From Synechococcus sp. (GTDB taxonomy: Bacteria > Cyanobacteriota > Cyanobacteriia > PCC-6307 > Cyanobiaceae), in assembly GCA_047285535.1 (NCBI GenBank), contig JBJBDC010000001.1, positions 1,824,136 to 1,888,135 of the forward strand: a stretch of DNA of 64,000 nt. Direction: 5' to 3'. The number at the start of each line of letters is the position of its first letter. Position 1 is the stretch's first letter. The translations under genes and the position numbers were made by a program. A model generated the notes under the pieces. That model was not told the origin of the DNA, did no database searches, and saw only the letters and a list, made by a program, of their open reading frames with translations. Shown here piece after piece: positions 1 to 64,000 of this stretch.

Positions 1-213
1 GCTATTGAGGACACCGACCGGTAGCAATACACCTGTGCCGTTAACGTCAACCGGCACTCTCGACAGAACCGACCAGAGCGTCGCCATCCCAGCCAACCCC
101 AATCCGAACAGCAAAGTTAGCCGTAGCGGAGGAGTGAGAACACGGACTGCATTTGTATTTTCGCCAGCCTGATGGCGCTTGCGTAGCGCTCGTGTTTCAA
201 AGATCTGCTTCAT
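1..213 (-). CDS. NHLP bacteriocin-system secretion protein (HlyD-family periplasmic adaptor), 5' part only; runs off the window edge
   Basis: Not in the ORF track. Manual translation from ATG at 213 gives MKQIFETRALRKRHQAGENTNAVRVLTPPLRLTLLFGLGLAGMATLWSVLSRVPVDVNGTGVLLPVGVLNS, open to base 1. It has one TM helix followed by the W-S-x-x-x-R-(V/I)-P-x-x-V-x-G-x-G-V-L motif typical of NHLP secretion adaptors. Its start overlaps the TolC-family stop (ATGA). Confidence 0.8.
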   Translation of the reverse strand, partial: MKQIFETRALRKRHQAGENTNAVRVLTPPLRLTLLFGLGLAGMATLWSVLSRVPVDVNGTGVLLPVGVLNS

Positions 214-1790
214 CGCAATCGCCTCTCCTGTTCATTAACCAACTGATCAGTCTCTCCAGGCCAGGTTGCGGAATAGCGATAAAGCTCAGCCACAGCGCTG
301 TTGTAACTCTTGATTGCCAATGACAGTTGTGTTGATGACTGACCCAGCTGTTGAATGGTCTGAACAAGCGAAGTGATACTCGTCACGCCGACATCGAATC
401 GTGCAAGTGCCGCCTCCTGGGCAAGCTGTGCACTTTTATAGGCACGTCTAGCACTATGAACAGCAATATCTGCAGACCGATACTTACCGTAACTAGAGCG
501 CACCTGCTCAACAGCTTTCAACTTATTGAGCTCGGCTACAGATTTATTCTTAGCCTCCAGAGAGTATGCACTCTGTGATTGAGCTGCTTGAACTCCTCCG
601 TCAAACATCAACCAGGAAAAGCCAAGTCCTACATTGGTATCCCAGCGACGTGTTTCAGCAAGATAATCTGATGTATTGAGGCCAGGCTGCCCGCTCAGTA
701 CGCCACTTTGATACGAAAGATTTCCGGATCCGATCAAAGAAATTTTTGGCAGATATGCACGGATAGCAGCTAGGCCCCGCCACTTTGCTTGTTGAGCTGC
801 TGCCAAACTTGATAAAATTTCCTCCCTCATTTCAATGGCGCGAGTGATAGTATCACTCAAGGATAGTTTCCACTCGGGATACAAGCGAGCTTTTTCCGAT
901 GGAATAGCAAGCTCATCACTTTTCATACCCAAGCTCCTGGATAAAACGGCTGCTTCTGAAAGAAAAGATTGCGTGTAATTAATTAGAGAATTCAATTGAG
1001 TATAAAGCTGAGTTTCTGTTTGCGCGAGATCTTGGACGGAAACCATGAGAATGCCATACTGTGCCTGAATAAAATCAAGCTGGCGTCGGTTAATGTCATA
1101 GATTTCCTGAAAATCGTCAATAAGCTGTCTAGTACTTTGTAGAGCGTAATAGGCTGTTTGAATCTCAAGGATTAAATTTCTAGCACTTACAATAAAGAGT
1201 AATTTTTGCTCTCTCAGCGCCTCTGAGGCAGCATTAATGGATGGCTGCCGCGTTGGGTCGATTGCATCCCAAGAAAAGCTAAGGCCCGGCTGAAATGTCG
1301 CATTACTAGAATAAGTGGTGATCTGAGGAGATGTAGTCGTAGTGACCTGCGAAGATTCAGGCAGCGAAGAGAGTGAGCCTTCCTCTGTAGCAGTCGCTGC
1401 CAGATCAGAAGTAAAAGACTGGGGTCGGTATAACCTCTGAACAAAAGTTTGTGCTGTGTAACCAACGAATGGTGAGCCATTGGCAAAGCGAAGATTTGGA
1501 TACCAGCGTCTCTGTGCAGCGACAAGCTGCCACTCATACTGTTGGATCGTTCGAAAGGCAGAAACCAGCTCAGGATTGTTCTTAATACCAAGAGCTATTG
1601 CCTCGTCGAGCGTGAGACTCTTTGAAGAATTCAAGACTATGGACTGAAGGTTTTGAAGTCTTCGCAAAAGGGCATCTGCCTCCAAATCAGCTGAATCTTC
1701 TTTCGCCAATGCACTTTTGGGGAAAGAGTTGGCAATTATCGCCAAGCAGAGCGCAGCGCCAAGATAATTCTTAAGCAGCCAACGTGACAA
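210..1790 (-). CDS. TolC-family outer membrane efflux protein
   Basis: Signal peptide, 'LTLDEAIALGIKNNPEL' motif, two OEP repeats (RRWYPNL / RAYLPKISL...FDGG), C-terminal 'YNSAVAELYR'. Confidence 0.88.
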   Translation of the reverse strand: MSRWLLKNYLGAALCLAIIANSFPKSALAKEDSADLEADALLRRLQNLQSIVLNSSKSLTLDEAIALGIKNNPELVSAFRTIQQYEWQLVAAQRRWYPNLRFANGSPFVGYTAQTFVQRLYRPQSFTSDLAATATEEGSLSSLPESSQVTTTTSPQITTYSSNATFQPGLSFSWDAIDPTRQPSINAASEALREQKLLFIVSARNLILEIQTAYYALQSTRQLIDDFQEIYDINRRQLDFIQAQYGILMVSVQDLAQTETQLYTQLNSLINYTQSFLSEAAVLSRSLGMKSDELAIPSEKARLYPEWKLSLSDTITRAIEMREEILSSLAAAQQAKWRGLAAIRAYLPKISLIGSGNLSYQSGVLSGQPGLNTSDYLAETRRWDTNVGLGFSWLMFDGGVQAAQSQSAYSLEAKNKSVAELNKLKAVEQVRSSYGKYRSADIAVHSARRAYKSAQLAQEAALARFDVGVTSITSLVQTIQQLGQSSTQLSLAIKSYNSAVAELYRYSATWPGETDQLVNEQERRLR

Positions 1791-2126
1791 CGTGAAAAAT
1801 CAACGCACTGTATAAAAACACATTTCACTGGCATGCGCAATCCTATTAATAAGCATCAATTTCCCAACAACTGCCTCAAGAGGGAAAACCCCCAAACTGG
1901 CATCGTCAAGACGCAAATTCTTCACAACGACCTTACAGATCACAAGCGAACACAATCCCTAGCTAAAACCAAAACGAAAAACATTACAGATTACCCCTAA
2001 AACCATACCTACCCAGGCTAAAAGCTTGCACAGAATAAAACAAAATTCAAAGCGAAGACCCTAGATTGTTTCATAGCAATCCGAGAAAATGATGAGAATG
2101 CAACCTCTTGCCAACCCTTTGAGGAT

Positions 2127-2477
2127 ATTTCCAATTCCAAGCCACTTATCAAGAGAAGCCATAACCCTTGCCAACACTGACAATGACAACACAGTCGCAC
2201 TGCTTGCAAAGCCAAAAGAAGCCTCATGCAAGGCAGGGTTTATTACATCCAATGGCATAACAGTCCATTACTCGACGGAAGTGAAATAGTTCCTCCAACA
2301 ACGACCCCTAACTTTTACCCACAACGCTGCAAAATGGACAAGATGGCAAACAGGTAGTTAGACGAAGAGGCCATGCAAACTGTTACCGCAGGTGGTCCAT
2401 GCCAAACCACCAAAAACACAGCAGGCAGCTCTCACACTTACATGCCTTCAGCCACCAGCGCCGCAAGCAAGTGCTGA
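2127..2477 (+). pseudogene. Decayed paralog of the NHLP precursor gene at 2916..3266
   Basis: Colinear similarity over the full precursor length: AITLANTDNDNTVALLAKPKEASCKAGFITSNGITVHY, then VPPTT, then LDEEAMQTVTAGG-PCQTTKNTAGSSHTYMPSATSAASKC*. Start codon ATG has become ATT (2127), there are two frameshifts, and an in-frame TAG lies at 2355-2357. Confidence 0.85.
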
Positions 2478-2915
2478 TCAAACACTGACTAAAAAATCAG
2501 ATTCACTCAAAACAGCAAAACACAAGCCCGAACAAGAGCAAAATCACATCCCAAACTTGTGCCAATCCACGAAACAGTTACCCGAAATCATTAAGAGTAT
2601 ATGCAAAATCCTTAGCTCCTATCAAGCAATTTTCAAAGTTCAAAGGTCAGAGCGCATTTGACACAAGTTCAAAGGAAAAGCAATTGCGATCTTCTCTCAG
2701 AAGATGTATGCTGAGATTGCTAATTACGAGGACAAGCATAAATTCTCATCATTCAAACAAATAGATTCAACTCTTCTTACATCAACAAGTTTACAATTGC
2801 AATTGTCAGGGAGACCCTCCATTGGGCTAGGCCAGTGGCAGAAAACCAAAGCATTGCTATGGTAGGTAGAGTTTCCTAAGCGCAGGGAACTCTTTATAAA
2901 CAGATTTAAGAAGTA

Positions 2916-3266
2916 ATGTCCGACTTCAAGCTCATTCAAAAGGCAACAGCTTTGGCAAGCACCGATGCTGACTACAAAGCTGAATTGCTTTCCAACACTA
3001 AAGAAGCATTAAGAAAGGTCGGGTTCACTGCACCCGAAGGCGTAACAGTCCATTTTGTCGAGGAAGGTACAAATGTTCCTCCAGCAACAAGTTCCGACAT
3101 TTATTTGCAACTTGGCAAAGTGGACAATACGGCAACCATGGAATTAGACGAAGAGGCTCTGCAAGCGGTTGCTGCAGGTGGGACATGCCAATCAACAGCA
3201 AGCACAGCAGGCACAATTCCCTCTTGCGTCTCCTCAGCTAGTAGTGCCAGTTCAAAGTGCCAATGA
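2916..3266 (+). CDS. NHLP (nitrile hydratase-like leader peptide) RiPP precursor with double-glycine cleavage site
   Basis: Leader: KATALASTDADYKAELLSNTKEALRKVGFTAPEGVTVHFVEE...ELDEEALQAVAAGG. 27-aa core: TCQSTASTAGTIPSCVSSASSASSKCQ (16/27 Cys/Ser/Thr). Lies directly upstream of a YcaO gene. Confidence 0.93.
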   Translation: MSDFKLIQKATALASTDADYKAELLSNTKEALRKVGFTAPEGVTVHFVEEGTNVPPATSSDIYLQLGKVDNTATMELDEEALQAVAAGGTCQSTASTAGTIPSCVSSASSASSKCQ

Positions 3267-3285
3267 TCATCAGCGTCTAGACATT

Positions 3286-3320
3286 CAAGAAGACTCTAGA
3301 TTTTTATCAGAGTCTTCTTG
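3286..3320 (+). promoter_or_regulatory. Stem-loop between precursor and cyclodehydratase (putative mRNA stabiliser or partial attenuator)
   Basis: Perfect 12-bp inverted repeat CAAGAAGACTCT (3286-3297) / AGAGTCTTCTTG (3309-3320), with no U-tract following. Confidence 0.6.
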
Positions 3321-3352
3321 CATTCATAATAGCAATCAATAATTTACCATCA

Positions 3353-5605
3353 ATGAGGATGCTAACCATACCCAAATTTGCTCCACACATCACCGTAACT
3401 TTCATTCCTGACGACTCCGTTGTCATCTCAGGCAGCGGATTCCAGAGTCGCCTTAAATCCCCTTACTGGCAGACATTATATCCCCTTATCAATGGTTCCA
3501 ATCAGCTAGACGACATTGTTGATATTGCAACTTCAGAAAATCCAGATTGGAGTACAACAGATCTCTACAAGTTTTTTTTCCGTCTCCACAAGAAAAACTT
3601 TCTGGTAGAAACAAATCAAGAGCGTTCACACCTTGATATTTTCGCTTTAGCGGTGAGTGAACAAAAACCGATTAGCCATGGCTTGCAGATACCAACATTA
3701 AGGATTCACCAAATCGGAGCCATCGATATTGAACCAATCAAAGCACTGATGAGCTGCACTGGGGTCAAGTTAAGCGAATCAGATAACGAACAAGCTCTCG
3801 ATATTTACCTCACAGACGATTACTTACGCCAAGAGCTAAAGGAAGTTAATCAAATCCATCTTAAGGAATCATCCGAATGGATTTTGATGCAGCTCAACGG
3901 CTTAGAGCCCATGCTCGGACCATGGTTCCACCCTGAGGAAGGAGCTTGCTGGGAGTGCCTGGCATCACGATTAAGAATGAACCGGGATCTCACAGAATTC
4001 CTGGGAGCTCACAGACAAGAGGGATACCCTTTCCCTGAACGTGTTGAGGTTCCTGGCTCGGCGTTACACATCACAGGAATACTTATCGAGCAAATTGCCT
4101 TGGCAACCTCGAAAGGTAAATCGAATATCGATGAAGCAATCTTGTCATGGAACACGTATCGATCCACGGCAACAACCCACACTGTGGTCAAACGGCCCCA
4201 ATGCAACGAATGCGGAAGCGAGCAACAGATCCATCTGCCAAAGCCGATCAACTTGAGCTCGGCACCAAGACGGCAAGCCAGCGATGCCGGCTACCGAAGC
4301 ATGACATCCGAGCAAGTCTTTGAAACTTTTAAATATCATCTGAGCCCCATTTCAGGCGTCGTCAAGCATCTTGAACGCATCACAAATCCCACCGATCCGA
4401 TTCAACACGTTTATGTCTCAGGTCAAAACTTCGCAACGTCTTATCGAAATATTCAGGACCTATCAAAGAATCTGCGTAGTTCATCCTGTGGTAAAGGCAC
4501 CACAGATATCCAAGCCAAGGTGAGTGGGCTTTGCGAAGCCATCGAGCGCTACAGCGGAGTGTTCCGAGGAGACGAGTATCGGATTCTATCCTCTCTAGAT
4601 CATCTAGGTGAAACAGGCATTCACCCAAATAGTATTCTGCTAATTAGCGATCAGCAGTACGAAAATAGGCACGAATGGAATGCTCGAAATAACAAGTTTG
4701 CCCTCGTTTGCGAACCATTCGATCCAACTGCTGAGCTGGAATGGTCGCCAGTTTGGTCGGTGACAAAGCAATGCACCAAATGGCTACCTACAGGTCATTT
4801 GTATTTCAACTATCCAATCAAAAACAATCAATTTACTATGATGCCATGCTCCAACGGCGCGTCCACTGGAGCGAGCCTTGAAGAAGCTGTTTTGCAGGGC
4901 TTTCTTGAAGTTGTTGAAAGGGATGCTTTTGCTATGTGGTGGTATCCCCGTACGCAACAGCCTCAGGTTGATCTTTCGAGTTACGACCTGCCTTATGTGC
5001 GCGCCATGGAAAAACGAATGGATGAACTGAACAGAGAACTTTGGGTTCTCGACATTACAAGTGATCTTGGGATCCCCGTTTTTGTGGCCTTTTCAAGAGA
5101 GACAACAGGCCATCGAGAAAATATCGTGTTTGCTCCAGGTGCGCACTTTGACCCCTGCATTGCGCTGTTGAGAGCTCTAACCGAGCTAAACCAAATGCTG
5201 CCTGGCGTGCAACCCGGACTAAACGGCCACGAATATGCGTTTGACGACCCCCATTGTGTTGAGTGGTGGACAACAGCAACGATTGATAATCAACCATACA
5301 TCTGCCCAAATAAAAACGCGGCAATGAGCCGGAGAGTGAATTACGACGTACCACAGACAACAGACTTGCTCGAAGATATTGATATTGCCCGTTCACTCGT
5401 TGAGTCGCGAGGAATGGAATTCATCATTCATAATCAAACAAGGCCTGACATCAAAATGCCAGTGGCTAAAGTGATCGTTCCTGGAATGAGACATTTTTGG
5501 GCTCGCTTCGCTCCCGGTCGATTATTCAATATCCCTGTAGAACTAGGAAGATTACAGATAACCCCCAAAGAGAGTGAACTGAATCCAATCTCGGTTTTCA
5601 TTTAA
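3353..5605 (+). CDS. Fused E1-like (ThiF/C) + YcaO (D) cyclodehydratase, TOMM/PatD-like, azoline-forming
   Basis: N-terminal RRE-like region; CWECL and CNECG Zn pairs; YcaO ATP-binding motifs SCGKG, EAIERYSG, SNGASTG, EVVERD; 'KVIVPGMRHFWARFAPGRL'; C-terminal ELNPISVFI. Confidence 0.95.
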   Translation: MRMLTIPKFAPHITVTFIPDDSVVISGSGFQSRLKSPYWQTLYPLINGSNQLDDIVDIATSENPDWSTTDLYKFFFRLHKKNFLVETNQERSHLDIFALAVSEQKPISHGLQIPTLRIHQIGAIDIEPIKALMSCTGVKLSESDNEQALDIYLTDDYLRQELKEVNQIHLKESSEWILMQLNGLEPMLGPWFHPEEGACWECLASRLRMNRDLTEFLGAHRQEGYPFPERVEVPGSALHITGILIEQIALATSKGKSNIDEAILSWNTYRSTATTHTVVKRPQCNECGSEQQIHLPKPINLSSAPRRQASDAGYRSMTSEQVFETFKYHLSPISGVVKHLERITNPTDPIQHVYVSGQNFATSYRNIQDLSKNLRSSSCGKGTTDIQAKVSGLCEAIERYSGVFRGDEYRILSSLDHLGETGIHPNSILLISDQQYENRHEWNARNNKFALVCEPFDPTAELEWSPVWSVTKQCTKWLPTGHLYFNYPIKNNQFTMMPCSNGASTGASLEEAVLQGFLEVVERDAFAMWWYPRTQQPQVDLSSYDLPYVRAMEKRMDELNRELWVLDITSDLGIPVFVAFSRETTGHRENIVFAPGAHFDPCIALLRALTELNQMLPGVQPGLNGHEYAFDDPHCVEWWTTATIDNQPYICPNKNAAMSRRVNYDVPQTTDLLEDIDIARSLVESRGMEFIIHNQTRPDIKMPVAKVIVPGMRHFWARFAPGRLFNIPVELGRLQITPKESELNPISVFI

Positions 5606-7008
5606 TGAAAGAATCCATACATCTTCAACTACTAGCAACTCAACCCTATTCGTCTGTCATATCTGATAATGGCGTTGAAATCAACACCCCAACGAGACGA
5701 TTAAAATACAAAACCAAAAACAAAGCACTAGTCGAAGCATTTGGAAACATTTTCGACCAAAAAAAATCACTTCACGCTGCAATTCAGTTACTCACCGAGA
5801 GAGACCCTGATCAGCTTAGATCATTATTTTTAGTGCTGAAACGGCTGTACCAAGAAAATGGAATAGCCATTTTCTACCACCTCGACCAGATACACGCAGG
5901 AACCATACTGCCGATGGCGCCGATGCCATTAATCACCGACTTCTCACCATTAAGTGGAACAATCGGTCTGGCACGTTCTGCCAAACTTCATCGCCACCAA
6001 GAAGTGTTAGTTCTCGAAGCACCACTGGCTAGAGCTCGCTTAGAGATTCAACAAACCGCTCTTGTCGTCAAAATCAGCCAATGGATGGCTCAAGCAACTG
6101 TAAAGGTCGAAGAGTCTCTCCTAGCCCAATTACTTGTTGCCACAAATCTAGGAGATCTAATTACAGGGGACAATCCATTACTCTCCAAACCAGCTCCTGA
6201 GCTTGATGGATGGGGTTCCCATGAGCTCTTCTTTCAATTTCGATCGCGGCACGGATTCCACACATATCCATCCGGCGCCCTATTTCTAGCTGCTGGTCAT
6301 CGAGAACCACCCCCAGCCAACAGGATTAGAAGCGAGTCAGAAAAACGGATCCCCCTAAACAAACCAAAATCAATCAAAAGCGGCACGCTCGAGTCAGTCA
6401 TTGCAGCAAGGGTATCAACCAGCAGTTATAGGAATGAACAACCCGCACTCAATCAGTTAAGTGAACTGTTGTGGAGAACGATGCGTCAAACCGGAGAATT
6501 CTCTATGACAATTGAGGACAAGACAGGAAAATCTCACATTTTTCCACTGAAAAGTCGCCCGGTTCCATCCGGCGGTTCAGTACATGAAATCGATGCCTAT
6601 CTTTTAGTCAATGCACCAGGTTCTCTACAGAAAGGACTCTGGCGATATGATGACAAGAATCACGAACTTGTGATGGTGACAACACTCAATAATGACACCG
6701 AATTAATCCTCCTTCATGGACAGATCTCAGCAGGATTAGAGAAGCTGCCACCCATGATGCTGATATTTTCCGCACGATTTGATCGAATGATGTGGAAGTA
6801 CTCAGCACTTCCGTTAGCCGCTATCCTTAAACATGTCGGAGTTCTCTATGAAATTTTTTACCTAGTAGCTACAGACATGCGCTTAGGAGTCCGCGGATTG
6901 GGAAGTGGTGAATCAAGGGCATTCTCTCAGGCTATCCAAGTTCATCCCGCTGTTGAGTCAAGCGTTGGAGAAATGCTAATTGGTCTCCCTGCACAACACA
7001 TAGCATGA
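5605..7008 (+). CDS. SagB/ThcOx-family FMN-dependent azoline dehydrogenase
   Basis: RPVPSGG motif, catalytic K-Y motif (RMMWKYS), nitroreductase-fold C-terminus, extended N-terminal region; TAATG overlap with the YcaO gene. Confidence 0.92.
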   Translation: MKESIHLQLLATQPYSSVISDNGVEINTPTRRLKYKTKNKALVEAFGNIFDQKKSLHAAIQLLTERDPDQLRSLFLVLKRLYQENGIAIFYHLDQIHAGTILPMAPMPLITDFSPLSGTIGLARSAKLHRHQEVLVLEAPLARARLEIQQTALVVKISQWMAQATVKVEESLLAQLLVATNLGDLITGDNPLLSKPAPELDGWGSHELFFQFRSRHGFHTYPSGALFLAAGHREPPPANRIRSESEKRIPLNKPKSIKSGTLESVIAARVSTSSYRNEQPALNQLSELLWRTMRQTGEFSMTIEDKTGKSHIFPLKSRPVPSGGSVHEIDAYLLVNAPGSLQKGLWRYDDKNHELVMVTTLNNDTELILLHGQISAGLEKLPPMMLIFSARFDRMMWKYSALPLAAILKHVGVLYEIFYLVATDMRLGVRGLGSGESRAFSQAIQVHPAVESSVGEMLIGLPAQHIA

Positions 7009-8450
7009 CGATGCAACAGACAATCTCGAATGAATTAATCAGATTTCATGAGGTTCTTGCATCCAATTCTCACGTAAAGAGATTTGCGGAAAAATGGCTA
7101 TCCGACCCATCATTTCGAGAGGCCTTTCGAATCAACCCCAAACAAACTCTCTCCCAACATCACATCAAGCTTGATGAAAACGAAATCGTTCTCATCAGCG
7201 AGGGGAAACCCTCATCGGCTCTTGAACACCTGGAAGAAATTAAGCGTCAAAAGGAAATCTGGACTCATCACTTCTATAGCCAGACGTGCGCACCTATCGA
7301 TGAATCATGGCTGAGCTGGCGCAAACGCCAAGTTTCGCGGCAGATATTCGACCTTGGACCTCAACATGCGCTCTCAAACATCCACTCATCTCTGACTGTT
7401 GAACTAAACAAAGGTTGCAGTGTCGGCTGCTGGTTCTGCGCTTTAAGCCCTGACAAAAACACTATTCCGATGTTGTATGACTCTGGAGGGGAAGCTCGGT
7501 TCTCCACCTTGATTCGCGCGATGCAAAAAGAGCTTGGTCCTGCGGTGAAAAGCGGATTCCTCTATTGGGGAAGCGAGCCGATGGACAACCCTGATTACGA
7601 GCGTTATTGCCTTGATTTTCATTCCATCACAGGTGTCTTTCCTCCCACAACAACAGCACTACCCCATAAAGACCCAGAGCGTACGCGTCGATTTTTAAAA
7701 CTTGCTGATAAGCACAATGCCTGGCTGAGCCGATTCAGCGTTGCTTCGACAAGTCTCATGAATCGCATCCACTCTCTTTTCACAGCCGAGGAACTCGCCA
7801 CAACCGAGTGCCTGTCCCTGAATGCTGAGAGTTCTTTCTCGTTTGGTGTAGGAGGTCGATACCGCGATTATCTAAAGAAGCACCCAGAGATCCTTCAAGA
7901 GCAAAAGCAGAAACTAAAAAATGCACCTTTTTACGAGGAGATCAAGGAACATCTAAATGAAGAAACGCATGCGCACGGCTCCATTGCCTGTGTAACAGGT
8001 TTCCTGGTTAATTTAGTAGATCAATCGATTGCATTGATTGCACCTACCCACGCTGATGATGAGCACCCTCTGGGATATATCACATTTTCCAAAGAAACCT
8101 TTTCGAGCAATAGTGAAATCGTCAGCACAATCAGAACTGTTGTAGAACGCGGCAGAATTCTGGCACTCCGAAACAAAGATATCTGCGCTTTTCCCTGCTA
8201 CATCAAATGGGACCAGGACAAATCCGACATTATTTTTCAGGGTAGGCTTGGTACCAAGATTCGAGCTAAAAGTCTTGGTAAAAAGCCTAATTTGAATAAA
8301 CTATGTACTCTACTCAGCCACGGCAACCATTCGAAGCAAAAGATAGTTTCATCCTTCCCCAAAGAAAAAGAATGGATCGAATCAGTCCTCCATCGCCTAT
8401 GGCTAATGGGTGTATTGAAAGAGCCTAGCCATGCTAAAACAACTCCATGA
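7005..8450 (+). CDS. Radical SAM peptide epimerase, PoyD/OspD (proteusin) family
   Basis: ELNKG-CSVGCWFC (CxxxCxxC, C138/142/145), GFLYWGSEPMDNPDYE, FPPTTTA, RFSV and SIACVTGFLVN match motifs I recall from PoyD-type epimerases. ATGA overlap with the dehydrogenase gene. Confidence 0.85.
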   Translation: MTMQQTISNELIRFHEVLASNSHVKRFAEKWLSDPSFREAFRINPKQTLSQHHIKLDENEIVLISEGKPSSALEHLEEIKRQKEIWTHHFYSQTCAPIDESWLSWRKRQVSRQIFDLGPQHALSNIHSSLTVELNKGCSVGCWFCALSPDKNTIPMLYDSGGEARFSTLIRAMQKELGPAVKSGFLYWGSEPMDNPDYERYCLDFHSITGVFPPTTTALPHKDPERTRRFLKLADKHNAWLSRFSVASTSLMNRIHSLFTAEELATTECLSLNAESSFSFGVGGRYRDYLKKHPEILQEQKQKLKNAPFYEEIKEHLNEETHAHGSIACVTGFLVNLVDQSIALIAPTHADDEHPLGYITFSKETFSSNSEIVSTIRTVVERGRILALRNKDICAFPCYIKWDQDKSDIIFQGRLGTKIRAKSLGKKPNLNKLCTLLSHGNHSKQKIVSSFPKEKEWIESVLHRLWLMGVLKEPSHAKTTP

Positions 8451-17973: not shown

Positions 17974-18966
17974 TTAGATCCCTAGCAAATCCAACAGGGT
18001 GACCTCCCATGCCAACCTCGGCTGCACAAAGCTCACTAACTGCATGCGCAAATGCTCAAGCCTCCACAAGGCACGTTCAGCTTGTTTTTGACTCCAGAGT
18101 TGTTGCTGCAACCATTGAATAACCCAAAGTTGTTGCTCTCCATCCAGGGCTTCAGTGAGATCTCGTGCCAAGCCCATGGCTTCAATGGGCTGAGTAGGTA
18201 GACCTTTCAAGCGCCCCATCAGCTCCGGAGGAACGCGCATCCACTGCCTCACATGAGCAAGTAACGCTCCTGGTGAGCCACCAGCCATTTGAACCAGCTC
18301 AGTCTGCAAAAGCGCATGATTGATCGCATCGAGATCTGCTTGAGCAGGCAATCGATGAAGGACCAACTGCATTTCTTCGGCATTCAATCGAGTAAATCGA
18401 ATCAACTGACAGCGCGAACGAATGGTGGCGAGCAACCTTTCCGGAGCTGCAGACAACAGAATCAACAGTCCATGGCCCGGTTCCTCAAGGGTTTTTAACA
18501 AAGCATTGGCGGCTGCTTCCGCCATTGCTTCAGGCTCCTCCAAAACGACTAGGCCACGGGAAGTCTCCAGCGGTTTGCGGGCCAGGAAGCGACTGACTTC
18601 TCGAATCTGATCCAAACGCAATTGAGGAGGCGTTCGCCGACTCACACCTGCCTCTTCAGCTTCAGAACGCGGGATCAAACGTCCCTGATGGGTGTAGCTG
18701 GGTTCAACCCAAAGAAGATCGGGGTGGTTGCGTTCTATCAAGCGGCGACGTTGACGCTCATTGCATTGACCTTCGCTGATCACTCCCTCGAGGAACCGAA
18801 GAACGGCAAGCCTCCTTCCAACACCCTCTGGGCCAGCAAAGATGTATGCAGGAGCGAGCCGCCCCTGCTTGAGAGCTGCCTGCAAAAGAGTCACCGCCAG
18901 ATGCTGACCCAGCAGATCAGCAAACAGATCCGGCTCTCCCTCTAACACTTGGGTCATCTTTGCCAC
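17974..18966 (-). CDS. holB: DNA polymerase III subunit delta'
   Basis: HPDLLW, AANALLKTLEEP, TIRSRCQ; adjacent to tmk. Confidence 0.93.
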   Translation of the reverse strand: MAKMTQVLEGEPDLFADLLGQHLAVTLLQAALKQGRLAPAYIFAGPEGVGRRLAVLRFLEGVISEGQCNERQRRRLIERNHPDLLWVEPSYTHQGRLIPRSEAEEAGVSRRTPPQLRLDQIREVSRFLARKPLETSRGLVVLEEPEAMAEAAANALLKTLEEPGHGLLILLSAAPERLLATIRSRCQLIRFTRLNAEEMQLVLHRLPAQADLDAINHALLQTELVQMAGGSPGALLAHVRQWMRVPPELMGRLKGLPTQPIEAMGLARDLTEALDGEQQLWVIQWLQQQLWSQKQAERALWRLEHLRMQLVSFVQPRLAWEVTLLDLLGI

Positions 18967-19604
18967 TCAGCAGCTCTGACCAGCAACGCAGTCCGAATCG
19001 ACTCAGTGACGTCCTCAAGAGGACGATCCGCCACAACCGAGACCCAACCACGAGCATCTGCCATGTCAGAGAACCCTTTGGAGACTCTCTCTAGAAACGC
19101 AAAACCCTCTGCCTCTATACGGTCTTCCTGACGTCTTCCTCGTCGTTCAACGCTCAACTCCAAAGGGATGTCAAGCCAAAATGTCATGTCTGGGCTGAGT
19201 CCTCGCGTAGCAATTCGCTCAAGATCAACGATTAGATCGCGATTGAGACCTCGCCCATATCCCTGGTAGGCCATTGTCGATCCAGTAAATCGATCACTGA
19301 GAACCCAATCACCCCGCTCCAAAGCGGGCTGGATCACACGATCAACATGTTGGGCCCGATCTGCGGCATACAACAACAGTTCAGCTGTGGGCTCAGGGTC
19401 AGCATTGGGCGGCGGATGAAGAAGAAGCTGGCGAAGGCTGACCCCCAAGGCGGTACCACCTGGCTCTCGCGTCACCACCAACTGAGCTCCGTTGGGCATG
19501 AGTCCGCTCTTTGGAAGCCAGCTGGAAAGGTGCTGAAGCTGGGTCGTCTTGCCACAACCATCAATGCCTTCCATCACCAGCAATCGCCCCTTCCTGGTGA
19601 TCAT
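18954..19604 (-). CDS. tmk: Thymidylate kinase
   Basis: EGIDGCGKTT, TREPGGT, DRF..STMAYQGYGRG. Confidence 0.97.
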   Translation of the reverse strand: MITRKGRLLVMEGIDGCGKTTQLQHLSSWLPKSGLMPNGAQLVVTREPGGTALGVSLRQLLLHPPPNADPEPTAELLLYAADRAQHVDRVIQPALERGDWVLSDRFTGSTMAYQGYGRGLNRDLIVDLERIATRGLSPDMTFWLDIPLELSVERRGRRQEDRIEAEGFAFLERVSKGFSDMADARGWVSVVADRPLEDVTESIRTALLVRAAEWQR

Positions 19605-19606
19605 CG

Positions 19607-21955
19607 TTATCGAAGCCGCAAACTGAGGGCATTTACCACCACGGACACCGAGCTAAACGCCATCAGCAACGCTGCTAGCGGGGGGGAAAGCAGCAATCCA
19701 GAGCCAGGTAAAAGCACACCAGCGGCAATGGGCAATGCAATCAGGTTGTAGCCAAACGCCCAAACTAAATTCTGTCGAATCTTGGCCATCGTGCGTCTGG
19801 CAAGACCAAGCGCCTCTGGCACCGCCTCAAGCCTGTCGCCGAGCAAGACAAGATCAGCTGTGTCCTGAGCAATCTGAGTACCAGTTCCCACTGCAATCCC
19901 AAGATCGGCTGCCGCCAAAGCAGGTGCATCATTAATTCCATCGCCCACCATGGCGACTGCCCCCTGAGCGCGCCAAGACTCAAGTCGTTCAAGTTTTTGA
20001 TGAGGCAACAGCTGCCAAGCCATATCTGAACAGGCAAAATCGAGTTCTTGTCCCACCCTCTCGACCGCCTGACGACGATCTCCACTCAGCATGGCTACAG
20101 ACTGACCTTGGGCTCGCAATCTCTGAAGGGCAACGGATGCGTCAGGGCGTAGCCGATCATCGATGGTGACCAGACCTAAGGGACACTCAGCCAAAGCGAC
20201 AGCGACCAATGACTGACCCCGCTGAAGGGCTGAATCGACCGTCTGTTGCTGTTGATCTGACCAAGACACACCTTGACCACGCAGCCATGCCGGAGATCCC
20301 ACGCGTACTAAGCCATCCACTCCTTGCAAATGCCCTTCCATGCCAGCACCAGGGATCGTGCGACTGGAATCGACCGGCAAGAGAGGTAACTGCAGCCTTT
20401 GTGCCTCCTGCAGAAGCGCATGGGCCAGTGGGTGACGGCTGGTTTGCTCAAGACTGGCAGCTAACTGAAGCGTTTGTGGAGGGTCCCCACTCGCCAAGAC
20501 GGCATCAACCAACGGTCTACCAAGCGTGAGTGTGCCGGTTTTATCGAACACGATGCGTTGAACCGAGGCTGCCAGTTCCATCACATCCCCACCTCGAAAC
20601 AACCAGCCCTGCTTTGCAGCCAATCCTGAAGAGACAGTAATCACCGTGGGAGTAGCCAATCCCAAAGCACATGGGCACGCCACCACAAGAACAGCAATCG
20701 CGAGTTGAAGAGCAAGACCAAGAGGCGTCTCAGCTCCCGCACCAAGAGATCCATGCAGACCATGCGCATGACCGTGATCCATCAAGGCCACAGGAACCTC
20801 CAGCACCTGAGGCCAGAGACGACAGCCGATCTGCCACCAAAACAGGAACGTCATGATGGCAAAACTGACCACTGCATAACAAAACCGACCTGCCACGCGA
20901 TCAGCAAGGCCCTGAATCGGTGCCTTGCGGGCCTGGGCCTGCTCCACCAAATCAATAATGCGAGCCAGTGCGGTTTCACGACCGATCCGCTGGACCTCCA
21001 GGACAAGAGTGGCTTCAAGATTGAGGCTGCCTGAGCTGAGCTCTGTGCCAGGCGAAGCATCCATAGGCAATGGTTCGCCCGTCAAGCTGGACAGATCAAC
21101 AGCGGAATGGCCCTCTCTCACGATTCCGTCAACCGGCACTCGATCCCCTGCCAACAGCTGTACGCGCTCTCCTGGTCTCAACGCTGCAACTGAAACCTCC
21201 CGGATGGTGTCATCCTCCATCAACAACCTGGCCACATCCGGCTGAAGGGCTGCCAAGTCCTGCAGTGCACGGCCGGTACGCCGGCGCGCACGCTCTTCAA
21301 GAAAGCGACCCAGCAACACAAAGCCCAGCAGCATCACTGGCTCGTTGAAAAAGCAAGGCCAACCCACTTGAGGCCAAGCCAATGCGACCAAACTGGCCAA
21401 ATAAGCGCTGCCAACACCAAGGCTAACCAAAGTATCCATCGTCGGCACGCCCCCACGAGCAGCACGCCAGCCAGCGAACAGAATGGGCCGCCCTGGACCA
21501 ATCAACGCAACAGTGGCCAAACCCGCATGGAAGGGAAGCGTTCCAAGGAGAGGTAAGTCGAGGGTTCCGGCCTGAGCCAGGTGACCAACCACCGACAACA
21601 CCAGCAAGACAAGGGCAACGATCAATTGACGCCACTGCTGCCACCAACCCCAACTGCGATCAGTTGCAACGGATGCACCGAAAGCATCGGTTTGGCGGGG
21701 TTGAGCATCAAAACCTCGTGCCGCCAAGGCATCGATTACTGCATCAAGATCCCAATCAACATCGCCATCAAAGCTGACCCAGGCGCTGCGAGTCACCAGA
21801 TTAACGCTGGCTTCGAGGACGCCGGGTTGATCAAGCAGGGTGCGTTCAACTGAGCGAACGCAACCACCACACTTCATTCCCTCCACATCAAGCAACGCTG
21901 TGGGGTGACGAATGGCGGCATTGGCAGGATTGGTCACGGCTGCAGAACGCATCAA
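19607..21955 (-). CDS. ctaA: P1B-type heavy-metal (Cu) translocating ATPase
   Basis: HMA domain GMKCGGC, TGE, CPCALGLATP, DKTGT, HP, GDGIND, YN motif. Confidence 0.9.
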   Translation of the reverse strand: MMRSAAVTNPANAAIRHPTALLDVEGMKCGGCVRSVERTLLDQPGVLEASVNLVTRSAWVSFDGDVDWDLDAVIDALAARGFDAQPRQTDAFGASVATDRSWGWWQQWRQLIVALVLLVLSVVGHLAQAGTLDLPLLGTLPFHAGLATVALIGPGRPILFAGWRAARGGVPTMDTLVSLGVGSAYLASLVALAWPQVGWPCFFNEPVMLLGFVLLGRFLEERARRRTGRALQDLAALQPDVARLLMEDDTIREVSVAALRPGERVQLLAGDRVPVDGIVREGHSAVDLSSLTGEPLPMDASPGTELSSGSLNLEATLVLEVQRIGRETALARIIDLVEQAQARKAPIQGLADRVAGRFCYAVVSFAIMTFLFWWQIGCRLWPQVLEVPVALMDHGHAHGLHGSLGAGAETPLGLALQLAIAVLVVACPCALGLATPTVITVSSGLAAKQGWLFRGGDVMELAASVQRIVFDKTGTLTLGRPLVDAVLASGDPPQTLQLAASLEQTSRHPLAHALLQEAQRLQLPLLPVDSSRTIPGAGMEGHLQGVDGLVRVGSPAWLRGQGVSWSDQQQQTVDSALQRGQSLVAVALAECPLGLVTIDDRLRPDASVALQRLRAQGQSVAMLSGDRRQAVERVGQELDFACSDMAWQLLPHQKLERLESWRAQGAVAMVGDGINDAPALAAADLGIAVGTGTQIAQDTADLVLLGDRLEAVPEALGLARRTMAKIRQNLVWAFGYNLIALPIAAGVLLPGSGLLLSPPLAALLMAFSSVSVVVNALSLRLR

Positions 21956-22013
21956 TGAACGTTAGGCAGTACCGATTGCCGTCAGGATGGCATTACTGCT
22001 TTTCTGGATTCCT

Positions 22014-22535
22014 GTGCCTCGCAGCAACCGTAACGACAACTTTATCGACAAAAGCTTCACGGTCATGGCCGATCTCATCGTGAAGCTACTTCCGATTAAT
22101 GCCCGTGCCAAGGAAGCTTATGTGTATTACCGCGACGGGCTTTCTGCCCAGAATGATGGAGATTATGCCGAGGCATTGGAAAACTATGAGGAGAGCTTGA
22201 AGCTTGAAGAGAACCCAGTCGACCGAGGGGAGACCTTGAAAAACATCGCCATCATCTACATGAGCAATGGCGAAGAAGAGCGCGCAATAGAGACCTATCA
22301 AAAGGCACTTGAAGAGAATCCCAAGCAACCTTCATGCCTAAAAAACATGGGTCTCATTTATGAAAAACGAGGCCGAATAGCGGAAGAAGAAGGTCGTCGC
22401 GATGATGCTGACGGCTGGTTTGACCAAGCCGCTGAGGTATGGACCCAGGCGGTGAGGCTGAACCCTGGCGGCTATCTGGATATCGAAAACTGGCTCAAAT
22501 CAACAGGACGTAGCAACGTGGATGTGTACTTCTGA
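22014..22535 (+). CDS. ycf3: Photosystem I assembly TPR protein Ycf3
   Basis: (M)[19 protein letters not shown]...YYRDG; start taken at GTG 22014. Confidence 0.96.
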
Positions 22536-22538
22536 GGG

Positions 22539-23936
22539 TCAGGATTCGCCGTCAGCGGGATTAACCCCTAACGCAAGCACAAGAGCCTCTGTAATGGATC
22601 CAGCTTCGTGCAGCTCCAAGTTCAGGCTGGCAGCCGCCGATCCCAATCCACAACCCTTTGGAACCACAGCACGTCTGAATCCGAGACGGACGGCCTCCTG
22701 CAGGCGCAACTCCAACTGCCCAACGGGTCTGAGCTGACCTCCCAAGCCAAGCTCTCCCAGCAAAACGGAACCCGCCGGCAGGATGAGGTCTCGATAACTA
22801 GCAACAACAGCAGCTGCCACACCAAGATCAGCCGCTGGCTCCTCCACATCGAGACCGCCAGCCACTGCCAGATAGCAATCAAAACGAGAAAGGGGAAGTC
22901 CCATGTGCTTTTCAAGCACAGCAAGGATCTGATGCAAACGATTCACAGCAATACCTGTAGCTGTTCTCCGTGGGCTTGCGTAACTGGTTGTACTGACCAA
23001 CGCCTGTAGATCAACCACCAGAGGTCTTGTGCCTTCACAAGCCACAATCGTGGCAACTCCGCTCGCCTCATCTCCACTTAAAAACAACTCGCTTGGGTTT
23101 TTCACCTCAACAAGGCCCTGGCCCTGCATTTCGAATACACCCAGTTCATGCGTGGCACCAAAACGATTTTTAACAGCACGCAGTAATCGATGACTGGCAA
23201 AGCGGTCGCCCTCAAACGTGAGTACGGCGTCAACCAAGTGTTCAAGCACTTTTGGGCCTGCCAGCATCCCCTCTTTCGTGACATGGCCCACGAGCAATAA
23301 AGCGGTGTTCTGACGCTTAGCGAGACGTTGTAGAGAAGCAGCGCATTCACGCACTTGAGCGACTGACCCTGGTGCGCTCGAGAGATTGGCGTCATGCAAG
23401 GCCTGAATACTGTCGATGATCGCCACATCTGGACGCAGAGCCTCAAGCTCCTCCAGAACAAGCTCCAAATCGGTCTCGGCAAGCAGTTGAAGCCGCTCAC
23501 TCTCACCACCCAAGCGCAACCAGCGCAACTTCACCTGCTGCGCCGACTCCTCGGCACTGACGTAGAGAACTGAGAGCCGATTGGCCATCAGCGATGCGCT
23601 CTGAAGCAGCAGCGTGCTTTTCCCAATCCCTGGGTCACCACCGACAAGGACAAGGGAACCAGGCACAACGCCACCGCCCAGCACTCGATCCAGTTCCGGG
23701 TAGCCACTATCCAGGCGCCGAATCGGACGATCACCAAGATCAGACATCGCCGTCGAGCGCCGCGCGACAGGAGCTGCAGCTGATTCAACGGGAGCTCTCC
23801 TACGCCTACCGTCGTGCTTGGGCGCCTTTTGCTCGATCAAGGAATTCCAGCTACCGCAACTACTGCAACGGCCAAAAAACTGCCGAGTCTGAGCACCACA
23901 GCTCTGACAAACGAACAATGAGGCGGGTCGGGACAC
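22539..23936 (-). CDS. radA: DNA repair protein RadA/Sms
   Basis: N-terminal CxxC...CxxC zinc finger, GDPGIGKST, KNRFG. Confidence 0.97.
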   Translation of the reverse strand: MSRPASLFVCQSCGAQTRQFFGRCSSCGSWNSLIEQKAPKHDGRRRRAPVESAAAPVARRSTAMSDLGDRPIRRLDSGYPELDRVLGGGVVPGSLVLVGGDPGIGKSTLLLQSASLMANRLSVLYVSAEESAQQVKLRWLRLGGESERLQLLAETDLELVLEELEALRPDVAIIDSIQALHDANLSSAPGSVAQVRECAASLQRLAKRQNTALLLVGHVTKEGMLAGPKVLEHLVDAVLTFEGDRFASHRLLRAVKNRFGATHELGVFEMQGQGLVEVKNPSELFLSGDEASGVATIVACEGTRPLVVDLQALVSTTSYASPRRTATGIAVNRLHQILAVLEKHMGLPLSRFDCYLAVAGGLDVEEPAADLGVAAAVVASYRDLILPAGSVLLGELGLGGQLRPVGQLELRLQEAVRLGFRRAVVPKGCGLGSAAASLNLELHEAGSITEALVLALGVNPADGES

Positions 23937-24027
23937 GTCGAACTATGAAGAAAGTTGGCTTTCGGTGAATGAACTGGGCCTCGATCCACTTATCTGTAGC
24001 CAATACTTGTACGAAATAGCTGCTGAT

Positions 24028-24774
24028 ATGACGGCCACAGGCGCCAGCAAAGAAACCATTCTCGTAGTTGATGACGAGGCCAGTATTCGACGGATTCTGG
24101 AAACACGTCTATCGATGATCGGTTACAACGTCGTCACAGCCTGTGACGGCACCGAAGCTCTGGAAAGCTTTGAGCAGTGCAATCCAGACTTGGTTGTCTT
24201 GGATGTGATGATGCCGAAGCTTGACGGTTACGGGGTTTGCCAGGAACTGCGCAAAGAATCGGATGTGCCGATTGTGATGCTCACCGCCCTGGGGGATGTT
24301 GCAGACAGAATTACCGGCCTAGAGCTCGGTGCCGATGACTATGTCGTCAAACCTTTTAGCCCCAAGGAACTTGAAGCAAGAATCCGTTGTGTTCTGCGTC
24401 GAGTTGAAAAAGAGCAGGTGGCCGGTATCCCCAACTCGGGGGTGATTCAAGTAGCAGATCTGCGCATCGACACCAACAAAAGACAAGTGTTCCGCGCGGA
24501 CGAACGCATCCGACTCACCGGAATGGAATTCAGCCTCCTAGAACTGCTCGTTGGTCGCTCGGGAGAACCATTCAGCCGAGGTGAAATCCTGAAGGATGTT
24601 TGGGGATATACACCTGAACGACACGTGGACACGAGGGTCGTGGACGTTCATATTTCACGCCTTCGCTCCAAACTAGAAGACGATCCGGCTAATCCCGAGC
24701 TAATCCTCACGGCTCGGGGCACCGGTTATTTGTTCCAGCGCATCATCGATTCCGTTGCACCCGAAGGATCCTGA
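24028..24774 (+). CDS. rpaB: OmpR-family response regulator RpaB (Ycf27)
   Basis: KETILVVDDEASIRRILETRLSMIGY...; start taken at ATG 24028. Confidence 0.95.
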   Translation: MTATGASKETILVVDDEASIRRILETRLSMIGYNVVTACDGTEALESFEQCNPDLVVLDVMMPKLDGYGVCQELRKESDVPIVMLTALGDVADRITGLELGADDYVVKPFSPKELEARIRCVLRRVEKEQVAGIPNSGVIQVADLRIDTNKRQVFRADERIRLTGMEFSLLELLVGRSGEPFSRGEILKDVWGYTPERHVDTRVVDVHISRLRSKLEDDPANPELILTARGTGYLFQRIIDSVAPEGS

Positions 24775-26095
24775 ATTCAGCCCGGCCGAAGAAGCCAGGA
24801 GCAAACCACGCCGTTCCAAGGCGGTAAGAAGACTAGTGATTTGGTACCGGCGCAATACCGCCGTAACCAGCCTTGTCGATACTGCAACCACCTCAGCCAG
24901 CGCTGCAGGCAATGTGGCTGAATCCGTCGGCTCAATGGCGGGAAGTGTGGTCACCAACGCCGGGAGCATGGCTGGACAGATGCTTCAGCCGGTGATGGAC
25001 CCTCTCCGCCGCCTGCAAAGTACTGATGTAGGTGATGACGGAGTCATCAACGACAAGGATCGCCTGTGGGTTGCAGTAGACGGAATGGGTGGAGACCATT
25101 CGCCTGAAGAGATCCTGGAAGGCTCTCTTCAGGCCATCAATCGACTGCCGTTGCGCATCCGCTTTGTCGGCGAAACCAAACGGATCATCGAGACGGCTGA
25201 GACCTATGGCTTAACAGAACCCCTCAACAACGCCATCGAAGCAGGACAACTGGAGCTGATCCCTAGTGGCCCTTCCGTGGAAATGGATGAGGAAGCCACG
25301 GTTGTTCGCCGGAAGCGTGATGCCAGCATCAATGTGGCTATGGATCTTGTAAAACGTGGAGAAGCCTTGGCGGTTTACTCCGCTGGAAATTCCGGTGCCG
25401 TCATGGCTTCGGCCATATTTCGGCTTGGACGGTTAGCAGGCATCGACAGGCCTGCCATCGGAGCCCTGTTCCCAACAAAAGATCCTGCCCAGCCTGTACT
25501 CGTTCTTGATGTGGGGGCGAATATGGACTGTAAGCCTTCCTACATGCACCAATTCGCCTTGCTCGGCAACATCTACTGCCGTGATGTCCTTCAGGTGAAC
25601 CGACCCAGAATTGGCCTGCTCAACATTGGTGAAGAAGAATGCAAAGGGAATGAATTAACCCAACGGACCCACGAACGACTCAAAGAAGAAACCCGGCTTC
25701 AATTCACAGGAAATTGCGAAGGGAGAGACGTCCTCTCCGGAGACTTTGATGTAGTGGTTTGCGATGGTTTTACAGGCAATGTGCTGCTGAAATTCCTTGA
25801 ATCGGTGGGCAGTGTGCTGCTCGGAGTTCTTCGGGCTGAATTGCCTCGTGGACGCCGCGGGAAAGTAGGCTCAGCTTTCCTTCGCAGCAATCTCAAGCGC
25901 ATCAAGAAACGTCTGGACCATGCTGAACATGGCGGGGCTCTCCTTCTTGGTGTCAACGGGATTTGCGTCATCGGCCACGGAAGCAGCAAGGCCCTATCTG
26001 TGGTGAGCGCTCTGCGCTTAGCTCACTCCGCTGCGAGCCACGGTGTGATGGACAATCTCGCTGAACTCAGCAAGCCAACATCCATCAAAAGCTGA
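24755..26095 (+). CDS. plsX: Phosphate acyltransferase PlsX (with N-terminal extension)
   Basis: AVDGMGGD, SAGNSGA, RPAI, LDVGAN, VCDGFTGN, GHGSS. Confidence 0.96.
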   Translation: MHPKDPEFSPAEEARSKPRRSKAVRRLVIWYRRNTAVTSLVDTATTSASAAGNVAESVGSMAGSVVTNAGSMAGQMLQPVMDPLRRLQSTDVGDDGVINDKDRLWVAVDGMGGDHSPEEILEGSLQAINRLPLRIRFVGETKRIIETAETYGLTEPLNNAIEAGQLELIPSGPSVEMDEEATVVRRKRDASINVAMDLVKRGEALAVYSAGNSGAVMASAIFRLGRLAGIDRPAIGALFPTKDPAQPVLVLDVGANMDCKPSYMHQFALLGNIYCRDVLQVNRPRIGLLNIGEEECKGNELTQRTHERLKEETRLQFTGNCEGRDVLSGDFDVVVCDGFTGNVLLKFLESVGSVLLGVLRAELPRGRRGKVGSAFLRSNLKRIKKRLDHAEHGGALLLGVNGICVIGHGSSKALSVVSALRLAHSAASHGVMDNLAELSKPTSIKS

Positions 26096-26117
26096 GTACA
26101 CCCTGTCTGGAGTGTGA

Positions 26118-27167
26118 TTGACTGACGCCACTCCCGGCGCTTCCACATTGGCTGGATCTCCCCCACCCTTCCGTGGCATGGCTCTTGTCGCCAGTGGCAG
26201 TGCCCAGGCGAACCAAACCATTAGCAATGCTGACCTGAGCGCAAGGGTTCAGACAAGTGATGACTGGATTCGCACTCGCACAGGAATCCAATCTCGTCGG
26301 ATCAGCACTCCCGAGGAATCGCTAAGTGACCTTGCAATCCGTGCTGGGCAAAATGCATTGACGATGGCTCGGTGGGAACCGGACACCCTCGATCTTGTTC
26401 TGCTTGCAACGTCCACCCCGGACGACCTATTTGGCTCAGCACCGAGCATTCAGTCCGGATTGAAAGCCAAAAATGCAGTGGCCTTTGACCTCACAGCGGC
26501 CTGCAGCGGCTTCCTTTTTGCGATGGTGACAGCTGCGCAATTCCTGCGCACAGGCGCTATGCAACGGGTGCTAGTGATCGGGGCAGACCAATTAAGCCGC
26601 TTCGTGGACTGGGATGACCGACGCACATGTGTTCTGTTCGGTGACGGAGCAGGTGCCGTTGCACTCGAAGCCACCTCTGCTCAAGAGGATGGCTTATTGG
26701 GTTTCAGGCTGCGTAGCGACGGAAGCCGCGGCCAGGCCCTGACCTTGCCGCAGATTCCTACCAGCCTCCCCTTGGTGAACACCGCCCGCCATCAATGTGG
26801 TGGCTATCTGCCGATTCAAATGATTGGACAGGAGGTCTACAAATTTGCCGTACGCGAAGTTCCAGCCATTCTCAAAGAGCTGCTGGACCAGACAAACACC
26901 ACACCGGAACAACTCGATTGGCTCCTACTCCATCAAGCCAACCAGCGGATTTTGGATTCAGTGGCTGATCGATTTGCCATTCCACATGCCAAGGTTTTGA
27001 GCAATTTGGCGAACTACGGCAATACCTCGGCTTCCACAATCCCACTCATGCTTGACGAAGCCGTGCGTGACGGTCGCGTTGCCCCCGGCCATCTCTTAGC
27101 CAGCAGTGGCTTTGGTGCAGGTCTGAGCTGGGGAGCCGCATTGTTGCGCTGGCAAGGTCCCTCCTAG
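26118..27167 (+). CDS. fabH: Beta-ketoacyl-ACP synthase III
   Basis: AACSGF, HQAN, YGNTS, GFGAGLSWG. Confidence 0.97.
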   Translation: MTDATPGASTLAGSPPPFRGMALVASGSAQANQTISNADLSARVQTSDDWIRTRTGIQSRRISTPEESLSDLAIRAGQNALTMARWEPDTLDLVLLATSTPDDLFGSAPSIQSGLKAKNAVAFDLTAACSGFLFAMVTAAQFLRTGAMQRVLVIGADQLSRFVDWDDRRTCVLFGDGAGAVALEATSAQEDGLLGFRLRSDGSRGQALTLPQIPTSLPLVNTARHQCGGYLPIQMIGQEVYKFAVREVPAILKELLDQTNTTPEQLDWLLLHQANQRILDSVADRFAIPHAKVLSNLANYGNTSASTIPLMLDEAVRDGRVAPGHLLASSGFGAGLSWGAALLRWQGPS

Positions 27168-27195
27168 GCTCCCAGCCATCCTTAATCTGCCAAAG

Positions 27196-28092
27196 ATGTC
27201 AATCGCCTGGGTATTTCCCGGACAGGGGTCTCAGAAGTCGGGCATGGCTGCCCCCGTGCTGACACTTCCTGGAGCGGAAGAACGATTCGCGCTGGCCTCT
27301 CGTCTACTAGGCCGAGATTTACTGGCAATCTGCCAGGGTGAACCGGGAGAACATGGCGATCCAACCGATCTCAATGACACCCGAAACACCCAGCCTGCGC
27401 TATTCGTCATCGAAAGCCTGATTGTGGATGAACTCCTGCGACAGGGGCGCGAGCCCGCACTTGTCGCTGGCCACAGCCTCGGTGAACTTGTTGCGCTGTA
27501 TGCCGCTGGTGTCTTTGATTTCATAACAGGACTGGAGCTGATGCAACGGCGCTCAGAACTCATGGCCACTGCTGGAGGTGGAGCGATGACAGCAGTGATC
27601 GGCTTTGACCGCGATCAACTTGAACAGCTGGTGAACGGTACTGAAGGCGTGGTCATCGCGAATGACAACAGCGCTGCGCAGGTTGTGATCTCAGGTAATC
27701 CAGTCGCCGTGAAAAACGTCAGCGACCAACTCACCTGCAAGCGAGCGATTCCACTTTCGGTATCTGGAGCGTTTCACTCACCATTGATGTCCGAAGCCGC
27801 TGAAGCGTTCAAGACCCATCTTGAAGATTTGGCCTTCGAAGATGCTCGCTTCCCGGTTCTCAGCAACACCAATCCAACGCCCTGCCGCGATGCTGCTCAA
27901 CTGAAAAGGCGCCTATCTAAGCAAATGATTACAGGTGTCCGCTGGAGGGAAACCATGGAGACTCTGTCCTCAGAAGGGATCGATACCTTGATCGAAATTG
28001 GACCTGGCAATGTGCTTAGTGGCTTGGCCAAAAGGGCAATGACTGGCGTAACAACCATCCAGCTCTGCAGTTCAGCCGATTTAGGACATTGA
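27196..28092 (+). CDS. fabD: Malonyl-CoA:ACP transacylase
   Basis: FPGQGSQ, GHSLGE, AFHS. Confidence 0.97.
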   Translation: MSIAWVFPGQGSQKSGMAAPVLTLPGAEERFALASRLLGRDLLAICQGEPGEHGDPTDLNDTRNTQPALFVIESLIVDELLRQGREPALVAGHSLGELVALYAAGVFDFITGLELMQRRSELMATAGGGAMTAVIGFDRDQLEQLVNGTEGVVIANDNSAAQVVISGNPVAVKNVSDQLTCKRAIPLSVSGAFHSPLMSEAAEAFKTHLEDLAFEDARFPVLSNTNPTPCRDAAQLKRRLSKQMITGVRWRETMETLSSEGIDTLIEIGPGNVLSGLAKRAMTGVTTIQLCSSADLGH

Positions 28093-28095
28093 GCC

Positions 28096-28779
28096 ATGTC
28101 CTCCCTGAGTCCTATCCCTGACCAAGAATCTGGTGTTCTGCAGCCAGTGACACCAAAACCGAGCCTGATTTACAAGCTCGTCAGCGGCTTGCTGGTTTTT
28201 CCTCTGTTCCGAGGATTATTGAGAGGAAGAACCAGCGGCAAGGCCTTGGTGCCGCAACAAGGCCCCTTAGTCGTGGTCGCAAACCATGGATCCCATCTTG
28301 ATCCTCCATTGCTGGGCCATGCCATCGGTCGTCCGGTTGCATTCATGGCCAAAGCCGAACTCTTTCGCATCCCAATTTTGGGAGCACTCATTCAAGCCTG
28401 CGGCGCTTACCCAGTGAAGCGCGGAACAAGCGATCGAGAGGCTATCCGCACGGCGACAGCACGACTGGATGAAGGTTGGGCTATCGGCGTTTTTCTCGAT
28501 GGCACCCGCCAAACGGACGGACGCGTCAATCAACCAAAGCCTGGAGCAGCATTGCTTGCTGCGCGCACTGGAGCTCCTCTTTTACCGGTTGCAATCATCA
28601 ATACACATCGCGCCCTAGGCCCTGGAAGAGCGTGGCCAAGACTCATTCCGGTGGAACTTCGCATCGGACACCCAATCCCTGCGCCGAGCGGGCGAAGAAA
28701 GCCTGAACTCGAGGCCACCACTCTGGAACTCAAACGCAGAATCAATGCCTTAATCGATCAAGGAGACCACAACCATTGA
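28096..28779 (+). CDS. plsC: 1-acyl-sn-glycerol-3-phosphate acyltransferase
   Basis: NHGSHLD (HX4D), FMAKAELF, FLDGTR. Confidence 0.92.
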   Translation: MSSLSPIPDQESGVLQPVTPKPSLIYKLVSGLLVFPLFRGLLRGRTSGKALVPQQGPLVVVANHGSHLDPPLLGHAIGRPVAFMAKAELFRIPILGALIQACGAYPVKRGTSDREAIRTATARLDEGWAIGVFLDGTRQTDGRVNQPKPGAALLAARTGAPLLPVAIINTHRALGPGRAWPRLIPVELRIGHPIPAPSGRRKPELEATTLELKRRINALIDQGDHNH

Positions 28780-29345
28780 GGCCAACGTCGTTGAGCCCAA
28801 GGTTTCAGATCTCGACCTGTGAGGACCCAGATCAAAGATCTAATTCCGTCGCCCAATCGCTTGCCAAATTCCTCCTCTCTACACAATGGTTGACAAGCGA
28901 CTGGTACACCCGTGAGACGAATTCCACGGCTCCCGGCCACGAGTCGTCCCACCGTCATGGCGCGTGGCAAATGATCTTCACTGGTTACCAGTAACAGGTG
29001 GCGTACACCCTCGCGTTTCAGATCATCCACCAGTGAAGTGAAATTACTAAAGGTGTCGTTCGCCCTGTAATCGAGCACAACCCGGCTCTGGTCCATCCCA
29101 GCATCACGTACAAGCCATTGGGCATACTCCGGATTACTTCCACCACTCACCACCAAAGGGAGAGCCAGCTGCTGCGCTAAACGCAACCCAACTCGCTCGC
29201 GATCGAGGTCTCCTCCCAGCACAAGAATGCGTTGAGGAGACTGAGCTGTCGTCAGAGCCTGACGGAAAGGCCTTAAGGGACCGATAGCAATCGCCCAAGT
29301 CAAAGCAGCAAGAATCAGAATCGTGGAACGCCAACCTGTTGCCAT
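28758..29345 (-). CDS. YdcF/DUF218-family protein
   Basis: LVLGG, VSGG, A-x-DT-x-x-N, VTSEDHLPRA; start taken at the ATG 29345 that overlaps the tsaB stop. Confidence 0.85.
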   Translation of the reverse strand: MATGWRSTILILAALTWAIAIGPLRPFRQALTTAQSPQRILVLGGDLDRERVGLRLAQQLALPLVVSGGSNPEYAQWLVRDAGMDQSRVVLDYRANDTFSNFTSLVDDLKREGVRHLLLVTSEDHLPRAMTVGRLVAGSRGIRLTGVPVACQPLCREEEFGKRLGDGIRSLIWVLTGRDLKPWAQRRWPQWLWSP

Positions 29346-29968
29346 CAAATTGGCCCCACTGGAGAAGTGGGGTAGATCGGCAGCACCTGCTCCCAAGGCC
29401 CTGGTCTGCTCTCTTGCTCCCAATAAACACAACGCTCCAACAGATGCTGAACATCGGATTCAACATCCAGCACCATCTCCAAAGCGGGAATGGGCTGCTC
29501 GTCATCTCTGAGCAATCGAGGACATTCCAACTCTTCCACAGGCACGGGACCTGACAGCAGGCGATAGCGACCAGCCACTCGACCACGGCGGGGAAGGGTC
29601 TGAACGATGGAGAAGGGCTCCCGAACCTGACTCAACGGCAAAGTGACAGAAAGCCTTTGCGCCATCAAAGCGAAGCTGCTTTCCCCGTGCAAAGGACATC
29701 TCAACTGTTGAGCCAAGGTGCGGGCCATCACCACGGTCAGTCGCGTTCCCGTGAAGCCTCCTGGCCCTGTACTGACAGCCAAACGACAAATCGAAGTCCA
29801 TTCCGATCTTGGGAGCAATTCCTCAACCGTTGAAATCAACCCATTGGTGAGCTGACGTCCCATGGAGCGACACAAAGTTCGATCTCCCCCTGCGGGGTCC
29901 TCAGCGTCACGAAGGGCAAGGCCAAGAGTCTCAGTGGAACTATGCATGGCCAGCAACCAACGACTCAT
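29345..29968 (-). CDS. tsaB: tRNA threonylcarbamoyladenosine biosynthesis protein TsaB
   Basis: AVSTGPGGFTGTR motif. Confidence 0.9.
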   Translation of the reverse strand: MSRWLLAMHSSTETLGLALRDAEDPAGGDRTLCRSMGRQLTNGLISTVEELLPRSEWTSICRLAVSTGPGGFTGTRLTVVMARTLAQQLRCPLHGESSFALMAQRLSVTLPLSQVREPFSIVQTLPRRGRVAGRYRLLSGPVPVEELECPRLLRDDEQPIPALEMVLDVESDVQHLLERCVYWEQESRPGPWEQVLPIYPTSPVGPI

Positions 29969-30216
29969 CTGGGCAGCTCCTGCTCAGGGCACAATCGCCG
30001 CCAGCGTCCGTAATCAGCCTCAAAGCTGGAGCAAGCTCGCACATCCCACTCCACACCAACTCCACCCCCACTGAGGTCATGAAGACTGATATGAATGCGT
30101 GGATCTCGGGGACTCACGTCGGGCTTCTCCGTGAGATGAGCCACACCATGCTGTCGTTCCACCGCGTGATAGGCCTGACAACGATCCACCCAGCGGCAAT
30201 CCACGCAGATGCACAT
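29965..30216 (-). CDS. ycf34: Ycf34-family protein
   Basis: MCICVDC..VDRC..YHAVE.QH...EWDV.AC; start taken at ATG 30216. Confidence 0.9.
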   Translation of the reverse strand: MCICVDCRWVDRCQAYHAVERQHGVAHLTEKPDVSPRDPRIHISLHDLSGGGVGVEWDVRACSSFEADYGRWRRLCPEQELPR

Positions 30217-31426
30217 GCACCCCACCTCTGCAGAGGGCTCCATTCTGGAGGGGGATGCCTGCAAAATGGCACATCAACTCTGGACAAGGCTGCAGCCGCA
30301 ACATTGGCCAATACCTCTGAATCGCCTCCCTGCTGAGACAGTGCTGGTAGGAGGAGCAGTGCGAGACGGATTGCTCAACCGCTTGCCGGAGCATCCAGAT
30401 CTCGACATGGTTGTTCCAGAGGATGCGCGGAAACACGCTCGCAAGCTCGCTCAAGAGTTCGGAGGCGCTTTCGTGGTTTTAGATCAAGACCGAGACATAG
30501 CCCGATTGGTCCTGAAGGGATGGACCATCGATCTCGCGAGACAAGACGGTCAGGACCTCACGGCTGATCTCATGCATCGGGATTATCGAATCAACGCGAT
30601 TGCCCTGACGCTTTGCAACGAGCCAAGGTTGTTGGACCCCAGCGGAGGCGTGGCAGATCTTCGTGATGGACGAATCACTGCCATTCATGAGCAAAACCTG
30701 CTGGATGATCCTTTGCGGCTTTTGAGAGCCCTCAGACTGGCCGCGGAACTCTCGATGACCATTGATGACAACACGCTTGAAATGATTTCACGCCATCGGG
30801 GCCTATTGCCCATGGTCTCACCAGAAAGAATTCAGGCTGAATTGTTGAAGCTTGTTAAAGCCAACAATGCCGATGAAGCCATCAGCTTGCTGCATGCCTT
30901 GAAATTGATCGCCCCATGGGCTTCCAACAAGCCGCAAAGGATCTTTAACAGTGAGGCTTTAACGACAGAAGAACAACAGCTCGCCTTGCCCCTAGCCCGA
31001 TTAACGGAATTACTCACGGATCAAGGGGTCGTCGACTTGCGATTCAGCCGAAAGCAAATTCAGCGCTGCATGCGCCTACGAACGTGGTGGATGTGTGATC
31101 AAAAACAAAGCGTTCACACCCTGACGGAGCAGGAACGATTAAAGCTTCATCAAGAGCTTGAAAAGGATCTACCTGCCTTCATTTTGGCTTGGCCATTAGA
31201 GCTTCAGAGGCAATGGCTCAGTCGCTGGCGAGATCACAAGGACACCCTGTTTCATCCCAGTTCACCACTCAATGGGCGGACATTACAAGATGAGTTTGGT
31301 TTGCGTCCAGGGCCCCAACTGGGGGAGCTGATTCACCACCTCTGCCTTGAGCGAGCCTTTGGTCGGATTGGCAGCAAAAACGATGCCATTCAGTCTGTAC
31401 GCGCTTGGATCAACAAGCCGCTGTGA
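30209..31426 (+). CDS. CCA-adding/poly(A) polymerase-family tRNA nucleotidyltransferase
   Basis: LVGGAVRD, DLD, RDYRINAIA, DDPLRLLRA, SPERI. Confidence 0.9.
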   Translation: MHMHPTSAEGSILEGDACKMAHQLWTRLQPQHWPIPLNRLPAETVLVGGAVRDGLLNRLPEHPDLDMVVPEDARKHARKLAQEFGGAFVVLDQDRDIARLVLKGWTIDLARQDGQDLTADLMHRDYRINAIALTLCNEPRLLDPSGGVADLRDGRITAIHEQNLLDDPLRLLRALRLAAELSMTIDDNTLEMISRHRGLLPMVSPERIQAELLKLVKANNADEAISLLHALKLIAPWASNKPQRIFNSEALTTEEQQLALPLARLTELLTDQGVVDLRFSRKQIQRCMRLRTWWMCDQKQSVHTLTEQERLKLHQELEKDLPAFILAWPLELQRQWLSRWRDHKDTLFHPSSPLNGRTLQDEFGLRPGPQLGELIHHLCLERAFGRIGSKNDAIQSVRAWINKPL

Positions 31427-31497
31427 TTAACTAACTTGCCTCTAGCGACAGTGATCGGCCTAACAGGCAGTTTTCTTCCCTTTCTCCCTCCCGTTTC

Positions 31498-31926
31498 ATG
31501 AGCGTGCGTCTTTACATCGGCAACCTGCCGCAAACATTCGAAGCCAAAGAGTTGGAATCCCAGCTCACAAGCGTGGGGGAGGGAATCCGATTCAAAACAG
31601 TGCTTGACCGAGACACTGGCGCATGCCGGGGGTTTGGCTTCGCCAATGTCGACGACGAAAAAGTTGCTGACGCCCTGATCGAGCAATTCAACGGCAAGGA
31701 ATTCAACGGCAAGACCCTGCGGGTGGAGCGCTCCGAAAGACGCGACAGCAACTCTGGTGGTGGTGGTCGTCGCGGAGGTGCTGGCAATGCCCCAGGATCG
31801 GCCCGCAAGGCAGTCAACAAGGTTGTGCATAGCGATGCCAAAGCTGAGGCAGCTCCAGATCCTCGCTGGGCCGGGGAATTATCCAAGCTCAAAGATTTAC
31901 TTGCAGATCAAAAAACAACCGTCTGA
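31498..31926 (+). CDS. RRM RNA-binding protein (Rbp family)
   Basis: RNP2 LYIGNL, RNP1 RGFGF, C-terminal PDPRWA. Confidence 0.92.
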   Translation: MSVRLYIGNLPQTFEAKELESQLTSVGEGIRFKTVLDRDTGACRGFGFANVDDEKVADALIEQFNGKEFNGKTLRVERSERRDSNSGGGGRRGGAGNAPGSARKAVNKVVHSDAKAEAAPDPRWAGELSKLKDLLADQKTTV

Positions 31927-31951
31927 ATCATGGTGTTGACTTTGTGATCAC

Positions 31952-32860
31952 TTAGCGCGACTGAGCGATCACAAAGCATCTCGGCAGTTCAAGAAATTTT
32001 CCTAGCTTTCCCACAAACGCACGTCGATTAAAAACGTCGTAATTGTTGCGTTCAATCGCATTAAGGATTCCCCTATAAAGACGCAAAGAGGTCCAAACAG
32101 GCCAACGTGCATCTGCTGACAACCAGCGGACACCTGCTTCTGAGCGTACAAACCATTCTCTGGCACGGGCCAACTGAAAGGTCATCAGCTCAATCCATTC
32201 GTCAGTCATTTTTCCAGCCATAAGATCATCTTCACTAACTCCAAAATGGCGAAGATCTTCTTGTGGAAGATATATGCGACCTCGCATGCGATCTTCTCCT
32301 ACATCACGAAGGATATTGGTGAGCTGATTTGCAATTCCCAAGGCAACGGCGGCATCTGAAGGATCAGGACAAGCACTCCACGGGGCTGAAGTGTAAGCCT
32401 GATCCACTCCCATCACACCCTGGGTCATCAAGCCGACAGTTCCAGCGACGCGATAGCAATACAGCTTCAAGTCCTCAAATGTCGGGTAGCGCATCCAGGA
32501 AAGATCCATGCGCTGACCTTCAATCATGTCCAAGTAAGGCTGAATGCTCTGAGGAAATCGCTGCAAAGTATCGAGCATCACAGCATCAAGATCGTCTGAG
32601 ACATGACCATTAAAAAGTGCCCTGGTTTTGTCTTCCCAACGATCCAAACGTTCTGCGAGTTCGGCCACTGGGCGCGCCTGAGCCTCTGCACTATCCATCA
32701 GTTCATCAGTTCGCCTACACCAGACGTAAATGGCCCAAATCGCGCGACGTTTATGCAATGGGAGCAGCAAAGTGCCTAAATAAAATGTCTTAGCCCACTC
32801 GGCCGTCTCAGAACGACAAGCCTCAAAGGCTGCGTCGAGATCCGAAGCTGTGAGGGTCAT
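31952..32860 (-). CDS. crtB: Phytoene synthase
   Basis: YVWCRRTDELMD, YCYRVAGTVG, NQLTNILRDVGED. Confidence 0.97.
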   Translation of the reverse strand: MTLTASDLDAAFEACRSETAEWAKTFYLGTLLLPLHKRRAIWAIYVWCRRTDELMDSAEAQARPVAELAERLDRWEDKTRALFNGHVSDDLDAVMLDTLQRFPQSIQPYLDMIEGQRMDLSWMRYPTFEDLKLYCYRVAGTVGLMTQGVMGVDQAYTSAPWSACPDPSDAAVALGIANQLTNILRDVGEDRMRGRIYLPQEDLRHFGVSEDDLMAGKMTDEWIELMTFQLARAREWFVRSEAGVRWLSADARWPVWTSLRLYRGILNAIERNNYDVFNRRAFVGKLGKFLELPRCFVIAQSR

Positions 32861-32863
32861 GAC

Positions 32864-34309
<1,446 letters not shown>

Positions 34310-34389
34310 TTAAAAGGAGCAATGCCCTGTTCGCTTCCTAAAGTCATCATCAACCGCAAGCGCGGTGTCCTTACCGCAATGCAAGCCCC

Positions 34390-34737
34390 ATGGCCGACAC
34401 CCTGCTGAAGAGCACCACGCGCCACGTGCGCCTGTTCACTGCACGAGTGGACGACGGGAGACTCGTTCCAGACCCAAAGCAGCTCACTCTCGACCTGGAT
34501 CCCGACAATGAATTCATCTGGACCGATAGCTGCCTCAAGACTGTTCAGGAACGCTTCCGTGAACTCGTTGATGCTTATGCAGGCCAGCCTCTGAACGACT
34601 ACAACTTGCGCCGCATCGGTTCAGAACTAGAAGGAAGCATCCGGCAGCTGCTACAGGCTGGCCAGCTGAGCTACAACCCAGACTGCCGAGTCCTGAATTA
34701 CTCCATGGGTCTGCCCCGTACCCCTGAACTGCTGTGA
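34390..34737 (+). CDS. ndhM: NDH-1 subunit M
   Basis: [13 protein letters not shown]...LDLDPDNEF...YNLRRIGS. Confidence 0.95.
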
Positions 34738-35336
34738 GCCGATCCCCTTACGACCGCCCACGAGCGAGAAATCAACGGCGTCCTGATCAGCGAAGGGGAA
34801 ATCGTTACAGCCCCCCTCCCCCCAGCAACAATGATGGGGGAACAGGGGGCCCTCGTTTCAACACCACCAGGATTGCAGTCCTCGCAGGGGTATTGATCGT
34901 GGGAATCGGAATCGGAAGTGCCGTGACCAGTACCACCCAGGGAGATCAAGGGAACATCGCCAGCAGTCAGCAGTTGGATATGGCGGTCCCTGATCCGGAG
35001 TTCTGCAGGCAGTGGGGAGCCAGCGCTTTCGTGATGGATGTTGAGATGTACACCACGCTCAACCCATCCAGCAGTTTTGTCACTCAGCCGACCTTGCAGC
35101 CAGGCTGCGTCATCAGAAGAGAAAACTGGGCCGTATTGCGCAAAGAAGGGGCTATCACCGCTGCTCAGGAAAGACAATGCAAGCAAAGGATGAATACTTT
35201 TGCTTACATCGGGTCAGTGAGAGACAAACCGGTCGTCCGGTGTGTCTACCAGACAGACATCTCTCAAAACAAGTTTCTGACGCGAGGGGTTGCAGACGAC
35301 ACTGTAGGGATCACACCTGAGGCTGATCAGTTTTAG
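34734..35336 (+). CDS. DUF3172-family cyanobacterial membrane protein
   Basis: Single TM helix, PDPEFC..WGASA, QP.LQPGCV. Confidence 0.8.
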
Positions 35337-36328
35337 GTGACATCAAGATCTGTGGTTACGGGATCCGCGCCCGAAACCGCAGATCGTTGCTGACGAAGTG
35401 GACTGTCTGCACTGGCGAATACAGGTAAAACATCACGTCGGAATGCTTCTGCAGCGCGTGAGCAATAGCGGGCAGGATGAGTGATCAGTCTTAGTTGTCG
35501 CCGCACTTGAAGACCAGCCACCGATGGCTTGTGCAAACTTCCAGCAGTCAGCTCCCTCTCAATCGAAACCACGGGCAGGAAGGCGGCACCCAAACCGGAT
35601 TGAACAGCATTTTTAATCGCCTCTAAAGAATTGAGCTCCATCTCAATGCGCAACCTCTGCACATCCAACCCTGAACGAGCCAAGAGCTGGTCGACCATTT
35701 TTCGAGTTGTTGACTGAGCATCCAAACACACAAACCCCAGTCGATAGAGATCCTCCTTGCTGAGTTCTGGAAGCCTGGCAAGGGGATGCTTCACAGGCAG
35801 CACCAATGCCAATTCATCGCTCGCATAAGGAACAACCTGCAGCAACTCGTTCAACTCTGTTGGTAATTCACCGCCGATGATTGCCAAGTCGATCTGACCA
35901 TTGGCCACGCTCCAGCCAGTTCGCCTTGTGCTGTGGACATGCAGCTGAACAGCGACATCTGGAAATTTTTGCCGAAACAGGCCAATCATTCTCGGCATCA
36001 AATAAGTACCAGTGGTCTGGCTAGCGCCGACGACCAGAGAGCCTCCCTTGAGGTTGTGCAGATCATCTAATGCTCGGCAAGCCTCATGACACTGGCTAAG
36101 AATTCGATCGCAATAGCTCAGCAACAAATGACCGGCTTCCGTCAGCTGCGCTTTACGGCCGCCACGATCAAACAGGGACACCTCAAGCTGCTTTTCCAGA
36201 TTCTGAATCTGCAAACTGACAGCTGGCTGAGTGACATAAAGACTGTCGGCTGCTTTTTTGAAGCTGCCCTCGCTGACTATGGCGCGAAGGATACGCAGCT
36301 GATCCAATGTGAAAGGAAGATCAGCCAT
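35333..36328 (-). CDS. rbcR: LysR-family regulator (RbcR/Ycf30)
   Basis: [14 protein letters not shown]...[18 protein letters not shown]; start taken at ATG 36328. Confidence 0.88.
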
Positions 36329-36421
36329 AGGCGACAGCCGACCCGGCAGGGATAGCTCGAAAACTGTAGATGGGGGGATCCCGCCGACCGTCAGAATCAC
36401 TTTCTACGCAGCAACTCTTTA

Positions 36422-37165
36422 GTGGAGCTCCTAAGTAGTGAAAGGCATCACTCCAGCATCATGATGCTCCTGCTGCTCTTGGCCTTCGCCGTCATCCATA
36501 GCGGTGGGGCGGCCCTGAGAAGTCGAGCGGAGGCCAGAATTGGAGCCAGAGCCTGGCGAGTGCTGTTTGCCGGGTTAAGTATTCCCTCAGCGATAGTCGT
36601 CATTGGATACTTCCTTGCCCATCGTTATGACGGCGTCAGGCTCTGGAATGTTCAAGGCGTTGAAGGAGTGGTTCCCGTGATCTGGGTACTCACAGCGATC
36701 AGCTTCCTTTTCCTGTATCCAGCCACCTACAACCTGCTCGAAATCCCCGCTGTCTACAAACCGCAGGTCCGTCTCTATGCCACTGGCATCATCCGCATTA
36801 GCCGTCACCCGCAAGCCGTTGGACAAATCCTCTGGTGCTTTAGCCATGCCCTTTGGATCGGGAGCAGCTTCATGATCGCGACCTGCATGGGTCTGATTGG
36901 GCATCACCTATTCGCCGTTTGGCATGGAGACCGACGCTTGCAGGCTCGGTTTGGTGATGACTTTGCAAAGCTGAAACAAAGTACTTCTGTGCTGCCTTTT
37001 GCCGCTGTTCTGGATGGTCGTCAGACTCTGAGCTGGAAAGAGATGCTGCGACCGGCTCAACTGGGGATCGCGATTGCCATCGGTGTTTTTTGGTGGGCTC
37101 ATCGCTTCATTCCATTGGGAGGAATCGCGTTCCTTCACTCACCTCTTGAGGGGCTTTTGAGCTGA
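36422..37165 (+). CDS. NnrU-family membrane protein (15-cis-zeta-carotene isomerase, Z-ISO-like)
   Basis: HSGGA, HRYDG, FLYPATYNLLEI, GIIRISRHPQ, HGDRRL. Confidence 0.85.
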   Translation: MELLSSERHHSSIMMLLLLLAFAVIHSGGAALRSRAEARIGARAWRVLFAGLSIPSAIVVIGYFLAHRYDGVRLWNVQGVEGVVPVIWVLTAISFLFLYPATYNLLEIPAVYKPQVRLYATGIIRISRHPQAVGQILWCFSHALWIGSSFMIATCMGLIGHHLFAVWHGDRRLQARFGDDFAKLKQSTSVLPFAAVLDGRQTLSWKEMLRPAQLGIAIAIGVFWWAHRFIPLGGIAFLHSPLEGLLS

Positions 37166-37199
37166 GCTGCCTACACTCCAATCACTCTGCTGCCCTCGG

Positions 37200-39203
37200 A
37201 TGCCTTCGGCTGCCGATTTTGCCTGGTTGATCCCAATCCTCCCATTGGTTGGAGCAGTGATCACAGGCCTAGGTCTGATTAGCTTCAATCGCACCATGAA
37301 TCGGTTGAAGAAACCGGTTGCCTTACTGCTCATCAGCTGCATCGGAGCAGCGGCAGTCATCAGTTATGCCGTGCTTTTCGAGCAATTGGGCGGAGCCCCA
37401 CCCGTTGAGCATCTTTTTATCTGGGCCAGTGCTGGTGACTTCCGTCTTCCGATGGGTTACGTCGTCGACCCTCTAGCAGCAGTCATGCTCGCCCTCGTCA
37501 CCACAGTGGCATTGCTGGTGATGATTTATTCCCATGGCTACATGGCTCACGACAAGGGCTATGTGCGCTTCTTTACTTATCTAGCCATCTTCAGCAGTTC
37601 CATGCTTGGGCTCGTTGTGAGCCCAAACCTTCTCGAAATTTATGTGTTCTGGGAACTGGTGGGGATGGCCTCGTATCTCTTGGTGGGCTTCTGGTACGAC
37701 CGTGAAGGCGCAGCTCATGCTGCCCAGAAGGCATTTGTTGTGAATCGAGTTGGAGATTTCGGATTGCTTCTAGGCATCCTTGGGCTCTATTGGGCCACTG
37801 GGAGCTTTGGATTCCAAGGCATTGCTGATGGATTATCAGCAGCAGTCTCCAGCGGCGTTGTTCCGGGATGGGCCGCGCTTGCGCTCTGCCTCTTTGTGTT
37901 CATGGGTCCAATGGCCAAGTCCGCTCAATTTCCACTCCACGTTTGGCTTCCTGATGCCATGGAAGGACCGACACCCATCTCTGCTTTGATCCATGCGGCC
38001 ACGATGGTGGCCGCAGGCGTATTCCTTGTTGCCCGGCTGGAACCGCTCTACAGCCAGTTCCCGACAGTTGGCACCTTCATCGCCGTGATCGGAACGATCA
38101 CCTGTTTCTTGGGAGCCTCCATCGCTCTCACCCAGATGGATCTCAAAAAGGGGCTTGCTTACAGCACCGTTTCTCAGTTGGGCTACATGATGCTGGCCAT
38201 GGGCTGCGGAGCTCCTGTTGCTGGCATGTTCCATTTAGTCACTCATGCCTTCTTCAAGGCGATGCTGTTCCTTGGATCTGGCTCGGTGATCCATGCCATG
38301 GAAGAGGTCGTTGGCCACGAACCTGTTCTCGCCCAAGACATGCGACTGATGGGTGGACTTCGCCAAAAGATGCCGATCACGGCCATCACCTTTTTGATCG
38401 GCTGTGTTGCCATTAGCGGCATCCCACCCCTTGCTGGCTTCTGGAGCAAAGACGAGATTCTCGGTCAAGCCTTCAACAGCTACCCCCTCCTCTGGGCTGT
38501 TGGATTTGCCACTGCGGGGATGACTGCCTTTTATATGTTCCGCCTCTACTTCCTCACCTTTGAAGGGGAATTTCGCGGCGATAAGAAGGAACTACAGCAA
38601 CAACTCCTCGAAGCAGCAGGAAAGAACGCGGATGACGGTCATGATCACCATGCCTCAGGGGTTGTTCATGAGTCACCGTGGTCGATGACACTGCCATTGG
38701 CGATTCTCGCTGTACCCTCCGCTGTCATTGGTCTCTTGGGCACGCCCTGGAACAGTCGTTTTGCTGGACTTCTGAATCCGGAAGAAGCAGCTGAAATGGC
38801 CGAACATTTCAGCTGGTGGGAATTCCTTCCCCTCGCTGGAGCCTCAGTGGCGATCTCCTTGGCTGGCTTGACTGTTGCCGCCCTTGCCTACGCTCTTCAC
38901 CGCATCGACCTGCAAGAACGCGTCGCTGCGCGTTTCCCAAGAATTAACAGGTTCTTAGCCAATAAGTGGTATCTCGATGCCATCAACGAAAAATTATTCG
39001 TTCGAAGCAGCCGCAAGTTGGCACGTGAAGTGCTGGAAGTGGATGCAAAAGTTGTGGATGGAGTGGTGAACCTCACAGGTCTCCTCACCCTTGGCAGCGG
39101 TGAAGGTCTCAAATATTTTGAGACCGGACGAGCCCAGTTCTATGCACTCATTGTGTTTGGTGGTGTGATTGCCATGGTTGTGCTGTTTGGCGCGCTCGGC
39201 TGA
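37200..39203 (+). CDS. ndhF: NDH-1 subunit F (NdhF1)
   Basis: KSAQFPLHVWLPDAMEGPTPISALIHAATMV, HAFFKAMLFL. Confidence 0.97.
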   Translation: MPSAADFAWLIPILPLVGAVITGLGLISFNRTMNRLKKPVALLLISCIGAAAVISYAVLFEQLGGAPPVEHLFIWASAGDFRLPMGYVVDPLAAVMLALVTTVALLVMIYSHGYMAHDKGYVRFFTYLAIFSSSMLGLVVSPNLLEIYVFWELVGMASYLLVGFWYDREGAAHAAQKAFVVNRVGDFGLLLGILGLYWATGSFGFQGIADGLSAAVSSGVVPGWAALALCLFVFMGPMAKSAQFPLHVWLPDAMEGPTPISALIHAATMVAAGVFLVARLEPLYSQFPTVGTFIAVIGTITCFLGASIALTQMDLKKGLAYSTVSQLGYMMLAMGCGAPVAGMFHLVTHAFFKAMLFLGSGSVIHAMEEVVGHEPVLAQDMRLMGGLRQKMPITAITFLIGCVAISGIPPLAGFWSKDEILGQAFNSYPLLWAVGFATAGMTAFYMFRLYFLTFEGEFRGDKKELQQQLLEAAGKNADDGHDHHASGVVHESPWSMTLPLAILAVPSAVIGLLGTPWNSRFAGLLNPEEAAEMAEHFSWWEFLPLAGASVAISLAGLTVAALAYALHRIDLQERVAARFPRINRFLANKWYLDAINEKLFVRSSRKLAREVLEVDAKVVDGVVNLTGLLTLGSGEGLKYFETGRAQFYALIVFGGVIAMVVLFGALG

Positions 39204-39320
39204 AGGGCCCATCTGATGCTTCCTGCTCAGAGCTGATGGTTATGTGTGTCAACGCCTATCGAGTGGATGCGAGTTCGTCCAACATTTCTACACTCCAACC
39301 AGTGGTGAAAGACCTGTCCC

Positions 39321-40997
39321 GTGCTCGAATTTGCCGTTAGTGCACCCTTTGATCCGGCATTCGACATTTCAGCCGGTATCGTTCCGGCCACGTTCCCATG
39401 GTTAAGCCTCTCGATCCTGTTCCCGATTGTTGGGGCCTTCATCGTTCCATTCGTACCTGACGATGGCGATGGCAAAAAAGTCCGATGGTTTGCACTCGGA
39501 ATTGCACTCACGACGTTTGTAATTACGGCAGCGGCTTATCTAAGCGGCTACGACCCCAGCTACAGCGGTCTCCAACTCTCAGAACGCGTGAGCTGGCTCC
39601 CCAATCTCGGGCTCACTTGGGCAGTCGGGGCTGATGGCTTGTCCATGCCGCTCATCCTGCTCACAAGCTTCATCACAGCTTTGGCAGTCCTGGCGGCCTG
39701 GCCTGTGACCTTTAAGCCCAAACTGTTTTTCTTTTTGATCCTGGCGATGGATGGCGGCCAAATTGCCGTCTTCGCGGTGCAAGACATGCTCCTGTTCTTT
39801 CTCGCCTGGGAACTAGAGCTGCTTCCGGTCTATCTCTTGCTAGCGATCTGGGGCGGCAAAAAACGACAGTATGCCGCCACGAAATTCATCCTCTATACGG
39901 CGGGCAGCTCACTGTTCATCCTGTTGGCCGCCTTAGCCATGGGCTTTTTTGGTGGTGGAGTCCCCAATTTCGAGTACAGCGTGATGGCTCAAAAGGGATT
40001 CAGTACTGGATTTCAGCTCATTTGTTATGCAGGATTGCTGATTGCCTTTGGTGTGAAGTTACCCATTGTTCCCCTCCACACGTGGCTACCTGATGCCCAT
40101 GGTGAAGCGACCGCGCCAGTTCATATGTTGCTGGCAGGCATTTTGCTGAAAATGGGTGGCTATGCCCTCATGCGATTTAACGCCGAAATCCTTCCCGAAG
40201 CCCATGCCCAATTCGCCCCCCTGCTGGTGGTGTTGGGCGTGGTGAACATCATCTATGCAGCACTCACCTCATTCGCTCAACGCAATCTCAAACGCAAAAT
40301 CGCTTACAGCTCCATCAGCCATATGGGGTTTGTGCTGATTGGCATTGGCAGCTTCAGCCCGCTAGGAACCAGTGGAGCCATGCTGCAAATGATTAGCCAT
40401 GGACTGATCGGCGCCAGCTTGTTCTTTCTGGTTGGTGCCACGTATGACCGCACCCATACCCTTCAGCTCGATGAAATGGGGGGCATTGGTCAAAAAATGC
40501 GCATCATGTTTGCGCTCTGGACGGTTTGCTGCCTTGCCTCCCTGGCACTCCCCGGCATGAGTGGCTTCGTGAGCGAACTGATGGTCTTTACAGGCTTTGC
40601 CACGGATGAGGCTTATACCCTCAGCTTCCGCATCGTGATTGATGGTCTAGCCGCAATTGGAGTGATTCTTACCCCGATCTATCTACTCTCAATGTTGAGA
40701 GAGATCTTCTTCGGTAAAGAGAACAGAGAACTCGTCTCTCACACCAATCTTGTGGATGCTGAGCCCAGGGAGGTCTACATCATTGGTTGTCTTCTGGTTC
40801 CAATCATCGGTATCGGACTGTATCCAAAGCTGATGACTGACAGCTACAGCAGAACGATCGAAACTCTTGTGGAGCGTGACGTCGTCGCGATGGAGAGGAT
40901 CTCGCGACCAACAGCACCATTAATCCGCAGCACTTCACTGGTGCCGGCTCAGTTCTCAGCCCCAAAACTGACGGCGAGCAACCAGCTCATCTCGTAA
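39321..40997 (+). CDS. ndhD: NDH-1 subunit D (NdhD1)
   Basis: [28 protein letters not shown]; follows ndhF. Confidence 0.97.
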
Positions 40998-41086
40998 CGA
41001 ACTTCGTCCGTTCTCGGCCTAAGCGATACAGAGCTTCAATCTCTCCTTAATTTTCAGACGCCTGCCGCAAACGTTGTTCCCCCACC

Positions 41087-41476
41087 ATGCGTCAAGTCAA
41101 CTTCAGCCTGATTTTTATCTTCGGGCTTGGCACTGTGTTTTTCACTCTGGAAAACACCAAGCCAACCACGGTCAACGTTTTGCCATGGATGCAATTCACC
41201 TTGCCTTTAGCCGCTCTTCTGCTTTTGGCAGCAGGTGTCGGCGCCGTAGCTGCATGGCTTTTTGCTAGCTGGAGCGGAATGCTGCATACCGTGGAGCGTT
41301 TGAGCAAAGCCAGTGAATTCGAAGCACAACAGGTGCGCATTCAAGAATTAGAAACCGACCTCGATCGATACCGGTCCACTGTGCAGACCCAGCTGGGTCT
41401 TCTGCCTTCAGGCAGTAGCGAATCCGAATCATCATCCGATGCCAATCCCACTGTTGATATCGATTCCAAGGTCTAA
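41087..41476 (+). CDS. LapA/DUF1049-family membrane protein
   Basis: Two TM segments, F-x-L-E-N motif, coiled-coil tail. Confidence 0.75.
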   Translation: MRQVNFSLIFIFGLGTVFFTLENTKPTTVNVLPWMQFTLPLAALLLLAAGVGAVAAWLFASWSGMLHTVERLSKASEFEAQQVRIQELETDLDRYRSTVQTQLGLLPSGSSESESSSDANPTVDIDSKV

Positions 41477-41545
41477 AGGAATAAGGAAGAGAAACACCCT
41501 TCCGCACTAGCGTCCGCCGGCTCTGACCGATACCTTGCCAGCAGA

Positions 41546-42460
41546 GTGAGGTTGACTTTGTCTGATGCCGGCTTGACCTCAAAAGCTGATGCCGGCGCGC
41601 GCCTTGCAATCCGACTTCTACAAGATGCAGCTCAAAGCGGCACTCTCGATCCATGGGATGTGGACGTGATTGCCGTAATCGATGGTTTTTTAGATCAACT
41701 GAGACAACGCATCGAAGTCCCACGGCAAGTCGCCGCTCAGTTAGGCCATACAGGAGGAAGCTATGAACGCGATCTCGCTGAAAGCAGCGAAGCTTTTCTA
41801 GCCGCTTCAGTCTTGGTCGGCCTCAAAGCAGAAGTACTTGAAGCCAGCACATTCCCTCCAGAACCAATTGTTGAAGATGCCTTCGACGCTGACTTCATGG
41901 AGCAGGGTTGGCTTGATCCCAAATTCAACTTGCCGCGTCATCCTGAGCGTCACCTATTAAGACGTCCTGTAGCCCCACCTCCACTCAGGCGTCCAGTGAC
42001 CCTTGGAGAGCTGATCGAACAGCTTGAGACCATTGCCGAGCAATTAGAGACCGACGAACTCAATATGCGCCGGCGTCAACGCCAAAAGCGCTTCAGCAAT
42101 CGAGAGGCTATTGAGCAAGTTGCGGCTTTGGCCCACAGGGAGAAACTCCCTGAAACGACAGCCGCGTTAGGTGTGTTTATCAAGGAATGGGAACAAGCTT
42201 TGCACTGGATAGATTTCGAGCTTCTTGTAACCCAATGGTCGGAGACAGCTGCCTCAGACCTAGACACGGATCGTGTGGGTGTGTTCTGGGCTCTTTTGTT
42301 TCTGTCGTCTCAAAGCCAGGTCGAACTCGAACAAATTGGCTCACTGCATGGACCAATCCGCTTGAAGCGCCTGCTGGTTGCAGGTGAAGTCACTCAGATG
42401 CCGATCCATGCCCTTGAGGTGCCAGATATCACGCCGACCTTGCCTGCGATTGCTGCCTGA
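41546..42460 (+). CDS. scpA: Segregation and condensation protein A
   Basis: LDPWDVDVI..ID, L.ASVLV.LKA, C-terminal FWALLFL...VELEQ. Confidence 0.88.
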   Translation: MRLTLSDAGLTSKADAGARLAIRLLQDAAQSGTLDPWDVDVIAVIDGFLDQLRQRIEVPRQVAAQLGHTGGSYERDLAESSEAFLAASVLVGLKAEVLEASTFPPEPIVEDAFDADFMEQGWLDPKFNLPRHPERHLLRRPVAPPPLRRPVTLGELIEQLETIAEQLETDELNMRRRQRQKRFSNREAIEQVAALAHREKLPETTAALGVFIKEWEQALHWIDFELLVTQWSETAASDLDTDRVGVFWALLFLSSQSQVELEQIGSLHGPIRLKRLLVAGEVTQMPIHALEVPDITPTLPAIAA

Positions 42461-42505
42461 GCACCCTCTTATGTTGGCCTTTACGTTTTCAATTTTGGTA
42501 AGTCA

Positions 42506-43681
42506 ATGAAGGCCATGATCCTGGCCGCAGGAAAGGGAACGCGGGTTCAGCCGATCACTCACGTGATCCCCAAACCGATGATTCCAATCCTGCAGAAACC
42601 TGTAATGGAGTTCCTCCTCGAACTTCTCAAAGAACATGGTTTCACTGAGGTCATGGTCAACGTGTCTCACTTGGCCGAGGAAATCGAGAATTATTTCCGA
42701 GATGGGCAACGTTTTGGTGTCGAAATCGCTTACAGCTTCGAAGGAAGCATTCAGGATGGCGAACTCATTGGAGATGCCCTGGGCTCTGCGGGAGGTCTCA
42801 AGAAAATCCAAGATTTTCAAAGGTTCTTTGACGACACCTTCGTTGTGTTGTGCGGAGATGCCTTGATTGATCTAGATCTCTCAGAAGCCGTCAAACGTCA
42901 TCGAGCCAAAGGTGCTCTGGCAAGTCTTGTAACCAAGAGAGTGCCAAAGGATCAGGTGAGCAGCTACGGGGTGGTGGTTAGCGATGAGGACGGCAAAATC
43001 GAAGCTTTCCAGGAGAAGCCAAGTATTGAAGAGGCCTTAAGCGACACGATCAACACCGGTATCTATCTGTTCGAGCCTGAAATTTTCGACCACATCCCTT
43101 CAGGGAAATCATTCGATATCGGTGCCAATCTCTTCCCGGCTTTGGTTGAACAAGGATCCCCTTTTTATGCCTTACCCATGGATTTTGAATGGGTAGACAT
43201 TGGCAAGGTTCCTGATTATTGGCAAGCCATCCGCAGCGTCCTTCAGGGTGAAGTTCGCCAAATTGGGATCCCAGGGAAAGAGATCAAGCCTGGAGTCTTT
43301 ACAGGTCTCAATGTGGCTGCCAATTGGGACAAAATCAACGTCCAAGGTCCGATCTACGTCGGCGGAATGACCAAAATCGAAGATGGAGCCACGTTGATCG
43401 GCCCCACGATGATTGGGCCAAGCTGCTACATCTGCGAAGGCTCAACCATCGACAATTCCATCATTTTTGACTACTCCCGGATCGGCTCAGGCGTTCAACT
43501 GGTGGAAAAACTGGTGTTCGGTCGCTACTGCGTTGATAAAGAAGGGGATCACATTGATCTCCAGGAAGCAGCCCTCGATTGGTTAATTACGGATGCACGT
43601 CGTCAAGACTTTATTGAACCTTCACCTCAACAGAAAGCGATGGCCGAACTACTCGGTACCGATCTCACGCCATCGAGCTGA
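42506..43681 (+). CDS. cugP: NDP-sugar synthase (cyanobacterial UDP-glucose pyrophosphorylase CugP type)
   Basis: MKAMILAAGKGTRV.PIT..IPKPMIPI; C-terminal hexapeptide region. Confidence 0.85.
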   Translation: MKAMILAAGKGTRVQPITHVIPKPMIPILQKPVMEFLLELLKEHGFTEVMVNVSHLAEEIENYFRDGQRFGVEIAYSFEGSIQDGELIGDALGSAGGLKKIQDFQRFFDDTFVVLCGDALIDLDLSEAVKRHRAKGALASLVTKRVPKDQVSSYGVVVSDEDGKIEAFQEKPSIEEALSDTINTGIYLFEPEIFDHIPSGKSFDIGANLFPALVEQGSPFYALPMDFEWVDIGKVPDYWQAIRSVLQGEVRQIGIPGKEIKPGVFTGLNVAANWDKINVQGPIYVGGMTKIEDGATLIGPTMIGPSCYICEGSTIDNSIIFDYSRIGSGVQLVEKLVFGRYCVDKEGDHIDLQEAALDWLITDARRQDFIEPSPQQKAMAELLGTDLTPSS

Positions 43682-44567
43682 CGTTGGCTTGATTCAAAAT
43701 TGCTGGGATGCGTTCTTCTGCTTTGATTGCCATCAAATGAACCCCTTGAGCTAATCCCAGATATCTCTGAACCTGTTCAGCGGCAATTTTTACTCCCTCT
43801 TCCGCAGGATCAGCAGCAGCTTCTAATCGGGCGATCAGACTGTCCGGAATGCAGGCACCAGGCACCACCCGATTAATAAAACAAGCATTGCGCGCTGACT
43901 TCAGCAGAAACACGCCTGCAAGGACTGGAAGCTGCATGGGCGCGGCAATCTCACGGCAAAACTTTTCCAAGGCAGCTGCATCCATGACCATTTGGGTCTG
44001 AACAAAGCGTGCCCCTGCCTCTTTTTTCCGCTCCATGCGTCGTGCCAAGCCCGACCAGCTCATGCATTGGGGATCAGCGGCTGCTCCAGCAAATAGAGCA
44101 GTAGGACCATCCACGAGATCGCCTTTCACCGGATCCTCCCCCCGATTGAAAGCCGTGACCTGCTGAAGAAGACGCACTGACTCCAGTTCATTCACAGAGC
44201 GGGTCTTGGGCTGATCACCAGCGCGGACTGGGTCTCCTGTCAAACAAAGAAGATTTCGAATCCCCAAGGCATGAGCACCCAGGAGATCAGCCTGAATCGC
44301 AATTCGATTGCGATCGCGACAGGCCATCTGCAACACAGGCTCGATTCCTTGTTCCAGAAGGAGACGAGCCACGGCCAGACTGCTCATCCGCATGACCGCA
44401 CGACTGCCATCAGTGATGTTGATGGCATGGACATGACCTTGCAAAGTCCTCGCCATCTCAAGGGCATGAGAGGCATCTCCACCCCGGGGTGGCATGACTT
44501 CAGCCGTAATGGTGACAGCTCCAGCTTCGAGACGACTCTGCAGGACTGAACTCAAACGAACAATCAC
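43665..44567 (-). CDS. metF: Methylenetetrahydrofolate reductase
   Basis: TAEVMPP, NITDGSRA, CRDRN, LTGDP, GARFVQTQ. Confidence 0.93.
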   Translation of the reverse strand: MIVRLSSVLQSRLEAGAVTITAEVMPPRGGDASHALEMARTLQGHVHAINITDGSRAVMRMSSLAVARLLLEQGIEPVLQMACRDRNRIAIQADLLGAHALGIRNLLCLTGDPVRAGDQPKTRSVNELESVRLLQQVTAFNRGEDPVKGDLVDGPTALFAGAAADPQCMSWSGLARRMERKKEAGARFVQTQMVMDAAALEKFCREIAAPMQLPVLAGVFLLKSARNACFINRVVPGACIPDSLIARLEAAADPAEEGVKIAAEQVQRYLGLAQGVHLMAIKAEERIPAILNQANVSSMA

Positions 44568-44677
44568 CTCTGGGACACACTATGGAATATCAGGCGTCGC
44601 ATAACTTCCATACAATAAAAATGATGACTAAAGCTGATGCCTCAAGCAGAATGGTGATCGGTGAGGCGCCCTGATCA

Positions 44678-44929
44678 ATGACTATTTCCCTCTCCAGCCG
44701 TGAAATTGAAATCATCGAACTGGTGGCCGAGGGGCTGACCAATCAAGAGATCTCTGAGCGACTGACGATCAGCAAACGCACAGTCGACAACCATGTCAGC
44801 AACGTGTTCACCAAAACCGGATCAAAAAATCGCGTGGCGTTACTGAACTGGGCCATGGATCACGGAAAGATCTGCAGAGATGGTTTCAACTGTTGCACCC
44901 TTCCTTCTGATTCTTCCGACGCGACCTAA
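44678..44929 (+). CDS. pedR: Small LuxR-type HTH regulator (PedR-like)
   Basis: LSSREIEII..VAEGLTNQEI...SKRTVDNH; C-terminal C..GFNCC. Confidence 0.85.
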   Translation: MTISLSSREIEIIELVAEGLTNQEISERLTISKRTVDNHVSNVFTKTGSKNRVALLNWAMDHGKICRDGFNCCTLPSDSSDAT

Positions 44930-45071
44930 CCGGAAGAGGGACCGGTCTTGGCATGTCCATCAAGGAACAGCTCGCCAAGGGAAGACCAAACAACCTGGCG
45001 TATGCGAGGCAGGCATCACGGTCAATTCCCGTGAAACGCAGGATGCCATCCGAATCGTAAAGACCGTGCAT
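44886..45071 (-). CDS. Small conserved picocyanobacterial hypothetical protein
   Basis: MHGLYDSDGILRF.G.DR.ACLAYA.LF resembles a small conserved Synechococcus/Prochlorococcus family (from memory) and fills the intergenic gap. Confidence 0.55.
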   Translation of the reverse strand: MHGLYDSDGILRFTGIDRDACLAYARLFGLPLASCSLMDMPRPVPLPVRSRRKNQKEGCNS

Positions 45072-45122
45072 GCCAAACCCCTTGCCGAACCTTCCTCAAA
45101 TCTAAAGGAAATCGAAAGGATT

Positions 45123-45632
45123 TTAGATTTGAAGTCGATATTGTTTAAGCAATTCTTGGGACCACTTGGACAAGGGCTGACGGGCAAGCGCAGCATTGGT
45201 CCAGCGATGGTCTCCCGTGACTTCAACACCACACCAATCAGGGATGACCAATGGGCTGTCGGGAGCGTCGAGCTCGACTTCAGCCAAAACCAGGGGCGAG
45301 TTGTCTCCTTCAAAACAATCAACGACCCAGTCACCTCCACCTAATTGAAGGTCATAACGTGTTTTCAGCAAACGATGGGGAGCAAGCATCCAAAGCTGCT
45401 CTGCATCTTCCACAGGAATGCCGTATTCGAATTCATGGCGAGCAATGCCGCTACCGCCGGCAGAGGCCTTCAACGTAAGCCAAGCCTTCCCATCAGCACG
45501 TAAACGCATGCGCACCGTGATTCCATCAGATGCGGCGGACAGATATCCCTGTTGCAACCGTTGCGGAGGACCTGCAACAGGACGCCATCCAGAATGAGTC
45601 ACCAGGAATCGCCGTTCAATCTCAAGTGCCAT
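45123..45632 (-). CDS. CYTH-domain protein
   Basis: MALEIERRFLV (ExExK-like), QGYL, R.EFEY, LAEVEL; start taken at ATG 45632. Confidence 0.9.
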   Translation of the reverse strand: MALEIERRFLVTHSGWRPVAGPPQRLQQGYLSAASDGITVRMRLRADGKAWLTLKASAGGSGIARHEFEYGIPVEDAEQLWMLAPHRLLKTRYDLQLGGGDWVVDCFEGDNSPLVLAEVELDAPDSPLVIPDWCGVEVTGDHRWTNAALARQPLSKWSQELLKQYRLQI

Positions 45633-45633
45633 C

Positions 45634-46581
45634 TCAGTTTGCTGAGGGAGCGCTATCAAGCAGACTTCCAGCCCAATGAAGCTTGCGGGAGAGCGTTCGG
45701 TAATAGGAAGGAGATTGCTCCAGCTGCACCATCAACGCATGATGAGCCGCCTGCTGAATGACACAGCACTCACCCGGACCAAAGACCTCCCCGGCAGCTC
45801 CATCTTTCCAAAGTTTGACTTGCCGACTGGCATCGCCAAGAGGCCAGATCACAACTCTGGATCGAGGTGGCAACACGACAGTGCGACTCGACAAACTCAT
45901 CGGACAAATAGGACTGACGACAATCGCATCGATCCCTGGATGCAGGATTGGACCACCTGCCGCCATCGCATAACCAGTTGAACCCGTAGGCGACGCCAAA
46001 ATCAAACCATCGCCTCGAACCTGGTCAACGACCTCTCCGTCAATCTCCATTTCAAGAATGCAGGTTGGAGACAAATCATCGTGATAAGGCTTGAGGTAGA
46101 TGTCATTCAGCGCCCAATGAATGCCCTGAGCATTCATTGGAGCCTCAACCTCGCGAGACTTCTCAGCAAAGGAATTTAGATCTTCGATGCGCTGAATCAC
46201 CGCCTGCAACATCATGCGTCGTTCCAAGGCAAAGCGGTCTTCCAGCAAGCGCTCCCAAAGCCCTTCACTACGCAACAAGCCAGGATCGTGGGTAAGAAAG
46301 CCGAGATGACCGCCTACGTTGAAACAAAGAATCGGTACATCCAAAACAGCGAGGTGCCTAGCAGCACCAAGAACGGTCCCGTCACCTCCAAGGACAATCG
46401 CTAGATCTGGCAGCTGAGGTTCCGAGGCCAGAAGACCAGGAAATGGATCTGCGTTCAGGCCACTCATCGCCAACACAGGAGCGGCTCCAATCTGTTCAAG
46501 CTCGTCGGCACAACGACGAGCTTCTTTTAAGGCCGATGAACTATCAGCCCGGTAAATCAGCCAGACCCGTTTTAGACGCAT
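45634..46581 (-). CDS. nadK: NAD(+) kinase
   Basis: [31 protein letters not shown]. Confidence 0.95.
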
Positions 46582-46596
46582 AACAGCTTGACGCCA

Positions 46597-46929
46597 TTAC
46601 CAGCGCAGAAGGTTGAAACGTTCCATATCCACCGTGACTCTGTTCCGATAGAGCGACAACAGAATCGCGAGGCCGACTGCAGCCTCGGCTGCAGCAACTG
46701 TGATCACAAAGACAGAGAAAACCTGCCCACGAATCAATTGTCCATCGACATAAGAGGAAAAGGACATCAGATTGATATTCACTGCGTTCAACATCAATTC
46801 AATACTCATCAAAACCCTCACAGCATTGCGACTGTTAATCAGTCCCCAAACCCCAGTACAAAAGAGAATGGCTGCCAGGAGGAGGTAGGCCTGTAGAGGG
46901 ACGGAACCAGAAAGAAGCTCAGACAGCAT
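46597..46929 (-). CDS. ndhE: NDH-1 subunit E (NuoK)
   Basis: [30 protein letters not shown]. Confidence 0.97.
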
Positions 46930-46949
46930 TACAAAAAACGCAGAAAAAT

Positions 46950-47549
46950 TCAGCCGCGGGACTGATTTACAAGTAAGGGAGTGCGAGCCTTTTCAATGAG
47001 GCCCTGATCAACCTCTTCACCAGTGACAGGATCTACAGATTGAACCTCCCGACGGGCCAGAACAATGGCCCCAATCATGGCCATTAAGAGTAAAACAGAC
47101 GCCAACTCAAACGGGAGCAGGTAATCAGTAAAGAGATGTTCACCAATGCGAAGCGTCGCATCTTCCCCAATAGGCGTTGGGCCATTCATCCATGGAGTCA
47201 CAACAACGACACGCGTCAGAAGCAAAAGAAGTCCGACGCAGACACCACCAGACAAAAGCCGACGAACTGGGAGTCCTGGGATAGGAGCCAGATCTTCCTT
47301 CTTATTGACCAACATGATCGCGAACAGAATTAAGACATTGACGGCTCCGACGTAAACAAGCACCTGAGCCGCTGCCACAAAACTGGCATTAAGCAATAGA
47401 TACAAACCTGCTACTGCCAGAAAAACACCGCCCAACAGAAACGCGGAATAGACGATGTTGCTCAAGAGCACAACGCCAAGAGCACCCAACACGATGACAG
47501 CACTGAGAGCCAAAAAACAAATGAGTTGCGTAGACGCGGCAATGGTCAT
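46950..47549 (-). CDS. ndhG: NDH-1 subunit G (NuoJ)
   Basis: [30 protein letters not shown]. Confidence 0.97.
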
Positions 47550-48205
47550 CCTGCGCTCTCCTCCTTGTTCGATGCTGATGAAGACGATTCTCTCTCATCT
47601 CCGGCCATCGGAGTGGATCCAGCTGCCTTGAGGTCATCGACAATCTGTTCAGGTCGTTGGCCAGCCCTGGGGCGCTCAGGGGAAACACCATGAGGTTCAA
47701 CCTCACCAGCAGGGAGATAGACAAGCTCCCGCAATGGCTGGACCGAGGGATCGGTGGTCACGCTGGTGGGTAAGCGACCTAGGGCAACATTGTCAAAATT
47801 AAGGCTATGGCGATCGAATGCGGCCAATTCATATTCCTCAGTCATCGACAAACAATTCGTGGGGCAGTACTCAACGCAGTTACCACAAAAGATGCAAACT
47901 CCGAAATCAATCGAATAGTTGCGCAGTTCTTTTTTCTTGGTCTCCTTGTTCATGACCCAATCAACCACTGGAAGATTGATTGGGCAGACACGCACACAAA
48001 CCTCGCAGGCAATGCACTTATCAAATTCGTAATGAATTCGTCCTCGATAGCGCTCTGAAGGAATCAGCTTTTCGTAGGGATACTGCACCGTGATCGGCCG
48101 GCGCTTCATGTGATCGAAAGTGACCGAGAGACCTTGCGTGAGATTGCGGGCCGCATCCACTGCATCCCTGGTGTAATCACCAACCTGTTTGAGAAAGCCG
48201 AACAT
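47546..48205 (-). CDS. ndhI: NDH-1 subunit I
   Basis: Two 4Fe-4S motifs, [12 protein letters not shown] and [12 protein letters not shown]; start taken at ATG 48205. Confidence 0.97.
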
Positions 48206-48286
48206 GGTTTGGAAACGGGGAAGTGAGCGATCGAGAAAAGAAAGACCGGCTTTCATGATGCCGCCGGGGAAGGGCCAATGGCGAGA

Positions 48287-49441
48287 TCATCCACCAAAAG
48301 CCACGGGAAAGGCCAGCTTGAGAGCAGCCGTAACCAGAAGGTTGGCCAAGGCCAAAGGCAACAAGAATTTCCAGCCCAGATCCAACAACTGATCAATCCT
48401 CACCCGTGGAGTTGTCCAACGCAAAAGAATCGCGATGAACACCAGCAGATAGGCCTTCAGGATAGTCATCACAATGCCAACAGTGCCTGTGATGAGCTGG
48501 ACCAGAGGGGCATCAATGGGCTGGCCAAGCCAGGAAGCAAGCCATTCCACTGGGATCGGGAACCCCCAACCACCCAGATAAAGGATGGAAACAAGGAGAG
48601 CCGAAAGAACGAGATTGATGTAGCTGCCTAGATAAAAGAGGGCAAACTTCATCCCTGCATATTCCGTCTGGTATCCAGCCACGAGTTCTTCTTCGGCCTC
48701 AGGGAGGTCAAAAGGCAAGCGCTCACATTCCGCAAGCGCACAAATCCAGAAAATGAGAAATCCAACAGGTTGTCGCCATATATTCCAACTCAGGACCCCA
48801 GCACCAGTTTGTTGATTAACGATATCGACGGTACTTAAGGAATTACTCATCATCACCACGGCCAAAACAGCCAATGCAAGAGGAATTTCGTAACTGATCG
48901 ATTGGGCTGCCGCACGGAGACCCCCCAACAACGAATATTTGTTGTTGGAGGCGTATCCACTCATCAACAGACCGATGGGTTGAACGCTGCTGAGCGAAAT
49001 CCAAAGGAAGATGCCAACGCCCACATCACTAATCAGCAGGTTCTGACCAAAAGGCACGATCAACCAGGACAGAATGACTGGCACCACCACCAGGACAGGA
49101 CCGAGAGTGAAGAGCAAACTGTCCGCACGGTCGGGAATGATGTCTTCCTTTACCAGCAGCTTGAGGCCATCAGCCAAGGGCTGAAGAACGCCGAGTGCGC
49201 CGGCATATTCAGGGCCGATTCTTTGTTGTACAGCCGCTGAAATTTTTCGTTCAAGCCACACCGTGACGAGGACCCCAACCACCGCGGCTACAAGCACCAG
49301 CAACATTGGGAAGGGAAGCCAGAGCATTCGCGCAGCTTGAGCCGAGAGCCCTAAACCCTCCAGTGCTTGACTGAAGCTCTGTTCGAGATCAAGACCTGGG
49401 CTCACCAGGGCCGGCGCGGTGGTGGCGATGGAGGTCACCAT
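48287..49441 (-). CDS. ndhA: NDH-1 subunit A (NuoH)
   Basis: [34 protein letters not shown]; start taken at ATG 49441. Confidence 0.97.
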
Positions 49442-49465
49442 GGACAGAGACAAGATTGATGCAAC

Positions 49466-50662
49466 TTAAGCGCCCGCGGCCTTCAATCGCTCATCAGCAG
49501 GGACCCAATGACGTGTGGATACACCGGTATAAATCTGTGAGGGACGAAAGATTCGGTTGGCACCGAGCTGTTCTCTCCAGTGAGCTAGCCAACCTGCCAC
49601 ACGGGAAATCGCAAAAACTGGTGTGAACAGATCTCTTGGGATCCCAAGTTTGCGATAAACAAGACCTGAATAAAAATCAACGTTGGGATAGATACCCTTA
49701 GGCCCCAGTCGGATCGCAGCCGCATCCTCTAGGGCATGGGCGACGTCATAAAGGCTATCGCGACCAAATCGAGCAAATAACTCTTCTGCTAAAGCCTGAA
49801 GGATCACAGCTCTAGGGTCCTTCACCTTGTATTCGCGGTGGCCAAAACCCATCACCTTGCGTTTGCTGGTCACCGCTGAATCGAGGTAAGAGTCGACCTG
49901 TTGCGGAGTACCAATCTCTTCCAGCATTGCAAGCACATCCTCGTTGGCTCCGCCATGAAGAGGGCCTGCCAGCGTTCCTACGGCTGATGCAACAACAGCG
50001 TAAGGATCAGTCAAGGTGCTCGCCGTAACCCTGGCACTGAACGTGCTGGCGTTCAGGCTGTGCTCCGCATGAAGGATCAAACAACAATCGAAAATGCGAG
50101 AAGCGAGCGGATCGGGTTCTTGCTCCGTCAACATGTAGAGAAAGTTGGCCGAATAGGCCAGGTCATCGCGAGGCTGAATGGGATCCTGACCTTTACGGAT
50201 CAACTGGAAGGCCGCCACCATGGTTGGGATCTTCGCGATCAGCCTCACGACCGCGTCATAGATGTACTGCGGATCATCAATCGCCCGACGGGAATAAAAG
50301 AGTCCCAAAGAGGCCGCGCAGGATTGCAGAGCATCCATCGGATGCCCATTCGCCGGAAAACACTTCATCATGTCGCGCACTCGAAAACTCACGCGCCTGT
50401 GCATCTGAACTTCGTGTTCAAAATCACGAAGTTGCTGAGGGGTAGGCAGTTCGCCCCAGATCAACAAATACGTGGTCTCAAGAAAACTGCTATGCGCAGC
50501 CAGATCATCCAGGGAATAGCCCCGATAGGAGAGACGACCCTGTAGGCCATCAATGTCGCAAATGGAAGACTGGGTAGCAGGCACACCCTCAAGACCAGGC
50601 CTGAACACCAGACCCGTGCGTTCATGCCGGATTTCGGTACCGCCGGTCTGACTTACCACCAC
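49466..50662 (-). CDS. gltA: Citrate synthase
   Basis: GLEGVPA, HAEHSLNASTF, GPLHGGA, MGFGHR, YPNVDF. Confidence 0.97.
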   Translation of the reverse strand: MVVSQTGGTEIRHERTGLVFRPGLEGVPATQSSICDIDGLQGRLSYRGYSLDDLAAHSSFLETTYLLIWGELPTPQQLRDFEHEVQMHRRVSFRVRDMMKCFPANGHPMDALQSCAASLGLFYSRRAIDDPQYIYDAVVRLIAKIPTMVAAFQLIRKGQDPIQPRDDLAYSANFLYMLTEQEPDPLASRIFDCCLILHAEHSLNASTFSARVTASTLTDPYAVVASAVGTLAGPLHGGANEDVLAMLEEIGTPQQVDSYLDSAVTSKRKVMGFGHREYKVKDPRAVILQALAEELFARFGRDSLYDVAHALEDAAAIRLGPKGIYPNVDFYSGLVYRKLGIPRDLFTPVFAISRVAGWLAHWREQLGANRIFRPSQIYTGVSTRHWVPADERLKAAGA

Positions 50663-50688
50663 CCGCTGCTACTGCTGCTGAACGCAAC

Positions 50689-51174
50689 TTAATCGCAGCC
50701 AGGCAATAACAGACCTGGTCTCAGCAACGCCTGTAGCTGCGCCACTCGGCAGGAGGATTGAGGAGAGGCATCCCAACGGAGATGGCAAAGCCCTGCTTTC
50801 CGCAAGCGGATGCCGCCGGTTCGGGCACCCATCAACTCCATAGCCAGCTGACTCAAATCAGGTTCGTGGCCTACAAAAAAGCAGGAACCCCGCAAGCGCT
50901 GAACCAAAGGCCATGGATCGGCCCCAGGCTTGAGACAGCTTGAGAGTTCAACTTCTGGGGCAAGACCGCTTTTCACCGCAAGATCAGCCGTTTCACGCGC
51001 CCGGCGGTATGGACTGCTGTAAAGGCGATCAGAGATGAATCCCAGATCGTGAAGGCGAGCGCACACCTTGGCCGTGCGCTCGATGCCCAGAGCCGTCAGT
51101 CCACGATCAGGGTGATCCACATCATGATCTCGCTCCACCGCGATGCCATGACGCAACAAGAACAGGTCAACCAA
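50689..51174 (-). CDS. sixA: Phosphohistidine phosphatase SixA-like
   Basis: LLRHG, SSPYRRARETA, VGHEP; start taken at TTG 51174. Confidence 0.85.
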   Translation of the reverse strand: MVDLFLLRHGIAVERDHDVDHPDRGLTALGIERTAKVCARLHDLGFISDRLYSSPYRRARETADLAVKSGLAPEVELSSCLKPGADPWPLVQRLRGSCFFVGHEPDLSQLAMELMGARTGGIRLRKAGLCHLRWDASPQSSCRVAQLQALLRPGLLLPGCD

Positions 51175-52789
51175 ACCGGACTTGAGCACGAAGTCGCAAT
51201 CGGTTATGCCCAGCCTGATCAGCCCCTTCTTCCTGGTCCGTTCCAACAGCCAAAGCAAGCTCCTGAACCACCGGGAGCAATGACCGTCCTGCTACAGACT
51301 GAATCAAACTCCAGGGCCGCCACTTTTCAAGCTGAGCACGACTGGGAGCTGACGCCAAGGCCAACTGCTGCGCCAGAGGAGTCTCACCCTCAGCCTGCAA
51401 TGCTCGCAGTTGATTGACACGAGGAGCAATGGCTGAATGGTCTTGCCGATTCGTCAGCGCATCGAGTGTCTGCCCCCACCAGTTTTGATCGGATTCGCTG
51501 TCCAAAGCCACTGCAAGTTGAGCCTGCAAGGACTGTTCACCACGCTGTCGCTGCCGTGTCAGACGGGTCCAGACCTGCAGTGTTTTGCCATCAGCGGGCA
51601 ATGCCGACTGAACAAAACCCTTTTGCTGAAGGTCAGCATCAACAGCAGCCTCATCTGGCTGACCACTCACCGTCCCTAGCAACCAACCCTCCTCTTCTTG
51701 CATCCAAAGCAATGGGCCTCTATCGAAACCCACAACAGCAGAGGCTCCTTCTGATCCAAGTGATTGCAGGGTCTCCTGAAGAACTGGAGCCAACCACTGA
51801 GCGATGGGGTCTGCGTTCACAGAGCTGAGTAGATCGGCAGGAGAAGACAGCACAGCAAGGGCAGACGCTGAGCCACCTGCTGAGCGCATCAATGAAGACG
51901 TGACCTCGGCCCCCTCACCTGAATCAACAACGGGCTGACGGAAACGCATGACCGCATCAAGATCGATGGCCTCCCCCTTAGGTTCCAAGGCTGCCACCAA
52001 ACCCACAAGGTCATTGTGTTCGGCAATAACGGGGGGGACGCCAAGCCAATGCTTCATCGCGAAAGGGTCTGCAGTCAGCAGAGCTGCACCCCGTCCAAAT
52101 CGCTGCAGATCATCAACAAGATCTTGATCACCACGTTGGTGAAGAGCATCAAGCTGTGACACATCCAAAGATTGCTCCAGTACGTCAAGACCAGAGGCAA
52201 TTAACAGAAAGTCACCGTCAATTAAAGCGGTGGCGATGGGCTGCGGCTCGCGACCGAGCAGTGCGCCGCGTCCACTGATCACACCCATTCCCCGATATCG
52301 GCTGATTTGAAGATCAGTGCCAGCCAGACTTCGCGTCTGCCAAAAGCGCTGGAGAAAGCGCTTTGCACCATCTTGATCCAGGCTTGTGAGAGCTAGCACC
52401 CAACCTGTCGGTGCAGACTCAGCCTCAGAAGCGAATAAAGAAAGACTGACCTCAGGGGCGATCCAATCCGCCAGCTCTCCAGCGAAATCCAACCCAACCA
52501 AAGCAAAAGCTCCATCACGCAATTGCTGCGTGCTTTCACGCACCTGTCGCCGGCGTGAAACGGGTGCCACAGCCTGGGCGTAAGCAGGCATGCGAACCGG
52601 GTCGGCAAGCCAATGCAGACTGAGAGATGCGTCTCTGGGCACGAACCGAGCCGCTCTCGGCAAAACGAGTGGCTGCCCTACGAGCCTGAGTGGGCTTTGC
52701 TGTGCCATCGCCCACCAAAGCCCCAACGAGGTTGCTAACAGCAACAACACCGCTGCAGAGACAGCCAAAAGGAAGGAACGCGCCTTCAT
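51167..52789 (-). CDS. DUF3352-family protein
   Basis: N-terminal TM helix, P.AARFVP, A.RFLQRFWQ, YRGMG; start taken at ATG 52789. Confidence 0.7.
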   Translation of the reverse strand: MKARSFLLAVSAAVLLLLATSLGLWWAMAQQSPLRLVGQPLVLPRAARFVPRDASLSLHWLADPVRMPAYAQAVAPVSRRRQVRESTQQLRDGAFALVGLDFAGELADWIAPEVSLSLFASEAESAPTGWVLALTSLDQDGAKRFLQRFWQTRSLAGTDLQISRYRGMGVISGRGALLGREPQPIATALIDGDFLLIASGLDVLEQSLDVSQLDALHQRGDQDLVDDLQRFGRGAALLTADPFAMKHWLGVPPVIAEHNDLVGLVAALEPKGEAIDLDAVMRFRQPVVDSGEGAEVTSSLMRSAGGSASALAVLSSPADLLSSVNADPIAQWLAPVLQETLQSLGSEGASAVVGFDRGPLLWMQEEEGWLLGTVSGQPDEAAVDADLQQKGFVQSALPADGKTLQVWTRLTRQRQRGEQSLQAQLAVALDSESDQNWWGQTLDALTNRQDHSAIAPRVNQLRALQAEGETPLAQQLALASAPSRAQLEKWRPWSLIQSVAGRSLLPVVQELALAVGTDQEEGADQAGHNRLRLRAQVRFG

Positions 52790-52801
52790 GAAGCAGCAGG
52801 C

Positions 52802-53188
52802 GTGGGAATGTCCACATCTTTGTTCATGATGAATACCATGACATCCCTTACACCACGATCCCTCAGCGCCAGGGAACTCCAGCAGTGGCTGTCGCGCGGC
52901 AGCACGATTCAACTCGTTGATGTACGCGAGCACTCCGAACTGGAGATTGCTCCCTTCCCAGCACCGGTCGAACATTTACCCCTGAGTGAATCCAATCTCT
53001 GGCTCTCAGATCTCCCAGCAAGACTGAAAACAACCGCACCCATCGTGGTGATTTGTCATGCAGGGATCCGCAGCAGGAACTTTGGCTGCTGGCTGCTGGA
53101 ACAGGGTCTTGGTCACGAGGTCTGGAACTTGGAGGGTGGCATTCATGCCTGGAGTGTGGAAATCGATCCAACCGTTCCCCGTTACTGA
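52802..53188 (+). CDS. Rhodanese-like sulfurtransferase
   Basis: LVDVRE, CHAGIRS, NLEGGIHAWS.EIDP.VPRY; exact start uncertain. Confidence 0.9.
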   Translation: MGMSTSLFMMNTMTSLTPRSLSARELQQWLSRGSTIQLVDVREHSELEIAPFPAPVEHLPLSESNLWLSDLPARLKTTAPIVVICHAGIRSRNFGCWLLEQGLGHEVWNLEGGIHAWSVEIDPTVPRY

Positions 53189-53253
53189 GCAGCGGTTCGT
53201 GACAACGCAGCCAATCAAGGGGAAAAGGTCCGTACGATTCAAAGGCTGATTTT

Positions 53254-54252
53254 GTGCCTGTGCAGCCTCTGTCCCACCGACAACAGGAGGTGCTCAGGGC
53301 CACAGTGCACCACTATGTGGACACCATTGAACCGGTGGGAAGCAGAACACTGGTTCAGAGGTTCAATCTCCAAGCCAGTGCAGCCACAGTCCGCTCGGCA
53401 ATGGGGGCTCTTGAACAACGAGGGTTTCTAACCCAGCCCCACACCTCAGCTGGACGAGTTCCGAGCCCGAGTGGATATCGACATTACGTGGATTGCTTGC
53501 TGCCCAAGCCCGGTTCGGCCGTGCACCATCTGGACCAGGAGCTCGCCAATTTGAGTCTGCGCTGGGCCGCACTGGATGACCTTTTGACTCAGGTCGCCCG
53601 ACGGCTCACTGACTTCACAGGACTCATGAGTTTGATCACTCAACCCCAACGCCAACAACCTCGCCTCCAAGCAGTGCGCTGCGTGAAGAGTGAAGACAGG
53701 CTGCTCGTCATGCTTGTGGAAGATTCCAGCCAAGCGCGCCACCTCAATCTGCGACTTCCCCATGGGGCTGCAGAGCAAGTGGACGCCATGGAGCGATGGG
53801 CCAATGCCCAACTAGAGGCTCAAGGTCAACTGAACTGGGACTATGTTCCCCATCAGCTCCTGACCTGCAGCAAGGTGTTGCGTGATGCATTGGACAGCCA
53901 CCAAGAACAACCTCAGGCCCAAAACCAGCCAGCTCTGTTCCATGGAGTGTCTCGGCTTGTTGCCGAACCAGAATTTAGTGATAGCAGCAAGCTCAGACCC
54001 CTCCTCGAACTGATGGATCAGAGCCCGTGTGCGGTTGTGCCAGATGAATCAAGACCAGCGCAGGGTGTATGGATCGGCAGAGAACACCCTCAGAATGCAC
54101 TCCACAACTGTTCTGTTGTGAAAGCCACGTACAGCTGTGCCGGACAGGGGCAAGGCCATGTTGCCCTGATCGGACCGATGAGAATGGCCTATGCCACTGC
54201 GCTAGCAGCGGTCACCTCTGTTGCTCAATCCCTCGATCACCTTTTGGCTTAA
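53254..54252 (+). CDS. hrcA: Heat-inducible transcription repressor HrcA
   Basis: EPVGS, SAATVRS.M, QPHTSAGRVP..GYR.YVD, IGPMRM.Y. Confidence 0.95.
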   Translation: MPVQPLSHRQQEVLRATVHHYVDTIEPVGSRTLVQRFNLQASAATVRSAMGALEQRGFLTQPHTSAGRVPSPSGYRHYVDCLLPKPGSAVHHLDQELANLSLRWAALDDLLTQVARRLTDFTGLMSLITQPQRQQPRLQAVRCVKSEDRLLVMLVEDSSQARHLNLRLPHGAAEQVDAMERWANAQLEAQGQLNWDYVPHQLLTCSKVLRDALDSHQEQPQAQNQPALFHGVSRLVAEPEFSDSSKLRPLLELMDQSPCAVVPDESRPAQGVWIGREHPQNALHNCSVVKATYSCAGQGQGHVALIGPMRMAYATALAAVTSVAQSLDHLLA

Positions 54253-54261
54253 ACCCGACAA

Positions 54262-55524
54262 TCAACCATCGAGCGCAGTCCCTAATCGCTCAGCAACAGC
54301 ATTCACATCCTTATCGCCACGACCAGAACAATTGATCACCACCTCGGCACCGTCAGGAAGCTGTGGACACAGGGTTTCGAGCCAAGCAAACGCATGAGCG
54401 GTCTCCAAGGCTGGAATAATTCCTTCCAACTCACTCACAAGTCTTAGAGCTGTCATCGCTTGATCATCGGTTACAGCACCGTATTCAGCCCTTCCGATTT
54501 CACGAAGGTAGCTGTGCTCAGGCCCAACTCCGGGGTAATCAAGACCAGCGCTGATGGAATGCGCTTCCTGCACCTGGCCATTTTGATCTTGTAGCAGCAG
54601 GCTCATCGCCCCATGAAGCACCCCAACTCTGCCTTCGGTAATCGTGGCGGCATGACGTCCTGTCGCAACGCCGTCACCTGCAGCCTCAATACCGATCAAG
54701 CGAACCGTGGTGTCTTCCACAAATCGATGGAATAGTCCCATCGCATTGGATCCACCGCCGACGCAGGCCAGCAAAACATCTGGTAGCCGACCAAATGATT
54801 CCATGCATTGCTCACGGGCTTCATTCCCGATCACGGCATGGAAATCCCGAACCAACATTGGATAAGGATGCGGACCAGCCACTGACCCCAGGATGTAATG
54901 CGTGGTCTCCACATTGGTGACCCAGTCGCGAATGGCTTCGCTAGTGGCGTCTTTCAATGTCGCAGTTCCTGCATTAACAGGCTGAACCCTTGCACCCAAC
55001 AGACGCATTCGAAACACATTCAGTGCTTGACGGCGCATATCTTCAGCACCCATATAAACCACACACTCCAGGCCAAAGCGGGCACAGACGGTCGCTGTCG
55101 CTACGCCATGCTGACCTGCTCCAGTTTCGGCAATGATGCGTTTTTTACCCATCCGCAAAGCCAGTAGAGCCTGACCGAGGGCATTGTTAATTTTGTGTGC
55201 ACCAGTGTGATTCAGGTCCTCGCGCTTCAACCAAATGCGCGGACCACCATCGGAACGGCGGTAGTGAGCGCTCAGTCGTTCAGCCTCGTAGAGCGGGGTG
55301 GCTCGGCCTACATAAGTTTTCAGCAGGCGGTTCAGTTCCGATATAAAAGCTGGATCATTCCAAGCTTCAGCAGCAGCCAGCTCAAGCTCCGCCAACGCTG
55401 GCATCAAAGTTTCGGGAACATACTGCCCCCCATAGCGTCCAAAACGCCCATGTGCTTCAGGTCGAACCGAAGGCCTCAGGCTGGAGGGATCTGGAGTGCT
55501 GGCTGTCGGCAGAGTGCTGGTCAC
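54262..55524 (-). CDS. trpB: Tryptophan synthase beta chain
   Basis: [37 protein letters not shown]. Confidence 0.98.
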
Positions 55525-55561
55525 AGGTCGGCAGGCCGCTAAAACGGGTTGTTGCTCAGGG

Positions 55562-56521
55562 TCAGCGTAAACAGGCGATTACACGATGTCGTGGATCACA
55601 GGCCTCAATGCGTAGATCCCGGAACCCAGCCTGACTGAGGGTGGCACTCATATCAAGGCGGAAATAATCCTCGATATAAGGCTCCGTGCTCTTCAAAAGG
55701 GTGGCAACGGCTGCTGGCAAGTGTTGCAGCACCGACGATGCTGGATCCTGATCCACCATCATCAGAACACCACCAGGCTTGAGAAGACGTGCCGCTTCTT
55801 TCAGCACCGCACGGGTGGCATCTTGAGGCAGCTCATGACAGACGAACTGGAGGCTAATTAAGTCAAATCTCCCGCTGGCAAAAGTGGTTTGTTCCGCAGC
55901 AGCATGGCACCACTCACTGATCAAGTTGTCACGATCTCTAACCCGTGCAACGGCCAGCATCTCCGGAGAGAGATCCAGACCAATCAGCCGTGGCCTGGTC
56001 AGTTCCCGCTGATCCGCACGCTGATTCAACCAAGCGGCAAGCGCCTGAGTGCTGACTCCCACCGAACACCCCAAGTCCAACACCTCGTGGATGGACTCGT
56101 TTAAGAGAGGCTCTACAACAGCGTGAATCGCATCACGGAGTCGTGTCTGCGCTTGCAACGGTTCAAGCTTTTCATCAGGCCAGATGCGCAGGGCCATCGC
56201 ATCGGTGGCTTGCTCTGCTTCCGCTGCTGCCTGCCAGCAGAGATTTCCCTGCTCATAAGCATGAAATCGAACTTGATAATAAGCAGGAGTGACCAGGCCT
56301 TCGGTGCGACTCTCTGCCAAAAGAGAGGCTGCTGCCTTCCGCAATTCAGTGCGACGCTGCCGCCATGGAATCCCGTTCCGCTCCGCCGTGCCGATGATCA
56401 GCTGTCTCGCCTGAAAAAACAGCGGACGACGCAACAGGCCTATTCCAATCAAATGCTCAATCCAACGACCGAGACCCTGACTGGAATCAGCCCATTGGGG
56501 AGCCGTTGCTGATTCACTCAT
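55562..56521 (-). CDS. Class I SAM-dependent methyltransferase
   Basis: [40 protein letters not shown]; start taken at ATG 56521. Confidence 0.88.
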
Positions 56522-56560
56522 CGTGAGAGCCGGCAGGATAGAAACGGATGCAAACAGATC

Positions 56561-56887
56561 ATGCGAAAGAAAGGCTGGCAAGAATTCAGCAGTGCTAACA
56601 GTCTGCAACGCCCAAGGGAAACATCCGCAGGGGCGACACCCAAGGAGGATCAGATCGTGCGAGTACAACCCACCCGCGGCGGCAAAGGCGGCAAGACCGT
56701 CACCATGATTCGTGGTCTGGAGTTAGGTCCTGATGGCTTCAAAGCCCTCTTGAAAAAGTTAAAAACGCAGATTGGCAGCGGCGGCACAGCCAAAGATGGC
56801 GTCATTGAATTGCAAGGGGATCAGGTTGAGCTCAGCCTCGCGCTGCTCAGCAAAGAGGGATACAAACCCAAGCGTGCCGGCGGCTGA
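56561..56887 (+). CDS. yciH: Translation initiation factor SUI1/YciH
   Basis: RGGKGGKTVT, LK...GSGGTAKDG.IELQGD. Confidence 0.92.
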   Translation: MRKKGWQEFSSANSLQRPRETSAGATPKEDQIVRVQPTRGGKGGKTVTMIRGLELGPDGFKALLKKLKTQIGSGGTAKDGVIELQGDQVELSLALLSKEGYKPKRAGG

Positions 56888-56962
56888 GACCTTGACAGGT
56901 CACAGTCACTCATCGTCAATTCTGAAGCGCCAGGGGACAATGCCATCTTTCGCGTCTCGTTC

Positions 56963-57589
56963 ATGACCGCCGCCAACAGTCCGAAGGCCACCAACATCGT
57001 CTGGCACCAGGCCTCGGTCGATCGCTGCGCGCGTGCTGAGCAACGTGGGCATCGCAGTGCCATCCTCTGGTTTACAGGTTTAAGCGGAGCAGGCAAAAGC
57101 ACCCTCGCCAATGCCGTGAATCAACGCTTGTTCCAAAGAGAACTTGCCTGCTACGTGCTTGATGGTGACAACGTCCGCCACGGTCTCTGCAAGGACCTGG
57201 GCTTCTCTGATGCAGATCGGGAAGAAAACATCCGAAGGATCGGCGAAGTCGCCAAGCTGTTTCTTGATGCAGGCGTGGTGGTTCTGACTGCATTCGTCTC
57301 CCCGTTTCGCGCCGATCGGGATCGAGCCCGTGAACTCGTACAAGCTCAAGACTTCATCGAGATTCACTGCGCAGCTGATCTCAGTGTTTGCGAAGAGCGG
57401 GATACAAAAGGCCTTTATGCCAAAGCACGGGCAGGCGAGATCAAGGAATTCACTGGAATATCAAGCCCCTACGAAGCACCCTTAAATCCTGAGCTCAATG
57501 TCAATACAGGCAAAGACTCCTTGGACAGCTGTGTCGACCAGGTCATCCAATACCTCATGGACCAAAAGATCATTCCTCTGCAGAACTGA
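56963..57589 (+). CDS. cysC: Adenylyl-sulfate kinase
   Basis: WFTGLSGAGKST, LDGDNVRHGL, RDTKGLY, FTGISSPYE. Confidence 0.97.
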   Translation: MTAANSPKATNIVWHQASVDRCARAEQRGHRSAILWFTGLSGAGKSTLANAVNQRLFQRELACYVLDGDNVRHGLCKDLGFSDADREENIRRIGEVAKLFLDAGVVVLTAFVSPFRADRDRARELVQAQDFIEIHCAADLSVCEERDTKGLYAKARAGEIKEFTGISSPYEAPLNPELNVNTGKDSLDSCVDQVIQYLMDQKIIPLQN

Positions 57590-58661
57590 TCCTGCTGAGG
57601 GCGAGCTCAAAACTCTGTGGGTCCCTCCAAGCATCCACAAGGGTTTTAATGCAACTCGCAAGCGGGACTGCCAGCAACAGTCCAAGAAGCGGACCCAACC
57701 CAAATAACTCTCCCGCCCGTGCACCAAGCGGGAGAGAGATCAAGAGCCAAGCAGGCTGCAATCCAACGATGCTTCCCATTAAGCGTGGCTGAATCACCTG
57801 TTCCACAATTTGTCCAACACCTATCGCTGCCGCAAGGATGACGACACCCATTCCGGGATCCTGCACAGCCAGAAGAAAACTCACCGCAATGATGGTCAAT
57901 CCGCTGGCATAGGGGATCAAGGTGGTCAATCCAATCAAAACGGCAAACAGAACGCCATAAGGAATCTTCAGCAATGTGAACACGGCCATCTGACCAAGGC
58001 TCAGGATCAAAGCAAGGGCCACCTGCCCCGCAAAATATCCCCGAAAAGTGCGGGTAAAGGTGGTCACAACCAGCTGGCGCCATTGCTCCGGCAACCAACG
58101 CACCAAACCCGTAGTGATGGATTCTCCTCCCAAAAGGAAGAAAACCGCCAGCACCACGACAATCACAGTATTGATCGTGGTCCCAAGGGTTGCGCCAAGG
58201 ATGCTGAGCAATCGTTGACTGAGCTGACTGGCAAGACGACTGGCACGTGTAAGAACATCGCTGCTTAGATTTCCGAAGTCACTGGGTAGGCCATGGCTTG
58301 TGGCCCAATCCTGGAGACGATCGATCAAGACTTCAGACCCTTCAAGCCAAGCGGGTAAGGCATTGATCAATTGCGCTAATTGGTCAATCAAAAGAGGCAC
58401 GACAGCGAGACCCGCTAACACCAGAATCCCGCCAGCCACCAAAACAACACAACCAATCGCAAGCCAACCAGGGAGACCCCTGGCACGCAGCCAACGGGCT
58501 GGGATGTCGAGGAGGAATGCAATCAAAGCCGCCGTCAAGAACAAACCAGGAAACGGTGCTAGCGGCACAAGCAACTGGCGCAGGACAAACAAGTTGAGCG
58601 TCAGGAGAGGCAGGGCTAGGCCCCAACGCATCCAGGCGGGACCGAACATCAATCGTTCCAT
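57570..58661 (-). CDS. AI-2E/PerM-family transporter
   Basis: Polytopic membrane protein; YFAGQ, IPY, QP.LMG..VGL.P. Confidence 0.85.
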   Translation of the reverse strand: MERLMFGPAWMRWGLALPLLTLNLFVLRQLLVPLAPFPGLFLTAALIAFLLDIPARWLRARGLPGWLAIGCVVLVAGGILVLAGLAVVPLLIDQLAQLINALPAWLEGSEVLIDRLQDWATSHGLPSDFGNLSSDVLTRASRLASQLSQRLLSILGATLGTTINTVIVVVLAVFFLLGGESITTGLVRWLPEQWRQLVVTTFTRTFRGYFAGQVALALILSLGQMAVFTLLKIPYGVLFAVLIGLTTLIPYASGLTIIAVSFLLAVQDPGMGVVILAAAIGVGQIVEQVIQPRLMGSIVGLQPAWLLISLPLGARAGELFGLGPLLGLLLAVPLASCIKTLVDAWRDPQSFELALSRISSAEE

Positions 58662-58703
58662 GGAGAGCGCATTCTGGATCTGACCATGCCGATGCCCCTT
58701 AGA

Positions 58704-59282
58704 TCAACCGCTAGCCATGGCCTCTAGATACTCGTCAGCCCCTAACGCTTTGAGGCGAGCATCCTTGGCAACCACCATGTCGTGCAGTTGCTGGCGATAC
58801 ACCTCAAGACGTTTGGAAAGGGCCGGATCACTGATGGCCAGGATCTGAGCAGCAAGGAGGCCAGCATTTAAACCACCGCCAATCGCAACCGTGGCCACAG
58901 GAATTCCACCAGGCATCTGAACGATCGAATGCAGTGAATCAACTCCAGAGAGAGCTCGACTTTTCACAGGCACACCAATCACAGGAAGAGTCGTGAGTGA
59001 CGCCACCATCCCAGGGAGATGGGCAGCACCACCGGCGCCGGCAACGATCACACGGAATCCCAGGGTCTTGGCTTGACGGGCGAAGTCCACCATTTCCAGT
59101 GGGGTGCGATGGGCAGAAAGCACACGCAGTTCAACTTTCACTCCCAGTTCGTCTAGCGCCGAAACGGCAGGCTTGAGCGTGGGCAAATCAGAATCACTGC
59201 CCATAATCACGGCCACTAGGGGATTCGGGACGATTGAGGGCTCCGATGTCTTAGACACAACTCCTTGCAGCAAGACTGCCAT
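58704..59282 (-). CDS. purE: N5-CAIR mutase
   Basis: [37 protein letters not shown]; exact start uncertain. Confidence 0.97.
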
Positions 59283-59314
59283 CGTCCCTCACTGGCTTCA
59301 AAGGACCATCCCCC

Positions 59315-60472
59315 ATGAGCCGGATCACACATGTTTGTCTAGCCGACAGCAATCAAAACAACCAACACTTTCAGCACTGGTGGCTTCAACTGGATCAGGA
59401 GCGACGTGTTGTTGATCTAGGGCCAATGCCTGAAGGGACGGCCATTGCAGGCGAAAGCTGGAGTGGAGATGTCCTCAGCCCAATGGGTATTGACCTCCAG
59501 ATCAATGGTGGCTTGGGCGTGGCATTTCCAGAACTGACAGAGACTGCGTTGCCGCGGCTCCTGGAACTACTCGATCAGCTCTGGCGCGATGGAGTTGAAG
59601 CCATTAGTCCCACCCTGGTGACCTGTGGCATTGAGCCCTTGCGTCAAGCCCTAGCGGTGTTGAGGAAAGCGCGTGAATATCATCAGCCTTATCGCTGCAG
59701 GCTGCTTGGAGCTCATCTAGAAGGCCCATTTCTGAGCGAAGCAAGACGCGGGGCCCATCCCCGCAAACATCTTGTGAGCCCCAGCATGACGCAGCTGAAT
59801 GCACGGATCAGCGGCTTTGAAGACGAGATTTCACTGGTCACTTTGGCTCCGGAACTCGATGGTGCCGCGGCCTTGATCACGCACCTCTGTGACCTCGACA
59901 TTCGCGTGGCCCTGGGACACAGCTCAGCGGATGCAACCACGGCCAACAAGTCGTTTGACATGGGCGTCTCGATGCTGACCCACAGCTTCAATGCGATGCC
60001 AGGGCTGCATCACCGCCATCCCGGACCCATCGGAGCCGCCTGCCAAAGGGATGACATTGCTCTTGGCCTCATCGCTGATGGAGTTCACGTGAGCCCGACC
60101 ATGGCGGTGCTGTTGCAACGGCTTGCCGGCGATCAACTCGTGCTGGTGAGCGATGCACTCGCCCCCTACGGATTACAAGAAGGGGAGCATCATTGGGACG
60201 AGCGTGTGCTTCTGGTCAAAGCAGGCACGTGCAGGCTTGAGGATGGCACCCTTGCTGGAGTGACTTTGCCTTTACTTGAGGGAGTCAAGCGACTTGCACA
60301 CTGGAGTTCTAATCCGATTGCAGCCATTCATGCAGCCACAATCGCCCCTCGCCAGGTCCTGAGTTCAACCTCAACCCATGCTGTCCAGCTCAAGGGACGT
60401 CCCCTCAGTGAATTGTTGCGCTGGCATTGGGATGCCAAAACCAAAACCCTCAACTGGAAACACGCTGACTAA
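59315..60472 (+). CDS. nagA: N-acetylglucosamine-6-phosphate deacetylase
   Basis: IDLQING, HLEGPF, TLAPE, THSFNAM, IADGVH, LAG. Confidence 0.93.
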   Translation: MSRITHVCLADSNQNNQHFQHWWLQLDQERRVVDLGPMPEGTAIAGESWSGDVLSPMGIDLQINGGLGVAFPELTETALPRLLELLDQLWRDGVEAISPTLVTCGIEPLRQALAVLRKAREYHQPYRCRLLGAHLEGPFLSEARRGAHPRKHLVSPSMTQLNARISGFEDEISLVTLAPELDGAAALITHLCDLDIRVALGHSSADATTANKSFDMGVSMLTHSFNAMPGLHHRHPGPIGAACQRDDIALGLIADGVHVSPTMAVLLQRLAGDQLVLVSDALAPYGLQEGEHHWDERVLLVKAGTCRLEDGTLAGVTLPLLEGVKRLAHWSSNPIAAIHAATIAPRQVLSSTSTHAVQLKGRPLSELLRWHWDAKTKTLNWKHAD

Positions 60473-60499
60473 AATTCCGCGACCCCTCCGTCTGACGCC

Positions 60500-61213
60500 A
60501 TGTCACCCAAGCCACTGCTGGACGACAAGCAGGCTGAAAAAAAGGAAGTGAAGGGGTACTTCGAAACCACGGGTTTCGAACGCTGGAATCGCATCTATAG
60601 CGATAGCGATGATGTCAACAAGGTGCAGCGGAACATACGCATCGGTCACCAGAAAACAGTGGATGAGGTCTTGAGCTGGATCCACGAAAGCGGTGAGCTC
60701 AGCAATTTGAGCTTCTGCGACGCAGGCTGCGGTGTGGGAAGCCTCACTCTGCCGCTGGCATCAATGGGCGCCGGTTCGATCAACGCCAGCGACATTTCCG
60801 AAGCCATGGCCAAAGAGGCGCAGCGCCGTGCCGAAGAGGCCGGACTGAACATGAGCAAACTCACGTTCTTATCCAGTGATCTGGAGAGCCTCAGCGGCTC
60901 GTTTCACACCGTGTGCTGCCTGGATGTGTTCATTCACTATCCACAGCCTGCCGCGGAGGACATGGTGAAGCATCTGTGCAGTCTCACCGAGCAACGACTG
61001 ATCGTGAGCTTTGCTCCATACACCCCCTTACTGGCCATCCTCAAAGGCATCGGGCAGCTGTTTCCAGGACCCAGCAAGACCACCCGTGCCTACACCCTTC
61101 AGGAGAAGGGGATTGTGCAAGCAGCTGAATCATGCGGATTCAAACTGGCTCGCCGCAGTCTTAACAAGGCGCCGTTTTACTTCTCACGGCTCGTTGAATT
61201 TCGCAAAACCTAA
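60500..61213 (+). CDS. chlM: Magnesium protoporphyrin IX methyltransferase
   Basis: YFETTGFERW, GHQKTV, CDAGCGVG, CLDVFIHYP, SFAP. Confidence 0.96.
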   Translation: MSPKPLLDDKQAEKKEVKGYFETTGFERWNRIYSDSDDVNKVQRNIRIGHQKTVDEVLSWIHESGELSNLSFCDAGCGVGSLTLPLASMGAGSINASDISEAMAKEAQRRAEEAGLNMSKLTFLSSDLESLSGSFHTVCCLDVFIHYPQPAAEDMVKHLCSLTEQRLIVSFAPYTPLLAILKGIGQLFPGPSKTTRAYTLQEKGIVQAAESCGFKLARRSLNKAPFYFSRLVEFRKT

Positions 61214-61219
61214 TCAAAC

Positions 61220-61828
61220 TCAGCGGTTCAAATTCATCTGCGATCCCAATTTCAGCATCAGCACCGGTGGCTGACCAGGCTGCACTGTGGCGGTCCCGAT
61301 CAATCCAGCGAAGTCGCCTCCTTGGCCTTGCACCGAAGCGGGATGGGCGGCAGGGAAAAGTGCATCAATCCTGAACGATTGCTTGCCTGTCTTTGTCATC
61401 TGCAGGAGTTCCGCTGTTGAGAAATGGACCACGCCCATCGCCATCAACTTCAAGTTGCCATTCGGCAACATTGCCGTCCCCTGAAAAGTGGTCAGATAAC
61501 GCGCCTCTCCTTTAACAGGAGGACGCTTGTCCACAATTTCCTCAGACCCATAAAAGCTGCCGATGCTGATGGTGCAGTCCGGCTTACCTGCTTGATCCAC
61601 ATCCCCAATAGACATCACATAGGTCACGCGATCACCCACGTTGAACGTGGAATCATCGTTCTGATCAAAGAACCAAGAGTCTTTTCGCTCACAAAGAGGC
61701 AATTGCAGCTCTCGGTCACCGAAAAACTGTCCTGGAGTCTGGCCAGCTCGTTCGGACTTGTTCAACCTCGTACAACCAGACGCCCAGATCAGAGAAGCGC
61801 CAACAAAAGCTGTCAATAGGGATCTCAT
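61220..61828 (-). CDS. Putative lipoprotein with dirigent/allene oxide cyclase-like beta-barrel
   Basis: Lipobox WASG-C; D.ND.STFNVGD, T..LPNG.L...G and SVQGQGGDFAG..G resemble the AOC/dirigent barrel pattern. Confidence 0.55.
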   Translation of the reverse strand: MRSLLTAFVGASLIWASGCTRLNKSERAGQTPGQFFGDRELQLPLCERKDSWFFDQNDDSTFNVGDRVTYVMSIGDVDQAGKPDCTISIGSFYGSEEIVDKRPPVKGEARYLTTFQGTAMLPNGNLKLMAMGVVHFSTAELLQMTKTGKQSFRIDALFPAAHPASVQGQGGDFAGLIGTATVQPGQPPVLMLKLGSQMNLNR

Positions 61829-62168
61829 CGCAACATCAGCTCAGACCATCCATGCTGACAACTCAAAGGATCCACGAACTTAGAATCCATTGAGTCCATT
61901 CGTTCCGGGAGAAGACACCCAGGACGCTGATGCTCTTGCGATAGCTGTGCACCTTGGCTCTCTGGAAGTGACTCTTCTGTGCGGGACTCTTGTCTGGGTC
62001 ATGGCTGGTATCGCCGAAAGGGCTGCTGCCACGAGGTGAGTGAGCCTCGGGGTAGCTAGTGGCGAGATCAGACGGCAACCACGGCGAGATCAACATCAGA
62101 GCAAACCTGAACCAAGCCGGGCGAAGCGAGCCCAACCTGATCCAAGGGATCCAAACGGTTATGCCTGC

Positions 62169-63602
62169 TTACGACTTCGGCATTCCGAAGTTGTCTAAAC
62201 CATTAAGTAGTAGAAAGAAACGTATGGTTTCCGCCATGACAGCTGAATCGATCTGATCTTCAGTTGTCCATTGATCTCGAGGTGGCTTGCCAAGAATGTG
62301 AGCAGACAATGCAAAGTCTTTGAACTCAGTTGAGTGCATGTAATCCACATATCCAGGACTGCGATTCGCCGTGGCTTTTCTTTTTTGGTCCGTGCGCCGC
62401 ATGAAATCCTTTTCATGATTGCGGAACGAAACCGCGACTGACGCCGATGACCAGTTTGTTTTTTGCTGTTCGATCAATGATGTAGCGAGGTCGGCGGCGT
62501 CTCTCAGAGCGAAGTTGCCCGACATTCCACTCCAAGGCGGAAGAGCGTGTAGGGCATCACCGATGCAAAGAAATGGCAGTCCTTCCGAGTCCGGTGTGGT
62601 CAGTGCCAATGTCTCTTCACAAAACGGATGCATACGCATGGGCAATACCCATGCTCCCTCGATCGCGTCAAAGAGGTTTTGGTACTGCTCCGGAAAACTC
62701 GACAGTTGTTGCTTGGTGAAAGCCTTAACCCGCTGAATTGCAGCTGGGTCTCGAGTCATGCCGTGAATACCTTCGAACCTGAGCTCTTCGATCAGTCGGT
62801 TCGCATCGTCGGAGTGGACCTGAATCCTTATTATCGCGACCTGGTTGGACGGATCCGCTCCAAAGCGCTGCACTTCGAGTAGCTGCGTGCCCTTACGGTC
62901 TTGCGTGGGCCCATACAGGCACAGGGTTCCCTCACCAAGACGACGGACAATCTCCGGGTCAAGGGACCTCTCGGGTGAACCAATGATGCCTTGGACATAG
63001 ATGGTGCCGGTGAAATGAGCATCTGCCTCACGCGTGAATCGAGTAGGGCGCAAGGCCGATCTCGATCCGGAACAGTCGACAACGACATCGAAACTGCCAT
63101 TGAACACAGATCCTTCACGTCCCAGGATCTCGATGGATCCATCGCCATTCTTCCTCAGGCCCGAAACACAGGCCTCATAGAGTATCTTTGTACTGCTACT
63201 GAGGGCATCGGTAAGGCCCTCAACCATTTTTTTACGTTCGGTTTCGAGGCAGGGCGAAGCCAGTAAACCCATCTGTTCCTTGCTCACTCCGAGTTCGCAA
63301 AGAAACGGAGGCATTCTGAACGCGCCTATCGGTTGATCCATAGCATCGACCCGATAGGACATCTGCCGATCGCTACGGGGTCTTTGAAGCGATTTCAGTT
63401 CCACGCCGGCGCGAAGGAGCGCGGCTTCAGCTTCCGCATCAACATCCCAACCAGAACCCTGATCACGGTCAGCGGCGCCTCGTTCAAAGATCGTGATGTC
63501 AAAGGCTTCGGCATGAGGCGTTTCACGTCCGAGTATGGAAGCGAGAGTCAGACCGCTGGGACCGCCGCCAACGATGGCGAGTTTCATTGTTCTGGATGCC
63601 AT
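62169..63602 (-). CDS. Class A flavoprotein monooxygenase (TetX-like family)
   Basis: IVGGGPSGLTLA (GxGxxG), FER....RDQGSGWD, DCSGSRS (DG motif), IGDALHALPPWSGMSGNFALRDA (GD motif). Confidence 0.85.
   Translation of the reverse strand: MASRTMKLAIVGGGPSGLTLASILGRETPHAEAFDITIFERGAADRDQGSGWDVDAEAEAALLRAGVELKSLQRPRSDRQMSYRVDAMDQPIGAFRMPPFLCELGVSKEQMGLLASPCLETERKKMVEGLTDALSSSTKILYEACVSGLRKNGDGSIEILGREGSVFNGSFDVVVDCSGSRSALRPTRFTREADAHFTGTIYVQGIIGSPERSLDPEIVRRLGEGTLCLYGPTQDRKGTQLLEVQRFGADPSNQVAIIRIQVHSDDANRLIEELRFEGIHGMTRDPAAIQRVKAFTKQQLSSFPEQYQNLFDAIEGAWVLPMRMHPFCEETLALTTPDSEGLPFLCIGDALHALPPWSGMSGNFALRDAADLATSLIEQQKTNWSSASVAVSFRNHEKDFMRRTDQKRKATANRSPGYVDYMHSTEFKDFALSAHILGKPPRDQWTTEDQIDSAVMAETIRFFLLLNGLDNFGMPKS

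Positions 63603-64000: not shown

Follow-up and report, generated by a model that had tools for sequence, protein, structure and literature searches.

A probable pseudogene of a second precursor in a nostatin A-type proteusin cluster of a marine Synechococcus

In the biosynthesis of RiPPs, the leader domain of the precursor peptide is bound by the modifying enzymes. Proteusins of the polytheonamide type combine an NHLP leader with the PoyD epimerase and a LanM-N-like dehydratase. For the precursor families of prochlorosins, birth-and-death evolution was described in earlier work. According to the available part of PMC10783134, the prochlorosin systems (procA/syncA) of marine picocyanobacteria have many precursors per enzyme set, with conserved leaders, variable cores and a copy number that varies among strains. 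YcaO/NHLP clusters, with a cytochrome P450 and nine putative precursors, are described there for two marine Synechococcus strains. The nostatin A cluster (nst) of Nostoc, in the available part of its description (PMC11583998), encodes the NHLP-leader precursor NstC, the cyclodehydratase NstD, the azoline oxidase NstE, the epimerase NstF, which resembles PoyD, the LanM-like dehydratase NstG and the B12-dependent radical SAM C-methyltransferase NstA; the core of nostatin A is made of Ser/Thr/Cys triplets. The word pseudogene has 0 occurrences in PMC10783134, the available part of the nostatin A account mentions no pseudogene (PMC11583998), and we found no account, in the open-access literature searched, of such a cluster with a decayed precursor.

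We analyzed a 64-kb stretch of Synechococcus DNA, further referred to as the window. The host genome consists of one 3.03-Mb contig, and the genes for psbD, phytoene desaturase and NDH-1 subunits within the window mark the host as a cyanobacterium. The precursor encoded by an intact gene at 2916–3266 (plus strand; Pfam/NCBIfam and the list of open reading frames) has 116 aa, an NHLP-type leader and a Cys/Ser/Thr-rich core, with AGG|T as the cleavage motif. This gene is followed on the same strand by genes for a fused leader-binding/YcaO cyclodehydratase (3353–5605; TIGR03604 229 bits, TIGR03882 108 bits), a SagB/ThcOx-type FMN dehydrogenase (5605–7008; Pfam/NCBIfam), a PoyD-type radical SAM peptide epimerase (7005–8450; TIGR04517 348.4 bits with the cut-off of 325) and a LanM N-terminal dehydratase domain that stands alone, without the cyclase part (8431–10836; DUF4135; positions 2–620 of the 932 positions of TIGR03897). 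The score of the latter protein, 293.3 bits, is below the cut-off of 304. The divergent export arm begins with the gene of a TolC-like outer-membrane protein (210–1790, minus strand; Pfam/NCBIfam) and continues on the minus strand to the left of the window (locus L016) with a HlyD-like gene, a C39-peptidase ABC transporter gene (L016 10599–12830, minus strand; 110.9 bits) and a second ABC transporter gene. The HlyD-like gene matches the model "NHLP bacteriocin system secretion protein" with 70 bits, below its cut-off. The whole cluster covers positions 1–10836 of the window and 8458–14114 of L016.

The same four enzyme types as in nst follow the precursor of the window (genes starting at 3353, 5605, 7005 and 8431), and the gene order is also the same if the letters from NstC to NstG are taken as the order, judging by the available part of PMC11583998. 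By eye, the core in the window and the nostatin A core given in that part (PMC11583998) agree in the pattern of Ser/Thr/Cys triplets, in the T-x-P-S-C at the centre of this pattern and in having a Cys close to the C-terminus. The hosts differ, a small marine cyanobacterium in the case of the window and, in the available part of PMC11583998, a Nostoc strain in the case of nst. No NstA-like B12-dependent radical SAM C-methyltransferase was found among the scanned cluster genes. The cluster matches a nostatin A-type azole-containing proteusin, the likeness being one of enzyme families, gene order and core pattern.

The assignment agrees with the proteusins in general in the NHLP-type leader, the PoyD-family enzyme scoring above the cut-off and the dehydratase-only LanM relative, and differs from them in that azole formation is added and the precursor is below the cut-off of TIGR03793. 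The intact precursor matches that model with 42.4 bits (E 4.6e-11, model positions 8–77 of 77) and does not reach the cut-off of 50.9; hence we call it NHLP-like and not a curated member of the family. Against NF033482, "thiocillin family RiPP", with its cut-off of 25, the C-terminal part of the precursor scores 25.3 bits. A GG-type cleavage motif, a modifiable core and a C39-peptidase ABC exporter encoded nearby are all present.

Precursor birth and death in prochlorosin systems had been named by an earlier reading of the window from sequence alone (the sequence-only reading) as a parallel to this locus. The parallel holds as an analogy; it does not hold as a description of the cluster, which consists of YcaO, SagB, PoyD-like epimerase and LanM-N genes. 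Assignment to the prochlorosin (ProcA/ProcM) system was rejected, given that the leader matches the NHLP and nitrile hydratase alpha models and a cyclase is absent from the LanM-like protein. In prochlorosins the leaders are of the Nif11 type and ProcM is a complete lanthipeptide synthetase, whereas the window has an NHLP-type leader, a cyclase-less LanM-like protein and azole and epimerase enzymes. The YcaO/NHLP clusters of the two Synechococcus strains share with the window the marine picocyanobacterial host, NHLP/thiocillin-like precursors in tandem, YcaO, a SagB-like enzyme and a LanM-N-like dehydratase (available part of PMC10783134). In contrast to the window, they have a P450, and the available part of PMC10783134 names no PoyD-type epimerase. 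If the precursors described in that source are those found by us in two genomes of the genus (G036 and G024), they are only 26–41% identical to the precursor of the window.

The GC content of the cluster is 0.44–0.47, compared with about 0.54 further on, and DUF2079 genes border it on both sides. Around this island we observed three paralogous genes of DUF2079 membrane proteins (window 10915–12567, minus strand; L016 3447–5138 and 6934–8355, plus strand) along with a PMT-family glycosyltransferase gene; the island may have been inserted into, or captured within, an array of DUF2079 genes.

Between the TolC-like gene and the precursor gene lies a gap of about 1.1 kb (1791–2915) with short open reading frames only. 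The sequence-only reading had proposed that pieces in two reading frames of this gap reconstruct a full-length paralog of the precursor. A tblastn search with the 116-aa precursor against the 64-kb window bore this out: apart from the self match, it yields two pieces in two frames on the plus strand with the summed E of 1.3e-19. The first piece (2146–2280, frame 1) corresponds to precursor residues 6–50 with 44% identity, and the second one (2289–2474, frame 3) to residues 54–115 with 52% identity and one internal TAG. Further upstream, codons 1–7 read in frame 3 from 2127 give ISNSKPL where the intact precursor has MSDFKLI. The resulting segment, 2127–2477, is 351 nt long, exactly as the intact gene. 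The identities in the core were counted again on the tblastn alignment and number 13 of 26 without gaps, as in the sequence-only reading, and the pairing of LDEEAMQTVTAGG with LDEEALQAVAAGG also stands as quoted there. The cleavage motif in the relic is AGG|P instead of AGG|T in the intact precursor.

The similarity was compared with several kinds of background. The BLOSUM62 local score of the relic is 155 for the best frame and 245 for the two top frames together. In 1000 dinucleotide-preserving shuffles the means were 28.1 and 52.1 and the maxima 54 and 76, respectively (z about 29 and about 32), so that 0 of 1000 shuffles reached, or even came near, the observed scores. The maxima over 616 other 401-nt segments of the window, taken on both strands, were 54 and 86. 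A profile built from ten family members matches the relic pieces with 42.3 bits (E 8.8e-14) and 28.0 bits (E 2.4e-9), and the intact precursor with 200.5 bits. Since shuffles, window segments and the family profile all separate the relic, chance can be excluded as the source of the similarity. The relic pieces match no NCBIfam model at E ≤ 0.01. The best unrelated tblastn match within the 64 kb (12197–12298, minus strand; E 0.031) lies out of frame within a DUF2079 gene and was taken as a chance match of low complexity. On this and the following evidence we regard segment 2127–2477 (plus strand) as very probably a non-functional relic, that is, the pseudogene of a second precursor gene that formerly stood in tandem upstream of the gene at 2916–3266.

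Four lesions distinguish the relic from the intact gene, and all of them were found in the DNA alignment and in the sequence itself, in agreement with the sequence-only reading. The start codon ATG of the intact gene (at 2916) is replaced by ATT at 2127–2129. Four extra nucleotides at 2148–2151 (tblastn and DNA alignment) produce the first frameshift, with the net effect of +1, by which the homologous frame passes from frame 3 (2127–2147) to frame 1 (from about 2146). The relic lacks a single nucleotide between positions 2271 and 2272 (tblastn and DNA alignment); this second frameshift returns the homologous frame to frame 3, and frame 1 itself meets a TAG at 2287–2289. Finally, an in-frame TAG at 2355–2357 stands opposite GAA at 3141–3143, which encodes the family-invariant Glu76 (alignments and the count of invariant residues). 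The stop codon of the relic, TGA at 2475–2477, comes one codon earlier than that of the intact gene.

We then considered whether the lesions exist in environmental DNA. Four sequencing runs contain the whole stretch and may be its source, and three runs of another study, labelled as marine metagenome, contain 31–47% of the sampled words. The one RNA run listed contains a fraction of only 0.04 of these words. In the likely source run (X2), a single contig with the depth of about 204 covers 1800–3400 with 0 differences. Contigs from the three other-study runs (X5, X6 and X7) cover 2095–2404, 2238–2388, 2129–2279 and 2384–2559 with 0 other letters and 0 gaps, and taken together extend over all four lesions. 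Over 1800–3400, variants were listed at 2776 and 2866 only, both outside the relic. The support from X5, X6 and X7 consists of assembled contigs of depth 2–8 and not of raw reads, and all three runs come from one study. The lesions are real in environmental DNA and are not sequencing errors; the support is good, short of raw-read proof. The sequence-only reading had asked for sequencing errors to be excluded with raw reads, and the exclusion achieved here is by contigs.

These data also bear on the suggestion that the segment is a functional second precursor gene, its lesions being either errors of sequencing or assembly or else bypassed by programmed frameshifting and stop-codon read-through. 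We give this suggestion practically no chance. The full-length colinearity with the intact gene is the only point in its favour, and is countered by the same sequence occurring across all the lesions in the contigs of three runs from another study, by the presence of four separate lesions of three different kinds, by the change of 16 of the 35 family-invariant residues, and by the result of the search of 1600–3500 against Rfam, where no family matches at E ≤ 1.

The shorter open reading frames in the gap have to be considered separately. The reading frame at 2089–2289 (plus strand, 66 aa), which the sequence-only reading had cited as the only fragment captured by the list of open reading frames, is indeed in that list; tblastn identifies it as a by-product of the frameshifts, formed by a new N-terminus and the equivalent of leader residues 6–50, without a core. 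The residual frame at 2373–2477 (plus strand, 34 aa; the list of open reading frames, tblastn and the count of invariant residues) consists of eight leader residues ending in GG and a decayed core of 26 residues. It had been said to keep both the GG site and the core. The GG site is kept, and from the core that is kept the family-invariant P102, S103 and C104 are gone.

Could one of these frames still be functional, the 34-aa one as a mini-precursor with a short leader or the 66-aa one as a leader-only NHLP fragment? Both begin with ATG, the 34-aa frame has TAGG followed by a family-like core of 26 residues that contains Cys, Ser and Thr and ends in KC, and the cluster includes the gene of a C39-peptidase ABC transporter. 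Against this, the eight residues left of the leader lack the family-conserved NHLP leader domain, the core has lost A95 and S109 along with the three invariant residues listed above, neither piece reaches E ≤ 0.01 with an NCBIfam model, and the GAGG located 2 nt before the ATG at 2373 is the coding sequence of a conserved DEE. We consider a retained function of either frame very improbable. As far as can be told from the sequence, the relic would not be translatable into a peptide with both leader and core: the 34-aa frame would give a core without the central Cys, and the 66-aa frame a partial leader and no core. The intact gene at 2916–3266 would then be the sole usable substrate gene of the cluster.

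Differences between the relic and the intact gene are distributed almost evenly over codon positions 1, 2 and 3 (0.355, 0.271 and 0.393, respectively), whereas the ratio of differences at position 3 to those at position 2 ranges from 2.2 to 7.7 among ten pairs of intact genes. The pairwise Nei–Gojobori ω between the relic and the intact gene is 0.47 (dN 0.36, dS 0.78), compared with 0.13–0.26 in seven intact pairs with unsaturated dS. This argument alone is not decisive, as precursor cores evolve fast also when functional. A pairwise ω of 0.47 is also below 1, which means that some of the divergence built up under constraint.

The relic keeps 19 of the 35 residues that are invariant in the family. 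The invariant positions were defined from the alignment of ten members, which did not include the precursor copies from two related metagenomic loci, L015 and L014 (copies are numbered p1, p2 and so on). The first three copies of L015 (p1–p3) and the first copy of L014 keep 33–35 of the 35 residues; L015 p4 and p5 keep 28 each. Copies p2 and p3 of L014 are intact but divergent and keep only 16 and 18 invariant positions, and therefore a low count alone is no proof of a dead gene. In the relic, the central Pro-Ser-Cys of the core has turned into His-Thr-Tyr, Glu76 into a stop, and the core altogether lacks A95, P102, S103, C104 and S109. The base composition of the relic (A 0.34, G 0.19) is shifted from that of the intact gene (A 0.305, G 0.23) toward its A/C-rich flanks. 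In the maximum-likelihood tree of 18 rows, the relic falls within a clade of six rows together with the precursor of the window, three precursors from a large protein collection (P0002–P0004) and that of the metagenomic locus L012 (support 98/97). The amino-acid divergence of the relic is strongly accelerated; its end branch of 0.98 is about eight times as long as the median (0.12), the branch of the intact copy being 0.08. Constraint on the relic is relaxed, as seen from the flat codon profile, ω, the losses of invariant residues and the long branch.

Relatives of the precursor are rare among assembled genomes. When 61 relatives of the host were screened, 3 genomes matched the precursor, including that of the window itself, and two of the 36 other genomes of the same genus (G036 and G024) hold NHLP precursors, with 26–41% identity; in G036, five NHLP precursors stand in tandem. 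Out of 401 genomes of the class, 7 match, again with that of the window counted, and the other six score at most 34 bits. A search of species-representative contigs with the YcaO protein retrieved only two loci, with 37–40% identity. A large protein collection contains nine precursors (P0002–P0010) with 61–78% identity, all from metagenomic or run-assembly sources; P0002–P0004 are the nearest (71–78%), and the first of these, P0002 (78%), is encoded on a 21.8-kb contig. Among the metagenomic loci, L015 (a 2.17-Mb contig) carries a tandem array of five precursors, all intact, which lies directly upstream of YcaO (52%), SagB (33%) and radical SAM (50%) genes; the tandem array of L014 consists of three intact precursors. 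In L012, a single precursor and a YcaO gene (67% identity) were found, with 1.8 kb free of open reading frames on the upstream side, and in L013 the precursor directly follows an ABC transporter gene. Tandem arrays are common in this precursor family.

Some arrays show variation of their own. Copies 4 and 5 of L015 (both within 7003–8132) are intact and, at 28 of 35 invariant residues each, may be diverging toward new products or starting to decay; copy 4 lacks the first core Cys. In L014 (492–1279), the family-type precursor is followed by two more intact ones with divergent NHLP-like leaders and entirely different cores, and this cluster appears to hold two precursor subfamilies.

The sequence-only reading had suggested that the cluster once had tandem precursors and lost one of them, and that intact two-precursor versions should be sought in related genomes and metagenomes. 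Intact arrays were found in the metagenomic loci (n=5 in L015, n=3 in L014). Given these tandem arrays in related clusters, duplication followed by loss is well supported. The ancestor would have had at least two precursors in tandem, each composed of NHLP leader, GG site and Cys/Ser/Thr core; they would have been processed by the shared YcaO, SagB, PoyD-like and LanM-N enzymes, and their products cleaved and exported by the C39 ABC transporter of the divergent arm. One copy would then have lost its function and been under neutral drift for the greater part of the time elapsed since the duplication, and would make no product today. A rough estimate from dN and dS, obtained without a fitted model, puts the neutral share of that time at about two thirds; it assumes equal branches, ω near 0.18 for the intact branch and the same ω for the relic while it was functional.

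The exact position of the relic in the tree is unsure, the branch being very long: it is grouped with the precursor of the window and P0002 at 83/80, and within this group pairs with P0002 (89/82) and not with the window's own precursor. Read literally, the latter pairing would fit another history, in which the relic is the older resident precursor, displaced when a new precursor allele or a block of enzymes arrived by recombination or horizontal transfer. The whole cluster being a low-GC island (as compared with the rest of the window) between DUF2079 paralogs is compatible with such an event, as is the little similarity between the flanking DNA of the relic and that of the intact copy. Still, we hold displacement to be unlikely in a high degree: the relic branch is so long that its placement was flagged as insecure, the relic is most identical to the precursor of the window (48%, compared with 45% to P0002), and dS between the relic and the intact copy, 0.78, is lower than that between the orthologs of the window and L012, 1.5. 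Duplication in place is the more probable of the two histories.

Further copies and orthologs of the relic were looked for in several ways. A six-frame search with the family profile found no third remnant in positions 1–3400 and 10801–13000 of the window, 1–1900 of L012 and 1–5300 of L015, all other matches having E ≥ 0.98, and there is no further precursor copy in the genome of the window. With the C-terminal half of the relic as the query (TAG taken as X), 0 of 33 candidates scored at E ≤ 0.01 and no intact ortholog of the relic was found, which is weak evidence. Segment 1791–2915 of the window has no nucleotide match at E ≤ 0.01 in eight related loci (L004, L005 and L010–L015).

The intact precursor gene is followed by a stem-loop with a 15-bp stem (3286–3320, plus strand), located between this gene and the YcaO gene. 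Its energy is −21.3 kcal/mol (z −3.95), and 0 of 200 shuffles were as stable. Comparable hairpins are found 3' of the precursors in L012, L014 (p1) and L015 (p1, p3 and p5). No hairpin was found 3' of the relic (−3.8 kcal/mol over 80 nt; z −0.77). Most precursors of the close family, including copies inside the L015 array, have a hairpin of 9–17 bp of their own within about 30 nt of the 3'-end, and the sequences of these hairpins vary among loci. They probably stabilize or attenuate the transcript. A scan for promoters and terminators yielded five promoter-like sites with 2.4 ± 1.8 expected and two terminator-like sites with 2.3 expected, none of them informative.

The upstream region has peculiarities of composition. 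Segment 1791–2915 of the window is strongly strand-asymmetric, with A 0.34–0.40 and G 0.14–0.19, and so is the long ORF-free region upstream of the L012 precursor (1–1813), with A 0.38 and T 0.16. The two regions have no detectable nucleotide similarity to each other.

For a 3.0-Mb genome, it is somewhat unexpected that a relic with dS of about 0.78 to its paralog persists. A way to account for it would be that the relic was retained for some function, be it a 34-aa GG peptide for the C39 exporter, a silent donor cassette or a long transcribed A/C-rich regulatory leader. If true, this would explain both the survival of a dead gene at such dS in a 3-Mb genome and the ORF-free, A-rich upstream region of 1.8 kb in L012; we regard it as quite unlikely, and consider the relic an ordinary evolutionary remnant of gene duplication and loss.

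For annotation, the relic is a warning against taking the "intergenic" gap of 1.1 kb and its 66-aa and 34-aa open reading frames for new genes, when they are debris. A more useful by-product of this study is the identification of a nostatin A-type gene set in the genome of a marine picocyanobacterium; relatives of this set are found almost only in metagenomes. The relic itself is a concrete and dated case of the turnover of precursor genes outside the lanthipeptides, in a proteusin/azole RiPP cluster, a class with few known products, and shows that tandem arrays of precursors not only grow but also shrink.
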